From Escherichia phage KM02, in the sequence record PQ179042: a stretch of DNA of 40,673 nucleotides; one strand, 5' to 3'. Numbering within the stretch: the stretch's first letter is position 1; the number at the start of each line of letters is the position of its first letter. Of this stretch, positions 1 through 40,673 are shown piece by piece. The notes under the pieces were generated by a model. The model saw only the letters and a list, made by a program, of their open reading frames with translations. It searched no databases and was not told where the DNA came from. Position numbers and translations under genes: made by a program.

Positions 1-1
1 T

Positions 2-177
2 TCTCACAGTTCAAGAACCTCAAGTCTCCCCATAGGCCCTCTTTCAGTCAGACCAAAGGCCCTACCCCAGTCTATCATAAGGTTGGACCGATGGTCAAGA
101 CTTCAGGTCAACGATAGGTAGAGGCTATGGCTTAGGGAAGGACGATAGGTTGGGACTATGGGTCTTCTTTGAGTCTC
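2..177. repeat. Left direct terminal repeat (176 bp), identical to 40498-40673
   Basis: Exact match of window start (from nt 2) to window end; nt 1 (t) does not match 40497 (a). T7 has a comparable 160-bp terminal redundancy. Confidence 0.95.
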
Positions 178-197
178 TATCTGTATAGTGTTATAGT
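169..197 (+). promoter_or_regulatory. Candidate host sigma70 early promoter (TTGAGT-17-TATAGT)
   Basis: -35-like ttgagt at 169-174, 17-nt spacer, -10 tatagt at 192-197; straddles the terminal repeat boundary. Confidence 0.4.
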
Positions 198-214
198 ATA
201 ACATTACGTCCTAC

Positions 215-298
215 ACCTACAGTCTCACTAACCTACAGTCTCACTAACCTACAGTCTCAACCATAAGACACCAACACCTACAGTCATAGACCTACAGT
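215..298. repeat. Array of five ACCTACAGT-core short repeats (two full 16-bp units ACCTACAGTCTCACTA) beginning 38 bp inside the left terminal repeat boundary
   Basis: Copies at 215, 231, 247, 276 and 290, read directly. Confidence 0.8.
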
Positions 299-334
299 TA
301 ATAGACACAAGGCTATAGACTTAAGGTCTAAGAC

Positions 335-550
335 ATGTTAGTCAAAGACTATATCCTCTTACACCATGGGGCCGACGATAGCTTAATCAATATTATTTCG
401 AATTACCTATTGACTATAGGTCCAGACTATGGCTTAATAGCTTCCGTCAACACGACACGGCAACAACCGGATAGTGAAGACGCCTGGTCATCCCGGTTAA
501 GTAGACAGCCTGATAAGTCATACGAACAACAGGCAGATGACAGAAAGTAG
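335..550 (+). CDS. Hypothetical early protein (weakly supported)
   Basis: 71-aa ORF in the track; only a weak aagg Shine-Dalgarno; lies upstream of the best host promoter candidate. Confidence 0.25.
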   Translation: MLVKDYILLHHGADDSLINIISNYLLTIGPDYGLIASVNTTRQQPDSEDAWSSRLSRQPDKSYEQQADDRK

Positions 551-580
551 TTGACAAGATGTACCGACTTAAAGTAGTAT
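551..580 (+). promoter_or_regulatory. Candidate host sigma70 early promoter (TTGACA-18-TAGTAT)
   Basis: Perfect -35 TTGACA at 551-556 and -10-like TAGTAT at 575-580, upstream of the early gene cluster, as for the T7 A promoters. Confidence 0.5.
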
Positions 581-708
581 GTACCACATCAACACGAAAC
601 AACGGTGACGACCAACACTAAAACGGTCTACCTGAAGTCCTCTGACTGAAGGGAATGTTCTTTAACAATCTGGATAAACTCTTAATGTGCGCCGATAGCG
701 ACTAACTA

Positions 709-740
709 CAGGGCCTTTGAGTCTACATCTGAAGGCCCTG
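709..740 (+). promoter_or_regulatory. Leader hairpin (9-bp stem cagggcctt/aaggccctg), candidate RNase III processing site
   Basis: Perfect inverted repeat 709-717 / 732-740, followed by a conserved block gactgatagtcactaact-aaagga that recurs at 1058-1080. Confidence 0.45.
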
Positions 741-763
741 ACTGATAGTCACTAACTTAAAGG

Positions 764-1018
764 ATGGACACTATGAAACACTTAAGCACAATCACTAATC
801 ACAATGAAGTATTCGTGAATACTAAAGGTTATGCGTGGATTCAACTTAAAGAGATGACAGGAGCGCGTCACCGTGTGGTAGTGCGCAAGGTCTCAAGCAA
901 GCCGTTCAGCAACTACAGCGTAGATACTGTGCGTATAGACAACGAGACCTACCTGATAGACTCGCAGATAACCGTGAGTCCTACAGCGGGCGTCTCAGCT
1001 CCTTATTTCGCTAACTGA
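764..1018 (+). CDS. Hypothetical early protein (gene 0.3 position; not Ocr-like in composition)
   Basis: ORF in track; SD aagga at 759-763 favours the internal ATG at 773 as the true start; not acidic like T7 Ocr. Confidence 0.5.
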   Translation: MDTMKHLSTITNHNEVFVNTKGYAWIQLKEMTGARHRVVVRKVSSKPFSNYSVDTVRIDNETYLIDSQITVSPTAGVSAPYFAN

Positions 1019-1032
1019 GAGTGATTAACTAC

Positions 1033-1057
1033 AGGTCGTTAGACTTATAGCGGCCTG
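1033..1057 (+). promoter_or_regulatory. Second leader hairpin (7-bp stem with one G-U pair), candidate RNase III site
   Basis: caggtcg 1033-1039 pairs with cggcctg 1051-1057; followed by the same conserved block plus SD as at 741-775. Confidence 0.4.
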
Positions 1058-1088
1058 ACTGATAGTCACTAACTAAAGGATAGACAAT

Positions 1089-1277
1089 ATGGCAGACCGT
1101 AAGCTGACCAAAGCAGAAGTGATAGCCGAATGTCGTGAAACTTTCCGCGAGTTCCCTGAGACTTTCAGAGGTGACGACATAGCAAAACAGCAGTATTGGA
1201 ATGATTACACAGACAGTCTCTGTAAGTCTGGCATGATTTACAACCACCAGTATAACACCTGGTCAAACCCATTCTAA
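1089..1277 (+). CDS. Hypothetical early protein
   Basis: 62-aa ORF with SD aagga 8 nt upstream inside the repeated leader block. Confidence 0.5.
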   Translation: MADRKLTKAEVIAECRETFREFPETFRGDDIAKQQYWNDYTDSLCKSGMIYNHQYNTWSNPF

Positions 1278-1293
1278 CGTAAGGAATATAACC

Positions 1294-1806
1294 ATGAAAC
1301 TGATAGGCAAAGGCGCGTTCACTAAGTGCTACCTGAAGGATTGCGGAAAGCGTGTACTTCTGGTCTCTTCAGACCCAATCAAGGAGTGCATGGCGTGGGG
1401 CTGGTTCCCTGAGTCGCCGCTGTTCCCTGAAGTCAAGATGATTGAGGTAGGCACGTATGAGATGGACTACATGCCACCAACACGAGGACTCAAGGCGCAT
1501 TTAGGTGACGACCAGTGGCAACTCTATCAGGTGCTGCGAGATTGCTTCTCACGGTCTCCGGTATTCTCTCAACCTGCTGACCTGTATCACAAGTGGTACG
1601 AGATATTCCAAGCTGCACACGACAGGTCTGAGACCGAGACTGTGCGGGAAGGTCTGATGGATGTACTGATGGCGCTGGACGCTTGCGCTAACTTTGGGTC
1701 TGACATTCAGTTTGAGATAAGCCCACGCAATGTACGGGCCGTTCACGGCAAGTTGATACTGGTGGACTGCTTCTTCCTTGTGTCCAAGCTGCAAGAGGTG
1801 AGGTAA
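1294..1806 (+). CDS. 0.7: Short Ser/Thr protein kinase, T7 gp0.7-like kinase domain only
   Basis: N-terminal KLIGKGAFTKCY resembles the glycine-rich loop KMLGNGHFSAAY recalled from T7 gp0.7; SD aagga present; 170 aa versus 359 aa in T7. Confidence 0.55.
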   Translation: MKLIGKGAFTKCYLKDCGKRVLLVSSDPIKECMAWGWFPESPLFPEVKMIEVGTYEMDYMPPTRGLKAHLGDDQWQLYQVLRDCFSRSPVFSQPADLYHKWYEIFQAAHDRSETETVREGLMDVLMALDACANFGSDIQFEISPRNVRAVHGKLILVDCFFLVSKLQEVR

Positions 1807-1811
1807 TCAAG

Positions 1812-1961
1812 ATGGTAACTTATGGTCTCTGCCAGCACCACGTCACCAACGCCCGGCTTATGGTCAAGACCGGGCAGTTAAACCACGATGCGACTATGCG
1901 CTATCTGAAAGCGGTCTACGAGGGCCGCAAGCGTATACACGACAGTTTACACGCTGAGTGA
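1812..1961 (+). CDS. Small hypothetical protein (49 aa)
   Basis: ATG at 1812 preceded by gaggtgagg; not in the ORF track because it is under 60 aa. Confidence 0.25.
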   Translation: MVTYGLCQHHVTNARLMVKTGQLNHDATMRYLKAVYEGRKRIHDSLHAE

Positions 1962-2028
1962 CAGACGATAGGTCATCTAACTGATAGGTGGCCTCAAAGA
2001 TTATCACTTAAATTGATAGGGGTTAACT

Positions 2029-2193
2029 ATGAAACTTACAGGCATCACACTTTACGTAACCATCATTCTGTCTTGGCTGACTGCGGTCATAGCTGATGGG
2101 AATGCACTACGCCTTGGTTGGCTGGCAGTTGATATCATATTCTCTCCGGTAGGGGTTGTGCGTGGCATCCTGATGTGGATTGGACTGGCGTGA
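2029..2193 (+). CDS. Small hydrophobic (membrane) protein, 54 aa
   Basis: ORF MKLTGITLYVTIILSWLTAVIADGNALRLGWLAVDIIFSPVGVVRGILMWIGLA read from sequence; weak SD. Confidence 0.3.
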   Translation: MKLTGITLYVTIILSWLTAVIADGNALRLGWLAVDIIFSPVGVVRGILMWIGLA

Positions 2194-2199
2194 TAAACT

Positions 2200-2400
2200 A
2201 TGAGTCTTGCACTATTGATAGCCATAGGCTATGGACTTATCGCCTACGTGCTGGTGAGAGACATCAACAAAGCGCGTAAAGTCTATAAATTCAACTATGT
2301 ACGTATGGTCCGCTGGACTGTACGTCAACCTAACGGACGATTCATGTGCAACCTCGCGAACGTCTGGGATATAGCAACTCTTGGGAGCAAACTACAATGA
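2200..2400 (+). CDS. Hypothetical protein (weak)
   Basis: 66-aa ORF in track; no clear SD; overlaps the next ORF. Confidence 0.2.
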   Translation: MSLALLIAIGYGLIAYVLVRDINKARKVYKFNYVRMVRWTVRQPNGRFMCNLANVWDIATLGSKLQ

Positions 2401-2723
2401 ACAAGTCATACGGGATTAATCTGGTACACTCTATGGACGCAGACATGCAAATGTTAAGCCTACTGGCTACCGGGTATCGTCACGGAACGTCAAGTCACAC
2501 CTCACGTCAACAGCAGGAGCGGGACCGTGTACTACAGGCACGACTCCGGGCAGAGGGCCATAAGTCCGAGCTGATGTGTCTGGCGTATGGTGGACGACCA
2601 ATCACCGACGATGGTAAACTTCTGGTCTCAGGCTGGAAGGCGATAGACCAACGGTCAACCATCAAGCACACGACTCACGGTGACTTCTGTCATCTTCATG
2701 CTAACCCTCTGATATGCAAGTAA
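2346..2723 (+). CDS. Hypothetical early protein (probable start at ATG 2397)
   Basis: 125-aa ORF; ggag lies 9 nt before the internal ATG at 2397. Confidence 0.35.
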   Translation: MQPRERLGYSNSWEQTTMNKSYGINLVHSMDADMQMLSLLATGYRHGTSSHTSRQQQERDRVLQARLRAEGHKSELMCLAYGGRPITDDGKLLVSGWKAIDQRSTIKHTTHGDFCHLHANPLICK

Positions 2724-2728
2724 TTATG

Positions 2729-2751
2729 ACTTAACTATCACTATAGGACTC
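2729..2751 (+). promoter_or_regulatory. Phage-RNAP promoter directly upstream of the RNAP gene
   Basis: cttaactatcactatagg at 2730-2747 matches the consensus of the ten other phage promoters in this genome. Confidence 0.6.
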
Positions 2752-2820
2752 AAGGTCTAAGACTCCAAGTGAAAGACCAAAGAGACTTTAAGTGAAAGAC
2801 TAATAACAAGGACTTTAAGT

Positions 2821-5502
2821 ATGAGCGTCATCTCTATTGAAAAACACGACTTCTCTGATGTGTCGAACGCCATTGAGCCGTTTAACCTGCTGGCTGACCA
2901 CTACGGGCAAGACCTTGCAGTCAAACAGCTTCAGCTTGAGCACGAGGCATACACTGAAGGCGAGCGACGTTTCATCAAGAACCTTGAGCGCCAGACTGAG
3001 CGCGGGGAACTGGCAGACAATCAGGTCGCCAAGCCTTTGATGCAGACTCTGGTCCCTAATATTGCGCAAGCCGTCAGGGAGTGGCATGAAGGGCCAGACG
3101 GGAAGCTGTCAACCTCTCGTCCTAGCGTAGCGTTCACCGTGTTGAGCACTGAAGAGAAGGCCGTCAAGGACCGCTCTATGCGCATCTCCTGTGAGTCTGC
3201 TGCGGTTATCATACTGAAGGTCATACTCTCCAAGCTGGTCAAGCCTGAAGGGATACCGATTACACCGATGGCCTCAGCGATAGGTCGCACACTTGAGGAC
3301 GAAATCCGCTTCGGTCGCATCCGTGACAAGGAGAAAGAGCACTTCAAGAAGGCGATAGCTGATAACCTGAATAAGCGGGCCGGGGCGTCCTACAAGAAAG
3401 CCTACATGCAAGCGGTCGAGGCATCCATGCTGGAGCAAGGCCAACTGGAAGATGCGTGGGGGACTTGGAGTCCGACCGAGGCTGTCCACGTTGGAATCAA
3501 GATGCTGGAGATTGTCATCCAGTCCACACAACTGGTCGAGCTTAAGCGTTACGGTGCTGGCAATGCAGCGGCTGACGTTGAGATGGTCCACCTGTCAGAC
3601 TTCTGGGTCAAGAAGATGGCACAACGAGGATTCAGCCTTGCGGGTATAGCTCCAGTCTACCAGCCTTGCGTCGTTCCACCTAAGCCGTGGACTGGTGTCG
3701 TAGGTGGTGGGTACTGGGCCAAAGGACGCAGACCATTACCACTGATTCGCTTAGGGTCTAAGTCTGCGGTAGCACGCTACGAAGACGTGTATATGCCTGA
3801 AGTCTATGACGCTGTGAACATCATTCAGAATACACCTTGGAAAGTGAACAAGAAGGTTCTGGAAGTGGTGAACATGGTCGAGAAGCTGAACAACACGCCT
3901 ATTGATGACATACCTCAGATGGAACCGCTGAAGCCTGAGGACTATGCGGGTGAGACTGAAGATGAACTCAAGGCATGGAAGAAGGCTGCTGCTGGTATCT
4001 ACCGCCGAGAGAAGGCACGGCAGTCACGCAGATTGTCACTGAGCTTTATCGTTAACCAAGCGAACAAGTTCTCTCAGTTCAAGGTCATATGGTTTCCGTA
4101 CAACATGGACTGGCGCGGTCGCGTCTACGCTGTGCCGATGTTCAACCCTCAAGGCAACGACATGCAGAAAGGTCTCCTTACTCTGGCAGTCGGCAAGCCT
4201 ATTGGCGCTGATGGTTTCAAGTGGCTGAAGGTCCATGGTGCAAACTGTGCGGGTGTCGATAAAGTCACCTTCGAGGAGCGCATCAAGTGGGTGGAAGACA
4301 ACCACGACAACATCATGGCTGCTGCTAAAGCACCGATGGACAGCATTGAGTGGTGGGGCAAGTTAGACTCTCCGTTCTGTTTCCTCGCGTTCTGCTTCGA
4401 GTATGCTGGCGTAATGCACCACGGCCTGTCTTACTCCTGCTCGCTGCCGATAGCGTTCGATGGGTCCTGCTCTGGTATTCAGCACTTCAGTGCGATGCTT
4501 CGTGACCACATCGGTGGACATGCAGTAAACCTGACGCCATCCGGTAAGGTACAAGACATCTACCGCATTGTGTCTGACCGCATTGAGGAGGAGCTTAAAG
4601 TCCTGCTGATTAACGGTACTGACAACGAGATGGGCACTCACGAGGATAAGAAAACTGGTGAGATTACCGAACGTATCAAGCTGGGGACACGAGAGCTGGC
4701 CCGTCAGTGGCTGACATACGGTATGTCACGCAAGGTCACTAAGCGTTCAGTCATGACTCTGGCCTACGGGTCGAAAGAGTATGGCTTCGCAGACCAAGTT
4801 TACGAGGACATCGTGATGCCAGCGATTGACTCAGGGTCTGGCGCTATGTTCACCGAGCCAAGCCAAGCGGCTCGCTTCATGGCTAATATGATTTGGGAAG
4901 CTGTGAGTGTGACCGTAGTTGCTGCGGTAGACGCTATGAAGTGGCTTCAGGGTGCCGCCAAGCTGCTGGCTGCTGAAGTGAAGGACAAGAAGACTGGAGA
5001 AATCCTGAAGCCTTGCCTTCCGGTACACTGGGTAACACCTGATGGTTTCCCGGTCTGGCAGGAATATCGCAAGAAGGATACCACTCGTCTGAACTTGATG
5101 TTCTTAGGGTCATTCAACCTTCAGCCTACCGTCAACAGGGGTACGAAGAAAGAGCTGGACAAGCACAAGCAGGAGTCAGGCATTAGCCCGAACTTCGTCC
5201 ACTCACAAGATGGTAGCCACCTACGCAAGACTGTAGTCCATACTCACCGCAAGTATGGCGTGATGTCGTTCGCAGTGATTCACGATAGCTTCGGGACCAT
5301 CCCGGCTGACGCTGAGTATCTGTTCCGTGGGGTCCGTGAGACTATGGTCGAGACCTACCTAGACAACGATGTGCTGCTTGACTTCTACGAGCAGTTTGAA
5401 TACCAGCTTCACGAGAGCCAGCGCGATAAGTTGCCAGAGCTTCCGAAGAAAGGTAAACTGAATATCGAAGACATCTTGTCTTCAGACTTTGCATTCGCTT
5501 AA
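2821..5502 (+). CDS. 1: DNA-directed RNA polymerase, single-subunit T7-type
   Basis: 893 aa; extensive identity to recalled T7 RNAP motifs (FSDV...PFN.LADHYG, WFPYNMDWRGRVYAV, HGANCAGVDK, ending DFAFA). Confidence 0.98.
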   Translation: MSVISIEKHDFSDVSNAIEPFNLLADHYGQDLAVKQLQLEHEAYTEGERRFIKNLERQTERGELADNQVAKPLMQTLVPNIAQAVREWHEGPDGKLSTSRPSVAFTVLSTEEKAVKDRSMRISCESAAVIILKVILSKLVKPEGIPITPMASAIGRTLEDEIRFGRIRDKEKEHFKKAIADNLNKRAGASYKKAYMQAVEASMLEQGQLEDAWGTWSPTEAVHVGIKMLEIVIQSTQLVELKRYGAGNAAADVEMVHLSDFWVKKMAQRGFSLAGIAPVYQPCVVPPKPWTGVVGGGYWAKGRRPLPLIRLGSKSAVARYEDVYMPEVYDAVNIIQNTPWKVNKKVLEVVNMVEKLNNTPIDDIPQMEPLKPEDYAGETEDELKAWKKAAAGIYRREKARQSRRLSLSFIVNQANKFSQFKVIWFPYNMDWRGRVYAVPMFNPQGNDMQKGLLTLAVGKPIGADGFKWLKVHGANCAGVDKVTFEERIKWVEDNHDNIMAAAKAPMDSIEWWGKLDSPFCFLAFCFEYAGVMHHGLSYSCSLPIAFDGSCSGIQHFSAMLRDHIGGHAVNLTPSGKVQDIYRIVSDRIEEELKVLLINGTDNEMGTHEDKKTGEITERIKLGTRELARQWLTYGMSRKVTKRSVMTLAYGSKEYGFADQVYEDIVMPAIDSGSGAMFTEPSQAARFMANMIWEAVSVTVVAAVDAMKWLQGAAKLLAAEVKDKKTGEILKPCLPVHWVTPDGFPVWQEYRKKDTTRLNLMFLGSFNLQPTVNRGTKKELDKHKQESGISPNFVHSQDGSHLRKTVVHTHRKYGVMSFAVIHDSFGTIPADAEYLFRGVRETMVETYLDNDVLLDFYEQFEYQLHESQRDKLPELPKKGKLNIEDILSSDFAFA

Positions 5503-5520
5503 CAGGAGAGAGAGAGAGCT

Positions 5521-5736
5521 ATGAAATTTGCACACAAGCATACTGGCATTAATGGTGGGACTCAAATCGTGACCGTAACAGAACACAACGGCAAGGGTCT
5601 GGTGAAGACCACGGTCATCCCTACCGAGATGTCCAAGCAGCTTAACATCCCGTTCAAGACTCTTGTAGATCTGGTCGAGTCCAGCCACGAGAAGTACCTG
5701 AAGGACGCAGTGTCCAAACTGGAGCAGACCAAATGA
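5521..5736 (+). CDS. Hypothetical protein
   Basis: 71-aa ORF with SD aggag; follows a (GA)6 run at 5506-5518. Confidence 0.45.
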   Translation: MKFAHKHTGINGGTQIVTVTEHNGKGLVKTTVIPTEMSKQLNIPFKTLVDLVESSHEKYLKDAVSKLEQTK

Positions 5737-5811
5737 CAGACCTACAGTTGCTGGCCTTGTGGCTGGGAGCACTCGCAGTATTCACTTTAATCCAACGCAG
5801 AAGAGGTTAAC

Positions 5812-5834
5812 CCTAAACTATCACTATAGGATTA
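5812..5834 (+). promoter_or_regulatory. Phage-RNAP promoter (T7 phi1.1 analogue)
   Basis: ctaaactatcactatagg at 5813-5830. Confidence 0.75.
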
Positions 5835-5874
5835 GACTCAAGGTCATGACTCAAAGTCGTGGCCTTCATGATTA
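5833..5874 (+). promoter_or_regulatory. Conserved RNase III-site-like motif (copy A; T7 R1.1 position)
   Basis: tagactcaaggtcat-N11-gtggccttcatgatta; near-identical copies at 13420-13461 and 37474-37512. Confidence 0.5.
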
Positions 5875-5907
5875 ACCCTAAATAAACACTACTGGAGATT
5901 TAACCGT

Positions 5908-6087
5908 ATGTATCAGAATACTATCAACTTCGAGCGCATCCGTGAACGTCAGCAGACTGAAGGCTACATACCGAAGGGCCGCAAGCTGAACAAGACTAAA
6001 CGTGGCGGTGGTGTCAAAGGCGCTTTCCGTAATGCTGAAGGTAAAGACTCTATGATCAACCAAGAGAAGTACTTCGTAGGAGCGTAA
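5908..6087 (+). CDS. 1.1: gp1.1-like small basic protein
   Basis: 59-aa ORF with KGRKLNKTKR motif matching T7 gp1.1 as recalled; SD ggag. Confidence 0.55.
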   Translation: MYQNTINFERIRERQQTEGYIPKGRKLNKTKRGGGVKGAFRNAEGKDSMINQEKYFVGA

Positions 6088-6090
6088 GCC

Positions 6091-6342
6091 ATGAGTAAAC
6101 GTTGGTTATTCGACGCATCACCGAGCCAGTGGTCAGCGTTAGGCCGGACTCACCGCGAGATGAGTGAGGCAGGACTTGATGTCAAAATGGATGGCTCGCC
6201 GTGCTCCGGAAAAACTCTGGTAAGAGTAATTGAAGCAGACGGTGTGGGGCTTCTGGTCTCCAGAGAATTTACCGAAGATGAAATCTTTAGCTGTGAGCAA
6301 TGGTGCTTACGACAATTGAACGCTTATAGGAGCTGGAAATAA
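6091..6342 (+). CDS. 1.2: gp1.2-like protein (host dGTPase inhibitor family by position)
   Basis: 83 aa, right size and position, ends in WK like T7 gp1.2; SD aggag. Confidence 0.45.
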   Translation: MSKRWLFDASPSQWSALGRTHREMSEAGLDVKMDGSPCSGKTLVRVIEADGVGLLVSREFTEDEIFSCEQWCLRQLNAYRSWK

Positions 6343-7397
6343 TGACTACGACTATTAAAACTAACCCGCACCGCGCTGTAGATTACTCTGAGTCTGGCGT
6401 TAAGAAGGCTTTGGAAGCTGCTGGGTCACTGGAAGCTGAAGTGAAGTATGACGGTGTGCGGTTGAACCTTCCGGTCTTCCCTACTGGTGAGACTCAATGG
6501 TTGAGCCGTGAGTCCAAAGAGCTTCCGGCCCTAAGCTGGCTGGGCACATCCGGTGACGACATCGGTTCTGCCAAGGCTAGCGACTGGCGATGGTTCCTTA
6601 AACAGGCTGGATACGAAGGTACTGGCCTGATGATTGACGGCGAGGTGATGGTAAAGGGTGTAGACTTCAACACATCCTCAGGACTTATTCGCACGAAGTG
6701 GCTGAAGCCTGATAACCTAAAGTTCAATGACGTAAAGTTTGACGAGATGCCTCGTAAGTCTACAGGCGCTAAGTCTAAACTTCCGTTCCTACTGGCAGCC
6801 GAGCATATCCAAGTGGTTGTATACGGGATTATTGACCTTAACGTCATCCTAGACCCAAAAGCTGAAGGGCCTATCCACAGCGTAACGAGACTGAAGGCCG
6901 AAGCTGTCGTCCCTCTCCTCCAGAAATACTCCCCGGAAATCGACTGGGTGCTATCTGAGAGTCATACAGTGTTTAGCTTAGACGAGCTTACTGACTTGTA
7001 TGAGAAGAAGAGAGAAGAGGGCCATGAGGGTCTGGTAGTTAAAGACCCACTGGGTAAATGGAAGCGTGGCAAGAAGTCAGGCATGTGGAAGATGAAGCCA
7101 AGCGAAGAGGCGGATGGTCATGTTGTGCGCCCTGTGTGGGGTACGGATGGGTTAGCCAACGAAGGCATGGTCATCGGATTTGACGTTATGCTTGAGAACG
7201 GGATGGAGGTCTCCGCAACTAACATTAGTCGCGCCCTTATGTCCGAGTTCACGGAGAATGTTAAGTCAGACCCTGACTACTACAAGGGGTGGGCTTGCCA
7301 AATTACCTACATGGAGAAGACACCAGATGGAAGCCTCCGACACCCGTCATTCGACCAATGGCGGGGGACTGAGGACAATCCAACGGAGAAGATGTAA
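6342..7397 (+). CDS. 1.3: ATP-dependent DNA ligase
   Basis: 351 aa with the ligase adenylation motif KYDGVR; T7 gene 1.3 position. Confidence 0.9.
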   Translation: MTTTIKTNPHRAVDYSESGVKKALEAAGSLEAEVKYDGVRLNLPVFPTGETQWLSRESKELPALSWLGTSGDDIGSAKASDWRWFLKQAGYEGTGLMIDGEVMVKGVDFNTSSGLIRTKWLKPDNLKFNDVKFDEMPRKSTGAKSKLPFLLAAEHIQVVVYGIIDLNVILDPKAEGPIHSVTRLKAEAVVPLLQKYSPEIDWVLSESHTVFSLDELTDLYEKKREEGHEGLVVKDPLGKWKRGKKSGMWKMKPSEEADGHVVRPVWGTDGLANEGMVIGFDVMLENGMEVSATNISRALMSEFTENVKSDPDYYKGWACQITYMEKTPDGSLRHPSFDQWRGTEDNPTEKM

Positions 7398-7579
7398 TGA
7401 TAATTTTTGACCAAGGCATTTGGAAGGTATGGCAACATCCACACTTACAGGTATTCCACATCCTGAAATGGTCTGAGGGAGATGACCCATCCTCTTATGG
7501 GAGCAAGTGGGATTACTTCATACAGAAAGAGTGTTGGAGTATACTCGAGGTAAAGGCATATCTTCAAGCTAACATGTAG
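7397..7579 (+). CDS. Hypothetical protein lying between the ligase stop and a displaced ligase 3' remnant
   Basis: 60-aa ORF; its ATG overlaps the ligase stop (taATGa). Confidence 0.4.
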   Translation: MIIFDQGIWKVWQHPHLQVFHILKWSEGDDPSSYGSKWDYFIQKECWSILEVKAYLQANM

Positions 7580-7582
7580 TAA

Positions 7583-7657
7583 CAATGGCCAGTACTTCGT
7601 CACCCTAGCTTCAAGTGCTGGCGCGGGACGGAAGATAACCCGACCATTAAGAGCTAA
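7583..7657 (+). pseudogene. Displaced, divergent remnant of a ligase C-terminus
   Basis: Encodes QWPVLRHPSFKCWRGTEDNPTIKS, versus the true ligase end SLRHPSFDQWRGTEDNPTEKM; codons differ mainly at synonymous positions. Confidence 0.6.
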
Positions 7658-7666
7658 CTAAATGTC

Positions 7667-7700
7667 AACCCAGTGGTCTTATGACTGCTGGGTTTCTTTG
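7667..7700 (+). terminator. Rho-independent terminator (T7 TE analogue)
   Basis: Stem aacccag (7667-7673) / ctgggtt (7688-7694) followed by tctttg. Confidence 0.55.
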
Positions 7701-7739
7701 CTTATGCTAGCAAGCTATCGTTTGGGCCACCAGCTAGAC

Positions 7740-7762
7740 CCTAAGCTATCACTATAGGACAA
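7740..7762 (+). promoter_or_regulatory. Phage-RNAP promoter (phi1.5-like)
   Basis: ctaagctatcactatagg at 7741-7758; one mismatch to consensus. Confidence 0.65.
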
Positions 7763-7788
7763 CCCTAACCGACCAAAGGAGAAACCTT

Positions 7789-8043
7789 ATGTCTAAAAAC
7801 TTAATGTTCAACCGATTTACTAGAAGCTTCCACCTGTCGCATAGCCCATTCAGCTTCCATAAAGCTAATCAACCATTACCCCGCTTTGGTAAGACAGTGG
7901 CTCTGTCTCCTACAGTTCATGCGCTAGTCACCCGCAAGTCTATGCTGAATGCTATGGATAAAGAACAAATTGATGTACCTGTGGTCGTTACAAAATGGCC
8001 TCGCATTAAGCTGGCACTTCTGGTAATTAAGGAGGCGCTCTGA
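7789..8043 (+). CDS. Hypothetical protein
   Basis: 84-aa ORF with SD aaggag. Confidence 0.5.
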   Translation: MSKNLMFNRFTRSFHLSHSPFSFHKANQPLPRFGKTVALSPTVHALVTRKSMLNAMDKEQIDVPVVVTKWPRIKLALLVIKEAL

Positions 8044-8375
8044 TGACATACTGTGATAGCACCACATACTGTGAAGCATGTAATGGTGACGACCGCTTCC
8101 CGCACGTTGGTAAACTTGTAGGTAGCAAACTACAAGAAATTGATGGCGTCCGCAAGCCGTCCCACTATAAGGTCTTTGATGGTGTGGAATCCATTGAGAT
8201 TATAGCACGGTCAATGACTGTGAGTGAGTTCCGTGGGTTCTGCATGGGTAACGTCCTGAAGTATCGACTCCGAGCTGGTAAGAAGTCCGAGCTGGCTACT
8301 ATGGAGAAGGACCTGAACAAAGCGGACTTCTATCAGGAGCTGTTCGACCTGCACAAAGGTAAGTGCCATGCTTAA
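8043..8375 (+). CDS. 1.7: gp1.7-like protein, C-terminal domain only
   Basis: KPSHYKVFDGVESIEIIARSMTVSEFRGFCMGNVLKYRLRAGKKSEL...KADFYQELF matches the recalled C-terminus of T7 gp1.7; 110 aa versus 196 aa. Confidence 0.65.
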   Translation: MTYCDSTTYCEACNGDDRFPHVGKLVGSKLQEIDGVRKPSHYKVFDGVESIEIIARSMTVSEFRGFCMGNVLKYRLRAGKKSELATMEKDLNKADFYQELFDLHKGKCHA

Positions 8376-8455
8376 TGATATTGTGTATTACTGTGTAGTA
8401 TGCGCCGGAGTTGGAGCACTAATCCTTTTAATATATTGGGCCATAGAGGTGTAAT

Positions 8456-8554
8456 ATGGAAAAGCCGAGTGAGTGGTGCGAGCGTAAATTTGAGGAGACA
8501 GGTAACGTCGATTACCTTCAGCTCTACAACTTATGGAAGGAGCGTGGTCTATGA
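8456..8554 (+). CDS. Small hypothetical protein (32 aa)
   Basis: ATG with SD agaggtg; stop overlaps the gene 2 start. Confidence 0.3.
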
Positions 8555-8709
8555 CTGATGTTGAGAAGAAATACATCGTGGAGCTTGAGGGTTGCGTTCA
8601 GTCCTTCGAGGTTCCGGTGTACGCAAAGTCTCTTGAAGAGGCTACCCTGAAGTCCCAAGAGTATGAGGACGCTGGTTTTGTGGTCGGACGAATCCGTCCT
8701 GAGACCTAA
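8551..8709 (+). CDS. 2: Gp2-like inhibitor of host RNA polymerase
   Basis: 52 aa; SFEVPVYA...[10 protein letters not shown] matches T7 Gp2 SFEVPIYA...AGFEVTRVRP as recalled; SD aaggag. Confidence 0.7.
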
Positions 8710-8727
8710 ACTATCACTGTAGGACAG
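8705..8727 (+). promoter_or_regulatory. Phage-RNAP promoter (phi2.5-like; variant CACTGTAGG)
   Basis: ctaaactatcactgtagg at 8706-8723. Confidence 0.6.
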
Positions 8728-8766
8728 ACGTCCAGTTCGTAACTTTAAATTAGGAGATTTACACCG

Positions 8767-9465
8767 ATGGCTAAAGAGCAACTGAAGACTTTCACCACTC
8801 CTGTAGCTGGTATCGTTGAGCCTTACGCATGGCTTAACAAAGCAGACACCAAGTTTAACGAGCGTGGTGAGCATAAGGTTAACCTGACTTTCAGTCTGGA
8901 TGACCCGAAGGTCCGTAAGATGATTGATGTATTACAGAAGATTCACGACGATGCGTATGCGAAAGCACTCGCAGACCACGAGAAGAACCCACCTCAGGTT
9001 CAGCGTGGCAAGAAGCCTATAGAGCCGCGTGAAGGCGACATGCCGTGGATTGCGAATGGTGACGGTACTGTTACCATGAAGTTTAAATGCTTTGCGTCTT
9101 ACCTGAAAGACGGCAAGTCAGAGCCTATCGTATTACGGTTCTACGACACCGATGCTAAACTCATCCGTGACGTCCCGAATATTGGCGCTGGGTCTAAGCT
9201 GAAGGTAAAGTTTAAAGTCCTGCCGTTCAAGTGGAACGCTGCGACTGGTGCAAGCGTTAAGCTCCAGCTTGAGTCCTGCCTTCTGGTAGAACTGAAGGAA
9301 TGGAAAGGTGATGGTACTGGTGGCGATGGTGGTTGGGGTGATGATGAAGACCTCGGTACTGGCTACAAAGCGTCAACAGATGGTGACTTCGGGTCTGATG
9401 ACTTCGGTGACGATGGTTCCGAAGGTGGTGACGACTCCAGCTCTGGTGGCGATTACGATTTTTGA
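8767..9465 (+). CDS. 2.5: Single-stranded DNA-binding protein
   Basis: 232 aa, identical length to T7 gp2.5; acidic C-terminal tail ending DYDF; internal GKKPIEPREGDMPW. Confidence 0.92.
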   Translation: MAKEQLKTFTTPVAGIVEPYAWLNKADTKFNERGEHKVNLTFSLDDPKVRKMIDVLQKIHDDAYAKALADHEKNPPQVQRGKKPIEPREGDMPWIANGDGTVTMKFKCFASYLKDGKSEPIVLRFYDTDAKLIRDVPNIGAGSKLKVKFKVLPFKWNAATGASVKLQLESCLLVELKEWKGDGTGGDGGWGDDEDLGTGYKASTDGDFGSDDFGDDGSEGGDDSSSGGDYDF

Positions 9466-9896
9466 AGAGACTAAACCGTGAGTCACTGCGGAGTAAGATA
9501 CTAGAAAATGTGACCAGAGAGAATTACTGCTGGATTTGGCAGAAGTCTTTCGGGTCACATGGATATGGTAATATAGGGACTGGGGGACAACGAAATGAGA
9601 CAGTACATAGGGTTTCATACGAAGTGTTCAATGGGACCATACCTGAAAAAATGCTGGTATTACATTCGTGTGACAACCGTAAGTGTTGCAACCCTGAGCA
9701 TTTACGGGTCGGAACATACAAGGAGAACCTCACGGATAGAGACACTAGGTCAAAGCGTGTGGTTGTTATGACTATGGATAAGGCTAGGGAGGCGAGAGCC
9801 TCTGGTCTTTCATGTACTGAACTAGCCACCAAATATGGCCTGTCTTATTCCTCAATGTTTAAGCTATTAAGAGGTGAGACATGGCGAGAAGTATGA
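9462..9896 (+). CDS. HNH homing endonuclease with C-terminal helix-turn-helix
   Basis: Motif YGNIGTGG...VHRVSYEVFNGTIPEKMLVLHSCDNRKCCNPEHL; sits between genes 2.5 and 3; TTG start with no clear SD. Confidence 0.75.
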   Translation: MKRLNRESLRSKILENVTRENYCWIWQKSFGSHGYGNIGTGGQRNETVHRVSYEVFNGTIPEKMLVLHSCDNRKCCNPEHLRVGTYKENLTDRDTRSKRVVVMTMDKAREARASGLSCTELATKYGLSYSSMFKLLRGETWREV

Positions 9897-10333
9897 GTAG
9901 AGGACATCAAGTCGGGGCGTATCGCTCTGGACTGGAGGCAAAGAACCAAGAGTGGCTTGAGAAGAATGGCGTAAAAGCTGAATACGAAGCATATAAGATA
10001 GGCTACGTAGTCCCATCTAGCGATCATTTTTACACGCCAGATTTTATCCTTCCTAACGGTATCATCGTGGAGACCAAAGGTATCTTCGAAAGCGATGACC
10101 GTAAGAAGCACCTTTTGGTACGAGAACAGCACCCAGAGTTAGACATCCGGTTCGTGTTCTCAAGTTCACGCTCCAAGTTATACAAAGGGTCTCCGACCAC
10201 GTATGGCGCATGGTGCGAAAAGAACGGCTTTAAGTATGCCGATAAGTTCATCCCGGTTGAGTGGCTGCGAGAGACGACTGTACGTCTGCCCTCAGGTATC
10301 CTCATCCCCAAGAAGAAAGGAGTTAAGTTATGA
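9881..10333 (+). CDS. 3: Endonuclease I (Holliday junction resolvase)
   Basis: 150 aa; YTPDFILPNGIIVETKG...DDRKKHLLVREQHPELDIRFVFSSSRSKLYKGSPTTYG closely matches T7 gp3. Confidence 0.92.
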   Translation: MARSMSRGHQVGAYRSGLEAKNQEWLEKNGVKAEYEAYKIGYVVPSSDHFYTPDFILPNGIIVETKGIFESDDRKKHLLVREQHPELDIRFVFSSSRSKLYKGSPTTYGAWCEKNGFKYADKFIPVEWLRETTVRLPSGILIPKKKGVKL

Positions 10334-10554
10334 CTCAAGAAGTTGAGGTCGTTCGTAAGCGTCTGACCATTGATAAAATCCCGGTAGGCTATGCGTTTAT
10401 CGTCCACGGTAAGCCGGGTGAAGTGTACGTGAAGATTAGTAACTCTCACGTCTTCAACCATAAGTTGCTCCAGATGCACACCACGGATGCTAACCGCTTC
10501 CAACGTCATCTGAACCTAGTAGCTGTAGAGCTGGTGGTGTATGATGGTGAGTAA
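10330..10554 (+). CDS. Hypothetical protein
   Basis: 74-aa ORF with strong SD aaaggag. Confidence 0.5.
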   Translation: MTQEVEVVRKRLTIDKIPVGYAFIVHGKPGEVYVKISNSHVFNHKLLQMHTTDANRFQRHLNLVAVELVVYDGE

Positions 10555-11002
10555 GGTGCAATTCAACCCACGGTCCCGGACTGACGCTATCTTCGTTCAC
10601 TGTTCGGCTACCAAGCCAGATATGGACATCGGGGTAGAGACCATCCGTATGTGGCATAAGCAGCAAGGCTGGCTTGACGTAGGCTACCACTTTATCATCA
10701 AGCGTGATGGTACTGTGGAAGAAGGTCGCCCGGTAAATGTCGTAGGGTCACACGTTAAGGACTGGAACTCCAAGTCCGTAGGCGTCTGCCTTGTAGGCGG
10801 AATCAACGCTAATGGTAAGTTTGAAGCTAACTTCACTACAGCCCAGATGAACTCCCTGCGCAACAAGCTGGCTGACCTGAAGGTCCTGTATCCTCAGGCA
10901 GAAATCAAAGCACACCATGACGTAGCGCCCAAGGCGTGTCCAAGTTTCGACTTGCAACGCTGGCTGTCTACCAACGAACTGGTAACTTCCGACCGTGGAT
11001 AA
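10541..11002 (+). CDS. 3.5: N-acetylmuramoyl-L-alanine amidase (T7 lysozyme)
   Basis: DAIFVHCSATKP, GWLDVGYHFIIKRDGTVEEGR, KACPSFDL, ELVTSDRG all match T7 gp3.5. Confidence 0.92.
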   Translation: MMVSKVQFNPRSRTDAIFVHCSATKPDMDIGVETIRMWHKQQGWLDVGYHFIIKRDGTVEEGRPVNVVGSHVKDWNSKSVGVCLVGGINANGKFEANFTTAQMNSLRNKLADLKVLYPQAEIKAHHDVAPKACPSFDLQRWLSTNELVTSDRG

Positions 11003-11026
11003 TAAACTCTAAAGGAGAATAACTCA

Positions 11027-11242
11027 ATGATTAAACTTATTGAATTTCTTGGTCGTCTGGTGGTGCGTGGTTATCGTCGTGCTGCGGTACTGGAACGAAA
11101 GGTAGCAGAGAAGACTGCTGACGGTGCTGCTGATGCTGCTGCTCTGGCTGACAAGCTGACCATAGCGTCACTGGAAGCTGGAATGAAGGCTCGTCAGGCT
11201 GATACCAAAGCTGACCAGTTGTCTCAGTTCTTCAAAGACTAA
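11027..11242 (+). CDS. Hypothetical protein
   Basis: 71-aa ORF with SD aaaggag; its stop sits inside the next promoter. Confidence 0.5.
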   Translation: MIKLIEFLGRLVVRGYRRAAVLERKVAEKTADGAADAAALADKLTIASLEAGMKARQADTKADQLSQFFKD

Positions 11243-11260
11243 ACTATCACCTTAGGGATG
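11238..11260 (+). promoter_or_regulatory. Phage-RNAP promoter, diverged at -4/-3 (CACCTTAGGG)
   Basis: ctaaactatcaccttaggg at 11239-11257. Confidence 0.5.
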
Positions 11261-11310
11261 GGACCATGAGTCCTGTCCCTTTGTTCGCATTTGTTACTAA
11301 GGAGTGACCG

Positions 11311-11490
11311 ATGGTTACAGTTATTCTAGTTCTAACGCTGATCAGTGGTAGTGGGCAAACTATCAGCCAAGTACCTATAACAGCGCCAACATTACAGGAC
11401 GCATTCACAATATGTGACCAGTCCGGCTCAAAGTGGGCCGACAAGTTTGGCGATGTCTCAAACGTTGCAGCAGGGTATGAGTGTATTTAA
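11311..11490 (+). CDS. Small protein with hydrophobic N-terminus (59 aa)
   Basis: SD aaggagtgacc is identical to the one preceding gene 4; N-terminus MVTVILVLTLISG. Confidence 0.4.
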   Translation: MVTVILVLTLISGSGQTISQVPITAPTLQDAFTICDQSGSKWADKFGDVSNVAAGYECI

Positions 11491-11497
11491 GGAGTGA

Positions 11498-13201
<1,704 letters not shown>

Positions 13202-13216
13202 ATGTCAATGCCCTGA

Positions 13217-13417
13217 GTGCGATTGGAAGTCACCATACGGAGGACACCATTAGTGTTTAAGAAACTTAAAGCTCGCTACCATCGGTTCATGTACAAATGG
13301 TGGAGCGATGAAGCAACCTGCCTGTCGAACATTCTTGGAGAACAGCGGTTCGAGTCTAAGGCATGGAAGAAAGCTAACCGTAAGTTTATGTACCACTTCT
13401 TACGTACAGACTTATAG
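13217..13417 (+). CDS. Hypothetical protein (probable GTG start at 13253)
   Basis: ORF in track; SD acggagga lies 7 nt before the GTG at 13253. Confidence 0.35.
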   Translation: MRLEVTIRRTPLVFKKLKARYHRFMYKWWSDEATCLSNILGEQRFESKAWKKANRKFMYHFLRTDL

Positions 13418-13419
13418 GT

Positions 13420-13461
13420 ATAGACTCAAGGTCATTCACATCGAGTGGCCTTTATGATTAG
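13420..13461 (+). promoter_or_regulatory. Conserved RNase III-site-like motif (copy B; T7 R4.7 position)
   Basis: tagactcaaggtcat-N9-gtggcctttatgatta immediately upstream of gene 5. Confidence 0.5.
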
Positions 13462-13480
13462 ACTAAACGGAGGATTAACC

Positions 13481-15652
13481 ATGTTTGACCTTAAGAGTAT
13501 CTGGGGTTCTGACATCGAGACCGACGGTCTCCTTGATACAGTCTCCCAGTTTCACTGTGGGGTACTGATTAACGCCGAGTCGAATGAGACCCTTAAGTAT
13601 GGGGTAGCTCCGATGGTCGGTATCGTCGGGGGCTTCAAAGAGTATGTTCAGAAGGTGGAAGAGATTGCCGCATCACCTGATGGTATGCTGGTATACCACA
13701 ACGGTATCAACTACGACGTCCCTGCTATTGACAAGCTGAAACGTCTGTACTTTGGGAAACGCTTTAACTTCCCAAAACACAAGATGATTGATACCTTGGT
13801 GCTTGGGCGCTTGATGTATCCCAACATTAAGTTCTCAGACATGGGAGCAGTGAAAGCTGGTCGTCTGCCCCCTAAGATGATGGGACGCCAGTCTCTTGAG
13901 GCTTGGGGCTATCGTCTCGGTGAGATGAAGGGTGAGTACAAACACGATTACGTTGCCAAGTGCAAGGCCGAAGGTATCGAATATAAGGCTGGGGACGAAT
14001 GGTTGTTCCCGTCTCAGGAGATGCTAGACTATAACGTTCAAGACGTTGTGGTAACGCTGGCGTTGTTCAAGAAGTTCCTGACTGACAAGTATTACTTCCA
14101 GTCTGAACAGTTCGCTTTCGACCAGATTTATGCGTTGCGTCTGGAACATGATGCTGCGTGGACCTGTGCGAAGATGGAGCGTAACGGCTATCCGATGAAC
14201 ACCGAGATGGTCGAAGGCTTATATCGTGAACTCACCATCAAACGTGCAGAGTTGTTGGACAAGCTGCGTTCGACTTTCGGTAGCTGGTATGCACCAAATG
14301 GAGGCAAGGAGTTCTTCAAGCACCCACGGACAGGCAAGGACCTTCCGAAGTATCCGCGAGTCGTGTATCCTAAGGTCGGGTCAGTATTCAAGAAGCCGAA
14401 GAACAAAGCTCAACGCTTAGGTCTGGAGCCTTGCGAGTTCGACTCACGAGACACGATGGAAGGAGCACCGTTCACGCCAATCACTTACGTTGAGTTTAAT
14501 CCGGGAAGCGGAGACCACTTAGCGAAAGTCTTGATGGAGCGTGGTTGGGAGCCTGTTGACTTCACTGACACTGGGAAACCTGTAGTCGATGACGAGACGT
14601 TAGAACACGTTAAGCTACCAGACGCAGAGGCTCAGGCTTGCGTAGAGCTGGTCCGTGAGTATCTGGTAGTCCAGAAGCGCATCGGTCAGGCGGCTGAAGG
14701 TAAGAACGCATGGTTGAAACTTATAGGTCCAGACGGACGTATGCACGGTTCAATCAACCCATGCGGCGCAGTAACAGGACGTGCGACTCATAGTTCACCA
14801 AACATGGCTCAGGTCCCTGCTAACGGTGCTCCGTATGGTGAGATTTGCCGTGGTGCTTTCGGTGCAGCTTGGAACAAGACGGATAGTAAGCCAGACCCTT
14901 GGATTCAAGTGGGTGTGGATGCTTCAGGTCTTGAGCTTCGTTGTCTGGGGAACCGAGCTGCTCCGTTTGATGGTGGGGCCTATGCGAAGACTGTGGTAGA
15001 AGGTGACATCCACTGGGCCAACGCAGTCAACGCTGGGTTAGCACCTAACGTCCCACGCGACAAGTCGAGCCACGACCACGATGCTTTCCGTAACAACGCT
15101 AAGACGTTCATCTATGCGTTCCTGTATGGTGCAGGGGCCGCGAAGATTGGACTAATAGTTGGTGGTGGTAAGAAGGAAGGTGCTGCCCTGATGAAGAAAT
15201 TCATTGAGGGTACACCAGCTATCAAGGACCTCAGGGAAGCTGTGAATAATACGTTAATCTCAGACTCTAAGTGGGTGGATGGTGAGAATATCGTTAAGTG
15301 GAAACGCCGTTGGTTGCGTGGACTTGATGGTCGCCGTATCCACATCCGGTCGCCACACTCAGCACTGAACGCATTACTTCAAGGTGATGGCGCGGTAGTC
15401 TGTAAGCACTGGATGGTACTGACGGAGAAGAAACTTGAGGAAGCTGGCTACGGTAATGGCTGGGATGGTGACTTTGCGCTAATGGCTTGGATTCACGACG
15501 AATTGCAGATTGCGTGTCGTACTCAGGAGATTGCCGAAGAAGTCGTCCGTATTGCACAAGAAGCAATGCGTGAGGTAGGACGTTTTTATAACTTCAAGTG
15601 TGATCTTGATACGGAGGGTAAGATTGGACCAACGTGGAAAGAATGCCATTGA
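13481..15652 (+). CDS. 5: DNA polymerase (family A)
   Basis: Strong identity to T7 gp5 throughout (KFHCGV, HNG..YDVPA, QDVVVT, GRATHSSPNMAQVP, DASGLELRC, AKTFIYAFLYGAG, HDELQ); ATG 13481 with SD ggagga preferred over the track GTG 13445. Confidence 0.97.
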   Translation: MFDLKSIWGSDIETDGLLDTVSQFHCGVLINAESNETLKYGVAPMVGIVGGFKEYVQKVEEIAASPDGMLVYHNGINYDVPAIDKLKRLYFGKRFNFPKHKMIDTLVLGRLMYPNIKFSDMGAVKAGRLPPKMMGRQSLEAWGYRLGEMKGEYKHDYVAKCKAEGIEYKAGDEWLFPSQEMLDYNVQDVVVTLALFKKFLTDKYYFQSEQFAFDQIYALRLEHDAAWTCAKMERNGYPMNTEMVEGLYRELTIKRAELLDKLRSTFGSWYAPNGGKEFFKHPRTGKDLPKYPRVVYPKVGSVFKKPKNKAQRLGLEPCEFDSRDTMEGAPFTPITYVEFNPGSGDHLAKVLMERGWEPVDFTDTGKPVVDDETLEHVKLPDAEAQACVELVREYLVVQKRIGQAAEGKNAWLKLIGPDGRMHGSINPCGAVTGRATHSSPNMAQVPANGAPYGEICRGAFGAAWNKTDSKPDPWIQVGVDASGLELRCLGNRAAPFDGGAYAKTVVEGDIHWANAVNAGLAPNVPRDKSSHDHDAFRNNAKTFIYAFLYGAGAAKIGLIVGGGKKEGAALMKKFIEGTPAIKDLREAVNNTLISDSKWVDGENIVKWKRRWLRGLDGRRIHIRSPHSALNALLQGDGAVVCKHWMVLTEKKLEEAGYGNGWDGDFALMAWIHDELQIACRTQEIAEEVVRIAQEAMREVGRFYNFKCDLDTEGKIGPTWKECH

Positions 15653-15683
15653 CCCTCGAACCAAGACCTTGCGCTTCCACACA

Positions 15684-15977
15684 ATGCCTACTGGATGTAT
15701 CGTCTGCGTGTCCCACAAGAGGAACCAAGATGGATACTTCCGGTATTCTATGTGAAGCTACAGGAAGGGCAACAAGTTCGCCTTCATGTTTCACAGATGG
15801 GTGTGGGAACAGAAGCGCGGACCTATACCGGATGGCTATGAGATAGACCATTTGTGTTTGAATCGTGGGTGCTGTAACGTAGAACATCTACAATGTATTC
15901 CAAAGCGTGATCACGTCATCAAGACTAACCGTGAGCGCAAACTTATTAAGAAGGAGAAGACTAATGGCTATTACTAA
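15684..15977 (+). pseudogene. HNH homing endonuclease (T7 gene 5.3 position) interrupted by an in-frame TGA at 15753-15755
   Basis: Frame reads MPTGCIVCVSHKRNQDGYFRYSM-stop-SYRKGNKFAFMFHRWVWEQKRGPIPDGYEIDHLCLNRGCCNVEHL; HNH-like on both sides of the stop. Confidence 0.55.
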
Positions 15978-16248
15978 ACGTATTCGTGTAAGTTTCGACC
16001 TGAAGATGGTTGTCAACTCAAAGGAAGAAGAGACCATGTGTCGCCAACTGGCTGAGATGACTAAAGCCTACGCTGATGGCGAGAAGCTGGATGGACTTCA
16101 GTTGGCTATGGTCAAAGCAGCAATCGAGTCAGGACCTGAGTCTGCCCTCGAGATTGCCGTCAAGAAGGTCATCAAGGAGGAGCTGGTGGACGCCTTTGGT
16201 GATGACCAGTTCGGTGTGTCCAACCTGCAATTCGAGGTCAAGCAATGA
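15964..16248 (+). CDS. 5.5: gp5.5-like protein
   Basis: MAITKRIRVSFDL matches the T7 gp5.5 N-terminus MAMTKRFKVSFDV; SD aaggag; the track ORF 15907 is an upstream extension. Confidence 0.7.
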   Translation: MAITKRIRVSFDLKMVVNSKEEETMCRQLAEMTKAYADGEKLDGLQLAMVKAAIESGPESALEIAVKKVIKEELVDAFGDDQFGVSNLQFEVKQ

Positions 16249-16454
16249 GTGAATACTTACGGGTCCTAGCGGCCCTTAAGTCCTGCCCGAAGACCTTCCA
16301 GTCTAACTATGTGCGCAACAACGCTGCACTTGTGGCTGAGGCTGCGAGTCGTGGACATCTAAGCTGCCTGTCTATGGATGGGCGTAACAACGGTGCGTGG
16401 GAAATTACCGCTGCTGGCACCAAGTTCCTGAACCAACACGGAGGCTGTCTATGA
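16245..16454 (+). CDS. 5.7: gp5.7-like protein
   Basis: 69 aa; MSEYLRVLAALKSCPKTFQSNYVRNNAALVAEAASRGH is near-identical to T7 gp5.7 as recalled. Confidence 0.85.
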   Translation: MSEYLRVLAALKSCPKTFQSNYVRNNAALVAEAASRGHLSCLSMDGRNNGAWEITAAGTKFLNQHGGCL

Positions 16455-16900
16455 AGATACCTGAAAGTCTGAAAGAGCTGGTCCTTGAAATGGCTGAATT
16501 CGATAAGGAGCACCGCAAGTACGGTGAGTTCTACGCATCTTGGTCATTCACCCTGACTGAGAAGGACGTTGAGGCCTACGCAGAGTCTCCCGCTGAGGCT
16601 TATGAGTGGCATCCGTTCATCGGACTGACCATCGTAGCTAGCGGTATGTGGGATGACGGATACGGCTCAGAGGTAAACGACTGGGACGTGTACCGCCAAG
16701 TTGAGAAGGAGACCGAAATGTCTTCCAACTTCTGGAGCCTGATGTCACACCTCAACTCAGAGGATAATGACATGGCCCATGAGTTCGCCAGTAAATGGCT
16801 GAAGCCTGAGGTGACTCTGGAACGTATTGAGGAGCCTAAAGTTCCCTTGATGCCATATGCAGTCGCTATGGCTACAGGAGGTCTGGATGATGGGTGCTGA
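16451..16900 (+). CDS. Strongly acidic hypothetical protein at the gp5.9 position
   Basis: 149 aa from ATG 16451 (SD acggagg); about 30 D/E versus about 11 K/R; no similarity to T7 gp5.9. Confidence 0.5.
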   Translation: MKIPESLKELVLEMAEFDKEHRKYGEFYASWSFTLTEKDVEAYAESPAEAYEWHPFIGLTIVASGMWDDGYGSEVNDWDVYRQVEKETEMSSNFWSLMSHLNSEDNDMAHEFASKWLKPEVTLERIEEPKVPLMPYAVAMATGGLDDGC

Positions 16901-17759
16901 GAAGAAGATAGCTCTTGTTCTTGATGGCGATTACCTAGTATTCTCTTCTATGGCTGCTGCCGAGGACGAGACAGACTGGGGCGATGATATTTATACTCTG
17001 ATTTGTGACCACGCCAAGGCTCGTCATATCCTTGAGAACACCATCGCTGAAATCGTTAAGAATCGCAAGGCGTGGAAAGACGCTAAGATTGTGATGTGCT
17101 TTACGGATGATAATAACTGGCGTAAGGATGTTCTTCCTACCTATAAGGCCAACCGTAAGGGTTCACGTAAGCCTGTAGGTTACAAGAAGTTCGTAGCCGA
17201 AGTGATGGCTGACCCACGGTTCAACAGCTTTCTGCGTCCTACGCTTGAGGGTGATGACTGTATGGGCATCATCGGGACCAGACCTCAGATTGTCGGATGT
17301 GACCATGCGGTTCTGGTGTCCTGTGACAAGGACTTCAAGACCATACCGAACTGTGAGTTCTTCTGGTTAACCACTGGTGAAATCCTGAGTCATACGACTG
17401 CTGAGGCAGACTACTGGCACATGGAGCAAACCATCAAGGGTGACACTACAGATGGCTACGGTGGCATTCCGGGGATGGGTGAGGACACCACTCGTGCGTT
17501 CCTTGACGAGCCGTACTACTTCGTGCAGGAGAGCCGTGAGCTTAAGACTGGTAAGAACAAAGGCCAGATTAAGACTGAGTGGAAGAAGTATCCAAAGCGT
17601 GAAGACATGACGCTGTGGGATTGCATGGTGACTCTGGCTGCTAAGGCTGGCATGACCGAGGAGGAACTTCTGGTCCAAGCTCAGGTCGCTCGTATTTGCC
17701 GGGCCTCCGACTACGACCCTAAGTCCAAGGAGGTCATACTGTGGACACCATCCATGTAA
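16887..17759 (+). CDS. 6: 5'-3' exonuclease
   Basis: CDHAKARHILE, NWRK, YKANRK, CDKDFKTIPNC, TIKGDTTDGY, GKNKGQ, TLWDC, AKAGMTEEE match T7 gp6; SD aggagg 5 nt upstream of 16887. Confidence 0.92.
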   Translation: MMGAEKKIALVLDGDYLVFSSMAAAEDETDWGDDIYTLICDHAKARHILENTIAEIVKNRKAWKDAKIVMCFTDDNNWRKDVLPTYKANRKGSRKPVGYKKFVAEVMADPRFNSFLRPTLEGDDCMGIIGTRPQIVGCDHAVLVSCDKDFKTIPNCEFFWLTTGEILSHTTAEADYWHMEQTIKGDTTDGYGGIPGMGEDTTRAFLDEPYYFVQESRELKTGKNKGQIKTEWKKYPKREDMTLWDCMVTLAAKAGMTEEELLVQAQVARICRASDYDPKSKEVILWTPSM

Positions 17760-17833
17760 TTTACTGGGCCGGACTTCTGACCCTTTACTGCATGTACAAG
17801 TGGTTCGGGTCGAACAACCGTCCTAAACACTGA
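17741..17833 (+). CDS. Small ORF (30 aa) after gene 6, GTG start
   Basis: SD aaggagg 7 nt before the GTG at 17741; hydrophobic core; gene 6.3 position. Confidence 0.25.
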   Translation: MDTIHVIYWAGLLTLYCMYKWFGSNNRPKH

Positions 17834-17885
17834 GTCTAACCGATAGTCATATCCTATTAATCAAACAGTCATCCATAGGTGAAAC

Positions 17886-17908
17886 ACTAAACTATCACTA
17901 TAGGGACT
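17886..17908 (+). promoter_or_regulatory. Phage-RNAP promoter (phi6.5 analogue)
   Basis: ctaaactatcactataggga at 17887-17906. Confidence 0.75.
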
Positions 17909-17969
17909 TTAGGACCTAAGATATGACTATAAGATAGACTTTAGTCTTAACTTAAAGAGGAGATTCAAG

Positions 17970-18242
17970 ATGGCTCTTAATGCTATTGAAAACGTTGTTA
18001 AGCAGTTACAGGAAGAAAGACTTGATGTCCCTAACATCTCCCAGTCTGCCATCCAGTTCCTGCACGTATTGTTCAACGCAAGCTATGCTGAGAAGATGGG
18101 AGCTATCAGTCTCCTCAAGCAGCAAGGCTACAGCGATGCGTTCATTGCCGGGTTCATCAAGGGTCTCCAGTATTGTTCTGACACTCTCGACTCTGCGATT
18201 GCTATGCGTCGTGAGCTGAAAGATACAGTTCAGTTCGATTAA
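17970..18242 (+). CDS. 6.5: gp6.5-like protein
   Basis: 90-aa ORF with SD gaggag; assigned by position. Confidence 0.55.
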   Translation: MALNAIENVVKQLQEERLDVPNISQSAIQFLHVLFNASYAEKMGAISLLKQQGYSDAFIAGFIKGLQYCSDTLDSAIAMRRELKDTVQFD

Positions 18243-18256
18243 CTGTAGGAGGGACT

Positions 18257-18481
18257 ATGTGTTTCAGTCCAAAGATTAGCACTCCGAAGCCTTCGGTCCA
18301 AGCACCTGAACCAGCACCTCTGAGTGAGGAAGTTGCGTCAGTTGACATCGGGGCTGAATCGGATGTTGACACCAACGAGACCAAAGGTATCAAAGACCTG
18401 AAGGTCAAGAAGGAGTCTGCACCTAAAGATAAATCGTCAGTTAGCCGCGCTATGCGAGCCTCTGGCGTCAACATGGGGTAA
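18257..18481 (+). CDS. 6.7: gp6.7-like virion protein
   Basis: MCFSPKISTPK...EPAPLSEEV matches T7 gp6.7 MCFSPKIKTPK...EPAPLTQEV. Confidence 0.7.
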   Translation: MCFSPKISTPKPSVQAPEPAPLSEEVASVDIGAESDVDTNETKGIKDLKVKKESAPKDKSSVSRAMRASGVNMG

Positions 18482-18485
18482 GACA

Positions 18486-18908
18486 ATGCTACCATATCTC
18501 AACTCACGCGAAGGTCGCCACATGTGCGCTTGTCGCCTCTGGGAAGACGGGCAGTCTAACTTCAAGTCATTCGAGGACTTCAAGGCTCATACTTACCGTA
18601 TGGCTGACGAGTTCGATGGTGAAGAGTACACAATCTACGATGTCTCAGGTAAACCAGTAGCGTATCTCTACATGCTGGCTACCGCATCTTGGCACCGACA
18701 GACTCCCGGTCTTGACCTTTCAATCGTCGCTATTCGTCGTGACTTGCAGTCCTCCCGCAAGGTTCTTGAGACTGTCAGGCACATCATAGACGAAGAGTGC
18801 AAGCGTTGGGGTCTTGGCTGGTATTCTCGTGTCAAGCATGTTTCCGGGTCGGTAGACATCGTAACAACCAAGTGCGTTAGCACGAACAAGGAGATTAATC
18901 GTGGGTAA
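18486..18908 (+). CDS. 7: gp7-like protein (by position)
   Basis: 140-aa ORF between the 6.7 and 7.3 homologues. Confidence 0.5.
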   Translation: MLPYLNSREGRHMCACRLWEDGQSNFKSFEDFKAHTYRMADEFDGEEYTIYDVSGKPVAYLYMLATASWHRQTPGLDLSIVAIRRDLQSSRKVLETVRHIIDEECKRWGLGWYSRVKHVSGSVDIVTTKCVSTNKEINRG

Positions 18909-19149
18909 ATCAATCAGTAAGGCATTCAAGAAAGTGGTGAAAAGTACGCTAGGGACCGTTGGTCTTGGCTCTGATGACGCACCTAAGGTTGTTGAGGCTC
19001 AGACCCCAGCAGCACCAGTGGAAGTACCGAACGACCAAGTTGAAGATGTGGATACCGAAGCGACTGCATCTGACGAGAAGAAAGTGAAGAGTTCAGGTAA
19101 GCGTAGCCTTCAGGTCTCTCGTACCTCTGGTGGCGGTATTTCTATATGA
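18901..19149 (+). CDS. 7.3: gp7.3-like virion/tail protein
   Basis: MGK...KK N-terminus and C-terminal SGKRSLQVSRTSGGGISI match T7 gp7.3 (KKSLSVARSSGGGINI); GTG start. Confidence 0.7.
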   Translation: MGKSISKAFKKVVKSTLGTVGLGSDDAPKVVEAQTPAAPVEVPNDQVEDVDTEATASDEKKVKSSGKRSLQVSRTSGGGISI

Positions 19150-19538
19150 CACCATGTCATGAATGGGGTGGATACTGCACCAAGGATGGCTACGGTGAAA
19201 CTAGGGTAGATGGGCGCAAGGTTCGCGTTCATCGCCTAGAGTGGACGAAACACTACGGACCTATTCCGCATGACAAAGTGGTTCGCCACAAGTGTGACAA
19301 CCCTAAGTGTTTTAATATTGAACACCTAGAGTTAGGAACAACACAGGATAACACGGCTGACAGAGTGTCTCGTGGTCGAAGCGCCAAAGGAGAGGATAAC
19401 GGTAACGCCGTCCTCACTATTGATATTGTTAATGAGGTTCGCGAAAGTAGCATGTCTCAGCGCAAAATAGCGAAGACCTATGGAGTGTCACAGTCTACCG
19501 TATCTAAAATCAAACGCAATGTAACGTGGAGGTCATAA
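19146..19538 (+). CDS. HNH homing endonuclease with C-terminal helix-turn-helix (T7 gene 7.7 position)
   Basis: KDGYGETRVDGRKVRVHRLEW...GPIPHDKVVRHKCDNPKCFNIEHL plus HTH IAKTYGVSQSTVSKIKR; 130 aa. Confidence 0.8.
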   Translation: MTPCHEWGGYCTKDGYGETRVDGRKVRVHRLEWTKHYGPIPHDKVVRHKCDNPKCFNIEHLELGTTQDNTADRVSRGRSAKGEDNGNAVLTIDIVNEVRESSMSQRKIAKTYGVSQSTVSKIKRNVTWRS

Positions 19539-19539
19539 C

Positions 19540-21108
19540 ATGGCAGAACGTGAAGGATTTGCGGCTGAAGGGGCGAAGGCAGTTTATGATAGGCTAAAGA
19601 ACGGACGACAGCCTTACGAGACCCGCGCACAGAACTGCGCTGCCGTGACCATCCCCTCGCTATTTCCCAAGGAGTCCGACAACTCCTCTACGGAATACGT
19701 GACGCCGTGGCAAGCTGTAGGTGCTCGCTGTTTAAACAACTTGGCTGCAAAGCTGATGTTGGCATTATTCCCTCAGTCACCGTGGATGCGACTGACAGTC
19801 TCAGAATATGAGGCCAAGACCTTGAGTCAGGACTCAGAGGCTGCTGCTCGTGTTGACGAAGGGCTGGCTATGGTCGAGCGTGTGTTGATGGCATACATGG
19901 AGACTAACAGTTTCCGTGTCCCATTGTTCGAAGCTCTGAAGCAGCTTATCGTCTCAGGTAACTGTCTGCTCTACATTCCAGAGCCTGAACAGGGTACTTA
20001 CAGTCCTATGCGAATGTACCGCTTAGTGTCATACGTTGTTCAACGTGATGCTTTCGGTAACATCTTGCAGATTGTGACTCTCGACAAGGTAGCGTTTAGT
20101 GCTCTACCGGAAGACGTAAAGTCTCAACTCAACGCAGACGACTATGAGCCTGACACCGAGCTTGAAGTGTATACGCACATCTACCGTCAGGACGACGAGT
20201 ATCTGCGCTACGAGGAAGTGGAAGGCATTGAGGTTACAGGGACCGATGGTTCCTACCCGCTGACTGCATGTCCATACATCCCGGTACGAATGGTTCGACT
20301 GGATGGTGAAGACTACGGTCGTTCTTACTGCGAGGAGTATCTGGGAGACCTGAACTCGCTGGAGACGATTACAGAAGCTATCACTAAAATGGCTAAGGTA
20401 GCCTCCAAGGTGATTGGCCTCGTTAACCCGAACGGTATCACGCAACCTCGACGTCTGAACAAGGCTGCTACAGGTGAGTTCGTGGCTGGTCGCGTTGAGG
20501 ACATCAACTTCCTGCAACTGACGAAAGGTCAGGACTTTACGATTGCCAAGTCGGTGGCTGATGCTATCGAGCAACGTTTAGGCTGGGCCTTCCTTCTTAA
20601 TAGTGCTGTTCAGCGTAATGCCGAGCGAGTCACTGCTGAAGAGATTCGTTATGTTGCTGGCGAACTGGAGGCGACCTTAGGTGGCGTTTACTCAGTACAG
20701 TCACAAGAGCTTCAGTTACCTATCGTCCGTGTTCTGATGAACCAGCTTCAGTCTGCTGGAATGATTCCTGACCTTCCGAAAGAAGCGGTAGAGCCTACTG
20801 TCTCCACTGGTCTGGAAGCGTTAGGTCGTGGTCAGGACTTGGAGAAGCTAACTCAGGCGGTTAACATGATGACTGGTCTTCAGCCGCTATCTCAGGACCC
20901 GGACATCAACTTGCCGACCCTTAAGCTACGACTCCTGAACGCTCTGGGTATCGACACCGCTGGTCTACTCCTGACGCAAGACGAGAAGATTCAGCGCATG
21001 GCTGAGCAGTCGTCTCAACAGGCAGTTGTCCAAGGTGCGTCTGCTGCTGGTGCTAACATGGGTGCTGCTGTAGGTCAGGGAGCTGGTGAGGACATTGCTC
21101 AAGCCTAA
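19540..21108 (+). CDS. 8: Portal (head-tail connector) protein
   Basis: Near-identity to T7 gp8 over long stretches (YETRAQNCA, TIPSLFPK, TPWQAVGAR, YRLVSYVVQRDAFGN, YLRYEEVEG, RMVRLDGEDYGRSY). Confidence 0.97.
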   Translation: MAEREGFAAEGAKAVYDRLKNGRQPYETRAQNCAAVTIPSLFPKESDNSSTEYVTPWQAVGARCLNNLAAKLMLALFPQSPWMRLTVSEYEAKTLSQDSEAAARVDEGLAMVERVLMAYMETNSFRVPLFEALKQLIVSGNCLLYIPEPEQGTYSPMRMYRLVSYVVQRDAFGNILQIVTLDKVAFSALPEDVKSQLNADDYEPDTELEVYTHIYRQDDEYLRYEEVEGIEVTGTDGSYPLTACPYIPVRMVRLDGEDYGRSYCEEYLGDLNSLETITEAITKMAKVASKVIGLVNPNGITQPRRLNKAATGEFVAGRVEDINFLQLTKGQDFTIAKSVADAIEQRLGWAFLLNSAVQRNAERVTAEEIRYVAGELEATLGGVYSVQSQELQLPIVRVLMNQLQSAGMIPDLPKEAVEPTVSTGLEALGRGQDLEKLTQAVNMMTGLQPLSQDPDINLPTLKLRLLNALGIDTAGLLLTQDEKIQRMAEQSSQQAVVQGASAAGANMGAAVGQGAGEDIAQA

Positions 21109-21126
21109 ACTATCACTATAGGAACT
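21104..21126 (+). promoter_or_regulatory. Phage-RNAP promoter (phi9 analogue)
   Basis: ctaaactatcactatagg at 21105-21122, overlapping the gene 8 stop. Confidence 0.7.
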
Positions 21127-21204
21127 TAGACAAGATTCACAAAGCATTAGGCCGGGTGAGACTCCCGGTCGGTTCCTATCATCAACTTAAAGGAGAATGA
21201 CTCA

Positions 21205-22089
21205 ATGTCTCAATCAGTTTATGCCGAGTTCGGCGTTAGCTCTAATGCAATCACTGGTTCTGTTGAGGACCTGAACGAACACCAGAAGTCTATGCTTGAA
21301 CAGGACGTAGCTGTTCGTGATGGCGATGACGCTATTACCTTCAAGCAACTGGAAGCTGAAAATGAAGAGGCTACCGAAGAAGACGAGAACGTCGAAGAGA
21401 CTGAGGGTGCTGAAGACAACGAGTCCGATGACGAAGAGTCTGAGACCGATGGTGAGCAACCTGAGTTCGTCGAACTTGGTGATGCACCGAAAGAGCTGAC
21501 TGAAAGTGTCACCGCTCTGGATGAAAACGAAGCTGCATTCGACGACATGGTGTCTTCTGCTGTAGAAGCTGGCAAGGTCACTGCTGATGAAATTATTGCT
21601 ATCAAGGCTGAATACGCCAAGGACGGTAAGCTGTCTGACGCATCCTACGCTAAGTTGCAGGAAGCAGGTTACACCAAGCGTTTCGTAGATTCGTTTGTCC
21701 GTGGTCAGGAAGCTCTTGCTGAACAGTATGCTGCTGGTGTGGTTCGCTACGCTGGTGGTGCTGAACAATTTAATCGCATCCTGTCACACCTTGAGTCCAA
21801 CGACCCGTCAACTCGTGAAGCACTGGAAGCTGCTATCGTTCGTAAGGACATTGCGACTACCAAAGCTCTTCTGAATCTGGCTGGCAAGACTCTTGGTAAA
21901 GCTGTAGGTGTTAAACCTCAGCGTACCATCACCACTCAGGCTAAACCTGTGGTCGCACCTAAGGCTCCTCAGACAGAAGCATTCAGCTCCAAGGATGACA
22001 TGATTAAGGCTATGAGTGACCCGCGATACCTGCGTGACGCTAAGTACACGATGGAAGTTCGCGCTAAGGTAGCTGCCTCAAGCCTGTAG
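21205..22089 (+). CDS. 9: Capsid assembly (scaffolding) protein
   Basis: 294 aa, highly acidic, correct position; SD aaaggag. Confidence 0.88.
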   Translation: MSQSVYAEFGVSSNAITGSVEDLNEHQKSMLEQDVAVRDGDDAITFKQLEAENEEATEEDENVEETEGAEDNESDDEESETDGEQPEFVELGDAPKELTESVTALDENEAAFDDMVSSAVEAGKVTADEIIAIKAEYAKDGKLSDASYAKLQEAGYTKRFVDSFVRGQEALAEQYAAGVVRYAGGAEQFNRILSHLESNDPSTREALEAAIVRKDIATTKALLNLAGKTLGKAVGVKPQRTITTQAKPVVAPKAPQTEAFSSKDDMIKAMSDPRYLRDAKYTMEVRAKVAASSL

Positions 22090-22090
22090 G

Positions 22091-22113
22091 ACTAAACTAT
22101 CACTATAGGGAGA
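22091..22113 (+). promoter_or_regulatory. Phage-RNAP promoter (phi10 analogue; full CACTATAGGGAGA)
   Basis: ctaaactatcactatagggaga at 22092-22113. Confidence 0.8.
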
Positions 22114-22215
22114 CCAAGAGAAAGACTCAAGGTTTCCCTATTACTTCAGTCCATACGGATTGGGCGTACAACAAGTAATAAACTTTATCTTTCAATTGAA
22201 TAGGAGAATTATCAT

Positions 22216-23259
22216 ATGGCAAACGTTCCGGGTCAGAAAGTAGGTACAGACCAAGGCAAAGGCAAATCTGGTTCCGACGCTCTGGCGTTGTTCCTGAAGG
22301 TATTTGCTGGTGAAGTCCTGACTGCATTCACTCGCCGCTCTGTAACTGCTGACAAGCATATTGTCCGTACCATTCAGAACGGTAAGTCTGCTCAGTTCCC
22401 GGTCATGGGTCGCGCATCTGGTGTGTATCTGGCTCCGGGTGAGCGACTGTCCGATAAGCGTAAAGGTATCAAACATACAGAGAAAAATATTACCATTGAT
22501 GGTCTGCTGACTGCCGATGTGATGATTTTCGACATTGAAGATGCGATGAACCACTATGACGTGGCTGGCGAGTATTCCAACCAGTTGGGTGAAGCTCTGG
22601 CTATCGCTGCTGATGGTGCGGTGCTGGCTGAAATGGCGATCCTGTGTAACCTCCCGGCTGCATCCAACGAGAACATCGCGGGTCTAGGCACTGCGTCCGT
22701 ACTGGAAGTTGGTAAGAAAGCTGACCTCAACACCCCGGCTAAACTGGGCGGAGCAATCATTGGTCAACTGACCATCGCTCGTGCGAAGCTGACCTCCAAC
22801 TACGTTCCTGCTGGCGACCGTTATTTCTATACAACGCCGGACAACTACTCTGCAATCCTCGCGGCTCTGATGCCGAACGCTGCTAACTATGCTGCGCTGA
22901 TTGATCCAGAGACTGGTAACATCCGTAACGTGATGGGCTTCGTTGTTGTTGAAGTTCCGCATCTGGTACAGGGTGGCGCTGGTGATGCCCGTGGTGCCGA
23001 TGGTATCTCTATCGCTTCCGGCCAGAAACACGCATTCCCAGCAACTGCTACTGGCGACGTTAAAGTTGCTATGGATAACGTTGTAGGTTTGTTCTCTCAC
23101 CGTTCTGCTGTGGGTACTGTGAAGCTGCGTGACTTGGCGCTGGAACGTGACCGTGACGTCGATGCTCAGGGTGACCTGATTGTCGGTAAATACGCTATGG
23201 GTCACGGTGGTCTGCGTCCTGAAGCTGCTGGCGCACTGGTTTTCAGCCCAGCGGCGTAA
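22216..23259 (+). CDS. 10A: Major capsid protein (10A)
   Basis: 347 aa; long identical stretches to T7 gp10A (LALFLKVF.GEVLTAF, NYAALIDPE, RNVMGF.VVEVPHL, HRSAVGTVKLRDLALER, KYAMGHGGLRPEAAGA). Confidence 0.97.
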   Translation: MANVPGQKVGTDQGKGKSGSDALALFLKVFAGEVLTAFTRRSVTADKHIVRTIQNGKSAQFPVMGRASGVYLAPGERLSDKRKGIKHTEKNITIDGLLTADVMIFDIEDAMNHYDVAGEYSNQLGEALAIAADGAVLAEMAILCNLPAASNENIAGLGTASVLEVGKKADLNTPAKLGGAIIGQLTIARAKLTSNYVPAGDRYFYTTPDNYSAILAALMPNAANYAALIDPETGNIRNVMGFVVVEVPHLVQGGAGDARGADGISIASGQKHAFPATATGDVKVAMDNVVGLFSHRSAVGTVKLRDLALERDRDVDAQGDLIVGKYAMGHGGLRPEAAGALVFSPAA

Positions 23260-23390
23260 GCACCTTTAGCCAACCTAACGTCGCTACAGTAGCGGCTGCA
23301 CCTGAAGAGGAGACTCTAACTCCTCAACAGAAAGCTGCGCGTACTCGTGCTGCGAACAGGGCCGCTAAACTGGCTGAGTCCAACAACTAA
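22216..23390 (+). CDS. 10B: Minor capsid protein 10B by -1 frameshift at G_GTT_TTC (23238-23244)
   Basis: The same heptamer as the T7 gene 10 frameshift site sits 13 nt before the 10A stop; the -1 frame is open to 23390 and encodes ...EETLTPQQKAARTRAANRAAK, similar to the T7 10B tail. Confidence 0.55.
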
Positions 23391-23393
23391 TTG

Positions 23394-23434
23394 AAACCCC
23401 TTGGGTGCCTTCGGGTGCCTGAGGGGTTTTTTTG
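23394..23434 (+). terminator. Tphi-like terminator for phage RNAP
   Basis: About 16-bp stem with a ttcg tetraloop (23410-23413) followed by T7; resembles T7 Tphi. Confidence 0.75.
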
Positions 23435-23550
23435 CTTAAAGTGAGGATGATTATGTTTTACTTACTTACAGCCTTGGGACTATTTGTTAGTTTCTGGGCG
23501 ATTATATTATTAACCGGACCATGCAGTCCTTACGACAGATAGGAGGGAGT

Positions 23551-24117
23551 ATGGCTCAATACATTCCACTGAATGCTAACGATGACTTAGACGCTATCAA
23601 CGATATGTTAGCTGCTATCGGTGAACCATCAGTCCTACAGCTTGACGAAGGTAACGCTGACGTCTCGAATGCTCAACGTATATTACATCGTGTCAATCGT
23701 CAGGTCCAAGCTAAAGGATGGAACTTTAACATTAATGAAGCTGCTATCCTGACACCTGATGTCCAAGACAACAGGATTCGATTCTTGCCGTCATACCTTC
23801 GTGTAATGACTGCCGGTGCCACCAGCTACTACAGCAACATGGGTGGATACCTGTACGACCTGTCCACTCAGTCAACCACTTTCACCGACCCTATAACGGT
23901 AGAGCTTGTTGAGATGAAACCGTTCTCTGAGATGCCTGTGGTATTCAGGGATTACATCGTTACCAAGGCCAGCCGTGAGTTCAACGCTAAGTTCTTCGGT
24001 AGCCCAGAGTCTGAACTGTACCTTCGTGAGCAGGAAGCAGAACTCTATCAGCAGGTCATGGAATACGAGATGGACACTGGTCGCTACAACATGATGTCAG
24101 ACATCGGGAGGGACTAA
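23551..24117 (+). CDS. 11: Tail tubular protein A
   Basis: DAINDMLAAIGEP, GWNFNI, MEYEMDTGRYNM match T7 gp11; ATG 23551 with SD aggaggga preferred over the track start 23521. Confidence 0.9.
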   Translation: MAQYIPLNANDDLDAINDMLAAIGEPSVLQLDEGNADVSNAQRILHRVNRQVQAKGWNFNINEAAILTPDVQDNRIRFLPSYLRVMTAGATSYYSNMGGYLYDLSTQSTTFTDPITVELVEMKPFSEMPVVFRDYIVTKASREFNAKFFGSPESELYLREQEAELYQQVMEYEMDTGRYNMMSDIGRD

Positions 24118-24344
24118 TGGCTAGTCACAACCTGAAGATTCACCGCCAACACTTTGGTCCGGTACAACTAGGTCTAAAGACAGCAGAGCTGAGACTTAAC
24201 GACCGTGACTTTAAGGTTGGCGACTGGCTTATCCTGAATGAGTGGAACAACGGGTATACTGGACAACAGGTAGCACGTAAGGTTGTCCACATTGCTGACG
24301 TTGGGGACATCGCTGAAGGATACGTCCTAATGAGTATGATTTAA
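24117..24344 (+). CDS. Small DUF3850/ASCH-like (PUA-fold) protein
   Basis: HNLKIHRQHFGPVQLGLKTAELRLNDRDFKVGDWLILNEW..GYTG fits the recalled DUF3850/ASCH pattern; SD gggaggga; no counterpart between T7 genes 11 and 12. Confidence 0.5.
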   Translation: MASHNLKIHRQHFGPVQLGLKTAELRLNDRDFKVGDWLILNEWNNGYTGQQVARKVVHIADVGDIAEGYVLMSMI

Positions 24345-24355
24345 GTGGAGGTGAT

Positions 24356-24796
24356 ATGATACACGACAAGTGCGGTCTGGAGTTTAGGGAGGGAGCAAAA
24401 GGCTCATGCTTGAACTGTAGACGTATAGCCAAGCTGGTAAAGAAAGGACTATCAGTGGAGGAAGCTAGATTAGTTGAGCCGAGAGGAAAGAAGGTCATTA
24501 AAGATAAAGACTGGAAGAAGAACAGTCAGCTTAAATATCTTTATGGCATCAACCTAGAGAGGTTTAATAAAATGCGAAAGGAGGCAAACTATCAGTGCCA
24601 AATCTGTGGGTGTCATGAGAGCGAGAGTACAGGAGGGACATTATGTGTTGACCACAACCACGAAACTGGTGAGGTTAGAGGTCTTCTCTGTAGGCACTGC
24701 AATAAGTCTCTAGGAGGTTTCAAGGACTCCCGTGAGATTCTACTAAACGCTGCTAAGTATCTGGAGGACACATGCCGCTTATCACACAAAGCATAA
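24356..24796 (+). CDS. Endonuclease VII-like nuclease
   Basis: CQICGCHES...CVDHNHETGEVRGLLCRHCNKSLG matches the T4 endonuclease VII family core; SD ggaggtga. Confidence 0.75.
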   Translation: MIHDKCGLEFREGAKGSCLNCRRIAKLVKKGLSVEEARLVEPRGKKVIKDKDWKKNSQLKYLYGINLERFNKMRKEANYQCQICGCHESESTGGTLCVDHNHETGEVRGLLCRHCNKSLGGFKDSREILLNAAKYLEDTCRLSHKA

Positions 24797-27129
24797 AAAA
24801 TCTTAAAGGTGGCATTAGCCAGCAGCCTGATATACTGAGGTTCTCGGACCAAGGCGAGAAACAGGTAAACTGCTGGTCATCAGAGAGTGATGGCCTACAG
24901 AAGCGTCCACCTACAGTATTCAAGCGACGTCTTAACATCGACGTTGGGAGCAACCCTAAGTTCCACCTGATTAACCGTGATGAGCAGGAGCAGTATTACA
25001 TCGTGTTCAACGGGTCCAACATTCAGGTAGTCGACTTGAGCGGTAATCAATACTCAGTTTCAGGTGCGGTAGACTACGTTAAGTCGTCCAACCCGCGAGA
25101 TAACATCCGTGTCGTTACAGTTGCAGACTATACGTTCATCGTGAACCGTAAGGTTGTCGTTAACGGTGGAAGCGAGAAGTCACACTCTGGTTATAATCGT
25201 AAAGCTCGTGCTTTAATTAACCTGCGTGGTGGACAGTATGGTCGCACCCTTAAGGTAGGAATCAACGGAGGCGTTAAGGTTTCGCATAAGCTGCCAGCAG
25301 GTAATGATGCCGAGAATGACCCACCTAAGGTGGATGCTCAGGCCATCGGTGCAGCTCTGAGAGACCTTCTTGTTGCTGCTTACCCTACCTTCACGTTCGA
25401 CCTTGGGTCTGGCTTCCTGTTAATCACTGCCCCTTCAGGGACTGACATTAACTCAGTGGAGACGGAGGATGGCTACGCTAACCAGCTAATCAGCCCAGTC
25501 CTAGACACGGTGCAAACAATCTCTAAGTTGCCTCTTGCGGCTCCAAATGGGTACATCATTAAGATTCAAGGTGAGACCAACAGTAGCGCCGATGAATATT
25601 ACGTGATGTATGACTCCAATACTAAGACGTGGAAGGAGACAGTAGAGCCGGGAGTTGTCACTGGGTTCGATAACACCACAATGCCACATGCTCTGGTGAG
25701 ACAATCTGACGGCTCCTTTGAGTTTAAGACTCTGGACTGGTCTAAGCGGGGTGCTGGCAATGATGACACAAACCCTATGCCTAGCTTCGTGGATGCTACG
25801 ATTAACGATGTGTTCTTCTACAGGAACAGGCTAGGGTTCTTGTCCGGAGAGAACGTAATCATGAGCCGTTCAGCCAGCTACTTTGCGTTCTTCCCTAAGA
25901 GTGTGGCGACATTGAGTGATGATGATCCTATTGACGTAGCTGTAAGTCACCCTAGAATCTCAATACTTAAGTATGCCGTTCCGTTTAGCGAGCAGCTACT
26001 ACTTTGGTCAGATGAGGTGCAGTTCGTGATGACAAGCTCAGGGGTCCTTACCTCGAAGTCTATCCAGCTTGATGTGGGCTCAGAGTTTGCCTTAGGTGAT
26101 AACGCCAGACCGTTCGCTGTAGGACGCTCAGTCTTCTTCTCAGCGCCTCGTGGGTCATTCACCAGTATTAAGCGATACTTCGCTGTAGCAGATGTGTCTG
26201 ACGTGAAGGATGCCGATGATACCACTAGTCACGTACTGTCCTATATCCCTAACGGGGTGTTTGACATTCAAGGTACAGGGACTGAGAACTACATCTGCGT
26301 CAACTCTACAGGTGCATACAACCGAATCTACATCTACAAGTTCTTGTTTAAGGACGGCGTACAACTTCAAGCCTCTTGGTCGCACTGGGAGTTTCCTAAA
26401 GCTGATAAGATTCTGGCGTCTGCGTCGATTGGCTCTACCATGTTCATTGTTCGTCAGCACCAAGGGGGTGTGGACATTGAGCACCTTAAGTTCATCAAGG
26501 AGGCAACCGACTTTCCATTAGAGCCGTATAGACTCCACGTTGACTCCAAGGTGTCTATGGTAATACCAAATGGCTCATACAACGCTGACACCTATAAGAC
26601 TACGGTTGACATTGGTGCTGCTTATGGGGGCAACGCTCCGTCTCCCGGTCGGTACTATCTGATTGACAGTCAGGGTGCCTATGTGGACCTTGGTGAACTT
26701 ACCGACATCTCTACTGTGATTACCCTCAACGGCGATTGGTCGGGACGTACAGTGTTCATCGGACGGTCTTATCTGATGTCCTACAAGTTCTCACGGTTCC
26801 TGATTAAGATTGAAGACGATAGTGGCACTCAGTCTGAAGACACTGGTCGTCTACAGCTTCGTCGGGCTTGGGTCAACTACAAGGACACTGGCGCTCTGAG
26901 ACTCATTGTCAGAAACGGTGAGCGGGAGTTCGTGAATACCTTCAACGGGTACACCCTTGGTCAGCAAACCATCGGTACTACAAACATTGGTGACGGGCAG
27001 TATCGATTCGCTATGAATGGTAACGCATTAACCACGAGTCTAACCTTAGAGTCCGACTATCCTACCCCAGTGTCCATCGTTGGGTGTGGCTGGGAGGCAT
27101 CATACGCTAAGAAAGCTCGTTCAGTCTAA
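24772..27129 (+). CDS. 12: Tail tubular protein B
   Basis: SQSIKNLKGGISQQPDILR, LQKRPP, HLINRDE, VTVADYTFIVNR, RAWVNY, GCGWE match T7 gp12. Confidence 0.95.
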   Translation: MPLITQSIKNLKGGISQQPDILRFSDQGEKQVNCWSSESDGLQKRPPTVFKRRLNIDVGSNPKFHLINRDEQEQYYIVFNGSNIQVVDLSGNQYSVSGAVDYVKSSNPRDNIRVVTVADYTFIVNRKVVVNGGSEKSHSGYNRKARALINLRGGQYGRTLKVGINGGVKVSHKLPAGNDAENDPPKVDAQAIGAALRDLLVAAYPTFTFDLGSGFLLITAPSGTDINSVETEDGYANQLISPVLDTVQTISKLPLAAPNGYIIKIQGETNSSADEYYVMYDSNTKTWKETVEPGVVTGFDNTTMPHALVRQSDGSFEFKTLDWSKRGAGNDDTNPMPSFVDATINDVFFYRNRLGFLSGENVIMSRSASYFAFFPKSVATLSDDDPIDVAVSHPRISILKYAVPFSEQLLLWSDEVQFVMTSSGVLTSKSIQLDVGSEFALGDNARPFAVGRSVFFSAPRGSFTSIKRYFAVADVSDVKDADDTTSHVLSYIPNGVFDIQGTGTENYICVNSTGAYNRIYIYKFLFKDGVQLQASWSHWEFPKADKILASASIGSTMFIVRQHQGGVDIEHLKFIKEATDFPLEPYRLHVDSKVSMVIPNGSYNADTYKTTVDIGAAYGGNAPSPGRYYLIDSQGAYVDLGELTDISTVITLNGDWSGRTVFIGRSYLMSYKFSRFLIKIEDDSGTQSEDTGRLQLRRAWVNYKDTGALRLIVRNGEREFVNTFNGYTLGQQTIGTTNIGDGQYRFAMNGNALTTSLTLESDYPTPVSIVGCGWEASYAKKARSV

Positions 27130-27136
27130 CTTATTG

Positions 27137-27186
27137 AAGGGCCTATAGATTTACCTTAACTATCACTATAGGGACTATAGGCCCTT
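27137..27186 (+). repeat. Perfect 12-bp inverted repeat (aagggcctatag / ctataggccctt) bracketing the phi13 promoter
   Basis: Arms at 27137-27148 and 27175-27186 with a 26-nt spacer that contains the promoter core. Confidence 0.7.
27154..27176 (+). promoter_or_regulatory. Phage-RNAP promoter (phi13 analogue)
   Basis: cttaactatcactataggga at 27155-27174. Confidence 0.7.
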
Positions 27187-27205
27187 AAGGTTATAAGGAG
27201 ACTTT

Positions 27206-27667
27206 ATGTATATTCGCAAGGCTACAGATGTAGACGTTTGGTACGCTGCTGCACAACTTACAGATGACGACTTAGAGGAGTGTAAAGCCAACTATGGGAC
27301 CATTGAAGGTCTCACTGAAAGGTTACAAGCACACCTAACGTCTTCATCTGTGGTTTTGACTAACGCTCTTGGGGAGATATATGCCTATGGGGGCAACCAA
27401 GGTGACAACGTTTGGTTCCTGACTACCAGAATGACCGAGCGTCTCCAGCCTAAAGGTAAGCGAGAGTTCCGTGAGAGAATCATGGAGTATCGTGACAAGA
27501 TGCTGGAGGACTATCCGGTACTATGGAACTACGTCTGGGAAGGCAATACGTCTCACATCAGGTTTCTCAAGTCAATAGGCGCTAAGTTCCACGACGATAA
27601 GTGGACCAGAAGTCCAGTGACTGGAGAAGTATTTATTCTATTCACAATCACTAAGGAGGACACGTGA
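27206..27667 (+). CDS. 13: Internal virion protein gp13-like (by position)
   Basis: 153-aa ORF with SD aaggag between genes 12 and 14. Confidence 0.65.
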   Translation: MYIRKATDVDVWYAAAQLTDDDLEECKANYGTIEGLTERLQAHLTSSSVVLTNALGEIYAYGGNQGDNVWFLTTRMTERLQPKGKREFRERIMEYRDKMLEDYPVLWNYVWEGNTSHIRFLKSIGAKFHDDKWTRSPVTGEVFILFTITKEDT

Positions 27668-27846
27668 CTAAGGTCTGTACCGTCTGTAAAATTGAAAAGC
27701 CACTAGAAGCGTTCTCCCCACGGAAAGACTCTAAGTGTGGTGTACGCGCTGCCTGTAAGCTGACCAGTAGAAACTACCACTCTACATGCGAAGATTTCTA
27801 TGGTAAGGCTGCTGAGTATCTGGCTACAAGCCGGAAGGGGGATTAG
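27664..27846 (+). CDS. Small CxxC zinc-ribbon protein
   Basis: MTKVCTVCKIEKPLEAFSPRKDSKCGVRAACK resembles zinc-ribbon N-terminal modules of phage homing endonucleases; 60 aa. Confidence 0.4.
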   Translation: MTKVCTVCKIEKPLEAFSPRKDSKCGVRAACKLTSRNYHSTCEDFYGKAAEYLATSRKGD

Positions 27847-27882
27847 GAAATTTGCGAACCAATTTCAATCGGTTTAGGTATT

Positions 27883-28437
27883 ATGTCTGTAGCTGGTGCC
27901 ACTATGTCCGCATCCCAACAGGCCAAGGCTGAAGGTGCAGCAATTGATGCTCAGAACCGACAGTCTCAGGAAATGGTTAAGCAGATGAACTACTCTGACG
28001 CCAACCTGAAGATGCAGGAGCGCGACCTGAAGGAGCAGCAGATGGTTGAACTGACAGAGACCACGCTAAACGGTATCCGTAATCAGGGTATGGTCCGAGC
28101 TGCGGTGGCTGAGTCCGGTCTGGAAGGTAACTCTATGGACAGGATTGAACGTCAGGTAGAAGGAGATACAGTCAAGGAGCGAGCAGGGATTACCGAAAAT
28201 TACAACCGAGACTATGCGGCTATCTTCGGGAACCGTATCGCCAACATTGAGAACACAAAGTCTGCTATCCGTGGTCAAGGTAAAATCATCAAGACCAGCC
28301 CACTGGCTCATGCACTTAATGTTGCTACCGCAGGGATGCAAGGTTACGCCGCTGGTAAGTCAATCTCTGGAGCGTCCAGCTCTGGTGGTGCTGAACCAAT
28401 TAGTGCTGCTAAAGGCACACCTACAGGTCATAGCTAA
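27883..28437 (+). CDS. 14: Internal virion protein A
   Basis: MVRAAVAESGLEGNSMDRIERQVEG...ENYNRDYAAIF matches T7 gp14 (IRAAIGESMLEGSSMDRIKRVTEG...ENYRRDYQAIF). Confidence 0.8.
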   Translation: MSVAGATMSASQQAKAEGAAIDAQNRQSQEMVKQMNYSDANLKMQERDLKEQQMVELTETTLNGIRNQGMVRAAVAESGLEGNSMDRIERQVEGDTVKERAGITENYNRDYAAIFGNRIANIENTKSAIRGQGKIIKTSPLAHALNVATAGMQGYAAGKSISGASSSGGAEPISAAKGTPTGHS

Positions 28438-28448
28438 GAGGAGGACTA

Positions 28449-30731
28449 ATGGCTAGTAATATTGAATCAGCTCTTGCTAATCGGACTATGGGTCGTGGCA
28501 GAGCTCCTGGTAAAACTATCGCCGTCAACTATCAAGCAGCCAACGTTCAGGCTCCGACTGGGGACTCCGGGCTGGCTCGTGCATTAACTAACTTCGTTGA
28601 GTCTGGGACAGGATTGTACAAGCAGTTCAAGGACGAGGAGAAGACCAGAGCTGACGAGCGGTCTAACGAGATTATCCGTAAGTTGACACCTCAGCAGAGA
28701 CGTGAGGCTATCCAGAACGGTACATTGCTGTATCAGGATGACCCTTACGCTATGGAAGCACTTCGAGTCAAGACTGGTCGTAATGCTGCCTTTGCTGTAG
28801 ACGACGAGATTAACGTTAAGATTCAGAACGGTGAGTTCCGTACACGTCAGGACATGGAAGAGCATCGCCACCAGCGACTTCAGGACGCCGCTAAGTCCTA
28901 TGCTGAAGAGGCGGGTATTAACCCTACAGACGAGTTCTTCCAGCGTGGGTTCAACGATAACATCACAGACCGCAACATCGCTATCTATGGGTCTTTCAAT
29001 AAGTATTTCAGCAAGCAGTCTGAAGAGACAGCAATGTTGAACACTCGTATTGAGATGAACTCATTCCTGAACGATGGTGACTTGATGCGTTCACCTGAGT
29101 CTGGCAAGACATTCATGGCCTACCTTCGTGATGGACTGACTACTGCTGCTATCCCCTCGGACCAGCGAGCGCGGGAGGTTATTACCCAGACGGTACGTGA
29201 CGCAATCCAGAAGTCAGGAGGCTCAAACTTCCTACAGCAAGTACGAGGCGAGCGAATCGCCCTTAACGGCGTGGATGCTACAGTCGAAGAGATTGTAGGA
29301 CCTGACGTCTTCAATGCTGCTATGGTTGAGGCCCAAGGTACTGAGTATAAACTGGTGGCTAAGTATCAGGAAGACTTGTCGTTAGGCGTTCAGTCTGCGA
29401 TTCTTCAGGATGACCCAACCATCGGTCTGGCCCAGATTCAGAAACTCAAGGAGCAGAACAACCTGCTTCAGCCGGGTGAAGAACTAACGCCTCAGCGTCA
29501 GATGCTTATTAATGCCGAATCCAGCTTACTGGAAGCGGTAAAGCGTAAGTCCGCTGAACAGGCTAAGGAGAACACTAAGTTAATCCAGACCCAGAATAAG
29601 CAACTTGTCATTGACCAAGTTTATCAGCGACGTCTTTCTGGGGACAACGTGTCCACCAACTATGAGGACCTTCCGATCTCTGAAGCTACAGGAGAGTTCA
29701 AGCGTTCAGACATGAACAACTATGCGTCTGCCAAGCTACAGCAGATTGACCAGATGGACATCCCTGAGGCTGCTAAAGACGCACAGAAGGTGGCATTGTT
29801 GAGGGCTGACACTAACAATGGTCCGTTCCGTAATGCCTTCCAGACGCTGACTCAGGACGCTGCTGGTGAGTGGCAAGCTGCGGTCATCCGTGGGCAGTAC
29901 GACCCAGACAAGATGCAACGCTTCGAATCTCTTCGTCGTGCCTACACTCAGGACCATTCAAGTTTTGCTGCTCTGTATCCTGACCAAGCTCAGTTGTTCT
30001 CTACGTTCGACCAGATGGACAAGATGGGTCTGGACCCTCAGACGATGATTGAAGCTGATAAGCAAGCTGCAAGTCAAAGCCGTGAGATGCGCATGGAGTC
30101 AGACAAGGCGTGGCAGGAGTTGAAGAACGACTCCAAGAACACCCAGTTGTCTCGCCTCCCGACGTCTCTGGACGCAAGTGCTCGTAAGGTCTGGGACTCA
30201 TGGTACTATCGTACAGGTAACGCTGACGCTGCAACTCAGCAGACTCAACGCTGGCTGAATGAGAACACCGTAACGTTCCAGTCTGAAGGTTCTGATGGTA
30301 AGTCAATCGGCATGGTGTCCAAGCACCAGCTTATGGTCGGGGATAACCCAGAGTCGTGGCAGGTGGGTCGAGACATTATAGACACCGCTCGTCAGCAGCT
30401 CATTAAGGCCAACCCTTGGGTAGTGAACTCTCAGTTGTCCGTTGTTGAACAGAACGGCTCTATCTTCCTCCAAGACGCTACGGGGACTATTCGTATTCGC
30501 TACGATAAAGAACTTGTAGGTAAACTCTACAGCGAACAACAGCAGAAGGCACAAGATGCCGCATACGCTCAGGCAGAACGTGACGCTAACAAGCGAGCGC
30601 GTATCGTCGGGACTAAAGCTGCTGGTGACAAACGTCGAGCTGACCGAGAGGCCAACATCGAGAAGCGCGGTGGGATGTACAATGACGTCTCACTGGAGGG
30701 TATCTCAAACACCTTAATCGGTAAGGAGTAA
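28449..30731 (+). CDS. 15: Internal virion protein C
   Basis: ADERSNEIIRKLTPQQRREAIQNGTLLYQDDPYAMEALRVKTGRNAA is near-identical to T7 gp15. Confidence 0.93.
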   Translation: MASNIESALANRTMGRGRAPGKTIAVNYQAANVQAPTGDSGLARALTNFVESGTGLYKQFKDEEKTRADERSNEIIRKLTPQQRREAIQNGTLLYQDDPYAMEALRVKTGRNAAFAVDDEINVKIQNGEFRTRQDMEEHRHQRLQDAAKSYAEEAGINPTDEFFQRGFNDNITDRNIAIYGSFNKYFSKQSEETAMLNTRIEMNSFLNDGDLMRSPESGKTFMAYLRDGLTTAAIPSDQRAREVITQTVRDAIQKSGGSNFLQQVRGERIALNGVDATVEEIVGPDVFNAAMVEAQGTEYKLVAKYQEDLSLGVQSAILQDDPTIGLAQIQKLKEQNNLLQPGEELTPQRQMLINAESSLLEAVKRKSAEQAKENTKLIQTQNKQLVIDQVYQRRLSGDNVSTNYEDLPISEATGEFKRSDMNNYASAKLQQIDQMDIPEAAKDAQKVALLRADTNNGPFRNAFQTLTQDAAGEWQAAVIRGQYDPDKMQRFESLRRAYTQDHSSFAALYPDQAQLFSTFDQMDKMGLDPQTMIEADKQAASQSREMRMESDKAWQELKNDSKNTQLSRLPTSLDASARKVWDSWYYRTGNADAATQQTQRWLNENTVTFQSEGSDGKSIGMVSKHQLMVGDNPESWQVGRDIIDTARQQLIKANPWVVNSQLSVVEQNGSIFLQDATGTIRIRYDKELVGKLYSEQQQKAQDAAYAQAERDANKRARIVGTKAAGDKRRADREANIEKRGGMYNDVSLEGISNTLIGKE

Positions 30732-30736
30732 TAATA

Positions 30737-33700
30737 ATGGCGACTCGTGGTATTCGCAACAATAACATCGGGAACATTCGTGTTTCCAAAGACCAGTGGG
30801 AAGGAGCTACAGGAGACGATGGGTCTTTCGTAACGTTCGACAGCCCTGAATCCGGGGTCCGAGCCTTAGCAAAAAACCTTCAAAGCTACGGTCGCCAAGG
30901 CTATGACTCAATCGAGAAGATTATCAACCGATGGGCGCCCCCCAGCGAGAATGCCACTCAGTCTTACATCGACTCGGTTGTGGCTGCTACTGGCATTCCA
31001 GCGACCCAAAGTATCGACTTGACGAACCCTGATGTCCTCGCCTCTCTGTCTGAGGCTATCGGCTACCACGAGACTGGTTCCCGGTATGACCCTGAAGTCT
31101 ATCAGAAGGGAGTCGAAAGAGCACTTAACGGCATTAGCCCAAAGACTCCACCAGTAAGCGCTAACGTATTTGACGCACTCACGGAAGGACTCAAGGCTAA
31201 ACCTAAAGTAGCTCTGGGTGAGAACCTTCCGACCGCTGCTGGTCTAAACATTGAGGGTCAAGCACCTGAAGCTCCCAACGAATCGTTCGGTGAGATGTTC
31301 TATAAGTCTACTGGCGAGACCATGCAGGAACGAGAGGATCGCTCTACGTGGTTCGGTTTCGGCTCGGCTACAGAAGCTGAAGTGAAGAACTCTATGGTCG
31401 GCGTGGCTATCCGCGCTGGTCAGACCGAGGACTCACTTGATGTCATTGGCGATGTGTTCAACCCAACCCGATGGAACAACCATAAGTGGACTCGTGATGA
31501 GCTGGACCAGATTCGTAACGCTGGGGTTCTGCCTCAGTATTACGGAGTAATTACTGGCGGTTCTCCTCAGAATCTGACAGAGCTGATCAACTTGGCGTTG
31601 GAGAACCAGAAGTTTGACCAAGAGAAGGCCAAGGCTGGGACTGGCGCTCAGTTAGCTGCTGGTGTTATTGGTGCTGGCGTGGACCCTCTGACATACGTTC
31701 CTATTGCTGGACAGGTAGGTAAGGGAGCTAAGCTGGTCAATAAGATGTTCACCGTGGCTGCTCAATCTGGAGCATTGGCTGGTGTGTCTGAGATGGCCCG
31801 TACCTCAGTGGCTGGTGGTGATGCTCATGTGGCTGAGGCTATCCTTGGCGGTGCTCTATTCGGTGGCGGTATGACTGCTATCGCTGATGGTTTAGGCAGA
31901 GCATTAGGTCGTAACACTAACGAGTTCGCTGGCCCAGCTACACGTCTGGAAGCGCGTGAGACTGCTCGTAACGTTGATGGTCAGGACCTGTCTCGTCTCC
32001 CTATTCAGGAAGGTGAGCAGACCTTTAGTCATCAAGGCGTTAAGTTCTCTGACGTTCCGAACGAGCCGGGTAGTGTACGACTGGAAGATGGTTCAATCCT
32101 GATTGGTGAGAACCCTCTGAACCCTAAGACACGTCAAGTCTTTGATGAAGTGATTGAGCCTGAACGTGCCGCTGCTGGTGTGAACCTTGGTGGGCTGACT
32201 GAGATTGGCCTGAAGCTGCTTCGGTCTGAGAGCCCTGAGATTCGTGGAGTAGCTGCTGACTTAGTTCGTTCACCGACTGGTATGCAGTCTGGGGCCTCAG
32301 GTAAAATCGGGACCACTGCGTCTGACGTATTTGAGAGACTTCGTGCTGTGGACCATCGGTTCTACAACGACATCGACGACACGGTTACTGAGGCGCTCAA
32401 GGACCCATACTTCCAGACAGCATTCTGGCGAGACTCCGGCGCATTCCGTCAGGACATCTACCAGCGTGTGTCTATGGCTATTGAAGACGGAAGTGGGAAC
32501 CTGAAGGCTGAACTGACTCCGGGAGAACTGAAAGTCTATGACCTGCTGAAGAACCAGTTTGACGCCAAGCGTGAGATGATGGAGAACCCGGCGATGTTTG
32601 GTCGTCCAGACGCTCAGTCTATCTTTCCGGGCAGCCGCTTCAAGGGAACCTACGTCCCGCATGTGTATAGCAACCAGATGAAGGAGCTGTACATCACGGA
32701 GCTTGGGAGTCCAGAGGCACTACAGGAGGCCATCAAGAAGTCATGGTTGACCAGCTATGCGTCTCGACCTGAGGTCAAGAAACGTGTGGACGAGGCACTC
32801 TTAGAGGCTGACCCTACGTTGACTCCAGAAGGACTTGCGGCTGCGGTCGATAAGTACGCCAACGATAAGGCTTACGGCATCTCCCACACCGAGCAGTTCG
32901 AACGTTCATCCGTAATGGAAGATAACATCAACGGTCTGGTTGGTCTGGAGAACAACAGCTTCCTTGAGGCTCGTAACCTGTTCGATAGCGATATGTCAAT
33001 CGTCCTACCTAACGGTCAGACCTTCAGTGTCAACAACCTGCGTGAGTGGGACATGGACAAGATTGTCCCGGCCTACAACCGTCGAGTTAATGGCGATATT
33101 GCTATCATGGCTGGTACAGGTAAAACCACGAAGGACATGAAGGACTTGGTTGAGACCATGATGAACAAGGCTGGGGATGACGGTAAGTTGAAAGGTGAAG
33201 TATCTACCTTACGTGACACCTTGAAGATTCTAACTGGTCGTGCTCGACGTGATGGTGCTGATGATGCAGCCTTCGCTACCGTGATGCACACAATGACAGA
33301 CCTATCATTCTTCGCTAAGAATGCCTACATGGGTGTTCAGAACTTAACGGAGATTGGTGGTATGCTGGCTCGTGGCAACGTTCGTGCAATGCTGCATGGA
33401 GTCCCAATTTTCCGTGACCTAGCCTTCCGTAACAAGAAGGTTGGGGCCTCAGAGATTAAGGACCTGCACAATGTTATCTTCGGTAAGGAACTGGATGACT
33501 CAATCCGTCCGTCTAAACAGGATGTCATTGACCGTCTGCGATCTTACAGTGACCTCGGTCGTGGTACAGCTACAGCTCTGGGGACTGCCAAGTATTACAC
33601 TGGCGAACTTGCAGTACGCTCTCCGTTCACTAAAGTCCTCAACGGTACGACCAACTACCTGTTAGATGCTGGACGTCAAGGCTTTCTGTCTGACATCGTG

Positions 33701-34624
33701 GAGCATAGCCTGACTGGTAGTAAGCGTAAGTTCGATGACCGCTGGCTTAAGACCGCTGGTATCTCTGACGAGCAGTGGAAGGGCATTAAGTCCCTCATCC
33801 GTGAGTCAGTGACGCGTGGTCCAGACGGGAAGTACACCATCAAGGATAAGAAGGCGTTCAGTCAGGACCCAAGGGCTATGGACCTCTGGCGTATGGGTGA
33901 TACCATCGCTGACGAAACGTTACTACGTCCTCATAAGCTGTCCAACATGGACGCAAAGGCTTATGGCCCTCTCGCTAAGACTGTCCTTCAGTTTAAGAAC
34001 TTCGTCATCAAGTCCATCAATGGACGTACCATGCGAACCTTCTATAACGCCACGAAGAACAACCGAGCGATGGACGCTGCCCTGTCCACTGTGATCTCTA
34101 TGGGTCTTGCCGGTATCTACTACATGGCTCAGGCTCATGTCAAGGCTTACGCTATGCAGGATGATCGAGGCCGTGACTACCTCAAGCAAGCTCTAGACCC
34201 GACGATGATTGGATATGCAGCTCTATCACGTAGTTCACACCTTGGTGGACCACTTGGGGTCGCCAACATTCTGGGTGGCATCGCTGGGTATGAGGACACT
34301 AAGTTACTCCGCTCGTCTATCCTACCTCGTTCGCCAACAGAGAAGCCTGAACGTGCTATCGCGTATGGTGCAGCTACAAGTGACCCTGTGATGAATGTGG
34401 TCGGCAACTTCCTTGAGCAGGTCCCGGCTTTCGGATATGCTGCTAACGTTGGTGCTTCGGCTTATAACTTGGCGGGATACCTCAAGGCTGATACCCGTGT
34501 CAACGAGCGAGACTACATGACCGGGATGTATAACACGTTCCGTGAACTTGTACCGAATGACCCGATTACCCAGAAGTTGCTGCTTGGAACGTTTGAGGAG
34601 CAAGGCATCCACATCAAGGACTAA
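30737..34624 (+). CDS. 16: Internal virion protein D with a non-T7 N-terminal domain
   Basis: From about residue 190 onward matches T7 gp16 (TGGSP.NL, AGVIGAGVDPLTYVP, RLEARETARN, DLVRSPTGMQSGASGK, LTGRARR, HKLSNMDAKAYGPLAK); the first 130 aa or so lack the T7 SLT motif. Confidence 0.93.
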   Translation: MATRGIRNNNIGNIRVSKDQWEGATGDDGSFVTFDSPESGVRALAKNLQSYGRQGYDSIEKIINRWAPPSENATQSYIDSVVAATGIPATQSIDLTNPDVLASLSEAIGYHETGSRYDPEVYQKGVERALNGISPKTPPVSANVFDALTEGLKAKPKVALGENLPTAAGLNIEGQAPEAPNESFGEMFYKSTGETMQEREDRSTWFGFGSATEAEVKNSMVGVAIRAGQTEDSLDVIGDVFNPTRWNNHKWTRDELDQIRNAGVLPQYYGVITGGSPQNLTELINLALENQKFDQEKAKAGTGAQLAAGVIGAGVDPLTYVPIAGQVGKGAKLVNKMFTVAAQSGALAGVSEMARTSVAGGDAHVAEAILGGALFGGGMTAIADGLGRALGRNTNEFAGPATRLEARETARNVDGQDLSRLPIQEGEQTFSHQGVKFSDVPNEPGSVRLEDGSILIGENPLNPKTRQVFDEVIEPERAAAGVNLGGLTEIGLKLLRSESPEIRGVAADLVRSPTGMQSGASGKIGTTASDVFERLRAVDHRFYNDIDDTVTEALKDPYFQTAFWRDSGAFRQDIYQRVSMAIEDGSGNLKAELTPGELKVYDLLKNQFDAKREMMENPAMFGRPDAQSIFPGSRFKGTYVPHVYSNQMKELYITELGSPEALQEAIKKSWLTSYASRPEVKKRVDEALLEADPTLTPEGLAAAVDKYANDKAYGISHTEQFERSSVMEDNINGLVGLENNSFLEARNLFDSDMSIVLPNGQTFSVNNLREWDMDKIVPAYNRRVNGDIAIMAGTGKTTKDMKDLVETMMNKAGDDGKLKGEVSTLRDTLKILTGRARRDGADDAAFATVMHTMTDLSFFAKNAYMGVQNLTEIGGMLARGNVRAMLHGVPIFRDLAFRNKKVGASEIKDLHNVIFGKELDDSIRPSKQDVIDRLRSYSDLGRGTATALGTAKYYTGELAVRSPFTKVLNGTTNYLLDAGRQGFLSDIVEHSLTGSKRKFDDRWLKTAGISDEQWKGIKSLIRESVTRGPDGKYTIKDKKAFSQDPRAMDLWRMGDTIADETLLRPHKLSNMDAKAYGPLAKTVLQFKNFVIKSINGRTMRTFYNATKNNRAMDAALSTVISMGLAGIYYMAQAHVKAYAMQDDRGRDYLKQALDPTMIGYAALSRSSHLGGPLGVANILGGIAGYEDTKLLRSSILPRSPTEKPERAIAYGAATSDPVMNVVGNFLEQVPAFGYAANVGASAYNLAGYLKADTRVNERDYMTGMYNTFRELVPNDPITQKLLLGTFEEQGIHIKD

Positions 34625-34642
34625 ACTATCACTATAGGAAAC
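34620..34642 (+). promoter_or_regulatory. Phage-RNAP promoter (phi17 analogue)
   Basis: ctaaactatcactatagg at 34621-34638, overlapping the gene 16 stop. Confidence 0.7.
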
Positions 34643-34689
34643 GGGAGGCGCTACCATAGGTCTCCCTTTAATTCATAACGGGAGGCATA

Positions 34690-36903
34690 ATGTCCACGAT
34701 TACACAATTCCCTTCAGGAAGCACTCAGTACAGGATTGAGTTCGACTACCTAGCCAGAACGTTTGTTGTTGTTACGCTGGTGAATAGCTATAACCCTACC
34801 CTGAACCGTGTACTGGAAGTTGGTCGAGATTACCGATTCCTTAACCCAACGATGATTGATATGTTGGTTGACCAATCAGGTTTCGACATCGTTCGTATTC
34901 ACCGTCAGACTGGAACTGACTTAGTGGTAGACTTCAGGAACGGCTCAGTGTTGACAGCTAGTGACCTGACCAATTCAGAGCTTCAGGCTATCCATATTGC
35001 AGAAGAAGGTCGAGACCAAACGGTTGACTTAGCGAAGGAATATGCCGATGCTGCTGGTAGCTCTGCTGGCAACGCTAAGGATAGCGAGGATGAAGCACGC
35101 AGAATCGCTGAGAGTCTCAAGGCATCTGGTCAAATTAGCTATATTACCCGTCGCTCCTTCGAGAAAGGCTTCAACGTTATAACATGGAACGAGGTACTGC
35201 TATGGGAAGAGGATGGTGAGTATTACCGCTGGGATGGTACGCTTCCAAAGAACGTTCCTGCTGGTTCAACTCCTGAAACTTCCGGTGGGATTGGATTAGG
35301 TGCGTGGGTTAGTGTAGGTGATGCTACATTAAGATCTGACTTATCATCTGTGGATGGAATCAGTGTTGTTGGAGCAGCAAACTACGCAAATATCCGCGCA
35401 TATACAGGCCCAGCTAACCACATTAACTGTTATGGTAGAAGCTCTATTTTTGACAATGCTTCTGGGTATTTCTTCGCGGATTCATCCGATACGACAACCC
35501 AAGACAATGACGGAACTGTGCTTGTCGATGCGTCCGGTCGTCGCTGGAAGCGCAGCTATACAGGGCCTGTCGACGCCCGCTGGTTCGGAGTTACGGCAAA
35601 CGGGAGCACGGATGACACCGTTGCAGCTAACAAAGCGCTGGCAACACTTCAACATGTGGTCTTCCCGGTAGGCATAATAATAATCAGTGCACCTCTTATC
35701 TTTGGTACTCAGACCATCGAAGGCGCTGGAACTTATCCAAATGGCTCCTACGGTACTATCATCCAGTGTACAGGCGACCATGCCGCGTTTGAGCATGCTC
35801 CTACTAGGTATCAGCCGGGAGGTATTATTCGTAACTTTTGGATTAATTATCAAGCAGGGAAACCAACTATAACCACTGGAAATGCCAAAGGTGTTAACTT
35901 CGGTACGTCCAACACGTCTATTGATCCGCTGGTTAATGGCGCGACCAAATTTATAGTAGAAAACGTCATTGTCCGTGGTGCTTATTGGGGCTTCTATGAT
36001 GTAACGTCTACATATTTAATGGAGTACAGGAACTGCTGGGCATGGGACTGCTATGTTGGGTTTAAAAAGCATTACGGAACTACCATAAAATATAGCTCTT
36101 GTTACGCACTGGACTGCTACGGCTCGTGGGATATGCAAGATAGTCACTGCGCCACCTTTGAGAACTGCGCCTACGACGGCACAAGCATCATCGGTAACAT
36201 TAAGCCTATTTACTTCAAAGGATGCCCAGGCGTCACAATTAACGGGATGCAGCATGAATCAAGTAAAATTGACGTTTCAGGACGTGGTGACTTTGTTATC
36301 GAAAACTGCGTTGGGTTTGTGCTTAATGGCATGTCAATTCCTTCCTGGCTTAATACGTTAACTACCGGAGAAGCATATCTATTTGAGATTATAAACTCCA
36401 CGGCAGACATAAAGGGAGTAGCCCTCTCTGCGGATGCCGCCAATGTGAAAAGCTCGGGTGCGAATACGTATTTATTTAACGCCAAGAGCGGAAGTATCGT
36501 CAATGTTTCGGCGAGCGGGCTACCGGCTGTGGCTGGGTCATCTTTCAATTACAGCATGTCGGCAGACAGTACCAGCAGAATCGACAGAACTCCAAGTGCG
36601 GTAATTGGTGGATTGACCGCTGGTGCGGTGTTTCGTAACGGCGTGTCCGCGCCTGTGTATGTGGATTACAATTCTGTTACGATTGCCGTTGGTGCTGTTG
36701 CATTGATTGGTACCGTAACCCTGCCCGGAGTTAAATATCAGGACTTCCTGATGGCTGACTCGTCAACAGGGGTGAATGGTTGCACTATAGATGTTGTTAG
36801 GCCAGCGGGAGCAGTTGGGAGTGTTAACGTTTATATCCGTAACAACAACGCATCCCCTGTCACCCTTACAGGCCAAATCGCAATAAGATATCTTAGACCA
36901 TAG
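34690..36903 (+). CDS. 17: Tail fibre/tail spike: T7 gp17-like N-terminal anchor plus beta-helix (pectate-lyase-like) C-terminal domain
   Basis: N-terminus FDYLARTFVVVTL..DYRF...LVDFRNGSVLTASDL matches T7 gp17; the remainder is G/N/T/S/V-rich with ARWFGVTANGSTDDT, typical of depolymerase tailspikes; 737 aa versus 553 aa. Confidence 0.88.
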   Translation: MSTITQFPSGSTQYRIEFDYLARTFVVVTLVNSYNPTLNRVLEVGRDYRFLNPTMIDMLVDQSGFDIVRIHRQTGTDLVVDFRNGSVLTASDLTNSELQAIHIAEEGRDQTVDLAKEYADAAGSSAGNAKDSEDEARRIAESLKASGQISYITRRSFEKGFNVITWNEVLLWEEDGEYYRWDGTLPKNVPAGSTPETSGGIGLGAWVSVGDATLRSDLSSVDGISVVGAANYANIRAYTGPANHINCYGRSSIFDNASGYFFADSSDTTTQDNDGTVLVDASGRRWKRSYTGPVDARWFGVTANGSTDDTVAANKALATLQHVVFPVGIIIISAPLIFGTQTIEGAGTYPNGSYGTIIQCTGDHAAFEHAPTRYQPGGIIRNFWINYQAGKPTITTGNAKGVNFGTSNTSIDPLVNGATKFIVENVIVRGAYWGFYDVTSTYLMEYRNCWAWDCYVGFKKHYGTTIKYSSCYALDCYGSWDMQDSHCATFENCAYDGTSIIGNIKPIYFKGCPGVTINGMQHESSKIDVSGRGDFVIENCVGFVLNGMSIPSWLNTLTTGEAYLFEIINSTADIKGVALSADAANVKSSGANTYLFNAKSGSIVNVSASGLPAVAGSSFNYSMSADSTSRIDRTPSAVIGGLTAGAVFRNGVSAPVYVDYNSVTIAVGAVALIGTVTLPGVKYQDFLMADSSTGVNGCTIDVVRPAGAVGSVNVYIRNNNASPVTLTGQIAIRYLRP

Positions 36904-37015
36904 ATGTAATTAACCACCGCTTCTGCTGGGTGTGGTGGTATAGGCTAACTACACGCTAACCAACGTAGGGTAACAACTTTTGGTCACGGACGACCCGCTT
37001 TAAACTGGAGGTTTT

Positions 37016-37210
37016 ATGATTGAGTTAGACTTCAAGAATGAGGTCCTTAAAGCCTCTCCTATAGTCGGGACCGCTGCGGCTGATGGTGCCAGTCGGTTCT
37101 TCTTCGGACTCACACTTAACGAATGGTTCTACGTTGCAGCTATCGCGTACACCGTTGTCCAGATTGGGGTGCTAGTCTACAAAACGATTAAAGGAGGTGG
37201 TAAAACATGA
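37016..37210 (+). CDS. 17.5: Class II holin
   Basis: FFGLTLNEWFYVAAIAYTVVQIG is near-identical to the T7 gp17.5 core. Confidence 0.88.
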   Translation: MIELDFKNEVLKASPIVGTAAADGASRFFFGLTLNEWFYVAAIAYTVVQIGVLVYKTIKGGGKT

Positions 37211-37470
37211 CGCAGATGGACTTAGAGAAGTTCCTCTTGATGCTAGATACTGAACGTGCTAGACTCATGCTGCAAGACCTGCGGGATGACTCTAAGCGTT
37301 CTCCTCAGCTCTACAACGCCATTGAGAAGCTTCTGGCTCGTCACAACTTTGTGTTAAGCAAGGTGTCTGTTGACGAGAAGACGCTCGCTGATATGGAGGC
37401 CCTGAACGCAGAGTATGATAAGGTGCTCTCAGCGAACGAGGATAATGACACCGGGTATGGTGTCCAGTAA
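37207..37470 (+). CDS. 18: Terminase small subunit
   Basis: LMLDTERARLMLQDL...RSPQLYNAIEKLLARH matches T7 gp18. Confidence 0.88.
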   Translation: MTQMDLEKFLLMLDTERARLMLQDLRDDSKRSPQLYNAIEKLLARHNFVLSKVSVDEKTLADMEALNAEYDKVLSANEDNDTGYGVQ

Positions 37471-37473
37471 GTG

Positions 37474-37512
37474 TTAGACTCAAGGTCATCTATTGGTGGC
37501 CTTCATGATTAG
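37474..37512 (+). promoter_or_regulatory. Conserved RNase III-site-like motif (copy C; T7 R18.5 position)
   Basis: tagactcaaggtcat-N6-gtggccttcatgatta between genes 18 and 18.5. Confidence 0.5.
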
Positions 37513-37562
37513 CACTAACGTAGGTGACTATACGTGAATTCTTTTAAAACAGGAGGGCAACT

Positions 37563-38000
37563 ATGCTCAAACTTTTACGACAGGCCGTCCCTTGGCTGGT
37601 GGCAGGACTCCTGTTCTGTTCAGGCTACTGGGTGGCAGACAATAAGTGGGAGGCGAAAGTAAACGATGAGTACATCACGAAACTTGAGGCACGAGAAAAT
37701 CAACGGGCTGCTGTCCAAGGTGAAATCGACAAAGTGTCAAAAGACTGGCAAGACAAGATGTCCGCGCTGGAAGGCTCTACTGATAGGATTATTGCTGACC
37801 TTAACCACGATAACAAGCGGCTGCGCGTCCGAGTCAACACCTCAGGTCTCACCGAGTCAGATGTCAGTCGATGCTTCCCTAATGGTAGAGTCGAACTACA
37901 CCCAGAAACTTCTAAAAGTCTTATCCGAATAACTCAGGAGGCGGACCTTAAGGAGAAGGCGCTTCAGGACACAATAAGGAGGCTCCAAGGTGTTAAGTGA
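37563..38000 (+). CDS. 18.5: Rz-like i-spanin
   Basis: N-terminal TM segment; ALEGSTDRIIADLNHDNKRLRVRV matches T7 gp18.5. Confidence 0.88.
   Translation: MLKLLRQAVPWLVAGLLFCSGYWVADNKWEAKVNDEYITKLEARENQRAAVQGEIDKVSKDWQDKMSALEGSTDRIIADLNHDNKRLRVRVNTSGLTESDVSRCFPNGRVELHPETSKSLIRITQEADLKEKALQDTIRRLQGVK
37666..37932 (+). CDS. 18.7: Rz1-like o-spanin lipoprotein, embedded in the +1 frame of gene 18.5
   Basis: PRWKALLIGLLLTLTTITSGCASES (lipobox) and SVDASLMVESN match T7 gp18.7. Confidence 0.82.
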   Translation: MSTSRNLRHEKINGLLSKVKSTKCQKTGKTRCPRWKALLIGLLLTLTTITSGCASESTPQVSPSQMSVDASLMVESNYTQKLLKVLSE

Positions 38001-38035
38001 TTACTACAAAGTGGACCTAATGCTGGAGGGACTCT

Positions 38036-39802
38036 ATGTCTAAGAAAACACCTGTTGAAAGACAGGAAGAAATGACCAAAAGGATGAGGGACGACTTCGT
38101 GTTCTTCATCTTCGTTCTCTGGAAAGCTCTTAGCCTTCCGGTTCCAACCCGCTGCCAGATAGATATGTGTAAGAAGCTGGCTGCTGGGGATAATCGCCGC
38201 TTCATCCTTCAGGCGTTCCGTGGTATTGGCAAGTCGTTTCTGACCTGTGGTTTCGTGGTCTGGAAACTATGGAACAACCCAGACTTGAAGTTCATGATTG
38301 TGTCTGCCTCAAAGGAACGAGCCGATGCGAACTCCATCTTCATCAAGCGAATCATCGACCTCATGCCTCAGCTTCAGGAACTCAAACCTAAGCAGGGACA
38401 GCGAGATGCGGTTATCAGCTTTGACGTTGGGCCAGCCAAGCCAGATCACTCACCTTCGGTTAAGTCCGTTGGTATCACTGGTCAGTTGACTGGTAGTCGT
38501 GCTGACATCCTGATTGCCGATGACGTGGAGGTTCCTAACAACTCAGCGACTCAGGCTGCACGAGACCGTCTGTCAGAGCTTGTGAAAGAGTTCGACGCTA
38601 TCCTGAAGCCGGGAGGTACAATCATCTATCTGGGTACTCCTCAGAACGAGATGACCTTGTATCGTGAGCTGGAAGGCCGTGGGTACACCACTACTATCTG
38701 GCCCGCTCGTTATCCACGAGACCGGAAGGACTGGCAGTCTTACGGCGACCGTCTGGCTCCTATGCTTCAGGCAGAGCTTGAAGAGGACCCTGAGTCATTC
38801 TACTGGCGTCCGACTGATGAAGTACGCTTCGATGATACGGACCTTAAGGAACGTGAGCTGTCATATGGTAAGGCTGGCTTCGCTCTACAGTTCATGCTTA
38901 ACCCGAACCTGAGTGATGCCGAGAAGTACCCACTGAAGCTCCGTGACCTTATCGTAGCGGATTTGGACCCAGCGTCCAGCCCAATGGTCTACCAATGGTT
39001 ACCGAACCCTCAGAACAAGCGTGAGGACGTTCCTAACGTTGGACTCATGGGTGACTCATACCACACGTATCAGACTGTAGGTTCTGCCTTCAGTTCGTAC
39101 ACCCAGAAGATTCTGGTCATTGACCCTAGTGGTCGTGGTAAGGATGAAACTGGCTATGCGGTACTGTATCAGCTCAACGGCTACATCTTCGCTATGGAAG
39201 TTGGTGGTATGCGTGGTGGTTATGAAGACTCTACGCTGGAAGCCTTAGCTAAGATTGGTCGTAAGTGGAAGGTCAACGAATACGTCATTGAGGGTAACTT
39301 CGGTGATGGTATGTACCTTGAGCTATTCAAGCCTGTAGCGGCCCGTATCCATCCTGCTGCTGTAACTGAAGTGAAGAGTAAGGGTCAGAAAGAACTCCGC
39401 ATCTGTGACGTTCTGGAGCCTATCATGGGGTCTCACCGGCTTATCGTTAATGCTGCTGCTATCGTCCAAGACTACCAGTCAGCCTCCGATAAGGATGGTG
39501 TGCGTAACCCTATCTACTCCCTCTTCTACCAGATGACCCGTATCTCCCGTGAACGTGGAGCCTTGGCACACGATGACAGACTTGATGCGCTGGCTATCGG
39601 TGTACAGTTCTTCGTTGAGTCTATGGCGAAGGATGCCAACAAAGGCGAACGTGAAGTCACTGAGGAGTGGCTGGAAGAACAGATGGAGAACCCACGGAAA
39701 GGCTTCGAGTCCATCCACACTGAGTTCTGGGACAATGGGGTCCGGGTAACTCACGATACGGACGACGAGCTTGGACTAGGGTCCTACGTTACGTTCCACT
39801 AG
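38036..39802 (+). CDS. 19: Terminase large subunit
   Basis: 588 aa; [25 protein letters not shown] and the nuclease-domain region match T7 gp19. Confidence 0.97.
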
Positions 39803-39897
39803 CTGAATGAATAACTATAGGCGAAAACTGAATTAATACTCAGTTAGTAACCTATAGTTACTACCAGTCTAACCTACTGTTTTATAAGGAGTTTGGA

Positions 39898-39920
39898 CTT
39901 AACTATCACTATAGGGAAGA
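39898..39920 (+). promoter_or_regulatory. Phage-RNAP promoter near the right end (phiOR analogue)
   Basis: cttaactatcactatagggaaga at 39898-39920. Confidence 0.7.
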
Positions 39921-40099
39921 CCAATGGTTACTTATAGTATTACTGTAGTGAATATACATATGCAGACTTTATGCAAGACCTTAGGAGGCAGACTCCGAGT
40001 TCTTACCTAAGGCTTGCACCGATGGAAGGAGGGTGATATTAATCATAATCCCTCCAATACAGATAGTCACCGACCATAGATACAGGAGGTATGTAGCAT

Positions 40100-40258
40100 A
40101 TGGCAAAGACCAAAGCTGTACTTAAAGCTCTGGCGACCAATCGAGCTACATACAGGTTTCTTGCTGCTGTTCTACTTGCTGCTGGCGTTACTGCTGGAAG
40201 TGAGTGGGTCTGGTGGGTCGAGACTCTCGTATGTTCTCTGGTGTCTCAGTGTAGTTAA
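40100..40258 (+). CDS. Small hydrophobic protein (gene 19.5 position)
   Basis: 52-aa ORF with SD acaggagg 10 nt upstream; predicted TM helix LAAVLLAAGVTAG. Confidence 0.4.
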   Translation: MAKTKAVLKALATNRATYRFLAAVLLAAGVTAGSEWVWWVETLVCSLVSQCS

Positions 40259-40420
40259 CGCAATCATGATAACGATTCATGAGCGGAAGACCTAAGGTCA
40301 GTACGTGGATAAAGACTCACTCTACTGACCTTAGCTACTGTAGTCAAGGACTTTAGGTAACACCTTAATAGAAGCTCACTTAGGGTCATCCTACTTATTG
40401 GTCTATCCTAGTGTCGCCTG

Positions 40421-40459
40421 ACCTACGGTCCTTGACCTACAGTGGCTGTGGCCTACAGT
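40421..40459. repeat. Three (A/G)CCTAC(A/G)GT short repeats ending 38 bp before the right terminal repeat
   Basis: acctacggt 40421-40429, acctacagt 40435-40443, gcctacagt 40451-40459; same core as the left-end array. Confidence 0.75.
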
Positions 40460-40497
40460 AGTGACGATGAGTTTTGGACCAAAAGTTTGAGACCACA

Positions 40498-40673
40498 TCT
40501 CACAGTTCAAGAACCTCAAGTCTCCCCATAGGCCCTCTTTCAGTCAGACCAAAGGCCCTACCCCAGTCTATCATAAGGTTGGACCGATGGTCAAGACTTC
40601 AGGTCAACGATAGGTAGAGGCTATGGCTTAGGGAAGGACGATAGGTTGGGACTATGGGTCTTCTTTGAGTCTC
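40498..40673. repeat. Right direct terminal repeat (176 bp), identical to 2-177
   Basis: Exact sequence identity with the left end, read directly. Confidence 0.95.

Follow-up and report, generated by a model that had tools for sequence, protein, structure and literature searches.

An internally deleted allele of gene 13.5, an endonuclease VII-type gene and most likely a homing endonuclease gene, in the Kayfunavirus Escherichia phage KM02

Homing endonuclease genes follow a cycle of invasion, degeneration and loss (reviewed in PMC3229294; see also PMC13405050). That a protein with an endonuclease VII (Endo VII) motif can be a homing endonuclease is known from F-CphI of cyanophage S-PM2, the founding homing endonuclease with this catalytic motif (PMC6083498). 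The motif is represented as CX2-4C ... DHDH ... CX2C-N, and in the T4 enzyme D40 and N62 bind the metal and H41 and H43 are catalytic (PMC6083498). A related protein, Hpy99I, is built from a pair of beta4-alpha2 repeats, in each of which two CxxC motifs hold a structural zinc, and its second repeat contains a beta-beta-alpha-metal active site with Asp148, His149 and Asn165 (PMC2699513). In the genus Kayfunavirus, gp13.5 is listed as an 'extra' gene of Hafnia phage Ca, and the same paper documents by experiment a mixed population, with and without a deletion of 397 bp in a different homing endonuclease gene (PMC8861465).

The window, that is, the whole stretch of 40,673 nucleotides analysed here (Escherichia phage KM02, record PQ179042), comprises the complete genome of a T7-type phage in the genus Kayfunavirus (K1F-like). 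Both of its halves are ~93-94% identical to many Kayfunavirus records, and no identical record was found. The locus considered lies between genes 13 and 14 and has the following features:

27154..27176, + strand: promoter phi13 for the phage RNA polymerase (class III), whose 23 bases, CCTTAACTATCACTATAGGGACT, are identical to the annotated 'promoter phi13' of EcoDS1
27206..27667, + strand: gene 13, encoding the internal virion/scaffold protein gp13 (Pfam Phage_T7_Gp13, E 2.3e-36)
27664..27846, + strand: remnant ORF (gene 13.5 allele), 60 aa, with a GTG start and a TAG stop
27883..28437, + strand: gene 14, encoding the internal virion protein gp14, called from the first ATG (Pfam T7_gp14, E 3e-43)

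The original prediction placed a 60-aa ORF at 27664-27846 between genes 13 and 14; these coordinates are exact, and Pfam confirms the flanking products as gp13 and gp14. The protein sequence of the ORF is MTKVCTVCKIEKPLEAFSPRKDSKCGVRAACKLTSRNYHSTCEDFYGKAAEYLATSRKGD. Its Shine-Dalgarno sequence, AAGGAGG, is located at 27653-27659 within the last codons of gene 13, and in the tetranucleotide GTGA (27664-27667) the TGA stop of gene 13 overlaps the GTG start of the remnant, whose own stop is only 36 bp from the gene 14 ATG. Promoter phi13 would drive the late transcript that contains gene 13, the 13.5 remnant and gene 14. With the Shine-Dalgarno sequence in gene 13 and the GTGA overlap both kept, the remnant is placed for transcription from phi13 and for translation together with the late genes, and is probably still expressed.

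When positions 27100-28500 were compared by megablast with 50,697 phage records, 220 records matched. The best four, PSK1, ZCEC02, HC13 and Esher2, are 96-98% identical and cover the query fully, but the matched span in them is 1605 bp, compared with 1401 bp in the window. Exactly between genes 13 and 14, all four contain a 387-bp CDS annotated as 'endonuclease VII' or hypothetical, and in a four-way DNA alignment the window and PSK1 are collinear apart from a single, clean gap of 204 bp in this nuclease gene. The proposal that the ORF is the remnant of a degraded mobile nuclease is supported by these comparisons: an intact 128-aa Endonuclease_7 gene occupies the identical position in the nearest relatives. 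In Salmonella phage KE05 the site is empty, and the start of gene 14 abuts the stop of gene 13. The PSK1 product has 128 residues, and the remnant is composed of its residues 1-33 joined to its residues 102-128, as follows:

27664..27762, + strand: 5' segment, parental codons 1-33 (PSK1 tblastn piece, residues 1-33, 94% identity, E 8e-17)
27757..27762, + strand: deletion junction, the sole surviving AAGCTG (6-bp junction ambiguity, deletion length 204)
27763..27846, + strand: 3' segment, parental codons 102-128 and the TAG (DNA alignment with PSK1)

Of the N-terminal zinc ribbon, the 5' segment carries C31 as well as the first CxxC knuckle (C5, C8), and the 3' segment is the C-terminal helix region beyond the catalytic core. 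The tblastn search of the window with the PSK1 protein gave, besides the first piece, a second one at 27757-27843 that corresponds to residues 100-128 (93% identity, E 3e-13), and nothing further at the locus. The possibility of a chance ORF is ruled out by this homology, in which the PSK1 nuclease is found as two collinear pieces. The original prediction had also pointed to the downstream frames as a place for remnants of nuclease motifs, but tblastn detected none in any frame, and just the 36 bp mentioned above are left before the gene 14 ATG.

The insertion site is the same as that of the 128-aa gp13.5, 'endonuclease VII', of PSK1, ZCEC02, HC13, Esher2, U8, pO91, CY1, Penshu1 and ST21, and the start that overlaps the gene 13 stop, the 3' end, the stop codon and the downstream ATT (see below) are all as in that group. 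The 60 residues of the remnant are 95% identical to PSK1 gp13.5; the difference is that residues 34-101 are missing. The intact gene has two copies of the hexamer AAGCTG, at its positions 94 and 298 (204 bp apart), both of them codons for K-L (in 'CKLC' and 'LKLT'), and the 204-bp deletion fuses codon 33 to codon 102 in frame. We infer that slipped-strand or microhomology-mediated recombination during phage replication made the deletion between these in-frame hexamers, because an exact 6-bp junction homology is the expected product of such a process. Deletion mutants of T7 reportedly arise, in the main, between short direct repeats, as Studier and co-workers in 1979 and Pierce, Kong and Masker in 1991 are said to have observed.

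Intact gp13.5 matches Pfam Endonuclease_7 (PF02945), with E-values of 1.3e-16 for PSK1 and 2.2e-28 for EcoDS1, and on this sequence basis the parent is assigned to the endonuclease VII branch (PF02945, beta-beta-alpha-metal or His-Me finger); some Kayfunavirus and other T7-type phages carry such a gene at their 13/14 junction. In a PDB search with the parent, residues 3-105 resembled Hpy99I (3fc3) and residues 59-121 resembled T4 endonuclease VII (1en7, 2qnc). These are its best relatives of solved structure, although their biological roles differ from that of the parent: Hpy99I is a restriction enzyme and T4 endonuclease VII is a junction resolvase. The two Cys4-zinc repeats of Hpy99I are comparable to the N-terminal ribbon and the catalytic module of the parent. 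By alignment, with the ligand and catalytic roles as given in PMC2699513 and PMC6083498, parental zinc site 1 was mapped to C5, C8, C31 and C34, zinc site 2 to C66, C69, C94 and C97, and the catalytic residues to D81, H82, H84 and N98, which correspond to D40, H41, H43 and N62 of T4. The deleted residues 34-101 include C34, the whole of zinc site 2, and D81, H82, H84 and N98. Because C34, zinc site 2 and every catalytic residue are deleted, the remnant cannot be a nuclease. In comparison with Hpy99I, it keeps just the first hairpin of repeat 1 and the tail after repeat 2.

The cysteines of the remnant are residues 5, 8, 25, 31 and 42, which gives the pattern C-x2-C ... C-x5-C-K. In the original prediction the C-x2-C was right, but the second spacing was given as C-x6-C-K, whereas residues 25 and 31 are separated by five residues. 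The second zinc knuckle, C31-K-L-C34 in the parent, has become C31-K-L-T34, and C25 aligns with a non-ligand position of Hpy99I. With the fourth Cys of the ribbon deleted, the description as a stand-alone zinc ribbon was overstated.

In Pfam, the 60-aa remnant has no match to PF02945 or to HNH and only a sub-threshold match to Stc1, in agreement with the predicted lack of a catalytic domain. In NCBIfam, the remnant has no match, and the parent has only a sub-threshold retron-HNH match. Membership in the GIY-YIG or classical HNH families (PF01844/PF13392) was considered and rejected, there being no such Pfam match in either the remnant or the parent; the parent belongs with PF02945 rather than with the HNH and GIY-YIG endonucleases that the original prediction had named for alignment. 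The PHROG matches of the remnant are to endonuclease VII, 'endonuclease', HNH and Lar-like families (E 5e-6 to 1e-3; 6e-6 to 1e-3 for the endonuclease VII and HNH families), all of them in the Cys-rich N-terminal part only. For example, the match to 'HNH endonuclease' (E 3e-4) covers only the zinc-ribbon region, and the match to the Lar-like restriction alleviation protein (phrog_5558, E 5e-6) is local, covering profile positions 65-115 of 130 and the Cys-rich region only. The sequence of the remnant is explained better by positional orthology to gp13.5 than by the phrog_5558 match. None of the Endonuclease VII family features that were tested is present in the remnant, namely the profile match, the catalytic D-H-x-H and N, and the flanking zinc site; the features of orthology to gene 13.5 of the Studiervirinae, namely the location between genes 13 and 14, the start overlap and the collinear sequence, are present. 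By position and sequence, the remnant is regarded as a deletion allele (pseudogene-like) of gene 13.5.

We consider it very probable that the remnant is a dead, internally deleted gene 13.5, and that its parent is an optional free-standing endonuclease VII-type gene, most likely a homing endonuclease gene. When 60 of the 220 matching records were sampled at even intervals, the majority had an empty spacing of ~1184-1224 bp (K1F is among these), and a minority were occupied, with a spacing of ~1600 bp. By tblastn, the PSK1-type gene was found in 11 records and the EcoDS1-type gene in 8 records (at least 88% identity); less closely related alleles of gene 13.5 are present in T7-type phages of Klebsiella, Yersinia (gene 13.5 of phiYeO3-12) and Serratia. 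The gene is therefore polymorphic for presence and absence among close relatives: empty, occupied and decayed sites all occur among the 220 matching records. At least three alleles (PSK1, EcoDS1 and Ro45lw types), with 38-40% protein identity, occupy one site whose flanks are ~85-94% identical. The gene 13.5 of EcoDS1 and phiYeO3-12 (133 aa) and the Ro45lw allele (136 aa) have the same 13/14 insertion site as the PSK1 type and the same two modules, an N-terminal CxxC...CxxC ribbon followed by the Endonuclease_7 domain, but only ~38-40% protein identity to it.

Since the phage already has a junction resolvase of its own, T7 endonuclease I (Pfam Phage_endo_I, E 2e-76), gene 13.5 is not needed in that role. 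F-CphI and the parental gene have in common the motif CX2-4C ... DH.H ... CX2C-N and a free-standing position between conserved phage genes. They differ in that the activity and target of F-CphI have been demonstrated, whereas gp13.5 is known from its sequence, and the remnant lacks the whole motif. The homing nature of gp13.5 is thus suggested by its distribution and by family analogy with F-CphI; in the literature, we found no report of cleavage of the empty allele by gp13.5 or of its over-inheritance in mixed infection. The identity between the window and PSK1 is 97-98% over 27001-29000, compared with 85-97% in most other 500-bp bins, and similar peaks occur elsewhere in the mosaic genome. 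An identity island that might be a footprint of co-conversion is present around the site, though it is not unique in such a genome. Three further free-standing nuclease genes lie elsewhere in the window, and PSK1 has none of them at the equivalent positions.

When six intact PSK1/Penshu1-type alleles were compared pairwise, all pairs that differ by more than a few substitutions gave a dN/dS of 0.04-0.16, and dS reached ~2; one close pair, PSK1/U8, is an exception, with no synonymous and five non-synonymous changes. Intact gp13.5 is under purifying selection, and functional in its carriers on that timescale. In comparison with PSK1, the remnant has one synonymous and three non-synonymous substitutions (dN/dS ~0.9), and the corresponding counts between the window and PSK1 are 5 synonymous to 2 non-synonymous in gene 13 and 8 to 6 in gene 14. 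Two of the changes in the remnant, S29A and R35S, are at positions invariant in the six intact alleles, and D46Y is at a position that is otherwise D or E only. These substitutions are suggestive of relaxed constraint, although four changes are too few for significance.

A search with the 60-aa protein in a collection of ~5.8 billion clusters returned two proteins only: an identical one and a 101-aa deletion variant. The identical protein is encoded on a single 40,528-bp Logan contig from run SRR33209174, which matches the window at 100% identity across the 6183 bp that were compared and is thus the same phage. The exact deletion junction was not found in the phage collection, in IMG/VR or in the JGI metagenome contigs. 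The allele of the window is a singleton, seen in one phage; the deletion could stem from laboratory propagation, and would be real all the same.

Other phages contain other products of decay of this gene. In P0002/L005, which comes from another sample, a PSK1-type gene has an 81-bp in-frame deletion that removes residues 12-38 and leaves 101 aa, so that P0002, in the opposite way to the window remnant, has lost the ribbon and kept the catalytic domain. In Esher6 and Esher7, a 24-codon ORF, MTKVCTVCKIEKAAKYLADSRKGD, corresponds to a Penshu1/ST21-type gene from which 312 bp have been removed in frame between GAGAAG hexamers; this deletion, like that in the window, is thus between 6-bp in-frame repeats. 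In ZG49, the 3' end of gene 13 and the 5' half of the nuclease gene are lost, and the allele of ST21, ST1 and ST3 is full-length with Cys94 replaced by Arg in zinc site 2. The products in Esher6/7, P0002 and ZG49 are independent events, because their end points and allele backgrounds differ. They share with the window the locus and the parental gene family, and in each the 3' end with the ribosome-binding site, the TAG and the ATT is kept. A scan of IMG/VR for the conserved 3' junction returned the ZG49 genome only. The 13/14 site shows all stages of the homing endonuclease cycle, and in this succession of invasion, degeneration and loss the window remnant would represent the degeneration phase.

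The three internal deletions (81, 204 and 312 bp) are all in frame. Selection for in-frame deletions (3/3, nominal p = 1/27) was considered as the reason for this and rejected: of the 19 hexamers that are repeated in the PSK1 gene, 16 have an in-frame spacing, so that microhomology deletions are mechanically biased to in-frame products, and out-of-frame ribosomes would stop at 27804/27813 or 27875. At the 5' end, the internal-deletion remnants keep the start with its overlap with the stop of gene 13, and at the 3' end they keep 45 nt or more. A remnant would persist since a deletion would be tolerated only inside the gene, because gene 13.5 overlaps the stop of gene 13 at one end (5') and includes the ribosome-binding site of the essential gene 14 at the other (3'). 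Two features at the 3' end are relevant to the start of gene 14:

27833..27842, + strand: Shine-Dalgarno-like GGAAGGGGGA, in the last nuclease codons (R-K-G-D), 7 nt upstream of the ATT
27850..27852, + strand: ATT at the ancestral position of the gene 14 ATG, in frame with the remnant TAG and two codons downstream of it

The Shine-Dalgarno-like sequence is kept in all PSK1/Penshu1-type alleles and remnants, and in Ro45lw it is a perfect AAGGAGG. At the gene 14 start position, the sequence is ATGTGCGAACCA in the empty site of KE05 and in EcoDS1, and ATTTGCGAACCA in the window and in all carriers of this nuclease type. The 3' end reads GGAAGGGGGA-TTAG-GAA-ATT-TGC-GAA-CCA in the window and in every PSK1/Penshu1-type carrier, and GAAGGAGGA-TTAG-AAA-ATT-TGC in Ro45lw, and the gene 14 start of KE05 and EcoDS1 reads ATG-TGC-GAA-CCA. 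The EcoDS1 type thus keeps and overlaps the gene 14 ATG, whereas the PSK1 and Ro45lw types have ATT. The nuclease TAG lies in the gene 14 frame, and the ten codons from the ATT to the first ATG (27883) are open, with variation that is only synonymous or among I, V, L and M. In the carriers, gp14 would either begin at AUU (or by reinitiation) or be 11 residues shorter; the Pfam T7_gp14 match begins at profile position 11, which fits a gp14 shorter by 11 residues. It is conceivable, although in our view improbable, that the PSK1/Penshu1/Ro45lw-type nuclease gene captured the translation start of the essential gene 14 and is hence hard to lose.

Three other explanations of the 60-aa ORF have to be weighed against simple decay. 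According to one, which is compatible with a nuclease origin, the remnant is kept as a translated leader ORF for gene 14, acting by termination-reinitiation or by AUU initiation. The nuclease gene would then have displaced the initiation region of gene 14, with the ATG changed to ATT and the Shine-Dalgarno sequence shifted into the last nuclease codons, so that gp14 would be made only with the help of the 13.5 sequence and its ribosomes, and the ORF would have a function today as RNA or as a unit of translation. This would account for the last 45 nt or more being kept by the PSK1-, Penshu1- and Ro45lw-type alleles and by all four decay products, a stretch that consists of GAAGG(G/A)GGA, TAG, one codon and then the in-frame ATT-TGC-GAA-CCA. 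It would also account for the open reading of the ten codons up to the ATG, with their synonymous or I/V/L/M variation, for the three internal deletions all being in frame, and for a Pfam match from profile position 11 if gp14 starts at the ATG. However, a deletion that took away the ribosome-binding site of gene 14 would in any case kill the phage, so that retention of the 3' end needs no special mechanism, and the variation in the ten codons could have come by recombination from phages in which they are coding. In addition, the in-frame bias is mechanical, given the hexamer spacing described above (16/19), frameshifts need not be lethal, with out-of-frame ribosomes stopping at the positions already listed, and the ZG49 fragment has no obvious in-frame start. 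On balance, we regard a leader function as unlikely.

The original prediction offered as its alternative a small DNA-binding protein, and a functional zinc- or DNA-binding mini-protein could be a small regulator or could, for example, sit on the recognition site of the nuclease and so guard the genome against related nucleases. A Cys4 module that contacts DNA forms the N-terminal repeat of the related Hpy99I (PMC2699513), the frame, the start, the stop, a good ribosome-binding site and four cysteines in the N-terminal half (C5, C8, C25, C31) are kept, and the best PHROG E-value (5e-6) is to the 'Lar-like restriction alleviation protein' family. Yet the fourth zinc ligand, C34, is deleted and C25 is at a non-ligand position, the ~5.8 billion clusters contain no family of similar size but only the ORF itself, and none of the phage, IMG/VR and JGI metagenome collections has the junction. 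The few substitutions are mostly non-synonymous, with S29A and R35S at invariant positions and D46Y at a D/E-only one; other phages have a still smaller remnant of 24 codons; and an AlphaFold2 single-sequence model of the 60 aa, itself weak evidence, is unstructured except for one helix (pLDDT 45). The suggestion of a DNA-binding role thus fared poorly, and we consider such a mini-protein very unlikely. The 60-aa product, inactive as a nuclease, is probably without function. The least probable explanation, to which we give hardly any credence, is that the gene of the phage is intact and the apparent deletion an artefact of assembly or sequencing. The allele does come from a single phage or sample, but the Logan assembly of SRR33209174 has the same junction within the identical 6183 bp, assemblers do not usually err by collapsing 204 bp between 6-bp repeats, comparable deletions exist in other, independently sequenced phages, and a Kayfunavirus population with and without the 397-bp deletion in a homing endonuclease gene has been documented experimentally (PMC8861465). 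The reading that we prefer remains that of a dead, internally deleted gene 13.5.

For annotation, the 'hypothetical protein' at this position is a pseudogene-like relic of gene 13.5, and should be called neither a nuclease nor a zinc-finger regulator. Taken alone, the remnant matters little, being an ordinary stage of decay, newly observed, in a mobile gene of a known kind. The Kayfunavirus 13/14 junction as a whole, on the other hand, offers a compact natural series over the whole life cycle of a homing endonuclease gene: an empty site, three divergent intact alleles, a point-mutated allele, deletions of 81, 204 and 312 bp, and a 5'-truncated gene. The two exact 6-bp junctions in this series show a route by which T7-type phages shed such genes. 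In addition, the conserved change from ATG to ATT at the gene 14 start is a hint that the insertion rewired the expression of the neighbouring essential gene. If gp14 is indeed made from the AUU or by reinitiation coupled to 13.5, the 60- and 24-codon remnants would be obligatory leader ORFs and the nuclease gene could decay only from the inside, which would amount to a kind of genetic addiction for a homing endonuclease gene.

The 60-codon gene 13.5 remnant of KM02 has smaller or otherwise altered counterparts in other phages, located at the following positions of the loci (L-numbers) that were compared with the window.

L013 662-736: unannotated 24-codon ORF, MTKVCTVCKIEKAAKYLADSRKGD, in Escherichia phage Esher7 (PQ593108.1)
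L005 111-416: protein P0002 of 101 aa, a variant of the PSK1-type nuclease, on a contig of Logan ERR15093933
L011 ~700-940: C-terminal nuclease fragment of gene 13.5 in Escherichia phage ZG49 (KX669227.5)
L010 401-787: full-length gene 13.5 allele with Cys94 replaced by Arg in Salmonella phage ST21

The 24-codon ORF, whose sequence is identical in Esher6 and Esher7, is a gene 13.5 remnant even smaller than that of the window; it arose by a 312-bp in-frame deletion with GAGAAG repeats at its ends. In P0002, an 81-bp in-frame deletion has removed residues 12-38, so that the N-terminal zinc ribbon is gone and the catalytic domain is retained; exact homology at this junction amounts to just 1-2 nt, and an offset AGCCAC repeat adjoins it. 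In ZG49, a deletion has cost gene 13 its final ~35 codons and gene 13.5 its 5' half; gp13 is truncated, and the surviving C-terminal fragment (VCAIC...DHCH...CHTCN...) follows a TGA in the same frame. The Cys94 to Arg replacement in ST21 affects the catalytic domain's structural zinc site. The nuclease has probably been inactivated, and the annotation still gives its ORF as intact. Records of ST1 and ST3 have the same identity to PSK1 gp13.5 as ST21, the replacement itself having been read in ST21.

The start of gene 14 was compared between window 27833-27885 and loci L001, L006-L011, L013 and L015. In all phages with a PSK1-, Penshu1- or Ro45lw-type 13.5 allele or remnant, ATT replaces the ancestral gene 14 start ATG.

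27850-27852: ATT at the ancestral gene 14 start, in frame with the nuclease TAG and two codons past it

A strong Shine-Dalgarno-like sequence, GAAGG(G/A)GGA, lies within the last codons of the nuclease, 7 nt 5' of the ATT. In these carriers, no stop interrupts the ten codons from the ATT to the first ATG (27883), and these codons vary only synonymously or among I, V, L and M. Such phages may initiate gp14 at AUU or make a protein shortened by 11 aa.

Elsewhere in the window, the following regions were compared with PSK1.

9462-9896, +: HNH_3 gene between genes 2.5 and 3 (Pfam E 1e-13)
15649-16896: interval of ~1.25 kb between the DNA polymerase and exonuclease genes, not aligning with PSK1
19146-19538, +: HNH_3 and helix-turn-helix gene directly 5' of the portal gene (Pfam E 3e-17)
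24117-24344, +: DUF3850/ASCH-domain ORF of 75 aa (Pfam E 4e-19)
24356-24796, +: intact 146-aa gene with an Endonuclease_7 domain (Pfam E 2e-20)

Both HNH_3 genes are free-standing nuclease genes and are missing from PSK1 at the matching positions, where they appear as alignment gaps. The polymerase-exonuclease interval is ~0.7 kb in PSK1, and several small ORFs of the window interval, such as 15907-16248 and 16397-16900, had no Pfam match. The DUF3850/ASCH ORF, whose PSK1 equivalent is annotated as 'RNA-binding protein', lies immediately 3' of gene 11 and 5' of the 146-aa gene, which is flanked by genes 11 and 12, overlapping the start of the latter. Opposite window 24346-24874, PSK1 has ~240 bp, located where its permuted record ends, and the two do not align; on this basis PSK1 appears to lack the 146-aa gene. 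The catalytic core of the encoded protein is ~40% identical to that of PSK1 gp13.5, and the gene is likely another free-standing homing-type nuclease.

Follow-up and report, generated by a model that had tools for sequence, protein, structure and literature searches.

The whole stretch of DNA analysed here, hereafter the window (40,673 nt, Escherichia phage KM02), bears an exact direct repeat of 176 bp at its ends (2-177 = 40498-40673), which marks it as a complete linear genome of the T7 type. Its backbone is that of a Kayfunavirus, the nucleotide identity to E. coli phages (phiHAO1-1 and vB_EcoP_F, for example) being 93-94% across 24 kb, and the phage is a K1F-like podovirus of the T7 group. 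The tail-spike gene is located on the + strand at 34690-36903, where an open reading frame encodes 737 aa plus a stop codon. Upstream of it lies the gene for a 1295-aa gp16-like internal virion protein, and genes for a holin, gp18, an Rz-like protein and the large terminase follow downstream. This is the gene-17 position, between gp16 and holin/gp18, in the same order as in the annotated records of Vec13 and vB_EcoP_F, and the position is shared with the Kayfunavirus gp17 spikes (PMC10408124), 9vvr and the Vec13 spike. PHROG tail-fibre families match the protein with E 1e-74. Because its full-length homologues reach E = 0 and the exact 737-aa protein was recorded once in an independent assembly (Logan SRR33209174, 40.5-kb contig), the observation of a tail spike at this locus is far beyond chance. 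The first-pass annotation began the feature at 35100, which corresponds to aa 138 of the reading frame and lies inside the gene; this number is a guessed domain boundary, not the gene start. One GenBank Kayfunavirus record, titled 'Enterococcus phage EFA-1', looks mislabelled.

The gene is flanked by a promoter-like site and by hairpins. About 45 nt upstream of the start codon lies ACTAAACTATCACTATAGGAAAC (34620-34642, + strand), a site resembling promoters of phage RNA polymerases. It belongs to a set of nine + strand sites in the window that share the CTAAACTATCACTATAGG consensus, with CACTATAGG cores starting at 2739, 5822, 7750, 17896, 21114, 22101, 27164, 34630 and 39907. The likeness of these sites to the phage-RNA-polymerase promoters of the T7 group suggests that they act as promoters. 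Scanned for sigma-70 promoters and terminators, the surroundings of the tail-spike gene yielded no signal beyond that expected from shuffled sequence. A hairpin (GGGAGGC...GTCTCCC, 34644-34667), 3' of the promoter-like site and 5' of the gene's ribosome-binding site, could be an RNA-processing or stability element. Another hairpin, ACCACCGC...GTGTGGTGGT (36913-36939, + strand), is found directly 3' of the stop codon; it has a dG of -14.3 kcal/mol and carries no T tract.

The N-terminal part of the protein is a virion anchor of the T7 gp17 type (aa 1-135; 34690-35094, + strand). PF03906 (Phage_T7_tail) scores above threshold at aa 11-115 (E 5.6e-15, 55.8 bits as compared with a cut-off of 25.2), and the T7 gp17 structures 7boz, 8dsp and 8e4g align to aa 7-135 (E 1.8e-15 for 7boz). 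The likeness to T7 gp17 is confined to this N-terminus, exactly as had been proposed from a first reading of the DNA. A Tail_spike_N domain of the TSP1/gp66 type (PF18668; aa 151-215; 35140-35334, + strand) comes after it, scoring above threshold at aa 151-211 (E 3.1e-20, 72.5 bits as compared with a cut-off of 25) and matching the N-terminal domains of TSP1, TSP3 and TSP4 of CBA120. The solved tail spike 9vvr_A is nearly identical to aa 1-226 (E 2.2e-132); a literature search on the PDB codes 9VVR and 9LNA returned no relevant paper. At the nucleotide level the anchor region (aa 1-226) is about 96% identical to many Kayfunavirus, the identity to other members being 96-97% up to nt 645 of the gene. 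The Tail_spike_N domain, at 93-97% nucleotide identity, is the last part that is conserved among Kayfunavirus spikes. The exchangeable part had earlier been placed from aa 150 onward, as a beta-helix of some 580 aa directly behind the gp17 anchor. That boundary is not borne out, as the variable module begins at aa 216-228 and aa 151-215 are the conserved Tail_spike_N domain; the helix itself is there, at aa ~296-650.

Downstream of the Tail_spike_N domain the gene parts from its relatives. In local blastn, the backbone matches Vec13 and the endosialidase phage vB_EcoP_F at 93-95% as far as 35334 and again from 36928 onward. The intervening cassette (35335-36927, + strand; aa 216-737 plus 24 nt past the stop codon; local blastn against loci L001, L005 and L006) is without similarity to the Kayfunavirus backbone. 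Its 5' junction lies directly after the Tail_spike_N domain and its 3' junction, 24 nt past the stop codon, falls inside the post-stop hairpin, the 3' arm of which is already backbone. The closest copy of the module was found in a phage of another kind: over the 1,532 nt of window 35371-36902, identity reaches 94.7% to the tail-spike gene of L001, a locus of a K1G/K1ind-like Kagunavirus and thus of a siphovirus. In that locus a canonical intrinsic terminator, GGCCCCAAACGGGGCCTTTT (8752-8775), comes after the module, in contrast with the T-tract-less hairpin in window 36904-36939. Between the two copies, 55 codons differ synonymously and 20 non-synonymously; these raw counts fit purifying selection in each of the two lineages. 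The modularity of anchor and receptor-binding domain is confirmed down to the recombination junctions. The cassette was gained by recombination just 3' of the Tail_spike_N domain, and the comparison points to a recent exchange with an unrelated phage, between virulent phages of different morphotypes (podovirus and siphovirus).

It is known that O-serogroup-specific receptor-binding proteins of Kayfunavirus and Kagunavirus are horizontally exchanged (Pas et al. 2023, PMC10408124), and the same pair of genera shares a K1 endosialidase module on different anchors, in K1F (Kayfunavirus) and in K1H and K1G (Kagunavirus) (PMC10408124). The K1F/K1H module is a GH58 beta-propeller endosialidase, whereas that of the window is a beta-helix without a C-terminal chaperone. 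The exchange seen in the window is also much more recent, with 94.7% nucleotide identity as compared with the 49% amino acid identity quoted for K1F/K1H. An endosialidase of the K1F type (GH58) was itself tried as an identity for the window spike and rejected, as the identity to vB_EcoP_F ends at 35334, the protein has no sialidase or Peptidase_S74 match and its fold is a beta-helix. The missing Peptidase_S74 match also means that the protein lacks an autoproteolytic chaperone domain.

The fold of the module was predicted with AlphaFold2 for aa 211-737 as a monomer, using a 21-sequence alignment, and the model reached a mean pLDDT of 88.8 and a pTM of 0.81. It divides the module into three parts. 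The first, by model secondary structure, is a small alpha/beta cap domain (aa 228-295; 35371-35574, + strand), which matches residues 61-132 of the AM24 tail spike 5w5p with E 3.9e-15. The second is a right-handed, three-stranded parallel beta-helix of the pectate-lyase-like superfamily (aa ~296-650; 35575-36639, + strand) that starts with an ARWFG...GSTDDT motif and a capping helix. The pectate-lyase fold that the first-pass annotation had claimed is thus what the predicted structure gives, and both motifs it quoted occur in the protein (window 35575-35619), with ARWFG at aa 296 and GSTDDT spanning aa 305-310. The third is a six-stranded beta-sandwich at the C-terminus (aa ~651-737; 36640-36900, + strand; strands at model residues 446-525), which is conserved only in the close subfamily, the matches of the wider family stopping near profile position 420-450. 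The skew in composition noted from the letters alone is real but modest: G, N, T, S and V make up 0.44 of aa 216-737, as compared with 0.31 +/- 0.04 (maximum 0.42) for 19 long + strand open reading frames of the window. Charged residues account for 0.14 of aa 216-737 and for 0.24 of the anchor.

Family models recognise the helix unevenly. PF12708 (Pect-lyase_RHGA_epim) stays below its gathering threshold (20.9 vs 27 bits, E 3.5e-4, aa 297-478), so that the beta-helix is assigned by its fold instead of by this model; in some homologues a PF12708 match is precomputed. PF27114 (Phage_tail_beta) is a precomputed match for the exact 737-aa protein (locus L004) and for nearly all homologues, and NCBIfam holds no family for the tail-spike protein. 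When the family profile was compared with PDB sequences, only the first helix turns (WFG..G.TDDT) aligned, to Sf6 gp14, GH55 glucanases, phi29 gp12 and AlgE epimerases, and catalytic residues are therefore not transferable by sequence.

Conservation was instead counted across 80 relatives that cover the central helix. D437 is conserved in 74 of the 80, K460 (within K460-x-x-G-T-T) in 73, G463-T464 in 79, D496 in 76 (plus 2 with Glu) and E523 (within Q521-H522-E523) in 78. Position 521 is Asp in 62/80 relatives and Gln in the subfamily of the window spike. E424 and H522 were weighed as possible catalytic residues too but dropped, since they are invariant only in the close subfamily (30/80 and 11/80, respectively). 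By their spacing relative to the N/C ladder (N425, N448, S470, N492 and N518), D437 and K460 lie at one rung phase and D496, Q521 and E523 at another; the two groups possibly form one site, which might lie between subunits as in Sf6. The pattern of conservation suggests an enzyme. It appears very unlikely that the module leaves the glycan chain uncut, either merely binding it as a non-catalytic adhesin or altering it, for instance by removing acetyl groups. Two observations speak against this: the three carboxylates and the lysine are kept in 73-78 of 80 divergent relatives while the surrounding surface positions vary, which is the pattern of an active site, and Pfam found no esterase (SGNH) domain in the protein.

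Then, which chemistry would these residues serve? Most characterised O-antigen spikes are endoglycosidases, and by analogy a glycoside hydrolase would be the default for spikes of this kind. The beta-helix could also be a polysaccharide lyase that acts by beta-elimination on a uronic-acid-containing glycan, a Ca-dependent lyase being a possible alternative chemistry. We consider a lyase unlikely, as the hydrolases CBA120 TSP2, GH87, phi29 gp12 and GH28 score equally well in structural comparison and a direct reading of the tail-spike sequence did not find the AlgE-type YG(F/I)DPH(D/E) motif.

Relatives of known specificity bear on the nature of the substrate. Most of the best Foldseek matches in the PDB are capsule depolymerases (K64-1 S2-4, K2-2 TSP, Depo32 and AM24), the cap domain is common to capsule depolymerases of Klebsiella and Acinetobacter phages, and relatives within Kayfunavirus and Kagunavirus often bear capsule-specific (K1) spikes, which P22-like phages include too. 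These observations speak for the same architecture acting on a capsular (K-antigen) or other exopolysaccharide, in the manner of the capsule-degrading spikes of Klebsiella and Acinetobacter phages. The likeness of a beta-helix fold, however, does not track its substrate, since the O-antigen spikes CBA120 TSP2 and Sf6 score equally well in Foldseek. CBA120 TSP2 (5w6p/6w4q), which is specific for the E. coli O157 O-antigen, is only about 15% identical to the window spike in sequence and, unlike it, is one of the four spikes of a myovirus's branched complex.

Among viral proteins, the closest match in structure is the 479-aa protein A0A7H0XC56 of the Vectrevirus Mt1B1_P10 (Foldseek E 2.3e-28, 32% identity, TM 0.64-0.70), a stand-alone beta-helix protein without an anchor. 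Mt1B1_P10 uses the O-antigen and the K1 capsule as alternative receptors (PMC12361893); the former tells against a purely capsular reading, and K1 is normally served by an endosialidase and not by a beta-helix. Since K1 endosialidase spikes occur in the same phage types, the type of phage alone is no proof of an O-antigen receptor.

A second line of evidence came from the neighbourhood of the homologues. In two unrelated Citrobacter freundii prophages, Acyl_transf_3 genes directly adjoin a homologue of the module. One is a gene for an AT3+SGNH fusion (L002 12007-13869) in a P22-like prophage, and the other encodes a 342-aa AT3 protein (L007 10248-11276) in a prophage whose spike has an N-terminus that we take to be epsilon15-like. 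An acyltransferase gene beside the tail spike is the arrangement of the O-antigen-acetylating, seroconverting phages Sf6 and phiV10, and by this analogy the prophage genes are probable seroconversion genes. Such neighbours, typical of O-antigen seroconversion, weigh against a capsular substrate. The O-serogroup specificity documented for receptor-binding proteins of Kayfunavirus and Kagunavirus (PMC10408124) is a further clue to the O-antigen. Because of the acyltransferase neighbours in the two prophages and the receptor use of Mt1B1_P10, the O-antigen is favoured as the probable receptor, whereas a capsule seems rather unlikely.

With the O-antigen as the favoured receptor, the observations can be joined into one explanation, to which as a whole we assign a probability of about 0.72: a single Kayfunavirus receptor-binding spike carries an exchanged beta-helix cassette that binds and cleaves a surface polysaccharide, the O-antigen being the most likely receptor. 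Six spikes, presumed trimeric, would be held on the tail by the gp17-type N-terminal domain, followed by Tail_spike_N. The trimeric state is taken over from solved relatives, and the 9vvr entry lists 18 chains. The distal aa 216-737 would form a self-contained cassette of cap domain, beta-helix and C-terminal beta-sandwich, in which the helix would bind the repeating host polysaccharide along its length. Cleavage would most probably be that of an endoglycosidase, by the conserved carboxylates D437, D496 and E523 with K460 nearby, and it would allow the virion to work down to the outer membrane and DNA ejection to be triggered. We infer both that a polysaccharide is cleaved and what the receptor is; most likely it would be the O-antigen on the LPS of an Escherichia strain, to which O-antigens of the Citrobacter type would be related.

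How far the module is spread was examined at several levels. At the DNA level it is absent from 50,697 GenBank phage records (megablast), where only nt 1-645 of the gene were matched, and from 5,426 complete E. coli genomes (blastn, sensitive setting). A single-protein scan of the GTDB species-representative genomes found nothing, a scan of the same genomes with the alignment found one 37% match in an Enterobacter metagenome-assembled genome, and a pattern-based scan of IMG/VR with the alignment found nothing. When 1.84 billion representative proteins (clusters at 50% identity) were searched exhaustively with the profile, the whole module was matched by only about 10 clusters at E < 1e-100 and by 72 at E <= 1e-30. 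By itself, the cap domain turned up in a great number of spikes in the same search, among them many from Klebsiella, Acinetobacter, Serratia, Aeromonas and Ralstonia phages (38-51% identity), and it adds a further tier of modularity within the receptor-binding part.

The Kagunavirus version, 649 aa long, accounts for a cluster of 83 sequences. They come from contigs of 41-47 kb, and some are labelled E. coli or gut 'Bacteriophage sp.'; the version in E. coli assemblies has the accession HDB9181026.1. An E. coli host is suggested by the backbone of the phage and by such assembly labels. In this cluster, that of P0001, one member (MDU3284306.1) is labelled as a Cutibacterium avidum metagenome-assembled genome and is most likely a mis-binned phage contig.

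More distant copies of the module (42-66% identity) sit behind different N-termini. Homologues from C. freundii prophages (P0004, P0011, P0012 and P0018) begin with the P22 head-binding domain PF09008, another type, presumably the epsilon15-like one, is shared by P0003, P0016 and P0019, a siphovirus-type N-terminus is found in P0007 and P0008, and Tail_spike_N alone precedes the module in P0013. In the C. freundii prophages, homologues at 58-65% identity replace the body of the P22/Sf6 endorhamnosidase spikes behind PF09008. The window protein differs from P22 and Sf6 in having a T7-type anchor in place of the head-binding domain. Its helix-start motif aligns with Sf6 gp14, and past the first helix turns no sequence likeness was detected between the body of the window spike and that of P22 or Sf6.

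Among GenBank phages the closest relative of the receptor-binding domain is only 32% identical. The Vec13 domain, at 32% identity, is of the same beta-helix family, but the window spike has an extra cap domain of about 70 aa that the Vec13 spike lacks. An anchor with an exchangeable beta-helix module of the depolymerase type is a well-documented design, as is exchange between Kayfunavirus and Kagunavirus (PMC10408124), and our understanding of tail spikes in general is unchanged by the finding. The novelty lies in the module itself, a rare one without any close relative that has been characterised or solved (32% to Vec13 and to Mt1B1_P10), and one that was transferred recently between morphotypes. 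We propose only tentatively that aa 228-737 define a rare, biochemically uncharacterised depolymerase family, with about 10 full-length clusters (none of solved structure), a D437/K460/D496/E523 signature, maybe a novel specificity for glycan or an active site between subunits, and a very recent transfer.

The tail spike determines which strains the phage can infect, and the locus offers a clean, recent natural case of the exchange of a receptor-binding module between a podovirus and a siphovirus. The defined boundaries of the cassette, together with its occurrence behind at least five virion anchors, recommend it as a part for retargeting phages or tailocins, and the module is a candidate enzyme for serotyping or for stripping surface glycan.

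Further downstream, an open reading frame in another frame (37666-37932, + strand) is embedded in the Rz-like reading frame (37563-38000) and contains a lipobox-like LLLTLTTITSGC. It is a candidate outer-membrane spanin of the Rz1 type, nested in the Rz gene.
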